NCBI GenBank assembly: GCA_038087875.1
Contig: CM075988.1
Span: 25,856,001-25,920,000, forward strand
Length of the DNA: 64,000 nt
Origin: Malacoraja senta
Taxonomy: Eukaryota
Direction of reading: 5' to 3'
Part shown: positions 1 through 64,000 of the stretch, piece by piece
How positions within the stretch are numbered: position 1 is the first letter of the stretch
Layout of the letters: every line of letters begins with the position of its first letter
Program-made: the position numbers and the translations under genes
The notes under the pieces: generated by a model
What the model was told of the DNA's origin: nothing
Databases searched by the model: none
The model's input: only the letters and a program-made list of their open reading frames with translations

Positions 1-276
1 TACATCAGTGTCCACTCATCTGCCTGAAGCACAAGTAAGGACTGGCCTTGTCCACAATCTGGAGATCATCTACTGACTGGCTGCCACTATCAACACCACC
101 CCTCTGTTAGTAAATGGCTCGATTGTAATCATGCTGGCTGGTTAGCACGCAACAAAAGCTTATCACTGTACCTCGGTACATGTGAGAATAAGCTAAACTG
201 AACATTGTGTGTTTCAGAACATCTCCAGACTACTTCACTTTTAACCAGACTGTTAATATGAAGGAGCTATTTATCC

Positions 277-408
277 ATGGTGTCATTTGTCAATAAAAAG
301 TTTTCTTTCTCCATTAGAAGTCTCTCCTGTTCTGGGAGGCAGGATCGCTGCAGCATCTCCGGTGTTGTCTCCATCAATGCAAGGCCCTCAGCACCAGCCC
401 TGGTCGAG
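277..408 (+). CDS. NLRX1: Candidate first coding exon of NLRX1 (possible mitochondrial presequence)
   Basis: Acceptor tgtgtgtttcag ends at 217. ATG 277 gives MVSFVNKKFSFSIRSLSCSGR..., basic and Ser-rich, compatible with the known N-terminal mitochondrial targeting of NLRX1. Possible donor gag|gtagga at 408. Linking exon(s) to 2451 were not resolved. Confidence 0.3.
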
Positions 409-476
409 GTAGGACTGCTCGCAAGACCTGAGAGCGTTGCTGTTTCTTGCGAGGAGTGAAGCTGCCTTGGGGCTCC

Positions 477-592
477 TGCTCCTGGGCTCTGGGCCCTTGC
501 TCCTGGGCTCTGGGCCCTTGCTCCTGGGCTCTGGGCCCTTGCTCCTGTGCTCTGGGCCCTTGCTCCTGGGCTCTGGGCCCTTGCTCCTGTGC
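477..592. repeat. 21-bp minisatellite (tgctcctgggctctgggccct) x ~5.5
   Basis: Directly visible tandem units starting at 477, 498, 519, 540, 561, with a partial unit at 582. Confidence 0.95.
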
Positions 593-1467
593 AAATTTGG
601 GGATCCATTGCAGGCAGAGCATGTAAGCTTTATTGATGTGTACAATGTACATTTAACATGTGCACCAGGCCAAGAAAGAATGAACAGAAAGGTCCTATAC
701 CTTTTCACGGAGACCATTAACCACGAGACAGAGATTTAGGTTAAATGATAGAAGGATTAAGAGAGAAGTTGAAAGGATTTTGGTCTAACGAGTGGTGGGT
801 GTCCACAATAATATGCAAGCCTATGGTACAGAGAGTTGCAACATAGGAGGAAGCTAACTGGCCTTTTTTTAGCTCAAGTGGGCACGTTGGACCCAGTGAC
901 TTCCTTCCTGTGCTGCAAATATCTAGGATTTCATGTGATTCTGATTCTGGGATTTTGCCATGGACGAGCGGTTACAATTATAAAGGCAGCTAAGAAGTTA
1001 AAAGGAAATATGAGGCAGGGTTTGATAGATTCCAATCAGAAGAGTAAATTATTGTTGTTTTAATATCCGTTCAATTATGTCCTGGGTCCATTTGCGGGTA
1101 ATTTTATGTCCTTCCTGCATTTATTTACTCCTCGATTATACGCTCACAGCTGAGCCAGTGACCTCTAATGTTTGAAATATTCCTTTGGCTCTCCTTGAAG
1201 TCTGGAATGGAAATTTCCCCGCTGTTCTTTTATTTATAGTTTCCATTCTTGAATCGCTGTCGAGGACAAGCATGTTGCTTCGCTGCTTTATCTGGCAGCT
1301 TCACTCCAGACTCCCAGAACCAGACACTGCAAAGTGGATTGCTTTTGTTCTTCCTAGTTGAGACTTGTGATCTGCCCGAGACTGGAAGTGGAGGATTCAA
1401 ATCCCAGGCTAGGGAGTTGAGGAAACTATGCAAGCTGAATGTTGCAACGCAGAGCTGAAAGTGTGCA

Positions 1468-1745
1468 GCACTTTTGTCTTTAGAGATACAGCACAGAAAC
1501 AGGCCCTTCGGCTTACCGAGTCCGTGCCAACCAGCGATCCCCATACATTAGCACTATCCTACACACTAGGGACAATTTACAATTTTACAGAAGCCAATTA
1601 ACCTACAAACCCGCACGTCTTCGGAGTGTGGGGGGAAACCAGAGCACCCAGAGAATACCCACGCGGTCACAAGGAGAACATACAGACTCCGTACAGACAG
1701 CACCCATAGTCAGGATCGAATCCCAGATCTCTGGCGCTGTCGGGC
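1468..1745 (-). mobile_element. HE1/V-SINE-like tRNA-derived SINE
   Basis: Reverse complement of the SINE body at 8126 and 18890. Confidence 0.8.
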
Positions 1746-2450
1746 ACAAATAGTTTCCCCTAATAGTCATAACCCCAAGGTCTCATTTGTTGGTAAAAGA
1801 TCTTGTAGGCTGTCAGTGACGCTGATGTGGGCTGTTGTATTTCTAGAAAACAGTCCGTATCGCGATTTGCCGTAACCCCAGGCTACACATGCATCAAGAA
1901 CCGTGGTGAAAAAATAAATATTGTATAGTTATTTACTTTGCACATAAATTTCATGAAAGCAAATTTTAATCAAATATTTGGGTAGTGATTAGTGAATTTT
2001 ACAAGGGCAAATTTCCTTAACCTGAATAGCTGTAATGCAGGGGTTGCTTATATTTTAACAAAGTTCAAAAGGTTTGCTTATGGCGCTGACATAAATGTAA
2101 CCTTCAACCAAGATCAGCAAAATAAGTTATCTGTTCATGAAGCTTGGTGTCGGTGCTTCCAAGGTGCATGTTGTATCTCCAGCATCAAAACTGTAACAAT
2201 GAGAAAGTCAAAGTCAATTTTATTTGTCACATGCACTCGAAGGAATATCTCACTGGCTGCAAAATGCTGTTGGATTGTGAAAGGGAATTTGAGGGGAGAG
2301 GACACATGAACAGGTTTGTGTAGGAAGGAACTGCAGATGCTGGTTTACACCAAAGATAGACACAAAATGCTGGAGTAACATGATGTGTTTGGTGTGGGCA
2401 CTGTTCGATGTTGAGATTTTAACGAAGCCAATTTCTCTCTGTTTCAGCAG

Positions 2451-4458
2451 ATCCAATTGAAGAGCACAGGAAGAGGCTGAAGGCTTGGTTTGGTGACATG
2501 TCCATTGAGGAGAAGCAGTTTGGATTGTTTTCTGTGGGAAACTGGCATGGGGAGCCAGTGATCGCTGAGAGCTCTCCTGAAGAGAACCGGGATCTCACGA
2601 CAAAATTCGGAATCTACAGCCACATTGACCCTCAAGAATCCAAGATCATAAAGCTTGATGAAGTGTTCACCACTCGGTCCGTTGAGCCTCCTGTGAAGAA
2701 TGTGGTTTTGTTTGGGATAGTGGGAATGGGCAAAGACCTGGTGGTTCAGAGACTTGTCCTGGACTGGTGCGATGGGCGCTTCAATCAGTTTGATCTAATC
2801 CTCCCCTTCTCCTGTGAAGATTTGTCATCTCAGAGTCAGTCCATTTCTCTCAATAGGTTAATCTGTCAAAAGTATACCCAGCTGAAAACGATAGTGCCTC
2901 AAATTGGGTCGGGAAAAGTCGGGAACATCCTCTTCATTTTCAATGGACTGGAGCAGTTGAAACTTGACTTCCGGCTCTTGAAGAACAGACTGTGCAATGA
3001 TCCAAATGAGCCGCTGCCACCCGACAACTTGGTGGTCAACCTGGTCCGCAAGTACATGCTCCCGGACGCCAACATCCTGGTCACCATGCGGCCCTCAGCC
3101 TTGGATTCCATCCCTGCCGAGTATGTGGACCGCTACACCCGCAGCTGTGGCTTCAGTGACGTTGAGCAGCAGTATCTGTACTTCAGGAACCGCCTGCAAG
3201 TGTCGGAGGACAATCAAACCAACGAAGACTTGATGAAGATGCTGTATAAGAATCTGCTGAGACAAAAGCAGCTCACAGCAGGCTGCTTTTTGCCATCGTA
3301 CTGCTGGCTCATCTGCGCCACACTGCACTTCCTCCACTTCCCCACTGCAAACATGCCCATCCGGACGCTGACTGGCCTTTACACAAACTTCCTACGGTTA
3401 CACTTTGCTGCTGGGTATTTGGATTTCGGCAGTCAACAAAACATCTCAATTGTGCGATACATTGCCAAGACGGTTGGCAAGCTCGCTTACGAGGGGATAG
3501 AAGGAAAGAAGGTGCTCTTCAGTGAAGAGGACCTGGAAAGATCCTTTGGATTGGATGGCATGACAGAGGAAGAGTTGAACCAGGTAACTGATTTTCAGAT
3601 TGATATGCTGGGCTTTTTCATGTCTCCCATTGCTCAGCAAAGCAGCGACCCTCTCCTCCGGTTCACCATCCCCGCGATGCAGGAGTACTTGGCCGCCCTG
3701 TACGTTGTCTTGGGTGAGAAGAAATCTATCCTGGAGCAAGTTGGAAGTACCATATCCGCCACCATTGGTAAAGCAAGTGAGGACGTGACGGCTGTCTTGT
3801 CCGTTGTCTCGAAACTGCTGCCGTTCAGAATTCTAGCATTCGTGAGGCTCATCAATATCTTCCCGCGGATCTTCAGAAAAATCAGCGGGAAGAGCAAGAA
3901 GGCCATTGCCAACACCATGGTCTCTGAAATGTTCAGGGAAGAGGATGAGTTCAACAAGGATGTTTTGGAGCAGATCAATGCTCGCATCCTCGGCAGAGAG
4001 AGAGAAGGTGTTGGGGAGGTGATCGGGGAAAGAATAGACGCTCAGAGCTTTGAACTCTTCCCAACGTTCATGGCCGGGTTACTGGCCCCGGAGAACCGCT
4101 CCCTTCTAGAACAGCTTAACTGTACAATAAAGAACGTAACTGTGCGTGAAATAGCCAGCCACTTGAAGATGCATCTCAGCAACACTGTCAGTAGGAAGTT
4201 GGCTCCGTCAGAGCTCATGGACCTCCAGCTCTTCCTGTATGAGCTACAGAATGATGCTTTAGCTGGAGAGATCAGTAGAACCTTAAAGAGCTTAAATTTG
4301 TCTCAAGTTAAGATGACTTTATTGAAGAGCTTTGTGATTACATCAGTCATGAGTACATCGAACCATCCAATCGAGATGATGAACTTCAGTTTGTGCAACT
4401 TAACTGGCGACTACATAAAAATCCTCCAGCCCATTCTGCTCAGATGCAAGGATTTAAA
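2451..4458 (+). CDS. NLRX1: NLR family member X1, large exon (NACHT, HD1/WH/HD2, start of LRR)
   Basis: Acceptor gtttcagcag (tandem AG, 2448 is an alternative start); donor aa|gtaagt. Translation DPIEEHRKRLKAWF..EEKQFG, LDWCDGRF..LPFSCEDLSS, NLVRKYMLP, CGFSD, FTIPAMQEYLAALYVVLG, FELFPTFMAGLL matches human NLRX1 as I recall it. Confidence 0.95.
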
Positions 4459-4621
4459 GTAAGTCTTCCGATTCTGCAATCGAAATGCTGTTGTTTACAG
4501 CCAAGTGAAAGCTGCACCCAGTGCAGAGCTGATGAAACGTCGACAACATGAAAAGTCAACCCTTTTTCTTGAAAGATTCTATTAGAACAGAGTACTTTCA
4601 TCATTATCCGTGCTCTTTAAT

Positions 4622-4675
4622 GGGGTGGGAGATTGCAACCTTCACCTGGTCCGCCCTGTTTCGATGAATGCAATC
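4622..4675 (+). ncRNA. HDV/CPEB3-like self-cleaving ribozyme fold (catalytic C replaced by T in this copy)
   Basis: P1 GGGGTGG/CCGCCCT with G1.U wobble; P2 GATTGCA/TGCAATC; P3 ACC/GGT; L3 TTCACCT; GT after P1; minimal P4 around TTCG; J4/2 TGAA. Confidence 0.8.
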
Positions 4676-4764
4676 AACCCGGCGTGCACAATCAAATAAG
4701 ATCCAATAGAACAAGTTGTCCGACAACTTTAGGCTGTGCTCACCATACGCAAGAAGAAGAAAAA
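4622..4764 (+). mobile_element. Short non-autonomous non-LTR retroelement with 5' HDV-like ribozyme and (AAG)n tail, copy 1
   Basis: TSD gtgctctttaat(g) at 4610-4622 and 4765-4777; aagaagaagaaaaa tail; near-identical second copy at 41230-41367. Confidence 0.88.
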
Positions 4765-5009
4765 GTGCTCTTTAATGCAGAGCTGCAAGTTCACAGTCGT
4801 GCTGAGAAGTCTCAATATGGGCTTCTTGACCAAACCATCTGCCCAACACTGGCTTAGCTCCATTCTCTTTAACAGTGGGTTTGGTACAAGTGTGGGTCAA
4901 ACCTGTGGAGCCGGATGCTCAACATCTTCAGGATACTTCTCATGGACCACAAACTCTCCTCCTCTTTCCCTCTCCAAACTGTTGACAACCTTTGTGGTTT
5001 TTCATAAGA

Positions 5010-5225
5010 ATTAGGCCATTCAGCCCATCAAGACTTCTCCGCCATTCAATCATGGCTGATCTATCTTTCCCCCTCAACCCCATTCTCCTGCCTTCTCCCC
5101 ATAACCTCTGACACCACTACTAATCAACAACCTATCAATCTCCACACTAAAAATATAATTTGACTTGGCCCCCACAGCCTTTCTGTGGCGATGAATTCCA
5201 CAGATTCACCACCCTCTGGCTAAAG
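5010..5225 (-). mobile_element. CR1 LINE 3' fragment
   Basis: Same 3'UTR/ORF2 end as the other CR1 pieces (gaattccacagattcaccaccctctg ... aattaggccattcagccc). Confidence 0.75.
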
Positions 5226-5301
5226 ATGGTTTTGGTCATTTTTGATTGTTGAGTATTGCCATTTATTTTCTAAATTAAAATGTTTCTGCTTTTTATTGCA
5301 G

Positions 5302-5388
5302 CTTACAGTTCAACAATTTAGGACTTGATGCCTGGGGGGAGATTGGCAATCTGCTACTGGATCCAAATTGTGCAATTGAAAAGCTATG
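5302..5388 (+). CDS. NLRX1: NLRX1 LRR exon (87 nt)
   Basis: ttttattgcag| ... tg|gtaaga, phase 2/2; encodes (N)LQFNNLGLDAWGEIGNLLLDPNCAIEKL(W). Confidence 0.93.
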
Positions 5389-5732
5389 GTAAGACCAGGT
5401 CTTGGTTAATGATAAATCTTACTCATTTGCCTTCCGTGATCTAAGGTTTTGGTTTAAAAGGCTGAGTTGTTTTTCTGCACTTTGTACGTAGCAACGTACG
5501 TCATCTACCCAAATGCACTGTGGCTGTAGTCAAGGTATGCAAATAGTGGCCACACAAAGGGCACCAACAAAGTTACAAAGAATCCTGTGTCGGGTATGAT
5601 TGGTCATTGGACTGTTAAATAGTTGACTGACCATTGTCTGTAAGTGTAAAGAGAATTACATGTCTTCATTGAAAAACGAATCCATTCAGATTTATTCTGG
5701 GCTATAATTTGTGATCCTTGTTTAACCCTCAG

Positions 5733-5984
5733 GCTTTGTCACAATGTGTTGTCCGAGGCTGCGATTAACTGCATTGGACCCTCCATCACTCAGAACCGCT
5801 CCATTTCTCACTTGTCCCTCCTTCATACATCACTTGGAGATGATGGTCTGGGGACCCTCGTCCCATACCTCAGGGATAACACCAGTCTACAGGAGATTAA
5901 CCTCGCCAGTAATCACATTACTGATGCTGCTGCAACAGACCTTGTGGAGATGGTCAAAGAACATCCAACGCTGGAAAAGCTCCA
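5733..5984 (+). CDS. NLRX1: NLRX1 LRR exon (252 nt)
   Basis: aaccctcag| ... ca|gtgagt, phase 2/2; encodes LCHNVLSEAAIN...HLSLLHTSLGDDGL...LQEINLASNHITD...HPTLEKL. Confidence 0.93.
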
Positions 5985-6774
5985 GTGAGTAGTGGCGATG
6001 TTTTCACATTCGATTCACCATTTATCTTTGGACAAACCAAGAATAATACAGCTGAGTTGGAGGCCGTTTGGCCCGTTATGCCCCTGCCTGCTCCTTCAAA
6101 GAGCTACTAAATTGGTCACACTCATCTCTTTTGAAATGTAAAAATAATTTAAATTCCTTTCCAAATCCCAGTAATTTTCTTTCCCCATGATATCACTGCT
6201 GAATTAGTTTTCACTGCCCTTTCAAACCGCCCACTTCAGATCATAGAAACAAAAGGCTGGAGTACTGCAGCAGGACAGGCAGCATCTCTGGAGAGAAGGA
6301 ATGGGTGACGTTTCAGGTTGACACTTCTTCAGACTGGGCCTGTCTGAAGAAGGGTCTCGACCCGAAATATTCAGATATGGCTGTGCCCTCTTTGCAGTTA
6401 CATTGTCCAGTGGTATATGTGGCTAACAGGTTGGTTTTCTGGCCATCACCATTGATGCTGCAAAATGAGCCATGAATAATTCTAACAGCTATAAAACCTT
6501 CTAAAACCTCTGCAATCTTTTAACCTTCCAATTCTGGCATCATAACACTTGGCCCAGCATCGGTAGCTACATCTTCCTGTTCCTACAAGTTTGACCCAAA
6601 CTCCTCTATTCCTTGACCACTGTCCATAGCTTTTGATCCTCTCACATATCTCAGAGTCTGTTTTCTTCTTGTGAAATGTCTTGGGCTGGTTTGCTGTGTT
6701 CTAGTTTTGGTTATTCAACAAGTCAACACCACTTATTGTCCTGAATAAGTGGCATCATTAATGCTACTTAAAAT

Positions 6775-6958
6775 TAACTCTTGATGTATTCAAGAGAGAG
6801 TTGGATTTAGTTCTTGGGGCTAACGGAATCAAGGGTTATGGGTAGAAGGCAGGAACGGGGTACTGATTGTGGATGATCAGCCACGATCAAATTGAATGGC
6901 GGTGCTGGCTCGAAGGGCCGAATGGCCTACTCCTGCACCTATTGTCTATGTTTCTATG
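6775..6958 (+). mobile_element. CR1 LINE 3' fragment
   Basis: ttcaagagagagttggatttag...gaagggccgaatggcctactcctgcacct...tctatgtttctatg tail. Confidence 0.75.
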
Positions 6959-6987
6959 AATAACCTTGTTCCATTCTGTTTCCTTAG

Positions 6988-7306
6988 CCTTTACTTGAAT
7001 GAGATCAGCGACAGTGGAAAGCAGAAGTTGCAGGGCCTCAAACAGGCTGGGGAAGGAGCGAATGTCCTGGTTTCTATCACGGAAGGGTCGAACGACTCAA
7101 TGCACTGGACACTGATCCTGAAGAACACAGCGTGGCACGCCGTGAACCAGGACAAGCAGAGTGCCGCTGATTACCTGAAGCTCCTGCAGAACGACCTCCA
7201 CTACAGCTGGCAACGAACTGCCAACCCCTGGAAAAAGCTGAGAATCTGGCAGGCTCAAAAACAGTTTGAATACTTGGTGAAACAAGTCCAACAGCAAAGG
7301 AAATAG
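6988..7306 (+). CDS. NLRX1: NLRX1 last coding exon (LRRCT helical region)
   Basis: ttccttag| then (H)LYLNEISDSG...VSITEG...HWTLIL...LLQNDL...NPWKK...; TAG at 7304-7306. Confidence 0.93.
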
Positions 7307-8125
7307 CCTGGGGTTCGAGCAGCACTCGCACCTCGTTGTTTTTGCAGAGAGAGGATCACATTGTGGTGAACAAGCTATCTGCCATCCTATCCATCTGCCA
7401 TCCCTAATTGGGCAAAGATGGATTGGGAAAGGAAAGTGCTTACCTGAGGGTTGTAGTTGATCAGAATTCTGATGAGTCGTCAATGGTGCTGCAAAGTCCC
7501 CCTCACGTGGTGTACATGGCAGGAGTTAGGGTCTGTAGGGGAGGGGGTGGAATTGGAGGCACGGTGGAACTCATTAGAGGACATCTCTCCATGCTCTGAT
7601 GCCTAGTGTGAGTGGGAGCATTTGACAATGGAACCATCAAGGGATTAGGTTACAGAGGCTGATTTTCAACAGCACGCCTGGACGCAGAATCTAGAGTTGC
7701 AAGGGACTGCAGATGTAGGAACCTTGAGCCCAAAACCAACTGCTGAAGGAATTCTGTCTGACCCACTAAACTCTTCCAAATTTTTTTATGTTTTATCAAA
7801 TTTAAGAAAGGAAATATATGGTAGTTTCTAAAACTAGTTGAAATGCTAAAAAATATTTTCCGTCCCTCCTGCTCGCCCTCTGTTAAAAGGTTGTCGACTC
7901 TCCGAGTATTCTTCAATCTTCAGGAATTTAATTGAATTCCTGGGAAGTTGCTGAATGAGTCTTGGGGGTAAAATCATTGGACTACATTTGTTTATGTGTG
8001 TGTGTTTGTAGTTTGTAATTTAAAATATTATATTGGAGAACGTGAGGATGATAATTGTATAAAACAGCCAATAGTAAGGCTGAGTGACTTGTAATAACAC
8101 GTCCAGGAACACATTCACCCAGAGC

Positions 8126-8385
8126 AGGCACGGTGGCGCAGCGGTAGAGTTGCTGCCTTACAACACTTGCAGCGTCGGAGACCCGGGTTCGATCCCGACT
8201 ACGGGTGCTGTCTGTACGGATTTTGTACGTTCTCCCCGTGACCTGCGTGGGTTTTCTCCGAGATCTTTGGTTTCCTCCTACTCCAAAGACGTACAGGTTT
8301 GCAGGTTAAGTGGCTTGGTATATGTAAAAATTGTCCCTAGTGTATGTTGGATTGTGTTAACATCTGGGGATCGCTGGTCGCCCAG
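8126..8385 (+). mobile_element. HE1/V-SINE-like tRNA-derived SINE
   Basis: A-box-like ggtggcgcagcggtag and B-box-like ggttcgatccc, followed by central domain ctgtacggattttgtacgttctccccgtgacctgcgtgggttt. Confidence 0.85.
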
Positions 8386-8635
8386 CATTTACAAGATCTC
8401 AGCCCTTGTGGTTGCCCCAGCTGTGTCCTCCGCTGGTGATGACTCGAGTTCCACGGAGTTACTGCTCAGGAAATATCTCCACACTCTTCCTTCTTTAATT
8501 GATTCTTTCCTCGTAATTCACAGGACAGGATTGAAACAAAATCAAAAGATGAAGGAGGTAAACATGGATTAGTGTCACAATTCGTAACAGGGCATATTCC
8601 TCTTGGGATTCTATGTCCAGGTAGTTTAGTTTGGG

Positions 8636-8860
8636 AAGATAGACACAAAATGCTGGGGTAACTCAGCGGGGCAGGCAGCATCTCTGGAGAAAGGGAATGG
8701 GTGACGTTTCAGGTCGAGACCCTCTTCAGTCTGAAGAAGGGTCTCAACCCGAAATGTCACTCATTCCTTCTCTCCAGAGATGATGCCTGTCCCGCTGAGT
8801 TACCCCAGCATTTTGTGTGTATCTTAGATTGAAACCAGCATCTGCAGTTCCCTCCTACAC
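8636..8860. mobile_element. Fold-back Penelope-derived element with hammerhead cores on both strands
   Basis: ~95-bp inverted arms centred at ~8730; 13-bp TSD agtttagtttggg at 8623-8635 and 8861-8873. Confidence 0.8.
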
Positions 8861-11257
8861 AGTTTAGTTTGGGTTTGTTTCCTCACTCTTAACGTTTGAG
8901 CATTGTGCCAAAGTTGCATACCTCTTGGCAATGGATGATCCCTAGTCTTTCCCCAAGTGAGGGTACATTCTCTCTTTCTCCACCCCCCCCCCCCCCCCGA
9001 CTCCTTCTTCATAACCAGGCTTGGTGCAGGGGAGAATCATATTTCTGTCCAAACCCAGCAGATATCTAAATAGAGTAGCAAGGAACTACAGATGCGGGTC
9101 TGCAGAAGGTCCCAACCCATAACGCTACCCATCCATGTTCTCCAGAGATGCTGCCCAACCCGTTGACCCCTGCAGCACTTTCTCTTCAGCAGCCTAAATA
9201 GATTCGAACATCCCTATAAGAATGAGATTCCTCAGTCAGAGCTGGTTTCTGGAGCCATCCTGAACTGTGTGGCTATTTATTTGTTGGCTAGATGTGGCGT
9301 GATACGTGAGATGAATCTATGCTTTCCATCGGGTTTTTGAAGAATAGATAATCTTATCAACTCCATATTGCAGCTACAGTTCATTTGGCAGACAACTGCA
9401 ATATGTGGAATGGTATCTAGACAGCAATAATCACATTTACCGAGCACTGTGAATTTGCACTAGGATTTTCTAACCGTCCTTGGTGTTAACGTAACAAGAA
9501 AGCAGAACACTTTAAACCAAAGATCATAGTATCTTTGCTTTAACCTACTGCCCACGGCAGGTGAGACAGCAACAGTGGAGAGAACACTTGTATGTGGCCA
9601 ATGATGCCCCCTGGTGCTAGAAACCTAAAACTTGCATGTAATTTGATTTTGAAAGTAAATGTGCTCTTTCACCTCACATCTATCTGGCCATTACTCCTTC
9701 CCTCAACATCTGTACACTTGTACAATCCAAAGCCTTAGTCGATTTTGTGTTGTAATGTGTAACTATCGAACAAATCTTCCTGCAGGGTTTATAATCCCAG
9801 AGTTAATTGAATGTAATCACTGTTGCTGCTGCTGTCTTAAAGAATGTAACATTTACTGCCCTCTGGGTCTTTGTCCAGTATTTCCCCACCCTCTCCAGTG
9901 GTGAAAAACCCACTGCATCCTGCCCAAGTTATCCATCACTGGCTCACTGAGTGTCACAGCTTGGTTACTGTCCACCCTCTAGGGTGTTCAGTCAAGGTGA
10001 TGCTGCTGCTGGCAGAGTGGACCATTCCTGGACCTATGTGGCCTGCCAAAGAATCTGGATACAGGACTTTAAATCTCCTCTTGGCTGTTAGGAATATCTC
10101 ATTGAGGTAATTAAATAATTTTGGAGTTGACGAGCTGATATCACGAATCTACCAGACTGTTGGAAACTCCCTTGTTATGTAATACCCTTGGGAACAAGAA
10201 TCTGGTTTATTACCTGGTCTGGACTTTCTGTGTCTCTCGACCACCAATGTTAGAGATTACTAACTGTCCTATGAAATGGCCAAGTAAGGCATTGTTCAAG
10301 GGCATTTAGAAATGGGCCATAAATGCAATGCTGCCGTCAGTAACAATGCCCACATCTCACCAATGAATTAATGAAGACGAGTTTGGTAAATGTGGATACG
10401 TTCCTCCAATTCCGTAGAAACAAATTCTCTGTATTTCGATTTGCTGACAGTGGCTGATGGAATCCACCTTGGGTTAGTGCGGGTGAGCAAATTCACAGGA
10501 ATAAGCCATTCAGCCCATCTGACAACTTAACTTCCAACGTTAGATTCTCACTCCAGCTTTCTTCCCTCTTCAACCTGCAGATTTGCCCTGTCAAGGTGCA
10601 TAACAAGCTGTCTTCAAAAGTTACTTGTAAATACGATTGCATCTCTCTTTCACATCATGTGTCGAAAATGTTAACCTCTGGTTGTAATATAACCTAATAT
10701 TAATTTACAGTTTAGTTTATTGTCACGTGTAGCGAGATACAGTGAAAAGCTCTCCAGCCGCCGACCTACTTGCTAGAGAAAACAGTTTGAGAGTCTGTTT
10801 AGTTTCTCTTTGACGTGTTCTGCTTCCTGTTGAACAATTTCCATTCCCCCATTCTCCTTGTGCAACTGAAATCCTTGGAGTTAATCCTGGTAAATCACCC
10901 AAACTTTCTACATGACACTGGAGGTCACCACTGAACACTCAGCTCCAAGAAACCTTCACCTCCAAAAAGAGACACAGAGTGCTGGAGTAACTCAGCGGGT
11001 CAGGCAGCATCTCTGGAGAACATGGATAGGTGACGTTTGGTGATGACCCATCTGAAGAAGGACCCTGGTCTGAAATGTCACCAAACCATGCTCTGTCTGA
11101 CCTGCTGAGTTAAACCAGCATCTGCAGTTCCTTTAACACATCTCTTTCCACTTTCCAAATGAAAGTGCAATTTATTAAATACTTTCTGAAACTCAACGCA
11201 TCATATCTCCACTGCCTTAATCAATCTCTATTACTTGTTCAACTAATATGACTTATT

Positions 11258-11890
11258 ACATAGAAACATAGAAAATAGGTGCAGGTGGAGGCCATTCGGC
11301 CCTTCGAGCCAGCACCGCCATTCATTGTGATCATGGCTGATCGTCCCCAATCAATAACCCGTGCCTGTCTTCTCCCCATATCCCTTGATTCCACTAGCCC
11401 CTAGAGCTCTATCTAACTCTCTATTAAATCCATCCAGTGATTTGGCCTCCACTGCCCTCTGTGGCAGGGAATTCCACAAATTCACCACTCTGGGTGAAAA
11501 CGTTTTTTCTCACCTCAGTCTTAAATGGCCTCCCCTTTATTCTAAGACTGTGACCCCTGGTTCTGGACTCGCCCAACATTGGGAACATTTTTCCTGCATC
11601 GAGCTTGTCCAGTCCTTTTATAATTTTATATGTTTCTATAAGATTCCCCTTCATCCTTCTAAACTCCAGTGAATACAAGCCTAGTCTTTTCAATCTTTCC
11701 TCATATGACAGTCCCGCCATCCCAGGGATCAATCTCGTGAACGTACGCTACACTGCCTCAATCACAAGGATGTCCTTCCTCAAATTAGGAGACCAAAACT
11801 GTACACAATACTCCAGATGTGGTCTTACCAGAGCCCTATACAACTGCAGAAGAACCTCTCTACTCCTATACTGAAATCCTCTTGTTATTA
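11258..11890 (-). mobile_element. CR1 LINE 3' fragment
   Basis: Minus-strand translation [19 protein letters not shown]...GLSYEERLKRLGLYSLEFRRMKG; catagaaa tail repeats. Confidence 0.9.
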
Positions 11891-12558
11891 GTTGTTCAAC
11901 TATCTTATAATCCTGGGATGGGGGGTGGGTGGGATGGGGGGGGGCATGGGATGGGGGGGGGGGGGAGATCTCATCTCTGCATTGCTCACTGGGCAATACA
12001 CGTTGCCACACGTTTTTACTCAAGTTGCTGTGATCCTTCACAGCCCAAACTGGATGGACATTCACGATCCAACCGGTGGAGATGAAGTTGTCGATGTTAA
12101 ACTATATCTGCTAGCCGGAGGAGAAGGATAAAGAAAATTGCAAGAAGAGTAAAATTAATTTGGGTTGAAGTTTGGATATTATTGAATAAAAGCATTACAA
12201 AAGGGTTTAAATGTAAAATGGCATAAACCCACCATCAATGTTTTTTTGGGAAGGAATGGCAGATGCTAGTTTACACCGACGATAGACACAAAAACCTGGA
12301 GTAACTCAGCGAGTCTAGGCAGCATCTCTGGAGAGAAGGACTAGGTGGCGTTCAGGTCAGATCCCTTCTTCAGACGGCCTACCTTCAGATGGCCAAAACT
12401 GCATAAACCCAGTGTCCTATTCTTATCTTTGGATAGAAACACAAAAAGCTGACACTATAGCTGTAATTTGTTGAATACTGGGCTGAATATGATTCGCAAA
12501 TTATTCATCTGGATTCTTCGGGCAGAGCTTGTGCCAGAGTCGAGTGATTTCACTCACG

Positions 12559-12776
12559 AATAGACAATAGACAATAGGTGCAGGAGTAGGCCATTCGGCC
12601 CTTCGAGCCAGCACCGCCATTCAATGTGATCATGGCTGATCATCCCCAATCAGTACCCCGTTCCTGCCTTCTCCCCATATCCCCTGACTCCGTTATTTTT
12701 AAGAGCCCTATCTAGCTCTCTCTTGAAAGCATCCAGAGAACCCACCTCCACCGCCCTCTGAGGCAGAGAATTCCAC
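12559..12776 (-). mobile_element. CR1 LINE 3' fragment
   Basis: (aatagac)n tail plus 3'UTR matching the copies at 25487, 45311 and 59533. Confidence 0.85.
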
Positions 12777-13305
12777 GAAGGAGGATTGTTTCGCATCTGC
12801 CCATTGTAGTGTTGTGGTCAGATATCCCTCTGATTGGAGCACGTCTGGCAGTCAGCACCCTTTGGTTGGACAATTTGAGGGTTAGTCAGTGGATCCAAAT
12901 CAGCCTGCAGGGCTGAACATTTATAAAACAGTGCGCTCTGTACTGCTTTACACAAACATGAAGGGATTTTAATTGATCAGTATCACTGGTCTCTGTTTTT
13001 GAGTCGTCGGGGAAAGCATAGCAACCAATGGGTCAAAGCAGCTTCACAAACTGGCGGGTTGATGAGCATCAGAGCAGGTTGACGGTTCGGCCAATGTACA
13101 GGAAAGAAACAAGAGAAGTAACGCCACAAGAGCAGATAGAAGAGCAATTACCAGTTTAATGTACGTTCAGTAGTTCACACTTGCTATTCTCAATTTCAAC
13201 AAGGCTAGCAGTGGAAAGGTGAAAGCTCGTGAAAGCACTTCAAAATGCTACTCCTTTGGGCTTTGGAGATCAGATGCAGATTTCTCCTTATTTTCATTTA
13301 GTTTT

Positions 13306-13585
13306 TTTGTTTAGTTTAGAGATACAGCGCAGAAACAAGCCCTTCAGCACACCGAATCCGCACTGTCCAATCCCCATACACTGGTTCTATCCCACACACG
13401 AGGGACAATTTACAGAAGTCAACCTACTAACCTGCACATCTTTGGAATGCAGAAGGAAACTGGATCACCCGGAGAAACCCATGTGGTCATCGAGAGAAGT
13501 ACATACTCGGTATACATAGTACGCGTGGTCAGGATCGAACCCGGGCCTCTGGTGCTGTAAGGCAGCAAGTCTACCACTGTGCCAG
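13306..13585 (-). mobile_element. HE1/V-SINE-like SINE
   Basis: Reverse complement of the SINE body and head. Confidence 0.75.
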
Positions 13586-14774
13586 CCACATTGGATGATA
13601 ATCTATAACAAAATAGATTTCTGTTGTCAGTTTAACACAATAAGATGCCTCAAATTGCTTCACTAGGAGACATTTTTTTGTAAGTAGCACCTGATACTGA
13701 GGCGGGTATGGACAACTGTCGAGCTGGGTGGTCAGAGGTTTGTCAAAGAGCTGATTTTAAACAGTGTCTTAGAGAAGAAAGGAAAGAGACGGAGAGGTTG
13801 ACAAAGGAAATTACAGGAGATGTACCCAGATGTTGAAGTCAAGGCCTTGCTTCACCAAAAGCCATTGGGTGTCATGTGATAGTGAATGGGAGTTGGTCTG
13901 AGTAGACCACAGAGGGCAGAGTTTGAATAAATGGAAGTTTGTAAACAGGAGAATGAGAAGCATTGGAATAGTCCATTCACCATGTGACAAAGGTTGAGGG
14001 ATTCAGTACCAGATGAGCTGAGGCAGGGGCAGATTAGTTTAGTACCGAGGTGGATATAGATGTGTAAGAAGGAACTGCAGATGCTGGTTTAAACCAAAGA
14101 TAGACACAAAAAGCTGGAGTAAGTCAGCGGGACAGGCAGCATCACTGGAGAGAAGGAATGGGTGACGTTTCGGGTCGAGACCCTACTTCAGATGGTCAGG
14201 GACAAATATTGTTCTCCGTGTAGCATAGAGGAATAAACCATAAAGATGTTTAATATACAAGATAGAAACTTTGCACAGCCACGAGAGTCCATTCATGTGG
14301 ACGCAGATGTAACACAATCGATTAAAAATCCAGAAAGGAGAGGAAATAAAAAACTTATTTTAACATTGAATTGTGATCGGGAATCTGACAGCTTAAGGGA
14401 ATGGTAGAACTTGGTTCAAAAATATTATTCATGTGAATTGGATATTTATTGAAGTCTGGACCATGGACCATAGCTTTTCACTGTACCTCGGTGCACGTGA
14501 CAATAAACTAAACTGAACTGATGGGAAAGAATAGCAAGTGAGATTAATTCTAATGGTCTTTCAAAGAGGAGTATACTGTGTTCTGTATAATCCGTCCCTT
14601 CACCCCTGGATTGCCTAAGGAGAGACAATCCTGTGGTTGAGTGGAAATGATACCCGTGTGAGCGTGTGTGAATCATGAGAGCCTTGTTTGGGTAGAAATG
14701 GAAAGTGCCCACATGGATTACAATGTGCAAGCCCCCCGTTGACCTCAGAAGCAACTGCAGGGTGGGAGCCTGGT

Positions 14775-15123
14775 CCTGCAGGAACATTGTTCCCGATGCT
14801 GGGGGAGTCCAGAACCAGGGGTCACAGATTAAGATTAAGGGGTAGGCCATTTAGGACTGAGATGAGGAAAAACTTCTTCACCCAGAGAGTTATGAATCTG
14901 TGGAATTATCTGCCACAGAAGGCAGTGGAGGCCAATTCACTGGATATTTTCAAGAGAGAGTTAGATTTAGCTCTTACGGAATCTTAACGGAATCAAGGGA
15001 TATGGGGGAAAAGCAGGCACAGGGTACTGATTGTGGATGATCAGACATGATCATATTGAATGGCGGTGCTGGTTCGAAGGGCCGAATGGCCTACTCCTGC
15101 ACCTGTTTTCTATGTTTCTATGT
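14775..15123 (+). mobile_element. CR1 LINE 3' fragment
   Basis: Translation LFPMLGESRTRGHRLRLRGRPFRTEMRKNFFTQRV; ttctatgt tail. Confidence 0.88.
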
Positions 15124-15814
15124 TTTCCCCAATAATCAGATCAAAGAATGTACATAATAGGTTGGAAGTAACTGCAGATGCTGGTTTACACCCTCAACCC
15201 GAAATGTCACCCATTCCTGCTCCCCAGAGATTCTACCTGTCCAGTCGAGCTACTCCAGCATTTAATGTACACAATAGGTATCTGTACAAACTTACCCTCC
15301 GAAAATATTCGCATTCAAATTGCATCCCAGCTATTGTGTGAGTCCAGGCCTGGAGTACAACAATGGTTTGTCTCTAGGTACTTGGCATGATTTTACAAAC
15401 CAGCCAATCTTAGCACTGCTGTTAATTGGCTTTGCCCATCAGCATGAGCCCTGTCTAACGAATGGCTTAAACGTCCACTAATCAAAGGCAGCCTGCATCT
15501 TGTACTGCAGTGGTCGCTGTGGCTGCAAATGGTGGTGACCTTGTTGTGGTGTCTCTGCAGCATACATCATAATATTCCAGTGGATCACTGTCAGCATTGC
15601 TTCACATGGTGCAGAGAAAGAACGTGGCTTCATATCTAACAGGAACCAGGAAGGCATTTGTTCCTGGCATGCGCTGAAGCATCACGAGCAGGTTGAGCTA
15701 CTGAGGTGAATCAACAAGGATTGGATGGCGCGCTCGCTGCAAGAAGGAAGTGACCACGCGTGTGTTGATACAGGTCAGTGACCGTTTCTACAGGTGACTT
15801 ATCCCATCAATTAT

Positions 15815-17012
15815 CCAGTCGTTTCCAGTAGAGGGTTAGTCTAACAGTAGAAGGCACAGCCTCAGAATAAAAAGGACACACCTTTGGAATGGAGATGAGG
15901 AGCAATTTCTTTAGCCAGATGGTGGTGAGTCTGTGGAATTCATTGCCACAGACAGTGGTGGTGGCCAAGTCACTGGGCACTTTTAATGCGGACATTGGTA
16001 GGTTCTTAATTAGTAAGGGTGTCAAAGATTATGGGGAGAAGGTAGGAGAATGGGGTTGAGAGGGAAAAATAGATCAGCCGTGATTGAATGGTGGAGTAGA
16101 CTAGATGGGCCGAATGGCCTAATTCTTGTGGTCTTATGGTATCGATATCATTGGAAACAGCAAGAGAAAGATAAAAGTTAATGAAAGCTCAAAGCATAAC
16201 ATTTCCAATATCCCGGCCAACAACCTCTCAATCATCAATAAAAATAAGCCTTGTATACCATTGCACATCACCACCCTAGTTCCATTTGTAACAATTTACA
16301 AACATTGCCAGCTTTCAGAGACACATTACCCAAAGATTTTGCATGATCTTGCAAAACACTCCCTGCTTTGCAGAATAAGGTGGTGCATAACTTTCATGCA
16401 AACTGGCATTTAGTGGAGGAAGTTGCGACCTTGTAACTCTACAGTAGTGTGTGTGCTTGCCTCTGGTGACTCCATGGACATGACTCAGGGGGTCTGAGAC
16501 CAGTGAAGATGAAGGAGCTCATAGTGAATATCCTTCTCAAGGAAGACTCAAGTCACGATTAGTTCAGGTGTCAGAGGTTATGGGGAGAAGGCAGGAGAAT
16601 GGGGTTGAGAGGGAGAGATAGATCAGCCATGATTGAATGGCATAGACTTGATGGGCCGAATGGCATAATTCTACTATTCCTTATGAAGAGAATGTGCTGG
16701 AGATGGGGTGATGATTTAGTGATGAAAGCCACATCAACTGTGTGATGGTTTGGATGGATCAAGTGGTGGAAGGGAAATGTATGCATATGCAAGTTTGTAA
16801 GTGATAGGAGCAGAATTAGGCCATTCAGTCCATCAAGTCTATTCAATCATGGCTGATCTATATTCCCCTCTCAACCCCATTCTCCTGCCTCCTCCCCATA
16901 ACCCATGACACCTGTACTAATCAAGAATCTATCTATCTTTGCCTTAAAAATATCCATTGACGCCCTCCACAGCCTTCTGTGGCAATGAATTCCACAGATT
17001 CACCACCCTCTG
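15815..17012. mobile_element. Cluster of CR1 3' fragments (+ ~15815-16140, + ~16565-16686, - ~16800-17012)
   Basis: Repeated motif gttatggggagaaggcaggagaatggggttgagaggga and its reverse complement. Confidence 0.7.
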
Positions 17013-18113
17013 ACACAGAAAGCAAAACTTGACAAAAGATGTCATAACCCATGAGCTGATCAAGGCCAGGTTAACTCAGAATGAACTCTTCGATGGCAAG
17101 AGCCTCGATCATCTGTCAATGGGCATTTTGGAAAAATGTGCAGAAAAAGAACAATAAATGAGCCAATGTCAAAGTCCACAGTGGCAGCAGAGTGGAGGTG
17201 TGTATGGGGAGAGCTTGGGGGAATTAGCTCCCAATAGTAATGTGATTATAAATAACTCAGTGGACCCCTATAAATCTGCTTGCCTCTGTGGCTCACATAA
17301 TGACTTCAAGAGTCATAGTGATACAGTGTGGAGACAGATCCTTCAGCCCAACTTGTCTGTGTTTGGCACTTATACCTCTACACCTATCCTATCTACGCAC
17401 CTGTCTAAATGTTTCTTAAATTATAGTATCTGCAATAGTAGCTATTATCAATGAGGAGGTCATGCTTGAGATTGTGGCCAAAGTGTAGGAAGGTTAGTGA
17501 GTGTGAGATTGTCGGGATGGCAACGTGAGAGGATAAGCTATGGGGAGCGATGAAATAGAGGCCCAATGATGGAGGAGAGAGAGACAGAGGAAAGGGAAAA
17601 CCTGGGAGTAAAAAGATTAGGATCTGTACTTGCTGTTGTGTCCGCTGCAGGCACAATCGCTCAAACCAGATCACAAAAGCAGATCGTCTGGCTGTGTACG
17701 TTATTCCATTCCCTGCATGTCATTTGTCTGCCTCCAGTACTGCATCGCAACGGTGACTGCACATCAAATGTATTTAATTGTTTAACAAATATTCTGAACT
17801 TGAGAACGGAACTAAAACATGCAAGTTCTTGCCTTCCCCTCCCCTTCCCTGGTCTTGGTCTTACTAACGTCAAACTGTGGGCAACAAAGACACTTCTTCA
17901 GCTTTATAAATCTGATTTCAAATATATAATTGGGACCTATTGTAGGAGATGCTGAATTTAGCAAGCATGTGCTAATTGGTTTGGAAAAGTGATATTACAC
18001 CTTCTATTGAGTTTATTTGCACTTTTTTTTATACATGCAGCTAACATTCTTTAAGAACCGAAGACAGATACAAAAGGCAGGTCAGGCAGCATCTCTGGAG
18101 AAAATGAATAGGT

Positions 18114-18141
18114 GACGTTTCGGGTCGAGACCCTTCTTCAG
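18114..18141 (-). ncRNA. Minimal type I hammerhead ribozyme core in a Penelope-derived repeat (representative copy)
   Basis: Minus strand reads CTGAAGA-A-GGGTC-TC-GACCC-GAAAC-GTC. Helix I is weak (about 2 bp). Confidence 0.6.
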
Positions 18142-18436
18142 ACTGGGAGTCAGGGAAAAGGGGAACGAGAGATATAGATGGTACTTAGGAACAATAAGTG
18201 GAAGATATGCAAAAAGCAACGATGATGAAGGGAATGTGGGACACACAATAGGCTGTGGGATAGGGGATGACGAGTCATACAGGAGTTGTTTAACAACCAC
18301 TGGCATGGTAATGGTTAATGTGTTTACAAACTTCATTGAAACTTGAGCAGCATAGTATTATATCATGTAGCAGGAAGAACATTATGTTGAAGGATTATAT
18401 GCATATAAGAGGCGATTTTCTAATGATGGTAGGAAG

Positions 18437-18610
18437 TTAGATTTCAAGAGAGAGTTAGATTTAGCTCTTAGGGCTAAAGGAATCAAGGGATATGGGGAAA
18501 AAGCAGGAACGGGGTTCTGATTTTAGATGATCAGCCATGATCATATTGAATGGCAGCGCTGGCTCAAAGGGCCGAATGGTCACCTCCACCTATTTTCCTC
18601 TGTTTCTAAG
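18437..18610 (+). mobile_element. CR1 LINE 3' fragment
   Basis: Same 3'UTR as the copies at 6775 and 14775. Confidence 0.75.
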
Positions 18611-18889
18611 TTCTTTGGACTTAAGCCAGAATGGGTGCCAAGTACAAAACCAAAATGTGAGAAGAAATGCCTACAGTTGCTGTATTAGGACTGAAGCAAC
18701 CAAGGGGGCATGAGAATAGCTTTGTTTTGGATCAATTGAGCAGGAATGGTGTTAATGCCAATTGATGATGCTTGTATTTGCTGTCCCCACTAGCAGTAGG
18801 ACTATCAGAGTTGGACTTGCTTTAATAGGCAATGTTTTTCTCCTTGATTCTAATCGCTTAATTAAATAATTTTCTAAAACCTGTTGTGG

Positions 18890-19140
18890 GCGGCACGGTG
18901 ACGCAGCGGTAGAGTTGCTGCCTCACAGCACCAGAGACCCAGGTTCGATCCTGACTACGGGTGCAGCCTGTACGGAGTTTGTACATTCTCCTTGTGACCT
19001 GCGTGGGTTTTCACCGGGATCTCAGGTTTCCTCCCACATTCCAAAGACGTGCAGGCTTGTAGGTTAATTGGCATGGTATAAATGTAAATTGTCCCTCAGG
19101 TGTGAAGGACAGTGTTAGTGTGCGGGGATCGCTGGTCGGT
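18890..19140 (+). mobile_element. HE1/V-SINE-like SINE
   Basis: ggcggcacggtgacgcagcggtagag...ggttcgatcc head plus central domain. Confidence 0.85.
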
Positions 19141-21114
19141 GAAGAGCCGGAGAGGGACGACGTTCACGGAACGACTGGACTGGAGGAGATGGCTACAACG
19201 GGCCTTTGTGGCCAGCTGCCGTTAGGACTGTGAAATGGTGTAAAATGGCACCTCTTGTATGTAGACTTGGTGGGCTGTTCTGTACAATCTGTGCTAACCA
19301 GTGGATTGTACTTATGTATGGTGATAATCTTGCTGAGCTGCATGCAATATATATATATATATAATTGTACCTTGGTACACATGATAATAAAGAAACCATT
19401 GGCCATTGTAAACACAAAGGTGATGTGTACTGTAAATTCCTCATTCTCAGGCTGTGAGAATCCATCAGCACTGTTCTAAAGGCTTAGTTACTGGAGTTGG
19501 ATTTGAACATGCAATATTCTGGGATGAGAGTGCATCATAGTTACAAATAGTTTATCATTGTGCAGTCATTTTTACTGCCCTTCATCCAAATGCCGCACAG
19601 TTATTCAACTGTGAAACTGCGTGAAATATGCTTATGATAGAAGTTGATGGGTTACACCCACAAACTCTCTGGGAAATATTTTTTATGTCCAAAGCAAAAA
19701 GTTAAACATTAACAGTTCTACTGGCTGAGCAGTAAAACAAGAAGTTCATCAAAAGAAACAAAGACCCGCTGGAGTGACTCAGCGGGTCAGGCAGCATCTC
19801 TGCACAACGTGGATGGGTGACGCTTCAGATCGGGACCCTTCTTCAGTGGTGGAAGAGAGGTGGGCCAGGACCAAGTCTGGTGAGTGATAGGTGGATACAT
19901 GGAGGGGGATGGGTGGAAGTTATATGTGGATTGTTGAACAAGAGCCATAAATACAATGCAATAGGTAATTATCTTACAAGATTACAACATCATTGCTGAA
20001 TGAACAGTGATCAAAGGTGACATGAGACGCAGCCCAAGGATGTTCATCCCTCCACCTTTCACACCTCACCCCTTCCCTAGTTCAGAAACCATCATTTTAC
20101 AATTGTTATACTGATCATAAATAAATAAATACATGGAGGTGATCAATAGCTCTGGACAACCAAAGATACAGAAGGCAGCAACAATCTTGTGCTGAAAGCT
20201 GATCCACTAAAGCAAAAGTCCTCTTGCATTTGTATAGTGCCTTACACAACCTCAGGATATCCAACATGCACACAGCAATGGAGCTGAGAGCTAAGTGTGG
20301 TTAATTGTCATCTGTACCAGAAACTGAACAAAGTCTAATTGCAGCAGCGTAACAGGATTGTAAACACGGTAATAGATAACGTAATAAACAAATCAAGGCC
20401 AGGTGGTGCAGTGTTCCAGCAGGTAGAGATCCGGGTTCAATTCCCACCTTGGCGGATTTCTGTCTACGTGGAGTTTGCACGCTCGCCCTGCGACTGCGTG
20501 TTTCCTTTGGGGCTGTACGTTCCTCCCACATCCCAAATACATTGAGGTGAATCGGCTGCTGTAAATATCTCCTGGAGACAGTGTGGGTGGGGGGCAATGG
20601 GGAGGAGGGGGGGGGGGTTGATGGGAATGCTGAGAGATTTTAGATAAAGGAGTACCATTGGATGGGTGCATGGTGGTCAGCAGGGACTCAGTGGGCTGAA
20701 GGGCCTGTTTCCATGCTATCTCCTTGATTCTGTGGAGGAGAACTCGACTGACAAGGACTGCTCTGGAAACGTTCATCTGCAGCCGACAGTGATGAGGGTT
20801 GACACAAAATGCCGGAGTAACTCAGCGGGACAGGCAGGCAGCATCGCCGGAGAGAAGGAATGGGTGACGTTTCGGGTCGAGACCCTTCTTCAGAGTGAAG
20901 AAACTCAGCGGGTGCAGCAGCATCTATGGAGCGAAGGAAATAGGCAACGTTTCGGGCCGAAACCCTTCCGGGTTTCGGCCCGAAACGTTGCCTATTTCCA
21001 TCAAGGTTTCGGCCCGAAACGTTGCCTATTTCCTTCGCTCCATAGATGCTGCTGCACCCGCTGAGTTTCTCCAGCACTTTTGTCTACCTTCGATTTTTCC
21101 AGCATCTGCAGTTC

Positions 21115-21314
21115 NNNNNNNNNNNNNNNNNNNNNNNNNNNNNNNNNNNNNNNNNNNNNNNNNNNNNNNNNNNNNNNNNNNNNNNNNNNNNNNNNNNNNN
21201 NNNNNNNNNNNNNNNNNNNNNNNNNNNNNNNNNNNNNNNNNNNNNNNNNNNNNNNNNNNNNNNNNNNNNNNNNNNNNNNNNNNNNNNNNNNNNNNNNNNN
21301 NNNNNNNNNNNNNN
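21115..21314. other. Assembly gap (200 N)
   Basis: Run of N. Confidence 1.
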
Positions 21315-21604
21315 CCTCTGGTGCGGCAATAATTCCTCTGGTGCGGCAATAATTCCTCTGGTGCGGCAATAATTCCTCTGGTGCGGCAATAATTCCTCTG
21401 GTGCGGCAATAATTCCTCTGGTGCGGCAATAATTCCTCTGGTGCGGCAATAATTCCTCTGGTGCGGCAATAATTCCTCTGGTGCGGCAATAATTCCTCTG
21501 GTGCGGCAATAATTCCTCTGGTGCGGCAATAATTCCTCTGGTGCGGCAATAATTCCTCTGGTGCGGCAATAATTCCTCTGGTGCGGCAATAATTCCTCTG
21601 GTGC
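21315..21604. repeat. Perfect 20-bp tandem repeat (cctctggtgcggcaataatt) x >=14.5
   Basis: Identical units with no spacers; the array runs into the gap. Confidence 0.97.
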
Positions 21605-23469
21605 AGCAAATCTTTTCCTGAACTCTGTGGCTTCAGCTTACCCTCTCCTTGTAAACTCCTATCCTCCAATCCCAGCCATGCATGCACCCCTGATTTAATT
21701 CCTTCATTTAGCTGCTAATACCTTGTCTGTCTATCTCACTATCTTTCTTTCTTCTTTAAATACACTGGTTACAACCTTTGGTCACCAGTCCTAATATTTT
21801 TTTGCATTATAAGATGTCACCTTTAGTTTGGCAAGTACTCCTGGTAAATAATTTTGGATATTTGACGGTATTGTGGTGGTGCAGCAGTTAGTACTGCTGT
21901 CTCACTCCTTTGGGTTTCAGGTTCATTGCTGTTCTCAGCTGCTGTCTGTGTGGAGTTTGCATGTTCTCCCTGTGACCACATCCCAAAGGCATGCAGATAG
22001 ATTAATTGGCTACTCTAAATTACTCTTTCAGAGTTGCCTAATGACAAAAATAATTGGAAGAATGTCGAAAGATATTCATGAGAGAGAATGATTTACAAAG
22101 TAAAGAGAGATTATGATGGGGAGATTGGGATTGATGGAAATGACATGGACCTAAAAAAAACAGTGTGATTATAAGGTTCATCACCCTCATAACCTCGTGA
22201 TCGGAGATGAGTAGTTTGTTTAATTGGGCTGAAGAGAACACTTCCCATCAGGTATGATATCAGATACCTGCTGAGTTACTCCAGCATTTTGTGTCTACCT
22301 TCGGTGTCAACCAGCATCTGCAGTTCCTTCCTACATGTGATATCAAAGCCTTTTCTGTGGCTCCAGGCTGTTTTAGTCGTTCATATGCGCACACACACAC
22401 ACTTGTACATGGGCACATGTTAATGTGCTGCACACAGACTTGCAACACATCAGCCTTATTGATAGAGGTACGGTAGGTGCCAGTTTAAAAAAACTAGCAT
22501 GAATATCTGGCTTAAGATTTTATGAGCACAGAGGACCTTTTGTACCTTGTTCCAGGTCAGAAGCACAATTCATGTAAACGCAAACTTGCAGGTGAATTTC
22601 AGCCAAATTGTCAACATAACAGCGATTGCCAAGGCTGTGGGAATGTCAAGAATTCTCTAAAAGGGACGGTGCGTGCATGCTCAGCAGCTCTCTCTTCTTT
22701 GATACATTAACTGCACAAACACATGCTGACACGCCAACCCTGACTCCACATGTTTTACTACTTACCATAACTGTAAACACGCACATTCACTCTCTCACCA
22801 TGAACAGCCAACCACACACAATCTCATTCCAAAAATAACACTAATACCATACACTCATCCTCACAATAGACCTGCCACACTCTCGCATTCCTCTGTAATC
22901 CTAACCCCACACAATATATTTCTTGGAAAGTGAACTTTTCACCACACAGAACAAACGTCCAAAATCAACTTTGTCAAACATCATTAAAACAATGTTTTTT
23001 TAAAGTACTATTTTGACCAGGAAGTGATTTGGAACAGGAGGCTGGATTAATTTAACTGATGTGTAAGAAGGAACTGCAGATGCTGGTTTAATAGCTGATT
23101 CTGCACTCAGATAGGCACAAAAAGCTGGAGTACAGTAACTCCAGAGATGTTGTCTCACCCGCTGAGTTACTCCAGCATTTTGTGTCTTTCTTTAATTTAA
23201 GTGATGTTGGGTTATGACAGGAGACTAAATGAGGTGCAGAATCAGCTATTAAACTGCTTGGCACGAGGGAGCTAAAGCAGAGGAAAGCAGGAAGAGGGTG
23301 CTGGGGAAGTGGGAGCTGGGTAGTGGGAAACTAGGAAGTTGAGGAAATGTGTAGGAAGGAACTGCAGTTGCTGGTTCACACTGAAGGAAGACACAAAATG
23401 TTGGAGTAACTCAGTGATTTTGTTTTAACTGTGTTGACAGAAACCAAACTAGAACAAAAGTATATTCAT

Positions 23470-23826
23470 GTGTAAAGAGGAACTGCAGACGCTGGTTTAA
23501 ACCGAAGACAGACACAGAGTGCTGGAGTAACTCAGCGGGTCAGGCAGCATCTCTGGAGAAAAGGAATAGGTGATGTTTTTTAGACTGAGTCTGGGGTGAG
23601 GGAAACTAGAGATATGAAAAGATACAAATAACATGACAATCAGTGCTGGCTTTGATTTGTTCTTTTCGTACCTTTCATTCATTTGTTCCTTGTACCTTTT
23701 CATATCTCTAGTTTCCCTCTCCCCGACTCCAAATCTGAAGAAGGGTCTTAACCCGAAACGTCACCTATTCATTTTCTCCAGATATGCTGCCTAACCTGCT
23801 GAGTTACTTCAGCTTTTTGTATCTAC
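23470..23826. mobile_element. Long fold-back Penelope-derived element with hammerhead core at 23735-23762 (+)
   Basis: Inverted arms such as gggaaactagagatatgaaaa / ttttcatatctctagtttccc; core CTGAAGA-A-GGGT-CTTA-ACCC-GAAACGTC. Confidence 0.75.
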
Positions 23827-25089
23827 TAGGAAGTAGAGGAGTTGGGAAGGCTAGGGAGAGGGAAGTTGGGACGGGGGCAAGGTGGGGAACAGATGGGAGC
23901 GTAACGCTGCCTCCAGCTTCTGCTGTTCATGCTCCTGTAAGGTTCTTTGTTATTTTACAGAACTAGCAATCACTTTGGGACTTTCTCCTTAATGAATGTT
24001 GACCAATGCATTTTCAAACTTGGACCTTTTAAGTGGTCATGATGTGTTGATTGTTCTGTTCCTGTGACCCTCTCTGAAATTCCCAAAAAAATACTGATGT
24101 GTTAATCTAATTTATTATGAGACTTCTAGGTGTAAATTGATACAGCATGACTTGGTTTCCTACTTAACAGCCTGCAATCTTTCTAGCTGCAGTAAGTGTT
24201 GCCCATTTTTGTTTGGTTTTCCTGTTGTTTCTGCATTAAAGACCACCTAATATGGTGACTATTCTGGGCTTCTCACTTCAGTGATGTGATTCGCATTGAT
24301 CACCCTCTTCATGGCATGAAGCTGGCAAATGGTCAGCTTCTTAAGTAAATAAGTTTATTGGCCAAGTATTCACATACAAGGAATTTGCCTTGGTGCTCCG
24401 CCCACAAGTAACAACATGATATACAGTGACAGTTACGAATGACTCAGAAAACACTAATCATTAATAATAATAATAAGACATTAATGATAAAACACCATTG
24501 ATCAAGCATGTGAACCAACAAAATACCAGATCAAAGGGAGGCTACAGATTTTTGGCTGTTGAGTAGAGCAACTACTCGTGGATAAAAACTGTTTTTATGT
24601 CTGGCTGAGGCAGCTTTGACTGCCACAGCCAGACTTTAAACCACTGCAAGTGACTGATTGATTGCGTGGTTTACTCAGATACTACCAGAGGGTAGTTAAC
24701 CATGTTGTTCTGGGATTGGAGACACAGGGAACCCTGAATAAGTACAGCAGATTGGCATCTCTAAACCTACATTAACGATCTAGTTGGGATCTTCTGACAA
24801 ATTGCCTGCCCCTGGGTTGTGCTCGTTTATATTGGCGCACCTGAAGAATGTATGAGAAGGAGCAGGAGATTGAAGCCCTCAAACATTCTCCATAAAAATT
24901 GTCCTCTACATAGGACTTTTGCCAACATGGATTTTCTTGTGATTTGACACGGGGGAGGAATCACTGGATTTGAGGAAGGGCCGGCAAAGTTATGAAGTGG
25001 GATGTTGCAGCAGGTTTCAGAGCTGAATGGCTCATGTTCTAATGTTTAATGTCTTCCAGTTCTTAGACTGTTTTTCCTTGTCTTTGCAG

Positions 25090-25117
25090 GTATTGAGGAC
25101 ACAGCTGCGTTGTCCCC
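25090..25117 (+). CDS. PDZD3: PDZD3/NHERF4 28-nt micro-exon
   Basis: ccttgtctttgcag| xGT ATT GAG GAC ACA GCT GCG TTG TCC CC |gtaagt. IEDTAALS resembles human LQDTASLT (recalled), and the phase joins exon 28930. Confidence 0.75.
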
Positions 25118-25486
25118 GTAAGTACTGCTCCCTTTGATCGCTAGACATTACACTGGATTTTAAGAGGAATGAAATTTAACGTAGCATTATATTGCTAGAC
25201 AGTTTTGAGTCAGTAACCTGCTTGAAGAAAGAGAACCAAATGTCAGCCCAAATTTGATCAGTCTGATCAAATCTCCAGAATATCTGCAGTTCAGAATCTA
25301 AAACAGTGCTGTCGCAGTGGCACTGCTTTATGAAGGATTTATGTCTTTCAAGGTCAATACTTTTGCAGCTCATTCCTCTGGAGTGAAGGATACAGAGGGA
25401 TGACCTTATGGAGGATTAAAAGTCATTTAGATAGATTTATAGATAGGGAAGGTTATGAGGGATATAGACCTCTGACAAGGGTGAGG

Positions 25487-25908
25487 ACAATAGACAATAG
25501 ACAACAGGTGCAGGAGTAGGCCATTTGGCCCTTCGAGCCAGCACTGCCATTCAATGTGATCATGGCTGATCATCCACAATCAGTACCCCATTCCTGCCTT
25601 CTCCCCATATCCCCTGACCCCGCTATTTTTAAGAGCCCTATCTAGCTCTCTCTTGAAAGCATTCCAGAGAACCTGCCTCCACCACCCTCTGAGGCAGAGA
25701 ATTCCACAGACTCACCACTCTCTGAGAAAAAGTGTTTCCCCGTCTCCGTTCTAAATGGCTTACTCCTTATTCTTAAACTGTGGCCCCTGGTTCTGGACTC
25801 CCCCAACATCGGGAACATGTTTCCTGCCTCTAGCGTGTCCAAGCCCTTAACAATCTTATATGTTTTAATGAGATACCCTCTCATCCTTCTAAACTCCAGA
25901 GTGTACAA
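25487..25908 (-). mobile_element. CR1 LINE 3' fragment abutting a Penelope-derived repeat (25909-26000)
   Basis: Translation LYTLEFRRMRGYLIKTYKIVKGLD...; (gacaata)n tail. Confidence 0.88.
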
Positions 25909-27619
25909 GGAAGGGTCTCGACCCGAAACGTCACCTATTCCTTCGCTCCATAGATGCTGCCTCACCCGCTGAGTTTCTCCAGCATTTCTGTCTACCTTAG
26001 ACCTCTGACATATGTGCACCTGTGACAAAGGTAGACAAGCCTGACTAACTCAGGACGGCACCTGTTTCACATGGATGAGTTGGGTGACTGTTTCATGCTG
26101 GATGACTCTGTCTTCTATGGAATAGGAGTTCTTCTGGAACTGAAGGAGAAATATCTTTGTAGAGGGTTGAAGATATCAGAAATTATCATGCTGAGGAGAA
26201 ATTAGATTTTCACTTGTTTTATACTTTGATGAAAGGCATTTTTGATAAACAAGAGAATTGAGAGGTTTGGAGACGGGGTTATAAATGTTGTGCTTGGTGT
26301 CCTCGTCCTGTAAGAAACCGCCACAGCCCTCTGTGCCAACACGTGGACCTTGAACCCATCTCAGCTGTGCTGACTAACCCAGATTGCATACAATTAAAGT
26401 CACACTGAACCTGAGTTAATTTAATAACTGAGCAATTTACTTAGTTGAACATAAATTGATTGTGTAATTACACACGAAAATGGAAAGTCTGTAATTAAAC
26501 CCGATATTGATGCTTCCATAGGAAATGAGATATGTTAAAAATCAACAAAGCTGTTGGGGACTTGGAGTCAATGTGGTTGTTGGGATCAATGTGCAAATAC
26601 TCTCCTTCCATCTTAGGAGAGTAAAGGTTAGCACATTCCCTGATCAACCAGTTCTGATTAGTCCCACTTCTCCTGACGCCCAATCATCTCCCTCCATCTT
26701 GTCCATTGTTCCCCTTCAACCTGACTCACAAGTTCACAAGTTATAGGAGTAGAATTAGGCCATTCGGCCCATCGAGTCTACTCCGCCATTCAATCATGCC
26801 TGATCTCTCCCTCCTAATCCCATTTTCCTGCCTTCTCCCCATAACCCTTGACACCCGTTCTAATCAAGAATTTGTCCATTGCCCACTGACTTGGCCTCCA
26901 CAGCCCTCTGTGGCAATGAGTTCCACAGATTAACTAACCCTCTGACTAAAGAAGTTCCTCCACCACTCCAGTTTCTCAATTCCGTTTTCTCTCTCCACAG
27001 ACACGGTCTTATCTGCTGGCTATTACCACTATCCCCTTTTGTTTCAGATTCACAGCAGTTGCTTTGTCCTGCTTGTCACGTTTACAATGTCTCCCTCTCT
27101 TTCTTTTCCCTCTAAACTGCCAAGACTGAAGTCATAAATACATTATCTACACGGCCTTGCCCTCCAACATACTTTCATGATTAGTAAGGGTGCCGAAGGT
27201 TACAGGGAGAAGGCAGCAGAATGGGGTTGAGAGGGAAAATTAGATCAGCCGTGATCGAATGGCAGAGTAGACTCAATGGACTGAATGGCCTAATGCAGCT
27301 CCTCTGCCTCATGGTCTCATCAACCCCCCTCTGTGCAACTTCAAACATGCTTGTTTATAACTTTTCCAGTTCTGATGAAAGGTCAATAACCTGAAACATT
27401 GACTCAGCCTCTCTCCCTACAGACACTGCCTCTGCCACTCAGTATTCCAAGCACTTCTGTAAACATTTCAGCTATCCTGCATGGGGAGTTGAGTTCGTTT
27501 AAACATCTCATTCTACTGTTCATGACCTTGAAACAGTTCTTAGCCAACAATACCGAAGGAAATAATAATACAGAAATATGTCTCGGAGTTTATAGTAATC
27601 TCTGAAATGACTGGCTGAT

Positions 27620-28066
27620 GTTCATAAGTTCTTGGAGCAGAATTAGGCCATTCAACCCATCAAGTCTACTCCACCATTGATTCATGGCTGATCTAGCTTT
27701 CCCTCTCAACCCCATTTTCTTGCCTTCGCCCCATAACCCCTGTCACCCTTAATAATCAAACATCTGTCAATCTCCACCTTAAAAATATCCACTGACCTGG
27801 CCTCCACAGACTCTGTGGCAATGAATGCCACAGATTCACCAGCCTCTGACTAAAGAAATTTCTCCTCATCTCCTTCGTAAAGGAACTTCCTTTAATTCTG
27901 AGGCTGTGACCTCTGGTCCTAAACTCTACCATTAGTGGAAACATCCTCTCCACATCCACTCTACCCAAGTCTTTCACTATTCGGTACATTTCAATGAGGT
28001 CCCCCCTCATTCTTCTAAACTCCAGCGAGCACAGGCCCAGTGCGGTGAAACGCTAATCATACGTTA
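27620..28066 (-). mobile_element. CR1 LINE 3' fragment
   Basis: Translation MRGDLIEMYRIVKDLGRVDVERMFPL...RTRGHSLRIKG. Confidence 0.85.
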
Positions 28067-28494
28067 GCATTCTCAGCAAGCTTTCAACCAGATCATAGTG
28101 ACCACAACTGTTTTTAGTGCCGTTCTTCCAAAACATCCTCACCACATTCACTCTAACTAGGCCTAGTTGTTGGTCCCTGGAATCCACTTGGATAGGGATG
28201 CTTATGTCCTTGTGATTTACTTATTTGTAAAGTGGAATTGAAATTCAAAGAAAAGTTGGAAAGGTAAATATGAAACTTGTTACTTCTAACAGGAGAGCCA
28301 GTAATCTGAGGATATAATTTTCAGATAATTGGGTAAAACGTGTGGCAGAGGGGAAGAGATTTTTTGTTTCATTGCGAGTTGATTTGAGCTGGAGCATACT
28401 GCCCAAATGGATGGTGAGAGTGGATTCAACTGGAACTTGGAAAAGGGAAATGATTAAGTATTGGCAAATGCAAGAACTGCAGAACCAAAAGGAG

Positions 28495-28780
28495 AGGCGC
28501 AATGATAGAGTTGTTACCTTACAGCGTCTATGGGTGCTGTCTGTACGGAGTTTGTACATGCTCCATGTGACCTGCGCAGGTTTTTTCTGGGTGTTACGGT
28601 TTCCTCCCACACTCCAAAGACGTGCAGGTTTGTAGGTTAATTGGCTTCAGTAAAATTTTAAATTGTCCCTAGCGTGTAGGATGGTGCTAGTTAGTGTATG
28701 GGGTGATAGCTGGTTGGCGTGGACTTGGTGGGCCATAGGGCCTGTTTTTACGCTGCACCTCTGAAGTTTGAAGTCTAAAG
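28495..28780 (+). mobile_element. HE1/V-SINE-like SINE
   Basis: Central domain and tail of the SINE family. Confidence 0.75.
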
Positions 28781-28929
28781 AGAAATGGCAGGGGATTGGA
28801 GAAATCAGAAAGCTTGGTCAAAGAGCCAGCATGGTCACATTGGTAGAATGGTCTCTTTCTGATGTGTAGGATAGTATGACAAAAGAATAAAATTGATCAT
28901 AATTTTATCGTGTGCATTTTTTTTAACAG

Positions 28930-28994
28930 AAAATTTACCTTCAATCCTAAAGAAGGGATCGATAATCCCGCCTTGGTCATAAATGATGATGTTG
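28930..28994 (+). CDS. PDZD3: PDZD3/NHERF4 N-terminal exon (65 nt)
   Basis: ttttttaacag| ... g|gtaaag; KFTFNPKEGIDNPALVINDDV resembles human KFKFNPKLGIDNPVL (recalled). Confidence 0.9.
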
Positions 28995-29136
28995 GTAAAG
29001 TAAACAAGGCATTTGATTGAAAACAGTTTTATGATATGATGTGTACAGTAGATAAGGGCCTTCCCCAAAGACAATTAACCTTCCCCAAAGCCCAAGCAAA
29101 AGATTTCAATGAGTTCTCGTCAAAACAATGAAGTTT

Positions 29137-31641
29137 TAACCATATAACCATATAACCATAACAGCACGGAAACAGGCCATCTCGGCCCTTCAAGTCCATG
29201 CCGAACATTAAAAAAAAATTTTTTTTTTAATTAAAAATAAATACTTCCCCCTAGTCCCATCTACCTGCACTCAGACCATAACCCTCCATTCCTTTCCTGT
29301 CCATATACCCATCCAATCTATTTTTAAAGGATAACATCGAACCTGCCTCCACCACTTCCACTGGAAGCTCATTCCACACAGCTACCACTCTCTGAGTAAA
29401 GAAGTTCCCCCTAATGTTCCCCCTAAACTTCTGTCCCTTAATTCTCAAGTCATGTCCCCTTGTTTGAATCTTCCCTACTCTCAATGGGAAAAGCTTATCC
29501 ACGTCCACTCTGTCTAACCTGCTCATAATTTTAAAGACCTCTATCAAGTCCCCTCTTAACCTTCTGCGCTCCAAAGAATAAAGACCTAACTTGTTCAACC
29601 TTTCTCTGTAACTTAGTTGCTGAAACTCAGGCAACATTCTAGTAAATCTCCTCTGTACTCTCTCTATTTTGTTGACATCCTTCCTATAATTAGGCAACCA
29701 AAATTGTACTCCATACTCCAGAATTGGCCTCACCAATGCCTTGTACAATTTTAACATTACATCCCAACTTCTATATTCAATGCTCTGATTTATAAAGGCC
29801 AGCACACCAAAAGCTTTCTTTACCACCCTATCTACATGAGATTCCACCTTCAGGGAACTATGCACAGTTATTCCTGGATCCCTCTGTTCAACTGCATTCC
29901 TCAATTCGCTACCATTTACCGTGTACGTCCTATTTTGATTTGTCCTGCCGAGATGTAGCACCTCACATTTGTCAGCATTAAACTCCATCTGCCATCTTTC
30001 AGCCCACTATTCCAAATGGCCTAAATCTCTCTGTAGACTTTGAAAATCTACTTCATTATCCACAACACCACCTATCTTAGTATCATCTGCATACTTACTA
30101 ATCCAATTTTCCACACCATCATCCAGATCATTGATGTACATGACAAACAACAGTGGACCCAACACAGACCCCTGAGGCACCCCACTAGTCACCGGCCTCC
30201 AACCTGACAAACAGCCATCCACCATTACTCTCTGGCATCTCCCATTCAGCCACTGTTGAATCCATCTTGCTACTCCACCATTAATACCCAACAGTTGAAT
30301 CTTCTTAACCAACCTTCCATGAGGAACCTTGTCAAAGGCCTTACTGAAGTCCATATAGACAACATCCACTGCTTTACCCTCATCAATTTCCCTAGTAACC
30401 TCTTTGAAAAATTCAAGAAGATTAGTCAAATATGACCTTCCAGGCACAAATCCATGTTGACTGTTCCTAATCAGACCCTGCTTATCCAGATGCTTATATA
30501 TATTATCTTTAAGTATCCTTTCCATTAATTTGCCCACCACTGACGTCAAACTAACAGGTCTATAATTGCTAGGTTTACTCTTCGAACCCTTTTTAAACAA
30601 CGGAACAACATGCGCAGTACGCCAATCCTCCGGCACTATTCCCGTTTCTAATGACATTTGAAATATTTCTGTCATAGCCCCTGCTATTTCTACACTAACT
30701 TCCCTCAATGTCCTAGGGAATATCCTGTCAGGACCTGGAGACGTATCCGTTTTCATATTTTTCAAAAGTGTCCGCACCTCCTCTTCTTTGAATCTCACAG
30801 TTTCCATTGCTACTCTGCTTGTTTCCCTTACCTCACATAATTCCATATCCTTCTCCTTCGTGAATACTGAAGAAAAGAAATTGTTCAATATCTCCCCCAT
30901 CTCTTATGGCTCTGCAGATAGCTGTCCACTCTGACTCTCTAATGGACCAATTTTATTCCTTGTTATCCTTTTGCTATTAATATAGCTGTAGAAACCCTTT
31001 GGATTTACTTTCACCTTACTTGCCAAAGCAACCTCATATCTTCTTTTAGCTTTTCTAATTTCTTTCTTAATATTCTTTTTACATTCTTTATACTCCTCAA
31101 GCACCTCATTTACTCCATGCTGCCTATAATTATTGTAGATCTCTCTCTTTTTCCGAACCAAGTGTCCAATTTCCCTTGAAAACCATGGCTCTTTCCATTT
31201 TTTACTATTTCCTTTCAACCGAACAGGGACATAAAGATTCTGTACTCTTAAAATTTCACCCTTAAATGTCGTCCATTTTTCTTCTACATCCTTCCCATAA
31301 AACAACATGTCCCAATTCACTCCTTTTAAATCCTTTCGCATCTCCTCAAAGTTAGCCTTTCTCCAAACAAAAATCTCAACCCTAGGTCCAGTTCTGACAC
31401 TCTCCATAATTATATTGAAACTAATGGTATTGTGATCACTGGACCCGAAGTGCTCCCCGACGCATACCTCCGCCACCTGCCCTGTCTCATTTCCTAACAG
31501 GAGGTCCAGCACTGCCCCTTCTCTAGTAGGTACCTCTATGTATTGCTGCAAAAAACTATCTTGCACACATTTTACAAACTCCAAACCATCCAGCCCTTTT
31601 ACAGAATGTGTTTCCCAGTCTATGTGTGAAAAATTGAAATC
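29137..31641 (-). mobile_element. 5'-truncated CR1 LINE, ORF2 reverse transcriptase, two in-frame stops
   Basis: Three same-frame ORFs (31689-30904, 30900-30007, 29988-29251) with NYRPVSLTS, QHGF, DFSKAFDKV, SGVPQGSVLGP and YADD; (TAACCATA)3 tail at 29137-29160. Confidence 0.95.
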
Positions 31642-31904
31642 TTTGTCTAGGTGAAATCTTTGTCTAGGTGACAAGATAAATTCTGTCACTGAAGCAGAAA
31701 CACGTTATTTGATATAAAAATAAACAGGTAGAATTTCTGTTCTGAAAGGTCCGGGTCAAAGTGGATATTTCCACGATGAATCGTAAATGTATTGTATACC
31801 ATCCACGATGATTGATGTCAAGAAGAAATAAATTAAATGTGAAAAGATAGAGAAAACTCATGCAGAATATGAATACTAGCATGGATCAAATGGGCCAACA
31901 GCCA

Positions 31905-32480
31905 AGGCCCACTGCATCTCCTGCTGCTAACCATTTTACCTCCCCTTCCCATTCCCATGCTGACCTTTCTGTCCTGGGCCTCCTCCACTGCCAGAGTGAG
32001 GTCACATACAAAATGGAGGAACAGCACCTCATATTCCACTTGGGTAGCTTACAGCCCAGCAGTATGAACATTGAGTCCTCCAATTTTAGGAAATCTCTAA
32101 CTAACCCCAACCCCCGCTCCCCCCACCTTCTCCCCACACCCATCCTTTCCCCCAACTCCTTTCCTCCCCTGTGCCACATCTGGACCCCCACCTATTTCTC
32201 TGCTTACCTCCCCCCCCCTACCTTTCTCCCTCTGGCTTCACAATTCATAGCTCTTCAATCTCGTCTCGCACCTAGTACTTTTATCTCTGACCTATCTGCC
32301 TATCAACCCCCCCCCCCCTCGTCTGTGTCCACCTATTACCTACCTTTCCCCTCTTTCAGCTTTATTCTTCCCCCTCTTGTCCCCTGCCAACAATCACTGA
32401 AGAATGGTCGCAACGTCGCCTATCCATATTCTCCAGATGCTGCCTGACCTGCTGAGTTTCTCCAGCATTTTTTGTCTACT
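31905..32480 (+). mobile_element. Penelope-like element 3' end (GIY-YIG endonuclease C-terminus, pyrimidine-rich UTR, terminal repeat)
   Basis: PAANHFTSPSHSHADLSVLGLLHCQSEVTYKMEEQHLIFHLGSLQPSSMNIE is typical of PLE endonuclease ends. It is followed by a degenerate CTGAAGA...AACGTC at 32397. Confidence 0.8.
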
Positions 32481-33655
32481 GCTCAAGCACTTTATGTCCT
32501 TTTCTCTGTAATAAAATGTGGCTATGAAAGAATTCCTAGATAAACTTGGAATAGTGGCAGGCTGTTACTCGAGAATTTATTAGTAGGTTGTTACTCAAGA
32601 GTGACCAAGTTGGTCTCTGTCTTTCACTAACCTCTGGTGTAGCCATTCTAGACATTTAAATTTTTTAAAAACAATTTTAATGAATTTGTGGATGTTGACA
32701 TTTTTAAGGATTTTAACTTTATTCCTGATTGTACTGTGAAAATGATTAGATTTATTTCTTAAATATCAGTATTGATACAGCTGTTTGGAAAATATTTAAG
32801 GATCAATAATGTCAGTGTGAAACTGGTGGCCCTAGAATGGGTAAGGACAGCCAGTGTCTTAAAGAAAAAAAATGTCTAGTATTTAATGGAAAAGTGTAGA
32901 GAGTCACAGAACGCCACCGCCAAATCAATTGGATTGGACTTTCCAAGTGTCAATCGTAGCTCAGTGAGTAACAGTCTTCCCTGACTAAGGTTCAGCTTGT
33001 CTTGCACAACTCTAATACAATGCGGGCCAAAGTCCTACTGTTCCCGCTGACAATGCCAGAGATGCCCTGCGTCTTTACAATGCTGCCTCTTAGACAACAC
33101 TTTAAGCCTCCTCAAATAGTTGTAAAAAAAAATCAAAGAGGGGATTCTCCCTAGCAAATATTTATTCCTCAAAGAAGTATCACTGAAACATATTTTAGTT
33201 TATTAGTAGGTTGTTACTCGAGAGTGACAAAGTTGGTCTCTGTCTTTCACCAACCTCTGGTGTAGCCATTCTACTGACCTTTTAAAAAAATATTAACCAA
33301 AATTTAATTAATTTAAATTAATTCAGATTTAATTTTTTTCTGGATCAAACTTTTGCATTCCATTTGAATGCTTAAGTATGGCAACATTTGAACTCACTTC
33401 GCCTTAATTAATATTCTACACCTCTGGAGTACAACCCATGTAGCTCTGTTACCAGATTTGATTCTGACCCAAAACAATGTTATCTGTTTTCTCTTGAGTT
33501 TAGCCAATACAATTTTTGTCCTTATTTTATATTTCCAGCCTCTATTGTCATGGTTTGATTTCATTATCAGTTCTGTTTGAAAAAACAGGTCTGAAGTAAC
33601 TTCTTCAATGTTTGGAATTTAAATATCCTTTTTTAATGTTGTGTTATCTATTCAG

Positions 33656-33867
33656 AATTGTCAGTCTTGATCAAGCCCAGAGTCTGTGTCCTGTCTAAGA
33701 GGAACCATGAGGTGTTTGGCTTCTACCTGCGGGCTGAGAAGGGGAGGCAAGGACACCTCATCCGACAGGTGGAGCCTACAAGCTATGCTCAGCTGGCTGG
33801 GCTCTACGATGGCGACAGGGTGCTGGAGATCAATGGGGACTACGTAGATAACTTGGCACATTCCATG
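33656..33867 (+). CDS. PDZD3: PDZD3 exon (PDZ1)
   Basis: tctattcag| ... atg|gtaagg; KPRVCVLSKRNHEVFGFYL...LYDGDRVLEING. Confidence 0.93.
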
Positions 33868-34274
33868 GTAAGGCTGCTTTACCCTTGGGACACAATCGCT
33901 TACATAATCTAACTAAGAATGATCACACTGCGAGAGCATACCCAGACAATTAATATTTTTATCCAGCCTTCTGATAACCATGTCTTTTGGTCCAGGAACT
34001 CTGTAGATTGATCTCCAAATATTGTCGTCTCTTAAAATACTTTTCTAGAAAAGTATGGCACATGGAGGGAAGGTTGAGGTTCAAGCCCCACTCCAAGAAA
34101 TTGAAAACGTATTGACTGGATGTGATCAAATAACCCCCCACCACACCCCCCCCCCCCCCTCACTCCAATGCACCCAACATTGGTCACAGGGTACACCCTT
34201 GCCTGTGACTACATAGCTCCGGCCCCCTCCTCATCATTGCTTTTCCACAGGGAAATAGAGTCCGAGAAATTTGT

Positions 34275-34480
34275 AAGAAGGAACTGCAGATGCTGGTTTA
34301 AACCAAAGATTGACACAAAAAGCTGTAGTAACTCAGCGGGACAGGCGGCATCTCTGGAGAGAAGAAAAGGGTGATATTTCGGATCTGAAGAAGGGTCTCA
34401 ACCCGAAACGTCACCCATTCCTTCTCCCCAGGGATGCTGCCTGTCCCGCTGAGTTACTCCAGCTTTTTGTGTCTATCTTA
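34275..34480. mobile_element. Fold-back Penelope-derived element with hammerhead core at 34385-34412 (+)
   Basis: Inverted arms; core CTGAAGA-A-GGGT-CTCA-ACCC-GAAACGTC. Confidence 0.75.
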
Positions 34481-34915
34481 GGCCTAGATATTTGTTCACC
34501 AACACCTTTCCATTAGTCACCATTTAAATATTCGATCTTTCTATTTCTTCTATCAAAATGGATGACTTAATATATTTCCAAGTTACATTCTATCTGAATG
34601 TCCTCACCCATTCACTTAGCCTTCTTTTCCCCCGGAGGCTTCACTGTATTTTCCTCATGACCCAAATGGTAATCTAGCCTTGAGACTCTGGATACAATGA
34701 CAGAGCTGGAGAGGAGTGAGGCACTGTGTATATTGTTCAGGAGATAAACCGTCCAGCTACATTGCACCCTATAAACTCACCTGACTCAATTATATTCCCC
34801 CTTTCTATAGTTGTAAGATTTTTGTCTCTTAAAACCTCACAGAAAAATCCTTGTTACAATAATTTATGAAAGGCATATGTTATTCCTAATTTGTTTCTAA
34901 TCTTCTCCCTGGTAG

Positions 34916-35117
34916 GTTGTGGAGAAAATAAGGCGGAGTGGCAACAAAATCATCTTTCTAGTTGTTGATGAAGTCTCCTATGAAGATGCCAAAATGAGGA
35001 ATCTGAATCTTGCAGATTTTGTACAGGCTGAACACGGGACCCCACGTGGTAAACCACGACTCTGCTATGTAGAAAAAGGCCCCGATGGATTGGACATTCA
35101 GTTGTGCTCTCCTGAAG
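34916..35117 (+). CDS. PDZD3: PDZD3 exon (end of PDZ1, start of PDZ2)
   Basis: ctccctggtag| VVEKIRRSGNKIIFLVVD...KPRLCYVEKGPDGLDIQLCSPE g|gtattg. Confidence 0.9.
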
Positions 35118-35272
35118 GTATTGATCACCCGTTTATCTTTCCTCGCCCTTCTTCCCCTCAGAGTTTCATTACGAGACATCTCACATCAGCGGTGCAGTTT
35201 CATAACTTTTGTCATCTTTCTGACTCCTATCTTCTTCAACACAAGATCACCTCCCACCACCTCATCTGTCAG

Positions 35273-35585
35273 GAGTGCCACAGCTGGTAGAGTGCTGCCT
35301 CACAGCACCAGAATTCTGGGTTCCATCCTGACACTCCGGTCGGTGGTGTCTGTGTGGAGTTTGCACGTTCTCCCTGTGACAGCATGGGTTTCCTCTGGGT
35401 GCCCGGGTTTCCTCCCACGTCCCATAGACATGCGGATTTGTAGGTTAATTGGCCTCTGCAAAGTTGCCCCCAATGTATAGGGAATGGGTGAGGAAGTGGG
35501 ATTACATAGCACGTGTGAACGGGTGATCGATGACCAGCATCGACTCAGTAGGCTGAAGGGCCTATCTCCATACTGTATCTAAGCT
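35273..35585 (+). mobile_element. HE1/V-SINE-like SINE
   Basis: Central domain gtgtggagtttgcacgttctccctgtgac... Confidence 0.75.
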
Positions 35586-37379
35586 AATCAGCTATCTTTG
35601 ATCTAGCTTAGTTCATTTGTTCCTGAAACTGTCTTCCATGGATGTTCTTTTATTTCTAGCCACAATGATCTCCAATCTGCCACCTTCCATAAATAAGCAC
35701 TTTAACAGTTGTGCTGCCAATGTGCTGCCTCACTAATTATCCATCATCCCTACAATCATTGATTGACCTTAGCTCCCAGTCCAGTAAAATCCGAGTCTTT
35801 GTTTTCTAATTCCATCGTGTCTTCATTTCTCCCAGGTTTTGCAATCTACATTCTTGCAACTGTCAATGACATCTGCAGTCCTGATTGTTATCTCCCCACC
35901 ATTGGCAGTTGTCACATCAAGTCTATCTTAACACTTATCCCTCCTCCTTGAAGCTGATACTCTATCTGAAGAAAGGTCCCAACCTGAAAGGTCATCTGTC
36001 TAATTTCTTCCATAGATGCATGTCTGACCCACTGAGTTCCTCCAGTGGTTTGTTTTTTCTCTATCTTTAAGCTTCTGGCCATTTGTCCGATTATCTCCTT
36101 CAGTTGCCTCACGCAGTTTTTTTAAATAAGGCTGCACCACAGTGCTCTGTACCCGATTAAATACTCGTAATATGTTGCCTGCATATTGCAGAGAGACAAT
36201 GTACTCAAAACAAACTCCCACAGACAGCAATGCCATAAAGACTAGGTTTAATGTTGGCCATGACTGAAGAACTGGAAGAACTGCCCTGTCCCTCCGAGAG
36301 AAAAAAAAGCCAATCTCTCAGTTTAGCACTTCACCTGAGAAGAACAGCCCCTTTCCTCGTGCATTGCTCCCATAGTACTGCAGTTAAATATCAGCCGAAA
36401 TTGCTGAGTCTCTCCAATGGAGATAAACACACAATGTTCTGCCGTTTTAATATGTTGCTCTTTTACTCATTGCATCTGTGGTTAATTATGCAGATTGCCT
36501 GCTGAGTACAATGTCACACGCAAGGACTTGCATGCTCAAAATGACATATAATCGAAAGAAGAAATACTGTATTCTTTAAAATGAAGTAAACTAATATAGT
36601 ACAGCAATAACCTGGCTTCATAGCACTGCACTCTTAATGGAGACATTCATCTTTGGTTGTTAGTGTTAAACCAGTGAAGAACGTTGCCATGATTTTTCCT
36701 GCCTCTCGCATATGTTGTTCACTTGAATTAACGACAGCCAAATGTGCTGAAGTGAGTACAACTGGCAGCCAATATATTTGCATATCCTGAGACCCAGTTT
36801 GATTTCTCCTCTCTTTTGTTAAATTAAATGCATTGGAAATGAACTATCGCAATGTTTAAGAAACATTTAGACGGGTGCATGCATAGGATAGGTGTAGAGG
36901 GATCTGGGCCAAACGTAGGCAGGTGGGACTAGTGTTAATGGGGCTTGTTGGTCGACATAGGCAAGTTGGGTTGAAGAGCTTGTTTCCAAATTGTACGACT
37001 CTGTGACTCTATAATCTTGTGCATAAAAAGTACCGTGCAAGCACATATTGTTGTGTTGGATGTCCCTACCACCCCCAGGTGCTGAAGTTCGCTGGCAGCA
37101 GGTGCTAATGGGCCCCCTATGCCTCATCTGACGATCTGTTTGAGTTAATTCAATACCTCTCGTTTGATCAAGGGCATTAATTACGGTTGCTAAGCCTCCG
37201 CCAAGGACAGTCCAGAGTTCACACGCATGCAATTTTATGAGGGTTCTACCCAAATGGATTTACTGTCTACGGCACTCTTCCCTTTTATATCTGTGTAGTA
37301 TATGAAATGGTCATTGCAGTTAATGATAGTGAATCTACTTCATGTCATGTAACTATTGAAATTGTTCCTTACACCAAGT

Positions 37380-37560
37380 CAATTAACCTATAACCCATAT
37401 TAACCTATGGGAGGAAACTGAATATCTCGGAGAAAACCCACGCAGGTCACGGGGAGAACGTACAAACTCCGTACAGACAGCACCCATAGTTTGGATCGAA
37501 CCCGGGTCTCTGGCGCTGTAAGTGCTGAAAGGCAGCAGCTCTACCGCTGTGCCACCGTGA
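37380..37560 (-). mobile_element. HE1/V-SINE-like SINE fragment
   Basis: Reverse complement of the SINE head and central domain. Confidence 0.75.
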
Positions 37561-37766
37561 TAACATTATCTTAAAGATATATTCTGTGTTCCTATCTATT
37601 TAAAAATGGCATGAAAGGTCTGTTTGTAAAAACTACCCATTATCCTCAAAGAAAGACATTAAATGTAGGTCCCCGCTGAGTTACTCCAGCATTTTGTATC
37701 TATCTTCAGTGTAAACCAGCATCTGCAGTTCCTACCCACACATGTATCCTTGTTGTATGAATTCAG

Positions 37767-37903
37767 GTGTCAAAGGTCCATTTACGTTGAGCATCCAACA
37801 TGGGGGAGCTGCTGAAAAAGGTGGACTACAGATGGATGACAGGCTCATTGAAGTTAATGGAGTTAATATTGAGGACTGCACACATTTCCAAGTTGCCAAA
37901 AAG
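37767..37903 (+). CDS. PDZD3: PDZD3 exon (PDZ2)
   Basis: gaattcag| VKGPFTLSIQHGGAAEKGGLQMDDRLIEVNGVNIEDCTHFQVAKK |gtaagg. Confidence 0.93.
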
Positions 37904-40640
37904 GTAAGGCGGTATTGGGGTATCCATTCCATTTCACCTGCGCCTTCATTGATGATGTGATTAACTGTACCCACCCACTGTGAAAGGTGGAGAACGAACC
38001 ACTATCATATAAAATCAGCATTCTTCTAAATCAACTCTAGCTTTGGCTTTGTGGGTATTACGCTAATTTTTGACTCTGACTTGATAAAGATAGAATGAGG
38101 AAAACCATGAGGTTATCCAATGGTAGATAAAAAACACAGAAATGCTGAGTATTGTTTAAATGGTGAGAGACCCAGAAATATTGATGTTCAACAGGACTTG
38201 GATTTCCTTGTACACAAGTCAGTAACTACCAACGTACAGGCAATTAGGGTGGGAAAGAGTATGCTGGCCTATATTGCAAGAGGATTTGAGTGAAAGAATA
38301 AAGATGTCGTACTGACATTATTTCTTGCCCAGGTGGCAGTATTGTGTACAAACTGGTCTTCATATCCATAAAAGGATATACTCGCTTTAGAGAAGATCGA
38401 CTTTCATTTTAAGTCACCGACTTTCGAAAGCTAAGCTTGTGATTCTGGCCAACAACAGATACAAGCTTCATAGTTTTCATATGGCACCACATTGAGAGGC
38501 AGTGTTAATAATAGGACAAGTTTCAAAACCGGTTAGTATAAATGCTCAAATAACAATTTATCAGAGTATGGCTCCTTCCAATTACTGTCTCATTCTGGTG
38601 GCAGGTGGTGCTTATTATGTGTAAACACAATTACTGTGAGTCCTACTATTTTATCAGTTCGATTCTCAACTGTAATAAAATGGCAAATAAAGAAATTGTG
38701 CTGCATTAGCAGGTAGACAATGCATAGTAAATTGGTATGATTACAAAATGGAATAGTAAACCAGGCTTTCATTATCTCTAAGCTTCACTATTTCAACAAG
38801 CTCTTGGTCAGCATCCCTTGTTCCACTTTCCATAAAAATTGAGAACATTCAAAATTATTGTGTACATCCTAACTTGGACTGTTACACACTAGCCTTTGCT
38901 TTCCGACCTACATTAGCTCACAATTAGGCAACACCTTGATTTCAACATTTATATCCTTGTTTTGAAATCTCTCCATTACTTCAATCTGCCCTATCTTGTA
39001 AATTGGATGCCAACATCTCCTCATCAGATGTGTTTGATAACACATCTATGAAAAAGTCTGAGCTTCTCTCATGTCAGTGCACGAATCAAGAAATTGTATA
39101 ACCTTCCCCTCAAGATCCATAACTCCTTGACAGTCAAAACTTGTCAGGCAGTTTGAAGCTGGGTGTGGAAAGTGTCCTGGAGAAACTTTCCCTTGAATGG
39201 AATAGTGTTGATTCCAGATATCATGGGTCTTGGTTAAGGAAAAGGTTATAGGAAGTTAATCTTCCAAAGCTTGTTGGCTTGGGAGTTTCTGGGAAAATGA
39301 AGCAACCTTGCTTATCATTGATTATATCGGTACGAATGGAAGTTACACCTGGCAAGGTAAGGCGGATACTAATTGTGCCTTAACCTCTGAATGTTTTTTG
39401 TTACGTCAGCAAGAAAGATACTGAAAATATAATATAAGCAGAATTTAAACAAGTCTGAAAAAAGGTATTGAAGATAAAGTCAGAGAGTAAATAAATGGAG
39501 TGGGTACATTCCATGGAAGCAGTGTGTTTCTTGAGTTTAGGACACTGCCAAAGATTTACAATAATTGAGTTTTGAGAGATCTGTGTAACTAAATTAAGCC
39601 CTGCATCCAAACTGACTGGATCTCAAACACACGTTTTTTACACCTGCAAGTGATAATTGGAAAATTATTTGTTTCTAATTATCACTTGCAAACAGATTTC
39701 AGTAGCTAATATCAAGTACAGAATTAAACCTATGTGTAATGACCAATGTCTCACAGTGATGTTACGCCATCCAGAGCTTTTAGAAATACTGTAAGTGCCT
39801 TTTTGAAACCAGACAAGTGTCAGATTGTTTAATTGGGTATTGTCGTCTTGTCCCACTTGCAGTAGCTTGGTTTCAATCATGTTATGCAAAATTATGGCAA
39901 AAATTACAAACTCTGTGGCTTCTGATCTGATCCTTTCAAATGACCAGAGCATTTAATTAAGTGCATATTACATTTACACAAGGGGCTGGCTAAAATATTT
40001 ATTTTATTTGATGTTACATATTTCTCAGTCCATTCAGCTTGATCCATATTTTTTCAGTAACATCTAAATCTAGGTCGGGTTTCAATTGATGTTGATGCAG
40101 AAACTGCTCTATTTTAATTTGGTAATCATTCCATTTAGTTGGTGCCACAAGTTTGATTCAGCATCCCCAATGTCTTCAAGGAATGCAAGTCAATGTCAAA
40201 AGAGTTTGTGATGTTTGTCTTTGAAGCCTTCTCCTGCTCTGGTCTTCAGTTGTAAATTAATGGGGAAAGTGACTTTCACAATCTCTTTCTTCATTGCCTG
40301 GGGCAGCATTAGTTGGGCCATCTTATGTTGCTCACCATAATGCCCAAGAGCACAGCTGTATGCCGTGAGCTGTGCAATAATGCTTAATGTTCTTCACTAT
40401 AAATAAATGTAGACAAGATATGTTTTGACTTAACTTCACCAAATACCATGTTTCTGAACAAATCTTAACAAAGTCTGCTCCTTTCCCATCCCATCTATTC
40501 ATAAAATGTGAACTTGGAGCTGGCTATGGAGGCAGGCAGCAGATTGGGTTATAACTACCCCCGGTTGACTCACAATATGAAACCTGTAAAAATGTAGTAA
40601 GTTGTCCTACCAGATAATCAATGTGTGTGTTTGTTAATAG

Positions 40641-40845
40641 ATTAAAGAGAGTGGAGATTCAGTAACGTTCCTCGTGGCTGATCAGAAGACAGAAGCTTAC
40701 TATAGGGAGAAAGGCATCAAGATCATTCCAGCCATGGCCTGCTTCAAGCACTTGCCATTCAAGACAAGGAAACTGTACTTGGTGAAAGGGAGTTGTGGCT
40801 ATGGATTCCTGCTGAAAACTGAGAAAACAGTTTCTGGGGCACTTG
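40641..40845 (+). CDS. PDZD3: PDZD3 exon (end of PDZ2, start of PDZ3)
   Basis: ttgttaatag| IKESGDSVTFLVADQKTEAYYREKG...LPFKTRKLYLVKGSCGYGFLLKTEKTVSGAL g|gtaagt; 205 nt, phase consistent; absent from the ORF track. Confidence 0.92.
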
Positions 40846-41229
40846 GTAAGTGACTGACTGTTGGGTAAGCAGGGAGAAGGCATGGCCACTCAAGACCTGA
40901 TGGGATCATGCCAGGATATTGAGATAAACAGGACAGGAGATTGCAGATGCCTTGACGAAGATCTTTGCATCTTCTCTATCAACATGCAAGATATGTTGTA
41001 CCTTTATTTAAGAAGGAAAGTAGAGAGAATCCAGGGAATTTTAGGCGGCGAGCCTCATGTCAATGGTAGGGAAGATATTCCAGATTCTTCCGGATTGGAT
41101 GTACTCCCATTTGGAAGAGAATGGGTTAATTAGGGAATCGGCAAGGTACACAGCTGGTTGTGTCTTACTAACTTAATTGAGTTTTTTGAGGAGGTGACGA
41201 AGGTGATTGATAAGGTTAGGGCAGTGGAT

Positions 41230-41283
41230 TGGGTGGGAGATTGCAACCTTCACGTGGTCCGCCCTGTTTCGACGAAAGCAATC
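41230..41283 (+). ncRNA. HDV/CPEB3-like ribozyme fold (catalytic C intact)
   Basis: (T)GGGTGG GA GATTGCA ACC TTCACGT GGT CCGCCCT GTTTCGA C GAA AGCAATC; catalytic C at 41273. Confidence 0.8.
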
Positions 41284-41367
41284 AAACTGGCGTGCTCAAT
41301 CAAATAAGATCCAATAGAACAAGTGGTCCTACAACTTTAGGCTGTGCACGCCACACGCAAGAAGAAG
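41230..41367 (+). mobile_element. Short retroelement with 5' HDV-like ribozyme and (AAG)n tail, copy 2
   Basis: Colinear with copy 1; TSD ggcagtggat (41220-41229) / ggctgtggat (41367-41376); interrupts the CR1 RT coding sequence. Confidence 0.88.
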
Positions 41368-42360
41368 GCTGTGGATGTTTTCTGCATGGATTTTAGTAAT
41401 GCATTTGATAAAATGCCCCATGGTAGGCTGAACCAGAAGATTAAGATGCATAGGATTGATAGTGACTTGGACGTATGGCTTCATGATAGAATTAGGATTG
41501 TGGCGTAAAGACAATATTCAGGCCGGTGGTCTGGGACTGATGGAGTTCCACAGGGATCTGTGCTGGAACCTCTGTTTGTAATTAAATATAAATAACTTGG
41601 ATGTAAACATAGACAGGTTGGTTAGTAAGTTTGCAGATGTCAGCAAGATTGCTGGGGTTGCGAATTGTGAGGAGGTCCGTCAAGTTAATAGCGGGATATA
41701 GATCAGCTACAGAAAGGGGCGGGGAAATGACAGATGGAGTTAAATCCAAGTAAGTGGGAGGTATTGCACTTGGGGAGGTCAAATGTAAGCAACAAATGTA
41801 CATTTAATGGCATGACCCTTATAACAGCATTGATGTACAGAGGGATCTTGAGATCCAAATCCATAACTCCCTGAAAGTGGCAACACAAGTGGATAGAGTG
41901 GTAAATAGGGCATAGATTATGTTTGCTTTCATAGGTCGGGGCAACGAGGAAGTAATGATGCAGCTCCATAGGACTTTGGATAGGCCGCTTTAGAAGTATT
42001 GCATGCAGTTCTGGTCACCCCACTACTGGAAGGATGTGGAGGCTTTGGAAAGGATATAGATGTTTACCAGAATGTTAAGCCTGGATAAGGGGGTATTAGA
42101 GGTTGGACACTTGTATTGTTTTCTCTGGAACCCCAGAGGTTGCAGGGAGACCCTACAGGGAGAAGTAAATACAATTATCAGAGGAATAGATAGGGTAGAC
42201 AGTCAGAACCTTATCTCGCAGGATGGCAAAATCAAATATTAAGGGGCATAGCTTTGAGGTGAGAGTGGTAACGTCTAAAGATGATGTGCAGGGCAAGTTA
42301 TTTACAGAGTAAGTGCCTGGAACACGCTGCCGGGGATGGTGGTGGAGGCAGATACGACTG

Positions 42361-42612
42361 TGTGGCACCACCCAGTGGTTAGGCCACCTGTATTCGAACC
42401 CTTGGCAGTCGGGGGTAGGGTCATGTGACTGGGTAATGGCGGGAAACGGTTGTCACGAGGTTTAGGGGTGTGCCCTAGTGTAAGTATGGAGACCTGGGTC
42501 AGCCCCACCCCCCCCCCTCCCCTCCCCTCATTCGCGTGTATTGATCTTTTTATCTGAGCAATAAAGTTCTCTTTGTTTTCACCACGCGTGGCTCGTTTAT
42601 TCGCCTGCCATA
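42361..42612 (+). mobile_element. Probable solo LTR inserted in CR1
   Basis: Ends TGTGGCA...TGCCATA; AATAAA at 42560-42565; short (a)ctg duplication; splits CR1 sequence gatacg|gtggcattt. Confidence 0.6.
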
Positions 42613-43038
42613 CTGTGGCATTTAGGAGACTTTTGGATAGGCACATGGGTATGCAGGGAATGGAGGGATATTAGTTAGGTGTGGGTAGATAAGAGTTGTT
42701 TTGGCATCATGTTTGGCACATACATTGTGGGCGAAAGGCCCTGTAATTTAGCTGTACTGATCTATGGTCTATGACTAACTAAGAAGAAGGCATCATTGCA
42801 TGAAATGTACTCGGAGGTATAACAACACCCCTCAGAATGCTTGAAGTTTAAAAAAAGAGTTGAACTGGTTTTATTTTGTAATCACAATCATGATTTTAGC
42901 TAGTACAGCAACTATATTGTGGGTTTTAATAATGAACCCAGTGAGATTGACTATAATCACAGGTTCCAAAAGAACTTCCCTGCAACTTCATTTTTCAATG
43001 GCCATTTTGTTTGGTGACCATGATTAAACATGATTAGT

Positions 43039-43166
43039 CTGAAGAAGGGTTTCGGCCCAAAACGTTGCCTATTTCCTTCGCTCCATAGATGCTGCCTCAC
43101 CCGCTGAGTTTCTCCAGCACTTTTGTCTACCTTCGATTTTCCAGCATCTGCAGTTCCTTCTTAAAC
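43039..43166 (+). mobile_element. Penelope-derived terminal repeat with hammerhead-like core
   Basis: CTGAAGA-A-GGGT-TTCG-GCCC-aAAACGTT; flanked by attaaac(a/t)tgattagt at 43023-43038 and 43167-43182. Confidence 0.7.
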
Positions 43167-43719
43167 ATTAAACTTGATTAGTTTTGTTTATTGTCACATG
43201 TACTGAGGTACAGTAAAAAGCTTTTTTGATGCATGCTATCCAGTCAGCGAAAAGACTGTACAGATACAGGATAAAGGGAATAATGTTTCGTGCAAGGTAA
43301 AATCCCCATTGAAGATACTCCGAGGGTCTCTAATGGGGTAGATGATAGGTCACGACCGCTCTCTTGTTGGTGAATAGGATGGTTCCGTTGCCTGATAACC
43401 GTTCCTAGCTAAATGTTAGCCATCTAATATTGAAGTAAATCCCTGCCCAATGATTCTTAAAGCTCTCCACCTTGTGTCAAATCTATATCTATTGTAGTTA
43501 ACAGAGGCGACTGATTGCAACAATCCTAATACTGCTCTATCAACCAGGGGCGAAAGATGATGAATTTTGGGCACTTTCTTATCTACTGATTCTTGTATGT
43601 CTAAACCATAGGTAATTTTTGTGTGTTGGTTGATATATTATTTGAAAAGACAATATAGGCAAGGCTTCTGACAGCCATTGTATTGCAGTAACCATGTGCA
43701 ATTGGCATTTTTTTTTCAG

Positions 43720-43916
43720 GTCAGTATTTGTCAGAAGTGGATGTGGGAAGCTCAGCGGAGAAATGTGGGATGCAGGAAGGGGACCGCTTGCTAAGTGTAA
43801 ATGGAGAGAATATTGAAGGGCTGGAGCATGATATTGTAGTGAAGAAAGTCAGACAGAATGGAAATCAGGCTACCCTTGTTGTCATCAGCTCTGAAGGAGA
43901 CAACTATTTTACGTCT
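43720..43916 (+). CDS. PDZD3: PDZD3 exon (PDZ3)
   Basis: tttttttcag| GQYLSEVDVGSSAEKCGMQEGDRLLSVNGENIEGLEH...YFTS |gtgagt. Confidence 0.93.
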
Positions 43917-45310
43917 GTGAGTCTTTCCCGTTTTGTTATATCAACTTTTTCATCCACAAAGGACAGAGCGATAATTAGTTTTATCCGGTGTTGAAAAAGA
44001 ATGCACTGAAACGTGACAAGAGAATTATATCTTCACTTAAAAACAGGCACAAAGTGCTGGAGAACTCAGCTGGTCAGGCAGCATCTCTGGAGAACATGGA
44101 TAGGAGAAGTTTCAAATCGGGACTCTTCCTCAGTCTCTTGTATCTTCTTATTGTCACTTCTGATATCTTCACTTGGCAGACAGTAAAGACCAATCATGCT
44201 ATTTTGTCATACAATTTTCAACCCAGCCACTGATGCAATACTGAGTTAGCACAGCCAATACTTAGTAAAATATTTCCCTTTAGAATATCACCACTTCAGA
44301 AAAAGATAGGGCAATAACTTTATCCAGAGATCTGTTAGAATACACAACTAATTTCCAGGAGCTGCATATGAGGCAGGTTGCATAAACAAATTCAAGGGGA
44401 ATCTACTGTAAATAAGCATAAGGAGAAAGGTTGCATGAATTACAAATCCAAGGATTGATAAGAAATTCAAATTCTTGAATGACAGAATTTGCTTTTATTG
44501 AACTTCAGTGTTGTCAAATATTCTGCTCTCCACATCATTAAAGTGAAAGAGTGTACAAATTTCCACTGCGCCTACATCTGCCAGCATCTTCTCTTCCCTG
44601 TATGACTCCCTCTCTTCCACACATCCGATCTTATTCTCATCCTGCCCCACTCTTTCCAATTCCCAGTTCCTCAGCCCCCATTCCTCCTCTCCCTGCAACA
44701 TCCCTTGCCAATCTCAGTCAGGTTGGACCCAGTTCCAGAAGTAGACATTTATCTGCTTTTTCGTATTCATCTTCACCTTGAATATATTCAACATCCAAGT
44801 CCCCACAGCCGTTTGAAGAAAATTTCAAGTTCTTTGAAGCAGCAATGGCTTCCTTCTGGATCCTTTCATTTACCCCCAGATTACCTGAACGTTCTTTACA
44901 ACCTTTGACATGTTGTCACTTGTTCTGTAGGTAATGTGGCAATAAAAATACAAAACATGGTGTTATGAATAGCAACACAAATGTGACAGTAGGTGATGGC
45001 GGTCGAAGGAATTGATGGCTTACGAAATCCAAATCATTTAATAAAAATAGTACCAGGGTATCTTTTACATCCGCCTGTGAGGGCTGGTAAGCCTTTGCAT
45101 GTCTCATTTGAAAGCTGATGCCTTTGACACTGCAGACACAGTACTCCAATGAGAATGTAAAACTAGACAATATGCTTAAGCACCTTCTGACTCGGATGTG
45201 AGAGTGTTATCTACTGAGCCATAGCAGAACCTTAAATAAAATCTATCATGTATTTAGTTACATTGTGAGTATTATGGCAATTTGAGAAACAATCATTTCC
45301 TGCCTCTTTC

Positions 45311-45914
45311 AATAGACAATAGACAATAGGTGCAGGAGTAGGCCATTTGGCCCTTCGAGCCAGCACCGCCATTCAATTTGATCGTGGCTGATCATCCCCA
45401 ATCAGTACCCCGTTCCTGTCTTCTCCCCATATCCCCTGACTCCGCTATTTTTAAGAGCCCTATCTAGCTCTCTCTTGAAAGCATCCAGAGAACCTGCCTC
45501 CACCACCCTTTGAGGCAGATAATTCCACAGACTCACCACTCTCTGTGAGAAAAAGTGTTTCCTCGTCTCCGTTCTAAATGGCTTACTCCTTATTCTTAAA
45601 CTGTGGCCCCTGGTTCTGGACTCCCCCAACATCGGGAATCCTGCCTCTAGCGTATCCAAGCCCTTAACAATCTTATATGTTTCAATGAGATTCCCTCTCA
45701 TCCTTCTAAACTCCAGAGTGTACAAGCCCAGCTGCTCCATTCTCTCAGCATATGACAGTCCCGCCATCCCGGGAATTAACCTTGTAAACCTACGCTGCAC
45801 TCCCTCAATAGCAAGAATGTCCTTCCTCAAATTAGGGGACCAAAACTGCACACAATACTCCAGGTGTCGTCTCTCTAGGGCTCTGTACAACTGCAGAAGG
45901 ACCTCTTTGCTCCT
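45311..45914 (-). mobile_element. CR1 LINE 3' fragment
   Basis: ORF 45402-45890 encodes a CR1 ORF2 C-terminus; (aatagac)n tail. Confidence 0.9.
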
Positions 45915-45974
45915 CTTTGCTTCAAAAAATGTTTGAGATTCAATAGAAAGTATTAATGTACTCTTTCAATTCCC

Positions 45975-46580
45975 CTTCCCACACCAACCCATCTGCCTCA
46001 GCCGTCTCCAGTGCCATGAAGAGGCCTGACACAAACTAGAACAATACCACTTATTCCACCCAGGTAGTCTACACCTCAATGGTAGAAACATTTAATTTTC
46101 CATTTCAGATAACGCATGTTTCTTTCCCTCTCCTCTGATCCACTCTGGTTCTCTCACCTCCCCTACCTCCCCCCCCCCCCCCCCAAATTCCAATCCCCTG
46201 TTACAGTTTTGCTCACTCCCCCCATTTGGTCCATCTGCCTTCTGTCCACACACTTAACCTCTTGGGTCTCCTATCCCCTCTCCCAACTGGTTCCATCTGC
46301 CATTATTACCTTTCTTCCTTAGCAGATTCCAGCATCTGCAACCTCCTGTGTGTCCACTTATCACATTCCAACCTCTCTCTACCTCCACCTGGCTCCAAGT
46401 GCCCATCATCTCCTAATCTGGTTCCACCTATCACCTACCATCCCCTCTCACTTCTATATACTATCCTCCCTCTACACTCGATCCTGATGCAGGGGCTCAA
46501 CCCAAAATGTCAACCAATCATCTGCCTCTACAGATGCTGCCTGACCTGCTGAGTTCTTCTTGCAGTCTGATTTTTGCTGA
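45975..46580 (+). mobile_element. Degenerate Penelope-like 3' end
   Basis: Same layout as 31905-32480 (cagtgccatgaagaggcc...aaactagaa...ggtagtcta); degenerate hammerhead at 46484. Confidence 0.6.
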
Positions 46581-46652
46581 GAATTAGATAGGTAGTGAAA
46601 ATAATATGAGGCAAGAGCCTCTTCAATTAAGATACACCTTTGTCTGTCACAG

Positions 46653-46895
46653 CTGGGGTTGCCTCCTTTGATTTGTGAAGATGAAGAAGAAATTAATCCA
46701 AGGCAGACAACAGAAGATCAAACGGAGGAACAAGCACCACTTCAGCGACATAGTCCTTGTCCATTACGGGTGGCAGGAGAAAGAAAAACTGTTCTCACAG
46801 GCACAGCTAGACTTTGCCACTTGGTGAAAGGCTCCAAAGGATATGGCTTCCAACTTTACAGTATCACTGATGAGCCAGGAGCTTACATCCAGCAG
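46653..46895 (+). CDS. PDZD3: PDZD3 exon (linker, start of PDZ4)
   Basis: tgtctgtcacag| LGLPPLIC...ARLCHLVKGSKGYGFQLYSITDEPGAYIQQ |gttggt. Confidence 0.92.
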
Positions 46896-47455
46896 GTTGG
46901 TTCTGTTTTTGAGTACGAGGACTGAAAAGAATAACTTCACTGGTAAAAATCATCCTGGAACGCATGTTAATGAAGGTACAATAGCTAGAATAATTGTTCG
47001 TTCTGAATATTTTGCCTCAAATATAGGCAAGACTTGCATTTGAGAAAAACAAGGTGCTGGAGTAACTCAGTGGGTTAGACAGCATCTGTGGAAGGAATGG
47101 ATAAGCAATGTTTTGGGTCGGGACTGCTTCAGATCCCAGTCCCCTGCTTGCTCCAAGATTTGTATTTGTGGCACTATCCCTGACTTCTCTAAGGAAGTGG
47201 AGATTAGCCTTTACTGGGACAGCTGCAATCTCTGTGGTGAAAGAGCTCACAGCATTGTTCCTTAAAAATTCAAAAAATTTGAGATCGAAATGGAGGAAAT
47301 CATGGTAGAATTTTCAATTGTAATGTATTGTTCTAATTATCACTAAGGGCTATTCATCCACCACCCTGACATTTTCTGCTTTCTCTAGAATTTTCTTCAG
47401 TTTCTCAGTCAAAATCCAGGATGCTCTGTAGAACATACGTCTGACCAAAACATTG

Positions 47456-47760
47456 TTTAGACTTTAGAGAAACAGCACGGAAACAGGCCCTTCGGCCCAC
47501 CGAGTCCGCACTGACCAGCGATCGCCCCGTACATTAATACTATCCTACACATTTGGGACAATTTAATTTTTTTTCTGAAGCCAATTAACCTACGAACATG
47601 TACGTCTTTGGAGTGTGGAAAGAAACCGGAGCACCCGGAGAAATCCCAGGCAGTCACAGGGATAACATGCAAACTCCATACAGACTGCACCCGTAGTCAG
47701 GATCGAACCCGGATCTCTGGCACTGTAAGGCAGCAACTCTACCGTTGCACCACTGTGCGG
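47456..47760 (-). mobile_element. HE1/V-SINE-like SINE (near full length)
   Basis: Reverse complement of the SINE from head to tail. Confidence 0.85.
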
Positions 47761-48292
47761 ATACTATTGGGCTACTTGTCCTAAAATGTCCTTGTGTGGG
47801 ATTATGTTAAAGATTGGTTTAACAGGCATTCCCTCTGTCCCACTCACTGCCCTCTCCACCTCGTCTGCTGTCTAGACTAACATGCTTTATGTCTTCCTCA
47901 GTGCTTCGGCCTGAATCGAACTATATTAAAGGCAAACGAAATGTGTAGGAAGGAATTGCAGATGCTGGTTTACACCGAAGATGGATAAAAACTGCCGGAG
48001 TAACTCATCACCTTCCCCATAGCTAGCAATGTACCATTCTGCATTTACTTGACCATCGTTCCCTTTGATCTGTGTTTTCACAACTTACCCTTCCATATCT
48101 CTATGTCTCTCTCTGCCCTGACTCTCAGTGTAAAGAAGGGTCATGACACAAAATGTCACCCATTCCTTCTGTCCGGTGATGCTGCCTATCCCTCTGAGTT
48201 ACTCCAGCATTTTGTGTCTATCTTCTATATTAAAGACGACTTGTGAGGGCAGATTGCTGCAGTTGATATTTCATTGTATAAAATACTTTTAG

Positions 48293-48613
48293 GTTATACC
48301 TGAAGAAGTCGGATACAAGGCTGGAATCCGGACTGGTGATATGGTGATTGAAGTCAATGGAAAGAATATAGAGAAAGTCGATTATGAGGTCGTTCTTCAG
48401 AGAATAAAAGAAAATGAAAGCAAAGTGACTCTTCTTGTCATGAATAAAAAAAACTATTGGGACTGCAAGGATAACAACATCCCAATTAGCAGAGAGTCGG
48501 GCAGTGAAGACAATGAAATTAAGAAAACCAAGAATCCAGAGAAAGGGAATTTCTCCAGCTTCGACATTAGGAAAACAAGCCTAAAAAAAAGCAGTACTCT
48601 TCCTATTATCAAG
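48293..48613 (+). CDS. PDZD3: PDZD3 exon (PDZ4 and tail; 3' boundary tentative)
   Basis: atacttttag| VIPEEVGYKAGIRTGDMVIEVNGKNIEKVDYEVVLQRIKENESKVTLLV...; best donor aag|gtaact. Confidence 0.85.
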
Positions 48614-49069
48614 GTAACTCTAGCAAGCCCTTTACATCAGATATCTGTTTCAGTGGATAGTTTGATCAGAACACTAGGGTGGAACTGTCCTGCTCGTTCT
48701 CAAATGGGTACCATCATATATTTTATGTGCACAAGGAAACAAGGCAATTAGGTTTAAAGCCCAATAAACCAAGAATGCAGCAACGTTTCATTAGTCAGAA
48801 AGGAAGATTAATCTCAATGCTGGGTGATTAGGCAAGTGCCTAATTGTATTAAGTTAAGGTCAAGACTCAAGTGTGGTGCAGTGCACATTTACCAAAATCA
48901 TCCCGGGGTTTAGAAGGTTAAATAATTAGCAAATTATAAACTTGGCTCATGTCTATGGACAGAGATATTTAGATTGATAAATGAATTCATTAGGGCAGTT
49001 AGAGAGAAATTGCTTCCTCCAATAGAGAAAGAGAATGTAAGTGGAAAGCACTTCCTCGTGTACATGGAA

Positions 49070-49480
49070 AGCATGTACTTCCTCAGAAACCTAAGGAAAT
49101 TTGGCATGTCTCCAGTAACTTTCACCAATTTCTATAGATGCACCATAGAAAGTATCCTATCTAGATGCACCACAGCTTCGTAAGGCAAATGCTCTGTCCA
49201 ATACAGAGAGGAATTGTAGTTGAGGATGCAGCCCATCACGCAAACAAGCCACAAGCCTACCCCCCCACCCCCCCAAATAAACTCCATCTACATGTCACGT
49301 TGTCTCAGGAAAGCAGCCAATGTGATCAAGGACCACTCATACCTTGGCCATTCTATGTTCACCCATCCGGCAGAAGATACAAAAGCTTGTTCCCTACTGT
49401 TATCAGTCTCTTGAATGGACCTCTCATAAGCCAGGGATGAATTTCTGGATCTTCCCATGTACCTTGTTGCAGACCTTGCA
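49070..49480 (+). mobile_element. Rex1/Babar- or L2-type LINE RT C-terminal fragment
   Basis: Translation YFLRNLRKFGMSPVTFTNFYRCTIESILS followed by ANVIKDHSYLGHS; clade assignment from memory. Confidence 0.65.
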
Positions 49481-50995
49481 CGTTGAACCAGGCCCCACTG
49501 CCACTATATCCATGACAACCATCAGGTAGCTGATTGTACTAATCGCATACTAATGCTGGAATGACCTACTCCTGTTTTTGTATTCCTAAAACACGCAGCT
49601 CAGGATGTCGGGAAGATTGAAAAAGAACACTTAAAACGGTAAGCAATGACTATATGACTTTATGTTTGGGTTTCAACAGTTACCATAGAATGCTTTGTCT
49701 TCGGAGGTTTTTCCCCCCTAAGGAGGTGCTAAAGCAGCTGGCAATTGTGATGACTACATCAGCAAATTCAGCACAAACATGTGATCTAATTTGGGACACA
49801 CCACCTGGCTCATCATTGGACCGACCAGAGATCCTCAAAATTGAAAAAGACTGCCATAGGTTAGACATAGAAAATGTTTCCACTTTCAAATGAAACAAAA
49901 ATAAGGCATGATGAATGTACGGTCATTGTTAATATATCTGAAAGGAAATTCAGGAGGAACTTCTTTACCCAAACCGTTGCTGGAATGGGGAGCTCACTGC
50001 CAGAGGATGAGTGGCAAACATGTTTTTTAAGGAGAGGCAAGGTCAGCATAGAAGTAAGAAAAACATAAAATAGCATATTTATGATGGGAGGAGGCCAACA
50101 TAAAATATTGACACTGGAATAGACCAGGTTGACAGCTTCTATCTGCTCTTTGAATGTTGCATAATTGTATAATTGGAACATAATTTTGCACTGTACTTGA
50201 AATTTGACCCCATGTCACATTGCTAACAAAATAACTTTTTTTTTCCAGATAACAGGGCACCAGATTGGTGGAGTGATTTATTTTTGTGAAGTTATGGGAT
50301 TCGATGAAGTATTCCAAAACAACTATCTCCTTGTCACTTCTGAAACAGCGACAAACAAGGGAAAACACTGCACTTTATTAATCCTTAGGAATACTTAGAT
50401 GGGGAGAGTAGTAGATTATGCTTTTCAGGTGACGATAGGCACTTCTCACCTAAATTTCTAATGCTCCTTTTTAAATGGACAATTAGTTCAAATTTTGAAC
50501 TTTTTTTAAGAGGGGTTATCCAATCAGATTGGGAAAACATGTCAAGGTGCACTTGAATGTTAAGAAGTAAAAGTGCCAATCTTAAATTTGTGGGGCAGTT
50601 AGATGCTCTTGACCTATTTAGGAGTGAGAAGGTGTGTAGTGGCCTGGCATTTCTATTTTAATTGACATGTCCTACAGTTTGTCAGTATTTCTGTGAATGG
50701 TCACTTTTGGAACACGTAAAACGAGAAATGTAATGGTGTGTCAATACATTTGAATGCTCGATACTCAATGTGCATTTACTTTGTACTTCAGCAATATGTA
50801 TTATTACGTTACACTGTACAGTCCAGTATTTAACAAGCCAGTTTAGCAGAGGGCAGTGTTAAGTTGTTGGATACCTGCTCTTTTTGTTGTTGAAGAGGCT
50901 TAAAAGTTTTTTTTTTGAAAAGGCCTGAAATGACAAGAACAATCAATAACTGGCCTTCCTGACTTGTACTTTTTTCTCTCACCATTACACCCTTC

Positions 50996-51194
50996 AATAA
51001 AATAACAATAACAGAACATTCCATGTGCACCTAACATACTGGGTTGCGATTGCCAGAGGCACTGCATAACAGCCAAGCCTCCCAAAACATGACCACTCCA
51101 AAATCACAAAAGAGTTAATGACAGCAGAATTGATCTTAGACAGCACCTTAAGAACTGCTTTTTCCTTAAAAAGAGAGTGTATTATTTCAATAAA
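50996..51194 (+). promoter_or_regulatory. Candidate PDZD3 polyadenylation signals
   Basis: AATAAA at 50996-51001 and 51189-51194, downstream of the putative terminal exon starting at 50249. Confidence 0.45.
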
Positions 51195-51253
51195 ATGTAT
51201 ATAGTTTCAATAATCAGTCTGGACTGAACTCTTCTGTTGAAATGTGATACTTA

Positions 51254-51470
51254 AGGGCCTGTCCCACTTTCACGACCTAATTCACGACCTTTTTTACTCG
51301 TGGACATTTTTCATCATGTTGAAAAAACGCCCCGACCTACTTGATGCCACAAGTACCTACGACTAGCATCACGACCTACCTACGACCTCGTGACGACCAT
51401 GCTGCGAGTATGAGTCAAGGGCAAACTCGGCAGAGGTCGGGAATTAGGTCATGAAAGTGGGACAGGCCCT
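51254..51470. mobile_element. PIF/Harbinger-type MITE (217 bp)
   Basis: 37-bp TIR AGGGCCTGTCCCACTTTCA(C/T)GACCTAATTC(A/C)CGACCT; TTA TSD at 51251-51253 and 51471-51473. Confidence 0.88.
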
Positions 51471-51822
51471 TTACTCATTCACACAGGGCCACTTATTTTA
51501 AAATGTTTTTACAAACAGATGCTAGTTTGCTAAGGTGCCCTTTAAGCCAAACCTGCATCCTTAGAAGGTTCCTGACCTGATACCCACCTGTCAATTCTCT
51601 CCACAGATGCAGCGTGAACCACTGAGTCCCTCCAGCACTTTGTGTTTTATTCAAGATTCCAATATCTGCAGTTTGTTGTGTCTGCATTTGTATTGATCTG
51701 GGTTAAGACATCTGATTGAACAGCTGATCTCCAAATGATCAAGACATCTAACTAGATATAATTTCCACTACACTTCCCTTAGAGCTTTGGTCATTAGAAC
51801 CAATTTTGTTTTATTGATGTTG

Positions 51823-52065
51823 TTTAGTTTAGTTTAGAGATACAGCGCAGAAACAGGCTCTTCCACCCACTGAGTTCAGCCGACCAGCAATCCCCGTACA
51901 CTAGCACTATCCTACACACTAGCCAATTAACCTACAAACCTGTACGTCTTTGGAGAGTGGGAGGAAACCGAAGTACCCAGGGAAAACCCACACGGTCACA
52001 GGGAGAAAGTACAAACTCCATACAAATGGTAACCTGTAAGGCAGCAACTCTATCACTGTGCGGCC
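51823..52065 (-). mobile_element. HE1/V-SINE-like SINE
   Basis: Reverse complement of the SINE with a (tttag)n tail. Confidence 0.75.
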
Positions 52066-53657
52066 CTTAAGTTGGTGCACAATGGATGTATTGATGAACA
52101 GTGCAATAACCAAATCTATCCTTCATACAAATATTATTGTGGTGTGAATTATTTTTCCCTAGGTTTAATATCTCATTCACAAGATGTGACCTCAGATAAT
52201 ATAGCCATCATTATTGACAAAAATGCAATTTGTGCAGAAGTTTCCTAATTGGAACCTGAACTCGCATCATTTGGGTTCAGAGGCAAGATATGTCAGCACA
52301 ATGCCATGGATAAATCAATACAATTATACTTTAACCGAATATAGAAACTGGACTGCCCCAAAGACATTAACCAAAATTATGTAACGAAACTGTCCCCTTT
52401 TTAAATAAGCATCATTAAAGTGAATAAGATTATAATTATTATCATGTCTTAAAAACACACTTCTTCCAGTGCCTACCGATGCAATGCTTTGAGCATGCTG
52501 GCCACCAGGGTACAGAGAAAGCATGGAACTCGTTGCCAGCGCTTTGGTTGAAATGTATCTCTGCTTAATATTAAAATTATATGAGACAAACACTTCCATG
52601 GCTTTGAATTTCCTTGTTTCAATGATTTTGCACGCCTTCAACTCCAGTGTCTTGTGCAACTTCAACTTGCTTAACTCCATACTTGACTCAGACTGAGGAA
52701 GGGTCCCGAACCAAAATGTCATCTATTCATGTTCTCCAGGGATGCTGTCAGACCCGCTGAGTTACTCCAACACTTTGTGTCTATCTTTGGTATAAACCAC
52801 ATTATCACATATTAAAATAAACCACACAAAAGCAATTTACTCCACAATATTAAGTTTGGAATTTGGAATGTCACGAACCTTATGGACAACCAGCCTCTGT
52901 AGTCTCCTGTCTCTTAATGGACATCTCTCAGCAATAAACCTGAAAGTTGCTCTATCATCATCGCTCAGGAATTTAGATATTTTGACATCATCACACATGC
53001 AACATTTATGCTGTTTTGGGAGTATGGCCTTGGGAAAGTAAATGGCTTCCCCTAGCTAATGAAGTAAACTGAAGATAATTAGAGCTTTGCGTAGGAAGGA
53101 ACTGCAGATGCTGGTTTAAACTCGACCCAAAATTCCTTTTATCCAGAGTTGCTGTCTGACCGCTGAGTTACTCCAGTTTTTTGTGTCCATTTATAGAGCT
53201 TTGATGATGGGGATTTGTCTTGGGTGACAGCTTTGATGTTGGTTCAATTATCCTGCCTGTCAATTTTGTGATTTTTGAACAGATAGCATTGATGACACAT
53301 CTCTAATATTTTAATTGCACCTGTATCTCGCCATACTTCTGGATATGACAATAAAGTTTATTATCATATTGTCCATACATTTTGACTTGTTTCCAGATCT
53401 TTCCATTGCTTCTTCGTCGGTAACCATGTAATCTCCTTTAGCCCTACAAATTGTCTCAGACTTGCCCCAGATGTCATCATCAACCTCTTGGTCATGCCTG
53501 ATGGTCATTAGGGTTTCCCTTCTGGAAACGTCGCCTTTCCATTCCCTCCACGATCTGCCTTTAATTTATTTCTCCTTCAAACCACAGCTCTGGAGCCAGT
53601 CTTTTCATCATCTGCACTACTCCCTATTCGTGGTCATGACAAAATGTTCTCCATAAC

Positions 53658-53960
53658 ATTTAGGACTGAGATGAGGAAAAACTTTTTCACCCAGAGTTGT
53701 GAATCTTTGAAGGCAGTGGAGGCCAATTCACTGGAATGTTTTCAAGAGAGTTAGATTTAGCTCTTAGGGCTAATCAAGGGATATGGGAATATAAGAATTT
53801 CATTGTCCTATCTGGGACATGTCTAACAATAAAACACTCTTGACTTGACTCTTGAGAAGGCAGGAACGGGATACTGATTGTGGATGATCAGCCATGATCC
53901 TATTGAATGGCGGTGCTGGCTCGAAGGGCCGAATGGCCTACTCCTGCACCTATTTTCTAT
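53658..53960 (+). mobile_element. CR1 LINE 3' fragment
   Basis: tttaggactgagatgaggaaaaac...gaagggccgaatggcctactcctgcacct. Confidence 0.8.
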
Positions 53961-54049
53961 AACATCACCTGGGGATGATGTGATGTGTTTGAGGAGCTCC
54001 ATGAATGTGGGCTGTAGCACAGATACGAGAGGAGCCCTAGTATCTTTGG

Positions 54050-54510
54050 GCTGTGGCCCTGATGCTCCGGAGGAGGGGAGGGGAACGACACGACACCACA
54101 CCATCAGCACCAGGCCGCGCCTCCTAACTCTACGCCGTTGCCTACGCGAGGGCGGGCCCGCTCGCCACCGTTGGCAGCAGCAGCAGCAGCAGCAGCAGGT
54201 CCTGTCCTGACGCACGGTGAAGCGTGGCGTGGCGTGGCGTGGCGTGGCGTGGCGTGGCGAGGCGAGCAGCGGGGTGGCGCCAGGGCGGGCCGTACGTACG
54301 TGTGGACGCTGTTCGCGGATCCTTGCGCAAGGGCGGGTACGCCGCTCGCCGCTCCGTACGCAAGGGAAGGTTCGCCGCCCGCTCGCCCGCCCGCCCGCCC
54401 GCCGTCGCGCCGAGCCTGGGCCCAGGGCGGGAGCGGGAGCGGGAGCGCAGGCCGCGCCGTCAGCAACAGCAGGTAAGCGCGGCTCGAGCGCGGGCCGTTT
54501 CCCGCTGCAA
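54050..54510 (+). promoter_or_regulatory. UBE4A: CpG island, promoter and non-coding first exon of UBE4A (donor at 54472)
   Basis: Only CpG-dense, GC-rich segment in the window; GC boxes; strong donor cag|gtaagc upstream of the ATG-containing exon. Confidence 0.8.
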
Positions 54511-55779
54511 GCTTCACCACTGACTCCACAACTACATGTGTACATTATCCAGAGTAATTCCTGCCTTTGTAAACCGTGTATAAAATCCCAGTCCCGACCT
54601 ACACAGGTGACCGGGTTTATTTACACACATCTCTGGGCCTCGGCTTTGATGTCATGGTGTTTGGCTTCAATTAATGTTCTGTACGTGTGGCTCAGTTATC
54701 TTTGTTCTTTTGTTATTGTGTTGCTTCCATTGCCATCTCTCTGGATGCACAGTTGGCCCTGTGGTGCTCTTTGTAAGAATTTTGTGTTTAGGAAACAACT
54801 ATTTGTGAAAGTTCATGTTTTATTCTGGGTGTGAGTTAATATTTATGGTAGGCCTGGTTTTGATTAATTCAGCTTGATCTACAGTACACAAACACATCTT
54901 TTGCTAATTAATGTTTCTAATAGTTTGGGATGGTGTGTTATGAATTAGATATTTTCAGGAAATAACTCCCTTAACTCGTGTGAGATTGGGTGCTAATACA
55001 TCTACACTAAAGGACGGCAGTATTATTCAACTTGAACTTGCATTTATGTTATTTGGCCGAGTTCACAGTTTGATTAGTTTTTGCTCCAGATTCTAACATC
55101 TACAGTCACTCGTTTCTTCGAACTTGCGGATAGTCAAATTGAGGTGCTGTTCTATATATTGCTGTTGAAATGGTAGATAATTTTAGGTTTCCAAATAAAT
55201 AAATAAATTGGGTAATAAAAGTTCCTGAAGAATATTTTCATCCTGTCTAATACTGTAAATTAGGGTGACAGCCAAGGCTTAAAAGGGAGTTCATTCAAAA
55301 CATATAGGAATAATATTTGTGAGAAGTTGGTTAAATGGCTGGTAGAAGGAGTTACTGTTAATTCATTAAAATAACTTAAAACTAACTTGGGCTTTCTCCC
55401 TTTCCCAACCTGAAATGTCTGCTCTGTTTCTCTTTCCTGCCATATCTGCTCAATGTTTCCAGCACTTATTATTTTTGGTCCTGATGCAGGTCTCAACCCA
55501 AAACCTTGATCATCCCTTTGCCTCTACAGATGCTGCTTGTCCCTCCCACCCCCGAAATCTTCCAGTAATTTTATGTTGCTCCATTAATTGAATTGCTGCA
55601 CATTTGATCTTAGTGTACATGAAAAAGTATTTTGCTGCAGTTGCTTTTATTTATAACCTAGAATGGGATTGAAAATGTACACATAATGACAGTCTATCCC
55701 CATGTTCTGGTCATGAAAAGCAAGGCATGTCAGGTCAACTATTGGAATTTGAGATTAAAGAATCGACTGCTGAAATAGG

Positions 55780-56355
55780 GGTGGATCAAGCAGCATCCAT
55801 GGAGGCAAAAGGGAGGTGTCAATGTTACGGGTCATGACCCTGCATCAGGACTTTGGGAGTGGTGGGGACGAGGGAATGTGTAAGGAATGATGGCCATGTC
55901 ATTTAAACTACTCTTCCCATTTCCACATTGATCATCTTTACTGCCACAATGAGGCCTAATGCAAACTGGAAGCATTTTACAATATTACAACCCAGTGGTA
56001 TGAATATTGAATTTACCAATTTGAGGTTACTCATTCATACCTCCCATGTTCTTTTTCCACTCCCACTAGTCATCCCGACTTCTCTCTCCCTTTGTTCACC
56101 TATTTCCATCACTTCTCCTGTGCCCACCTGGCTCCTAATTCCCCTTTTTGTGATTCCACCTATCACCTGTCAGGTCCTATCCCACCGCTCTCCTGCACTT
56201 CTAAAAACTGACCATCATTCATCTCCCCATTGTCCCCCTCAGTCCTGATGCAGGGTTTCGTTGATGTGTTCCTTTTTTCATTTCCTTCCCCAATTTTTGC
56301 TTGACCTGATGAGTTCTGTTTTTGCTTCAGATTCCAGCATCTGCAGTCTCCTGTT
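55780..56355. mobile_element. Degenerate Penelope-like remnant with inverted terminal repeat
   Basis: LQPSGMNIEFTNLR motif; degenerate hammerheads at ~55820-55850 (-) and 56244 (+). Confidence 0.6.
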
Positions 56356-56567
56356 TCTTTGAACTTGGGGATAGGCAAATTGACCTGCTGTTCTATATTG
56401 CTGTTGAAGTAATCACCACAAAGCTACACATAATTCCTTCCCATCTTCTGAGTTGGACAATCCAATGTTGAAAACAGTGAGGGTAATATGACATTAACAA
56501 GTTAAGGAGGGAAGAATTCATGAGTGGGAAGAATTCCCACTCATTGACCTGCAATTGAAAAACTGTG

Positions 56568-56838
56568 TAGTTTAGAGATACAGCGTGGAAACAGGCCCTT
56601 CGGCTCACCGAGTCTGCGCCGGCCAGCAATCCCCACACATTAACACTATCCTACACACACTTACTTACAAACCTGTACGTCTTTGGACTGTGGGAGTAAA
56701 CCAGAGCTCCCGGGGAAAAACCCATGCAGATCACGGGAAGAACGTACAAACTCCGTACAGACAGCACCTGTAGTCAGGATCGAACCCAGGTCTCGCGCTG
56801 TAAGGCAGCAACTCTACCACTGCGCCACCATGCCGCCC
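56568..56838 (-). mobile_element. HE1/V-SINE-like SINE
   Basis: Reverse complement of the SINE including the head. Confidence 0.85.
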
Positions 56839-58852
56839 ATAGTGTGAGGATTGGATTGTCTTTGATATCCCATGGTTGATTACTCTTGATTCATGTTATT
56901 ATTCACATATGAGTGCTGACTTTTCTTTTGATGTCAGCCTTTGGTATGACGACCAATAGCTCAGTGTTATTGTCTTTTGCTACTCCTGTTTCTGTATGAC
57001 CAATATAAATTCCAGTCTTTCTCCCCATAGGGGTATCTTATTTATCTAAATCCAGAAGTTTGGGTTCTAAATTGATGGGTCAAAGATGTAGAGAATGCAC
57101 TACCGCCCAACACCAGAGCCAGTATAGTGGTATTCAAGAACAGATTGTCGGGTATTTCTGCCATAGCACGATAGTTGCATTCCTAAGAAACATTACATTA
57201 TAAAAACAATTGTATTAGTGGGGAAAAAGGGGGCTAGGGGATAGAGAGTTTTCGACTCACAATGACTGATTATTACTGTAAGATTTTCAAAACGAAGTGT
57301 TTTTTAATTGTTATCAATGTATTTTGTTACTGCAAGCTAAAAATAATAATGGCTATATGTTACATTGTTTAATCATATCAATAAGAGCGATCGCTTGTCA
57401 ATTTGCAATGGCCTCCTTTGGTGACATGTGCAGCCCGTGATCTTGGTATCATCACTGCGGGGAGGTTACATGTAAACAGTTTTTCGTCCCCCAAGGCAGA
57501 CAGCTTTTTTCCGTTTGTCAATTTCCAAAGGAATTCTTGCAGTTCTCTAGTTGCAAAATCAAAATACAAAGATTTGAGATATTTTTAAAATATTTCTCCT
57601 CTCACCCTAAACCTGTGTCCTCTAGTTTTTAACTCCCCCCCCCCCCCCCCCACCCGAGGAAAAAGGACTGATTATCTACCATACCTATGCCCTTCATTAT
57701 TTTATAAACCTCTGAAAGGTCACTCCTCGGCCTCTTGCACCCCATTAAGGACAATCCCATTCTATCTCTCCTTGTAACTGATCCTTCAATTCCAAATAAT
57801 ATCCTAGAATCTCGAGCCGGAACGTCCTTCTCTCCAGAGATGCTACCAGAGCTCACTCCAGCTTTTTGTGATTATTCTAGTAAATCTCTTCTGCATTCTT
57901 TCTAGTGTCACAGCATGCTTTCTATAAGGTGGGAATCAGAATGGCACACAGTATCCTAAGTGAGGCTGAACAATGCCTTTTTGCTTCTGGTAACGTTGTT
58001 CTCCTGTGCCTTATTGTAGCTTGGTTGGAATTGTACAGCACTCAGGTGACCATTTATTCTGGTTATGTTGCAGATTTGTTTAAAGAAGCAGTATTTGGAA
58101 AGAATCTGCTTCATTTATTGATTATTCCAAGGTCAAAGGGAATTGATCCTTGTAATTGGCATTTAAGTTTGGATTTTAATGTGGAATTCTAGAAATTGTG
58201 TTTGTATCAAATTCTTCAGGTTTCAATGTCTCTTACACACAATGGGGAACATCTAGAAGGGTGTCGACCCGAAACATCACCCATTCCCTCTATCCAGAGA
58301 TGCTGCCTGTCCTGCTGAGTTACTCCAGCATTTTGTGCACATCTAGCACTGCTTGCCGGTTTTGTACATGCAACAATTTTCTTTTTAATAATCCCCCTGT
58401 TTCTTTTATTAAATAGATTATATTTTTCTTTGTTGCAACCTTTTGATGCACTGAGTCATATATTGACCAGTCAGGTTTAGTCACTAGCTTGTGCTTTGTC
58501 AGCTGATCTCAGTCAGGGTAGCTTCTAGAGCATTAAAATTGATTTTGGAGCTGTGGCTTGGAAAAGAGAGTGTTAATCAGGGGTCATGTAGGTGATCCAG
58601 TATGGCATACTAATATTTCTTCCAGGGAGCTAAAGGTCATGTTTTCACCATACTGTTTGTACATGTTTTTCAGGAGTGGGGGAGGAGGCAGTGGTTGGAA
58701 GAAGAAGAACCTCTAAACTGGCACAATCTTCTACCAAATTGACTATTGCATCTTAGTGGACAGTATATGACATTGTTTTTTTTCTGTGATTCCCTACAGT
58801 CTACAGGCATGAGTGGTTCAGATTTGTCAATAGCAGGCTACTTTAATGAAAG

Positions 58853-58988
58853 GTAGACACAAAATGCTGGAGTAACTCAGCGGGACAGGCAGCATTTCTG
58901 GAGAAAAAGAATGGGTGACGTTTCAGGTCGAGACCCTTCTTCAGCATTTTGTGTTCCAACTTCGATTGCAGTTCTTTCCTACACGTAT
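58853..58988. mobile_element. Penelope-derived repeat with hammerhead core at 58917-58944 (-)
   Basis: 14-bp TSD tactttaatgaaag at 58839-58852 and 58989-59002. Confidence 0.75.
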
Positions 58989-59236
58989 TACTTTAATGAA
59001 AGCTTGTTTATTTCACTTAAAGTTAAGGATGATTAACTTTGGGTTATTGCACAGAGCAGCCGACTATTTCCAGTATAGTTGATCATTAATGCAATTTTGA
59101 GGGTTTTTACTTTGTTCTACATATTGTAACATGCCTAAATGATTTTCTATGTCAGCATTGCTAAACGGTGTGTGTACTTTGCATTGTCTTCCTCACAGCC
59201 TGCTTTGGAGCTGGATGGAGTGGGCTTTGAAGAGAA

Positions 59237-59360
59237 ATGACTGACCAGGAGAATAACAATAACATATCTAGCAACCCCTTTGCAGCACTCTTCAGTTCGG
59301 TTGCTGATGCCAAGCAATTTGTCTCTGTCCAAAAGCAGCAACCCCCAGAGGTCCCAACAG
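59237..59360 (+). CDS. UBE4A: Ubiquitin conjugation factor E4 A, first coding exon (exon starts at 59199)
   Basis: [28 protein letters not shown] matches the UBE4A N-terminus as recalled; acceptor cctcacag, donor ag|gtaagc. Confidence 0.95.
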
Positions 59361-59532
59361 GTAAGCAAACTTTATGGTCTTTGAGACAGTCTGTTTCTCA
59401 GTTACATGCAGATTGTTGAAAGCAAGGTTTGCAAAACCTGTGAAGGGTAACCTCTTTGTGATCCTTAATTTCCCATCTTGGGAAATGTTAAAATATGAAT
59501 TTAACATCTGCTTTAGAAAATGTAGGAAGCAA

Positions 59533-60107
59533 GTAGACAATAGGTGCAGGAGTAGGCCCTTCGAGCCAGCACCGCCATTCAATGTGATCATGGCTGATCA
59601 TCCCCAATCAGTACCCCGTTCCTGCCTTCTCCCCATATCCCCTGCACTATTTTTAAGAGCCCTATCTAGCTCTCTCTTGAAAGCATCCAGAGAACCTGCC
59701 TTCACCGCTCTCTGAGGCAGAGAATTCCACAGACTCACAACTCTCTGTGAGAAAAAGTGTTTCCTCGTCTCTGTTCTAAATGGCTTACCCCTTATTCTTA
59801 AACTGTGGCCCCAGGTTCTGGACTCCCCCAACATCGGGAACATATTTCCTGCCTCTAGCATGTCCAAACCTTTAACAATCTTATATGTTTCAATAAGATA
59901 CCCTCTCATCCTTCTAAACTCCAGCGTGTACAAGCCCAGCCGCTCCATTCTCTCAGCATACGACAGTCCCGCCATCCCGGGAATTAACCTTGTAAACCTA
60001 CGCTGCACTCCCTCAAAAGGAAGAATGTCCTTCCTCAAATTAGGGGACCAAAACTGCACACAATACTCCAGGTGTGGTCTCACTAGGGCCCTGTACAACT
60101 GCAGAAG
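59533..60107 (-). mobile_element. CR1 LINE 3' fragment
   Basis: ORF 59598-60098 encodes a CR1 ORF2 C-terminus. Confidence 0.9.
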
Positions 60108-61763
60108 GAGTAGGTCAAATTAGCAGCCTGCCTTTTCAAGTATATACACATCGTGATATTTTTTCATGTGAATGCAAGTTGCAGGTGAAGCTCAGTCTTT
60201 GTCAAAATTTGTTCATCTGTTTTTCAAAATCTCGCATTGATTCTCAGTTATTTGATGTGTTATAGTGCAAGGATCAGGAAGCAGTGTAGCAGGATGTATT
60301 GGTCATTTCTTGATGCATCAGTCACGTAGTGCAAGAGTCAAACAACAATCTGGCTGCTTTCATAGTTTTACCAATCTCAGTGTCAAATTACTCATAGTTG
60401 TGGTGTGATTCATGACAATTTGTCAGAGCTGACATGGCCAGATGGGAGAGTTCTCAACTTGCAACTTTTTGTAAATGCAGCCTTTATACATGAAGCCACC
60501 TTTGGTTGCAAAAAGGATAACCATCATCTTTCACTTCCTTATTTAAAATAGGCAATATCACTGCTTTATCATCACCTTTAGTGATTGTAACTTCTTAAAT
60601 TATCTTGTAATTGGGCAGGTGCTTGTTCACATATTTGATGGCTCGATTGTAATCTTGTAATGTCTTTCTGCTGAATGGTTAGCACACAATAAAAGCTTTT
60701 CCCTGTACCTCGGCACAAGTGACAATAAACTAAACTAAACATTTGTACTATCATTGCTAATTGTTTGAGATTCCAAAGTGGTACAATATTAAACCTCATG
60801 AAGTATCATGTGTTTCACGGTATAAAAATGTGCTGTCATTGATTTATATTGATGTGTTGTAACCCAAAATTTGCAATAAATCAGTGTCTGTACACTTCTC
60901 ACCTGGAACCTGAGGTTTTCTCAACTGATTGAAGCTGTGGTTCTGAATGTTTAACCTTTCAGGCCAATTAGTAGGCGAGGGAACATAATTTAATAAACAT
61001 GGAAGTTTGCATGTTGATGTAGAATTTTAAGTATGTGTGGATTTGGAAAAGACAAGATGACTAATGTTCACACAACTGATCGAGGGGGAGGGTCTCTAAT
61101 GTCCTTCTGGTAAGAGTATTCATAAGCAATCTTCAGTGTTTAACAGCAGGATAGTTGGAGAACATTGAATAATGTTTTTAAAAATAAAGTTGCATCTGCC
61201 TCTAGAAAGCAAAGGAAAGACTGATGGTTACCAGTTTGGAAAGTTAAAATTAAACCTTTAAGAATCTGGATTTTCCATCAGACAGGTTTTAATTATGAGA
61301 AAGAAATCTTATCAGAGGCAGTAAACATAATGATATTGAAAAACATTATTTTCTGTAATATTTTAGTCTTTGTTTGGAGTTTGGGCATATTACTGATTTT
61401 TTATCTGAATTGAAGTTAGAATGGTGAAAATCAAGCAGAAGATTAGAGTGACAGGGTTTTACAGCACAGAAACTGGAGCTTTGGCCCAACTTGTCTATGA
61501 CAACCAATTTGCTAATCAAGCTTATCTGTGTAGAAACAAGGAACTGCAGATGCTGGTTTACAAAAAAGGAAATATAGTGCTGGAGTAATTCAGCTTGTCA
61601 GGCAGCATCTCTGAAGAACGTGGATAGGTGATACTTGTGTCGGGACCCTTCTTCACACTAATTGTAGCAGGCGGGGGGGGGGGGGGGTGGAAGCAAGGAG
61701 TGGAGAGAGGCAGGACAAAGCGTGGTATTGATATGCAGACAAAGGTCAGAGATTAAACAGAAG

Positions 61764-62062
61764 GTTTAGTTTAGTTTCGAGAAACAGCATGGAAACAGGT
61801 CCTTCAGCCCACCGGGTCCGCGCCGACCAACAACTACCTATACCCTGGTTGTATCTTGCTCTCTAGGGACTATTTACAGAAGCCAATTAACCTACAAACC
61901 TGCACATGTTTGGAATGTGGGAGGAAACCAGAGCACCTGGAGAAAACCCATATGGTCACAGGGAGAACATACAAACTCCGTACAAACAGAACCGGTAGTC
62001 GGGATCAAACCCGGGTCTCTGACACTGTAAGGAAAAAATCTTCTGTGCCACTGTGCGGCCGT
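61764..62062 (-). mobile_element. HE1/V-SINE-like SINE
   Basis: Reverse complement of the SINE. Confidence 0.75.
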
Positions 62063-62317
62063 AATAGGTGTGAGAAAAAAGTTTCAAGGTAGTGATTGCC
62101 AATGTTAAAGATTTGTAACTGTAGGATATATGCGGAAGTGAGTTCCGTGGGATGGGCGATACATCTGATATTGATCCTAAGTTTACTAAATATGGAAATC
62201 TTCATCCATAATTTGCACCTAATGAAGTTGGCTAACCCCGCATAAGAACAAGGTTATGACATTTTCAACATGAGTATTTATCTGGCAGTAAACTTCAATC
62301 TTTTGTGATTGTGCAAG

Positions 62318-62506
62318 TGTCAAACCGTCCAGGATCTACAGAAGAAGTTTACGACAGTGAAGATTCTGACGTCAGTAGTATTGGGAGCGTCGACAATGAC
62401 TCGTTTACAGACACCAATCGTGCATTTCGTTCTCAAAAGGAAATATGTGAACAACTCAACATCAACCACATGCTTCAGCGCATCTTTCTTATTACCCTTG
62501 ACAACA
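62318..62506 (+). CDS. UBE4A: UBE4A coding exon 2 (acceptor at 62318 or in-phase 62333)
   Basis: Encodes [27 protein letters not shown]; donor a|gtgagt. Confidence 0.9.
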
Positions 62507-63632
62507 GTGAGTATCAAGCATGCTTATCTTGTATGAACAATTTAAAGTTGATGCACCAGTGGCAGAATTACAATATATATTGTAAGTAAGATACAAAATG
62601 TTCTACCTGAGTACTCAGAAAAGTATTCCCTGCTGTTGCTTGCACCTGTGCAAGGCTGCCAGTTTGCTGTTGAATTGGGAATACTTTTAAGCTGTGGCAT
62701 TGCAATTATTAAATCGGTATATTTTAAAACCTGAGAAATCTGCCGGTCAATGGGTGTAAATAAATGTATTGATGTGCAGAAATGCTCTAATGTTGGTCTA
62801 TTGTCCTGGCACTTAAGCTTGTGAATTAAATGTTTCTTTATGAATCCAAGCAAATGTAATTGTTACTTTTCATCTAGATTTGCAGCAGTATAATGGCAAT
62901 TGCTATTAATGCGTAGTTCAGTGCTAATCCCTAAATTTGTCTATGATATTTAGCCTATTCACTTTAAGAAAGAATCACTTTATACTATAGGAATGGAAGC
63001 CTATATAGATAGTCCAAGATAAAATCTGACTGTAAGAAATACTTTCCGATCAACAACATCTGCGGGGAGAGAAACAGAGAAGCTTTGTTTTGGTCATTCA
63101 CTTGCTAAGAAAACTTTTGCCAGACATTGCCTAATTTCAAATCCAAAAATCTGTGCAAGATGATTTGATAAGCATTCTTAGGTGAAACACACGAGTTTGG
63201 ATTTAAGCTCTCACCTATATCTTTCCTGCATATAATGCCTTGCTTGGTCTGTTATGGGACAATTGATTAAAAATAAATATTTCTGCTTCTCCTTCCACAG
63301 CCGCTCAATATTTTCAAATCCCATTCTCTTTCTTTAAACGGTTTCTCATATTCTACACCTTGCTGTACCCTCATTGTTTGCATCATGCCCTATGATAATG
63401 TTCTATGCCGTGTTCTTGTATTCCACATCCCATCAAGTTATTTGTTGTTTGTTTATGTATAATTTCTTTATATTCTCTGTATGCAATTATTCCCTCGTTT
63501 CTTTTAATTTCCCCCCCCCCCTCTTTAAATGCAATATTTTGTTGTTGTTGAAGTCAACCACATGAGGCCTGTTCATTAACTCAACTTCTGATAAGTGACA
63601 TTGAGATGAATATTATTTTAATATATTTATAG

Positions 63633-63745
63633 GTGACCCGAGTTTGAAGGGAGGGAATGGAATTCCACCACGCTGTGTTTTTTTGGACGATATGGCCGTG
63701 GACCTGGATGGGCAGGACTGGCTTGACATGAAAAATGTTGAACAG
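63633..63745 (+). CDS. UBE4A: UBE4A coding exon 3 (gene continues beyond the window)
   Basis: atttatag| (S)[37 protein letters not shown] |gtataa. Confidence 0.93.
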
Positions 63746-64000
63746 GTATAAATAATTGCTAACATAGTGTCTTTTTCACTATTTGGGTGATTTCTTGCGG
63801 TATTTAACTAATCTCAATTACATCAGGATGATTACTTACTTAGATATTTGTTTTGGTCAAAACAAGATATTTTGACAAAAGCTATAAATAAGTGATAGGA
63901 TTGAGAGATTCCTGCAATCAGTTGTATCTGTTGCATGCTTGCCTTCATCGGTAAGGGTACCGAGTATAAGAATTGTAATGTGACCTTGATTCCTTGTCTC

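What the first reader, a model, noticed from the sequence alone, without database searches (positions are those of the whole stretch)
4610..4777. Ribozyme-headed SINE: a ~140-nt retroelement whose 5' end is a minimal HDV/CPEB3-like ribozyme (NLRX1 intron)
Seen: a 12-13-bp TSD (gtgctctttaat[g]) brackets an insert with an (AAG)n tail and no tRNA or 7SL head. Its first 54 nt give the nested double-pseudoknot order P1 GGGGUGG (4622-28) / J1/2 GA / P2 GAUUGCA / P3 ACC / L3 UUCACCU / GGU / P1' CCGCCCU / GU / tiny P4 (UUCG) / UGAA / P2' UGCAAUC. G4622 pairs with U4657, the canonical cleavage-site wobble, and the element starts at that G. Established: HDV-family ribozymes cleave 5' of a G.U pair and form the 5' ends of R2, some RTE and L1Tc/ingi retrotransposons and their short derivatives; the CPEB3 ribozyme has the L3 UUCACGU and GU after P1. 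Inference: this is a non-autonomous family that cuts itself out of host read-through transcripts instead of using a Pol III promoter and is mobilised by an AAG-tailed LINE. I do not know of this being described in cartilaginous fish. This copy has T at the catalytic C (4665, consistent with CpG decay) and is probably inactive.
Basis: partly seen in the sequence, partly recalled or inferred. Interest (0 to 1): 0.92.

Follow-up and report, generated by a model that had tools for sequence, protein, structure and literature searches.

The report
Ribozyme-headed mini-retrotransposon in a skate genome
A 143-base jumping element in an intron of a skate-like fish's NLRX1 gene belongs to a family of thousands of copies that appear to cut themselves out of host transcripts with a tiny HDV-type ribozyme, a trick already known from other retrotransposons.

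Summary
Window 4622-4764 is a 143-nt insert between identical 13-bp target duplications. It lies in sense orientation, about 160 nt downstream of an NLRX1 exon. It is one copy of a young family: 5,418 exact matches to nt 1-23 and 5,837 to nt 8-30.

About 90% of sampled copies start at the same G. Most copies carry C at the catalytic position where the window copy has T, and the CPEB3-type L3 loop. The partner is a ~3.1-kb RTE-like LINE with one endonuclease-RT reading frame. It shares both the 5' head (SINE nt 9-81 matched) and the last ~30-45 nt, so the element is an internally deleted LINE.

Two sister LINE families (47% and 40% RT identity) begin with differently sequenced heads of the same fold. 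Eleven of 17 P1/P2/P3 pairs change on both sides. These heads hit Rfam's CPEB3 and HDV models below threshold (E 0.024 to 1.5).

In single-cell RNA libraries, 1,457 and 1,251 reads have loose ends before nt 1 whose consensus is a template-switch oligo, so RNAs start there. Catalysis is untested, and bulk RNA-seq shows much uncut read-through.

Verdict: a new member of a known kind.

The parts
4610..4622 (+). Left target-site duplication (13 bp; the last g is also the element's nt 1)
   Evidence: Identical to 4765-4777. 59 of 66 near-full copies held have a TSD of 7-16 bp (mode 12), and 52 of those abut nt 1.
4622..4675 (+). 54-nt HDV-like ribozyme head. P1 4622-28/4651-57; J1/2 4629-30; P2 4631-37/4669-75; P3 4638-40/4648-50; L3 4641-47; GU 4658-59; linker 4660-64; J4/2 4665-68.
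   Evidence: Only descriptor hit in the window. A sister copy aligns end to end with Rfam RF02682 over exactly nt 1-54 (14.4 bits, E 0.49, below the gathering score of 44).
4665..4665 (+). Catalytic-C position (family nt 44). It is T in this copy, so this copy is probably dead.
   Evidence: C in 26 of 28 unselected family members. Fewer than 10 in 100 RNA reads differ from C here (no row for place 1544). It is a CpG site; TG and CA forms are seen in other copies.
4676..4702 (+). Stretch shared with the partner LINE's 5' UTR just downstream of the ribozyme (family nt 55-81)
   Evidence: SINE nt 9-81 aligns with L093 1983-2055, immediately upstream of the LINE's ATG at L093 2082.
4703..4722 (+). 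Short linker. It includes the 5' arm (4713-4718) and loop of a hairpin aagttg/caactt.
   Evidence: Read from the sequence. No match in the LINE 5' end; partial likeness to the LINE's C-terminal coding end (L076).
4723..4750 (+). 3' recognition module shared with the LINE's extreme 3' end
   Evidence: SINE nt 102-133 matches L092 6515-6546 at 90.6%. The same letters end the LINE fragment in L076.
4751..4764 (+). (AAG)n-type tail
   Evidence: tails of 3-10 AAG units in sister copies.
4765..4777 (+). Right target-site duplication
2423..4462 (+). Host NLRX1 exon (NACHT). The element lies in the following intron, on the same strand.
   Evidence: Pfam NACHT E 1.4e-20. NLRX1 of a skate at 92% identity.
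41230..41367 (+). Second copy of the same family in the window. It keeps C44 but has A at nt 48, which breaks one P2 pair.
   Evidence: 92-93% identity over nt 2-138. 10-bp TSD with one mismatch.

Best explanation
The insert is a dead copy of a non-autonomous non-LTR retrotransposon. It was made by internal deletion of an RTE-like LINE: about 81 nt of the LINE's 5' end joined to its last 30-45 nt plus an (AAG)n tail.

Proposed mechanism:
1. The family has no promoter of its own (inferred). Copies lying in sense orientation inside transcribed DNA, such as this NLRX1 intron, are transcribed as part of host RNAs.
2. The first 54 nt fold into a minimal, P4-less HDV-type nested double pseudoknot. 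C44 in J4/2 catalyses cleavage just 5' of G1, as is established for the HDV family.
3. Cleavage frees an RNA whose first base is the element's first base.
4. The LINE's reverse transcriptase recognises the shared 3' module and copies the RNA into a new site by target-primed reverse transcription. This leaves a 10-16 bp duplication.
5. Because the RNA is short and its 5' end is fixed by the ribozyme, most new copies again carry a whole ribozyme.

Shown here: family, TSDs, sharp 5' ends, LINE partner, fold conservation with compensatory changes, and RNA 5' ends at nt 1.

Inferred: catalysis, lack of a promoter, and recognition by the LINE protein.
For: Retroelement
- 13-bp TSD. TSDs in 59 of 66 copies.
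- 5,418 exact matches to nt 1-23 and 5,837 to nt 8-30, with reversed-pattern controls at 0.

Sharp 5' end
- 40 of 40 scored copies start at nt 1.
- 26 of 28 unselected members reach nt 1-2.
- 69 of the first 100 nt 8-30 matches also have exact nt 1-7 (compared by hand). That is about what 4-5% divergence alone would leave.

Ribozyme
- The descriptor matches only this family in 362 kb of real sequence, apart from one TA microsatellite. Shuffles give a mean of 1.0.
- C44 is present in 26 of 28 members.
- The common variants in RNA reads within nt 1-54 fall at nt 8, 32, 41, 42 and 45. These are J1/2, a U.G to U-A swap, the linker, and the N of C-N-A-A. None breaks P1, P2, P3 or L3, or changes C44.
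- Rfam's best ribozyme hit is RF02682, aligned to nt 1-54 exactly.

Covariation
- Two sister LINE families start with the same architecture in other letters. 48 of 50 cells are standard pairs.
- Two-sided changes occur at 3 of 7 P1, 6 of 7 P2 and 2 of 3 P3 positions.
- Their heads hit CPEB3_ribozyme (19.9 bits, E 0.024), HDV_ribozyme (21.9 bits, E 1.5) and RF02682 (21.3 bits, E 0.27), each over the full model.
- 31 of 40 scored copies of the 47% family start at its G1.

LINE partner
- RVT_1 at E 2.4e-23. An endonuclease-like stretch and RT in one frame set. The head sits 107 nt before the ATG.
- Homologues are ~1000-aa endonuclease+RT proteins on 3.2-3.4-kb contigs.

RNA
- In two single-cell libraries, 1,457 and 1,251 reads have loose ends just before nt 1. 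Their consensus is the full 30-letter template-switch oligo (agreement 0.69 and 0.65).
- Sense reads outnumber antisense 3-7 fold. The oligo was identified in a methods passage.
Against: - No cleavage assay has been done.
- All Rfam scores are below the gathering thresholds (14.4 vs 44; 19.9 vs 35; 21.9 vs 50; 21.3 vs 44). The window copy itself gives no ribozyme hit at E<=10.
- In two bulk oligo-dT RNA-seq runs, 727 and 712 reads at the 5' edge run on into heterogeneous flanks. The tool lists no place where many molecules begin (table 6). Much family RNA is therefore uncut read-through.
- Template-switch junctions show a 5' end, not how it arose. A transcription start at nt 1 would look the same. 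A GGG-ended oligo could also mis-prime on the GGGG head, although the loose part already contains the oligo's own GGG.
- The helices of the sister families were fitted by hand, which favours finding pairs.
- Each sister family has one A x C mismatch in P1, and the 47% family has G-C instead of G.U at the cleavage site.
- Five of six partner-LINE copies examined lack the first 8-12 nt.
- The RNA runs are from a coded organism that may not be the window's species.
Confidence: 0.8

Rival explanations
1. The head is an internal promoter, Pol II-type as in L1Tc Pr77 or Pol III. RNAs start at nt 1 by initiation, and the HDV-like fold is not catalytic.
For: Template-switch junctions at nt 1 fit a transcription start equally well. 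Many bulk reads cross the boundary uncut. In L1Tc the same 77 nt are both promoter and ribozyme (abstract of PMC3383444 in the listing), so a promoter role is possible alongside cleavage. By eye, nt 38-43 give a 5-of-6 partial B-box-like match (no tool result).
Against: No tRNA, 7SL or 5S likeness. The same head leads a 3.1-kb coding LINE, which Pol III would not transcribe (inference). Three families keep the pairings while the letters change, which a promoter does not require. HDV-family models are the specific Rfam hits.
Confidence: 0.1
2. The head is simply LINE 5' UTR carried along because the LINE protein or the ribosome needs it. The sharp 5' ends arise from some other processing, or from full-length copying of a short RNA.
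For: HDV-like heads have been proposed to aid translation initiation of R2 and L1Tc (review PMC6765202, passages). In the 47% family the ATG lies inside the fold, at nt 9-11.
Against: A non-coding 143-nt element has no use for translation yet keeps the whole fold and C44. Its 5' end coincides to the base with the canonical cleavage site in about 90% of copies.
Confidence: 0.07
3. The fold is a chance resemblance or an artefact of reading.
For: All Rfam scores are below threshold.
Against: Descriptor false-hit rate is about 1.4e-6 per position. The match sits at the exact first base of a retroelement. The fold recurs in two sister LINE families.
Confidence: 0.02

Closest known systems
HDV-like ribozymes at the 5' ends of RTE, baggins and R2 LINEs (Ruminski et al. 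2011; Eickbush & Eickbush 2010), as summarised in review PMC6765202 (passages read). The originals are not held.
   Same: The ribozyme is the first thing in the element. The element has no promoter of its own and is freed from read-through transcripts. The partner here is RTE-like in build: one ~1000-aa endonuclease+RT frame, ~3.1 kb, and a short 5' UTR.
   Different: The host is a cartilaginous fish. The head lacks P4 and is only 54 nt. The short derivative far outnumbers the LINE. RT phylogeny was not done, so 'RTE' rests on architecture.
L1Tc and its truncated NARTc in Trypanosoma cruzi (L1TcRz/Pr77) (abstracts of PMC3185411 and PMC3383444 in the listing)
   Same: The autonomous LINE and its short non-coding derivative share the same HDV-like 5' head.
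   Different: Different LINE clade (ingi/L1Tc), poly(A) tails, and polycistronic host transcription. Pr77 is also a proven promoter, which is untested here.
R2 SIDEs: non-autonomous internal-deletion derivatives of R2 (abstract of PMC3414825 in the listing)
   Same: Made by internal deletion, keeping the 5' ribozyme and the 3' protein-binding end.
   Different: R2 and its SIDEs insert only in 28S rDNA. This family is dispersed, with thousands of copies.
Mammalian CPEB3 ribozyme (Rfam RF00622)
   Same: The family's L3 (UUCACGU), the GU after P1' and the CGAA before P2' equal the Rfam consensus printed. The sister 47% LINE family also shares GGGGG in P1 and GCG/CGC in P3, and scores 19.9 bits (E 0.024) over the full model.
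   Different: CPEB3 is a single conserved intronic copy in mammals with a normal P4. The SINE head gives no CPEB3 hit at E<=10. The score is below the gathering cut-off of 35.
Minimal HDV-like ribozymes, including phage theta ribozymes (abstracts of 10.1101/2023.06.13.544163 and PMC10879173 in the listing)
   Same: A very short HDV-type core with little or no P4.
   Different: Those are bacterial or phage RNAs next to tRNAs, not retrotransposon heads.
Schistosome SINE-like elements with hammerhead ribozymes (review PMC6765202, passage)
   Same: A short non-coding retroposon that carries a self-cleaving ribozyme.
   Different: The ribozyme is a hammerhead. Those elements are Pol III-transcribed and work in tandem arrays.

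Membership tests
HDV-like self-cleaving ribozymes | Nested double-pseudoknot order P1-P2-P3-P3'-P1'-(P4)-P2' with continuous pairings | tested here: met
   17 of 17 standard pairs in a sister copy. The descriptor hit is specific to this family. P4 is absent: a 5-nt linker that does not fold.
HDV-like self-cleaving ribozymes | Catalytic C in J4/2 | tested here: met
   Met for the family: C44 in 26 of 28 members. Not met in the window copy, which has T at 4665.
HDV-like self-cleaving ribozymes | Cleavage immediately 5' of the first P1 nucleotide, usually a G.U pair | tested here: inconclusive
   G1 pairs with U36. Element 5' ends and RNA 5' ends coincide with that bond. The chemistry of the end (5'-OH) is not known.
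HDV-like self-cleaving ribozymes | Self-cleavage in vitro with divalent metal, lost on C-to-U change | not testable with these tools
   Needs a bench assay.
HDV-like self-cleaving ribozymes | Score above the gathering threshold of an Rfam HDV-family model | tested here: not met
   RF02682 14.4 bits against 44. Nothing for the window copy. These models do not encode the pseudoknot and expect a P4.
Mammalian CPEB3 ribozyme (RF00622) | Rfam score of at least 35 bits; orthologous intronic position in CPEB3 | tested here: not met
   No hit for the SINE head. The sister LINE head scores 19.9 bits. The host gene here is NLRX1.
Canonical SINE | 5' head derived from a Pol III gene (tRNA, 7SL, 5S) with an internal promoter | tested here: not met
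   ARAGORN finds none. No such Rfam match at E<=10.
Canonical SINE | Short, non-coding, TSD-flanked, with a 3' end shared with a LINE | tested here: met
   143 nt. TSDs. 3' module shared with the LINE.
Internally deleted LINE derivatives (SIDE / NARTc type) | Both ends collinear with one autonomous LINE, with the middle missing | tested here: met
   nt 9-81 matches the LINE 5' end. nt 102-133 matches the LINE 3' end.
RTE-clade LINE (the partner) | Single ORF with AP-endonuclease and RT, about 3.2 kb, very short UTRs | tested here: met
   About 3.1 kb from the head to the 3' end. ATG 107 nt from nt 1. RVT_1. An endonuclease-like stretch read in translation, with no Pfam scan of that part. Homologues carry PF03372, PF14529 and PF00078 on 3.2-3.4-kb contigs.
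RTE-clade LINE (the partner) | RT groups with RTE in a phylogeny | not tested

The most novel reading that the evidence does not exclude
The skate RTE-like LINEs carry heads that are true kin of the mammalian CPEB3 ribozyme. They share the same L3, the GU after P1', the C-N-A-A junction and, in one family, the same P1 and P3 letters. On this reading the CPEB3 ribozyme, and perhaps the HDV ribozymes, descend from a domesticated RTE 5' head. The 54-nt P4-less form would then be the smallest natural eukaryotic HDV-type ribozyme. It would be active at thousands of intronic and UTR sites and would cut many host transcripts.
Probability: 0.2. Interest if true: 0.75.

Novelty: new member of a known kind. 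Interest (0 to 1): 0.5.

Why it matters
It adds a vertebrate example, with copies in the thousands, to the short list of non-autonomous retroposons that use a self-cleaving HDV-type head in place of a Pol III promoter. The autonomous partner is in hand, and RNA 5' ends are seen at the predicted bond.

It offers a natural 54-nt, P4-less HDV-type core for biochemistry. Natural C44 and T44 copies can serve as test and control.

Thousands of sense-oriented copies in introns and UTRs could cut host RNAs, which is testable with existing RNA data.

The CPEB3-like core in a sister LINE gives a concrete lead on where the mammalian CPEB3 ribozyme came from.

Tried and rejected
- Rfam on the window copy (4000-5400, E<=10) gave only three weak non-ribozyme matches.
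- The search of earlier findings by sequence returned nothing.
- Looking for the LINE through the ribozyme's 3' part followed by non-SINE letters gave 134 hits. Nearly all were SINE copies with small indels.
- The first LINE fragment fetched (L091) had no Pfam hit in 12 frames tested, because it is a short 3' fragment.
- L100, from the 41% family, is 5'-truncated and uninformative.
- The protein-atlas search gave only 'reverse transcriptase' clusters and no clade.
- The look-up of sequencing runs listed no RNA holder.
- The MAFFT alignment A1 of the four heads misplaced the 3' halves. I therefore did not use the count of structure pairs, fold_alignment or a covariance model, and tabulated pairs by script instead. 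The first version of that table had a wrong register for one helix and was corrected.
- Ruminski 2011 and Webb 2009 are not held. What I say of them comes from a review's passages.
- Searches for prior description: 'HDV-like' + ribozyme + shark + LINE gave 2 papers, neither on this. A six-term search with skate, elasmobranch and similar terms listed 15 papers, none containing 'ribozyme'. 'self-cleaving ribozyme' + skate gave 0 papers. Repbase and Dfam could not be consulted.
Only about 300 kb of genome letters could be fetched, so the sister families rest on one copy each plus hit tables.

Full report
**1. What is at the site**

The 13 letters at 4610-4622 recur at 4765-4777. Between them lies a 143-nt insert that ends in an AAG-rich tail.

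All listed pairings are present: P1 has seven pairs starting with G4622-U4657, P2 has seven pairs, and P3 has three pairs around a 7-nt loop. Position 4665 is T. The supposed tiny P4 is only a 5-nt linker that does not fold.

The large open frame at 2423-4462 on the same strand carries a NACHT domain. Its best named relatives are NLRX1 of skates and rays (92, 84 and 82% identity) and of sharks (63-75%). The element therefore sits in sense orientation, about 160 nt into the intron after an NLRX1 exon of a batoid cartilaginous fish.

**2. It is a family**

The window's own 1.94-Gb assembly gave 1,784 first-look candidates. All 40 scored copies are 94-100% identical and start at query nt 1.

Exact-pattern counts are 5,418 for nt 1-23 and 5,837 for nt 8-30, with reversed-pattern controls at 0. 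Given about 5% divergence, the true number is probably well above ten thousand (inference).

Of 66 distinct near-full copies held, 59 have target duplications of 7-16 bp (mode 12), and 52 of those abut nt 1.

A set of 30 loci was chosen on the ribozyme's 3' part. Two were chance matches. Of the 28 family members, 26 reach nt 1-2 and two are truncated, at nt 6 and about nt 17.

Of the first 100 matches to nt 8-30, 69 also match nt 1-7 exactly (hand comparison). That is about what point mutation alone would leave.

Five-prime ends therefore pile up on one base. A second copy lies in the window at 41230-41367.

**3. The head across the family**

Most copies read C at the position where the window has T: 26 of 28, and about nine in ten in the listing, by eye. 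They have UUCACGU in L3 where the window has UUCACCU. The site is a CpG, and TG and CA variants both occur.

My descriptor of the HDV architecture hit only this family in 362 kb of held sequence, apart from one TA microsatellite. Twenty shuffles gave 0-3 hits each, mean 1.0.

Rfam gives nothing for the window copy. For a copy with C44, the best ribozyme hit is the HDV ribozyme model RF02682. It aligns over its full length to nt 1-54 exactly, at 14.4 bits, E 0.49-1.4, far below the gathering score of 44. No tRNA, 7SL or 5S likeness was found.

**4. The autonomous partner**

I searched for the 3' tail preceded by non-SINE letters and found a second kind of element with the same last letters. Its upstream sequence recurs hundreds of times.

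One copy (L092) carries an RT (RVT_1, E 2.4e-23). Its 3' end matches SINE nt 102-133.

A longer copy (L093) has SINE nt 9-81 at its 5' end, then a LINE-specific stretch. An ATG lies 107 nt from the expected nt 1. After it come an endonuclease-like region, the RT, and a Cys/His motif near the end of the frame. The whole is about 3.1 kb.

Its relatives in the big protein collection are ~1000-aa endonuclease+RT proteins on 3.2-3.4-kb contigs, the best at 73% identity.

This is the RTE build. I did not run a phylogeny. The short element is therefore an internally deleted LINE, not a Pol III-type SINE.

The LINE's head differs from the SINE's at nt 32 (A for G, turning U.G into U-A) and at nt 45 (CUAA for CGAA). 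Both changes are compatible with the fold.

Oddly, five of the six LINE copies examined begin at nt 9-13, and only one reaches nt 2.

**5. Covariation**

The genome holds sister LINE families whose RTs are 47-48% and 40-41% identical to the partner's. I fetched the predicted 5' end of one copy of each.

The 47% family:
- It begins with a head of the same order but other letters. P3 is GCG/CGC, P2 is a different 6-bp helix, there is a real 6-bp P4, L3 is UUCUCGU, GU follows P1', and CCAA precedes P2'.
- Its ATG lies inside the fold.
- The family is very young: 40 of 40 scored copies are 98-100% identical, and 31 of them start at that G1.

The 40% family:
- It has P3 ACC/GGU, L3 UCCCCGU, a different 7-bp P1 and 7-bp P2, and a long P4.

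Across the three heads, 48 of 50 cells are standard pairs. The two exceptions are A x C mismatches in P1. Two-sided changes occur at 3 of 7 P1, 6 of 7 P2 and 2 of 3 P3 positions. The helices were placed by hand, which favours pairing.

Rfam gives independent support. The 47% head hits the CPEB3 ribozyme model (19.9 bits, E 0.024, full model). The 40% head hits HDV_ribozyme (21.9 bits, E 1.5) and RF02682 (21.3 bits, E 0.27). All are below the gathering scores.

**6. RNA**

Words of the element occur in runs labelled with eight coded organisms. I laid four raw RNA runs of one of them on a C44 copy with its flanks.

Single-cell libraries:
- 1,457 and 1,251 reads have loose ends just before nt 1.
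- Their consensus is a full 30-letter template-switch oligo (agreement 0.69 and 0.65). A methods passage names the oligo as such.
- Sense reads exceed antisense 3-7 fold.
- 305 and 254 reads carry A-runs after the start of the AAG tail.

Many RNAs therefore begin exactly at nt 1.

The loose part already contains the oligo's own GGG ahead of the element's GGGG. This argues against strand invasion but does not exclude it.

Bulk oligo-dT runs:
- 727 and 712 reads at the 5' edge continue into heterogeneous flanks.
- The tool lists no pile-up of read starts.

Much RNA is therefore uncut, or comes from dead or passively transcribed copies.

Within nt 1-54, the variants seen in at least 10% of reads fall at nt 8, 32, 41, 42 and 45. 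None breaks a helix or changes L3 or C44.

**7. Reading**

The best-supported mechanism:
- The element is co-transcribed with host RNA.
- It cleaves itself 5' of G1 by a minimal HDV-type fold.
- The RTE-like LINE's protein recognises the shared 3' module.
- Target-primed reverse transcription regenerates a full head in most copies.

I put this at 0.8.

The main rival is an internal promoter at the same place, alone or in addition, as in L1Tc (abstract of PMC3383444, listing). The present data cannot exclude it.

**8. Known or new**

A review states that RTE and baggins elements carry HDV-like ribozymes, lack promoters and depend on read-through. [quoted passage not shown]

L1Tc/NARTc and the R2 SIDEs are direct precedents for short derivatives that keep the head (abstracts).

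I found nothing on cartilaginous fish. Repbase and Dfam could not be checked.

This is therefore a new member of a known kind. It is notable for its copy number, its P4-less 54-nt core, the in vivo 5' ends, and the CPEB3-like core of a sister LINE.

Noticed in passing
L098 (G000:C4234:69150-69700, minus strand; head about 302-230): A very young sister LINE family with 47% RT identity. 40 of 40 scored 5' regions are 98-100% identical. Its first ~73 nt hit Rfam's mammalian CPEB3 ribozyme model (19.9 bits, E 0.024), and its ORF start ATG lies at ribozyme nt 9-11.
   Followed up: partly
L099 241-337 (G000:C4794): A third LINE family with 40% RT identity. Its HDV-like head scores 21.9 bits on HDV_ribozyme and 21.3 bits on RF02682. 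It lies about 25-120 nt upstream of the ORF start.
   Followed up: partly
L093 1983, L095, L096, L097, L069 (partner LINE 5' ends): Five of six partner-LINE copies begin at ribozyme nt 9-13, so they lack the 5' strand of P1. About 90% of the short elements start at nt 1. No explanation.
   Followed up: no
L092 4667-4743: An inverted copy of the LINE's 5' head abuts a 5'-truncated LINE body. This looks like a twin-priming-type inversion.
   Followed up: no
L022 1401-1437: An unrelated repeat in the flank is very abundant in all four RNA runs (depth about 2,200-2,700), with sharp edges at 1403/1404 and 1436/1437.
   Followed up: no
window 41230-41367: A second copy of the family on the + strand. 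Its 10-bp TSD has one mismatch. C44 is kept, but A at nt 48 breaks a P2 pair.
   Followed up: partly
L076 / L091 86-330 (LINE 3' end): The partner LINE's reading frame seems to run through the shared 3' module into the AAG tail without a stop codon in this copy. If so, the short element's 3' module is the LINE's C-terminal coding end.
   Followed up: no
window 5177-5253: Weak overlapping Rfam matches (SNORD51, E 4.6; Xist_exon1, E 0.4), far below threshold. Probably chance.
   Followed up: no
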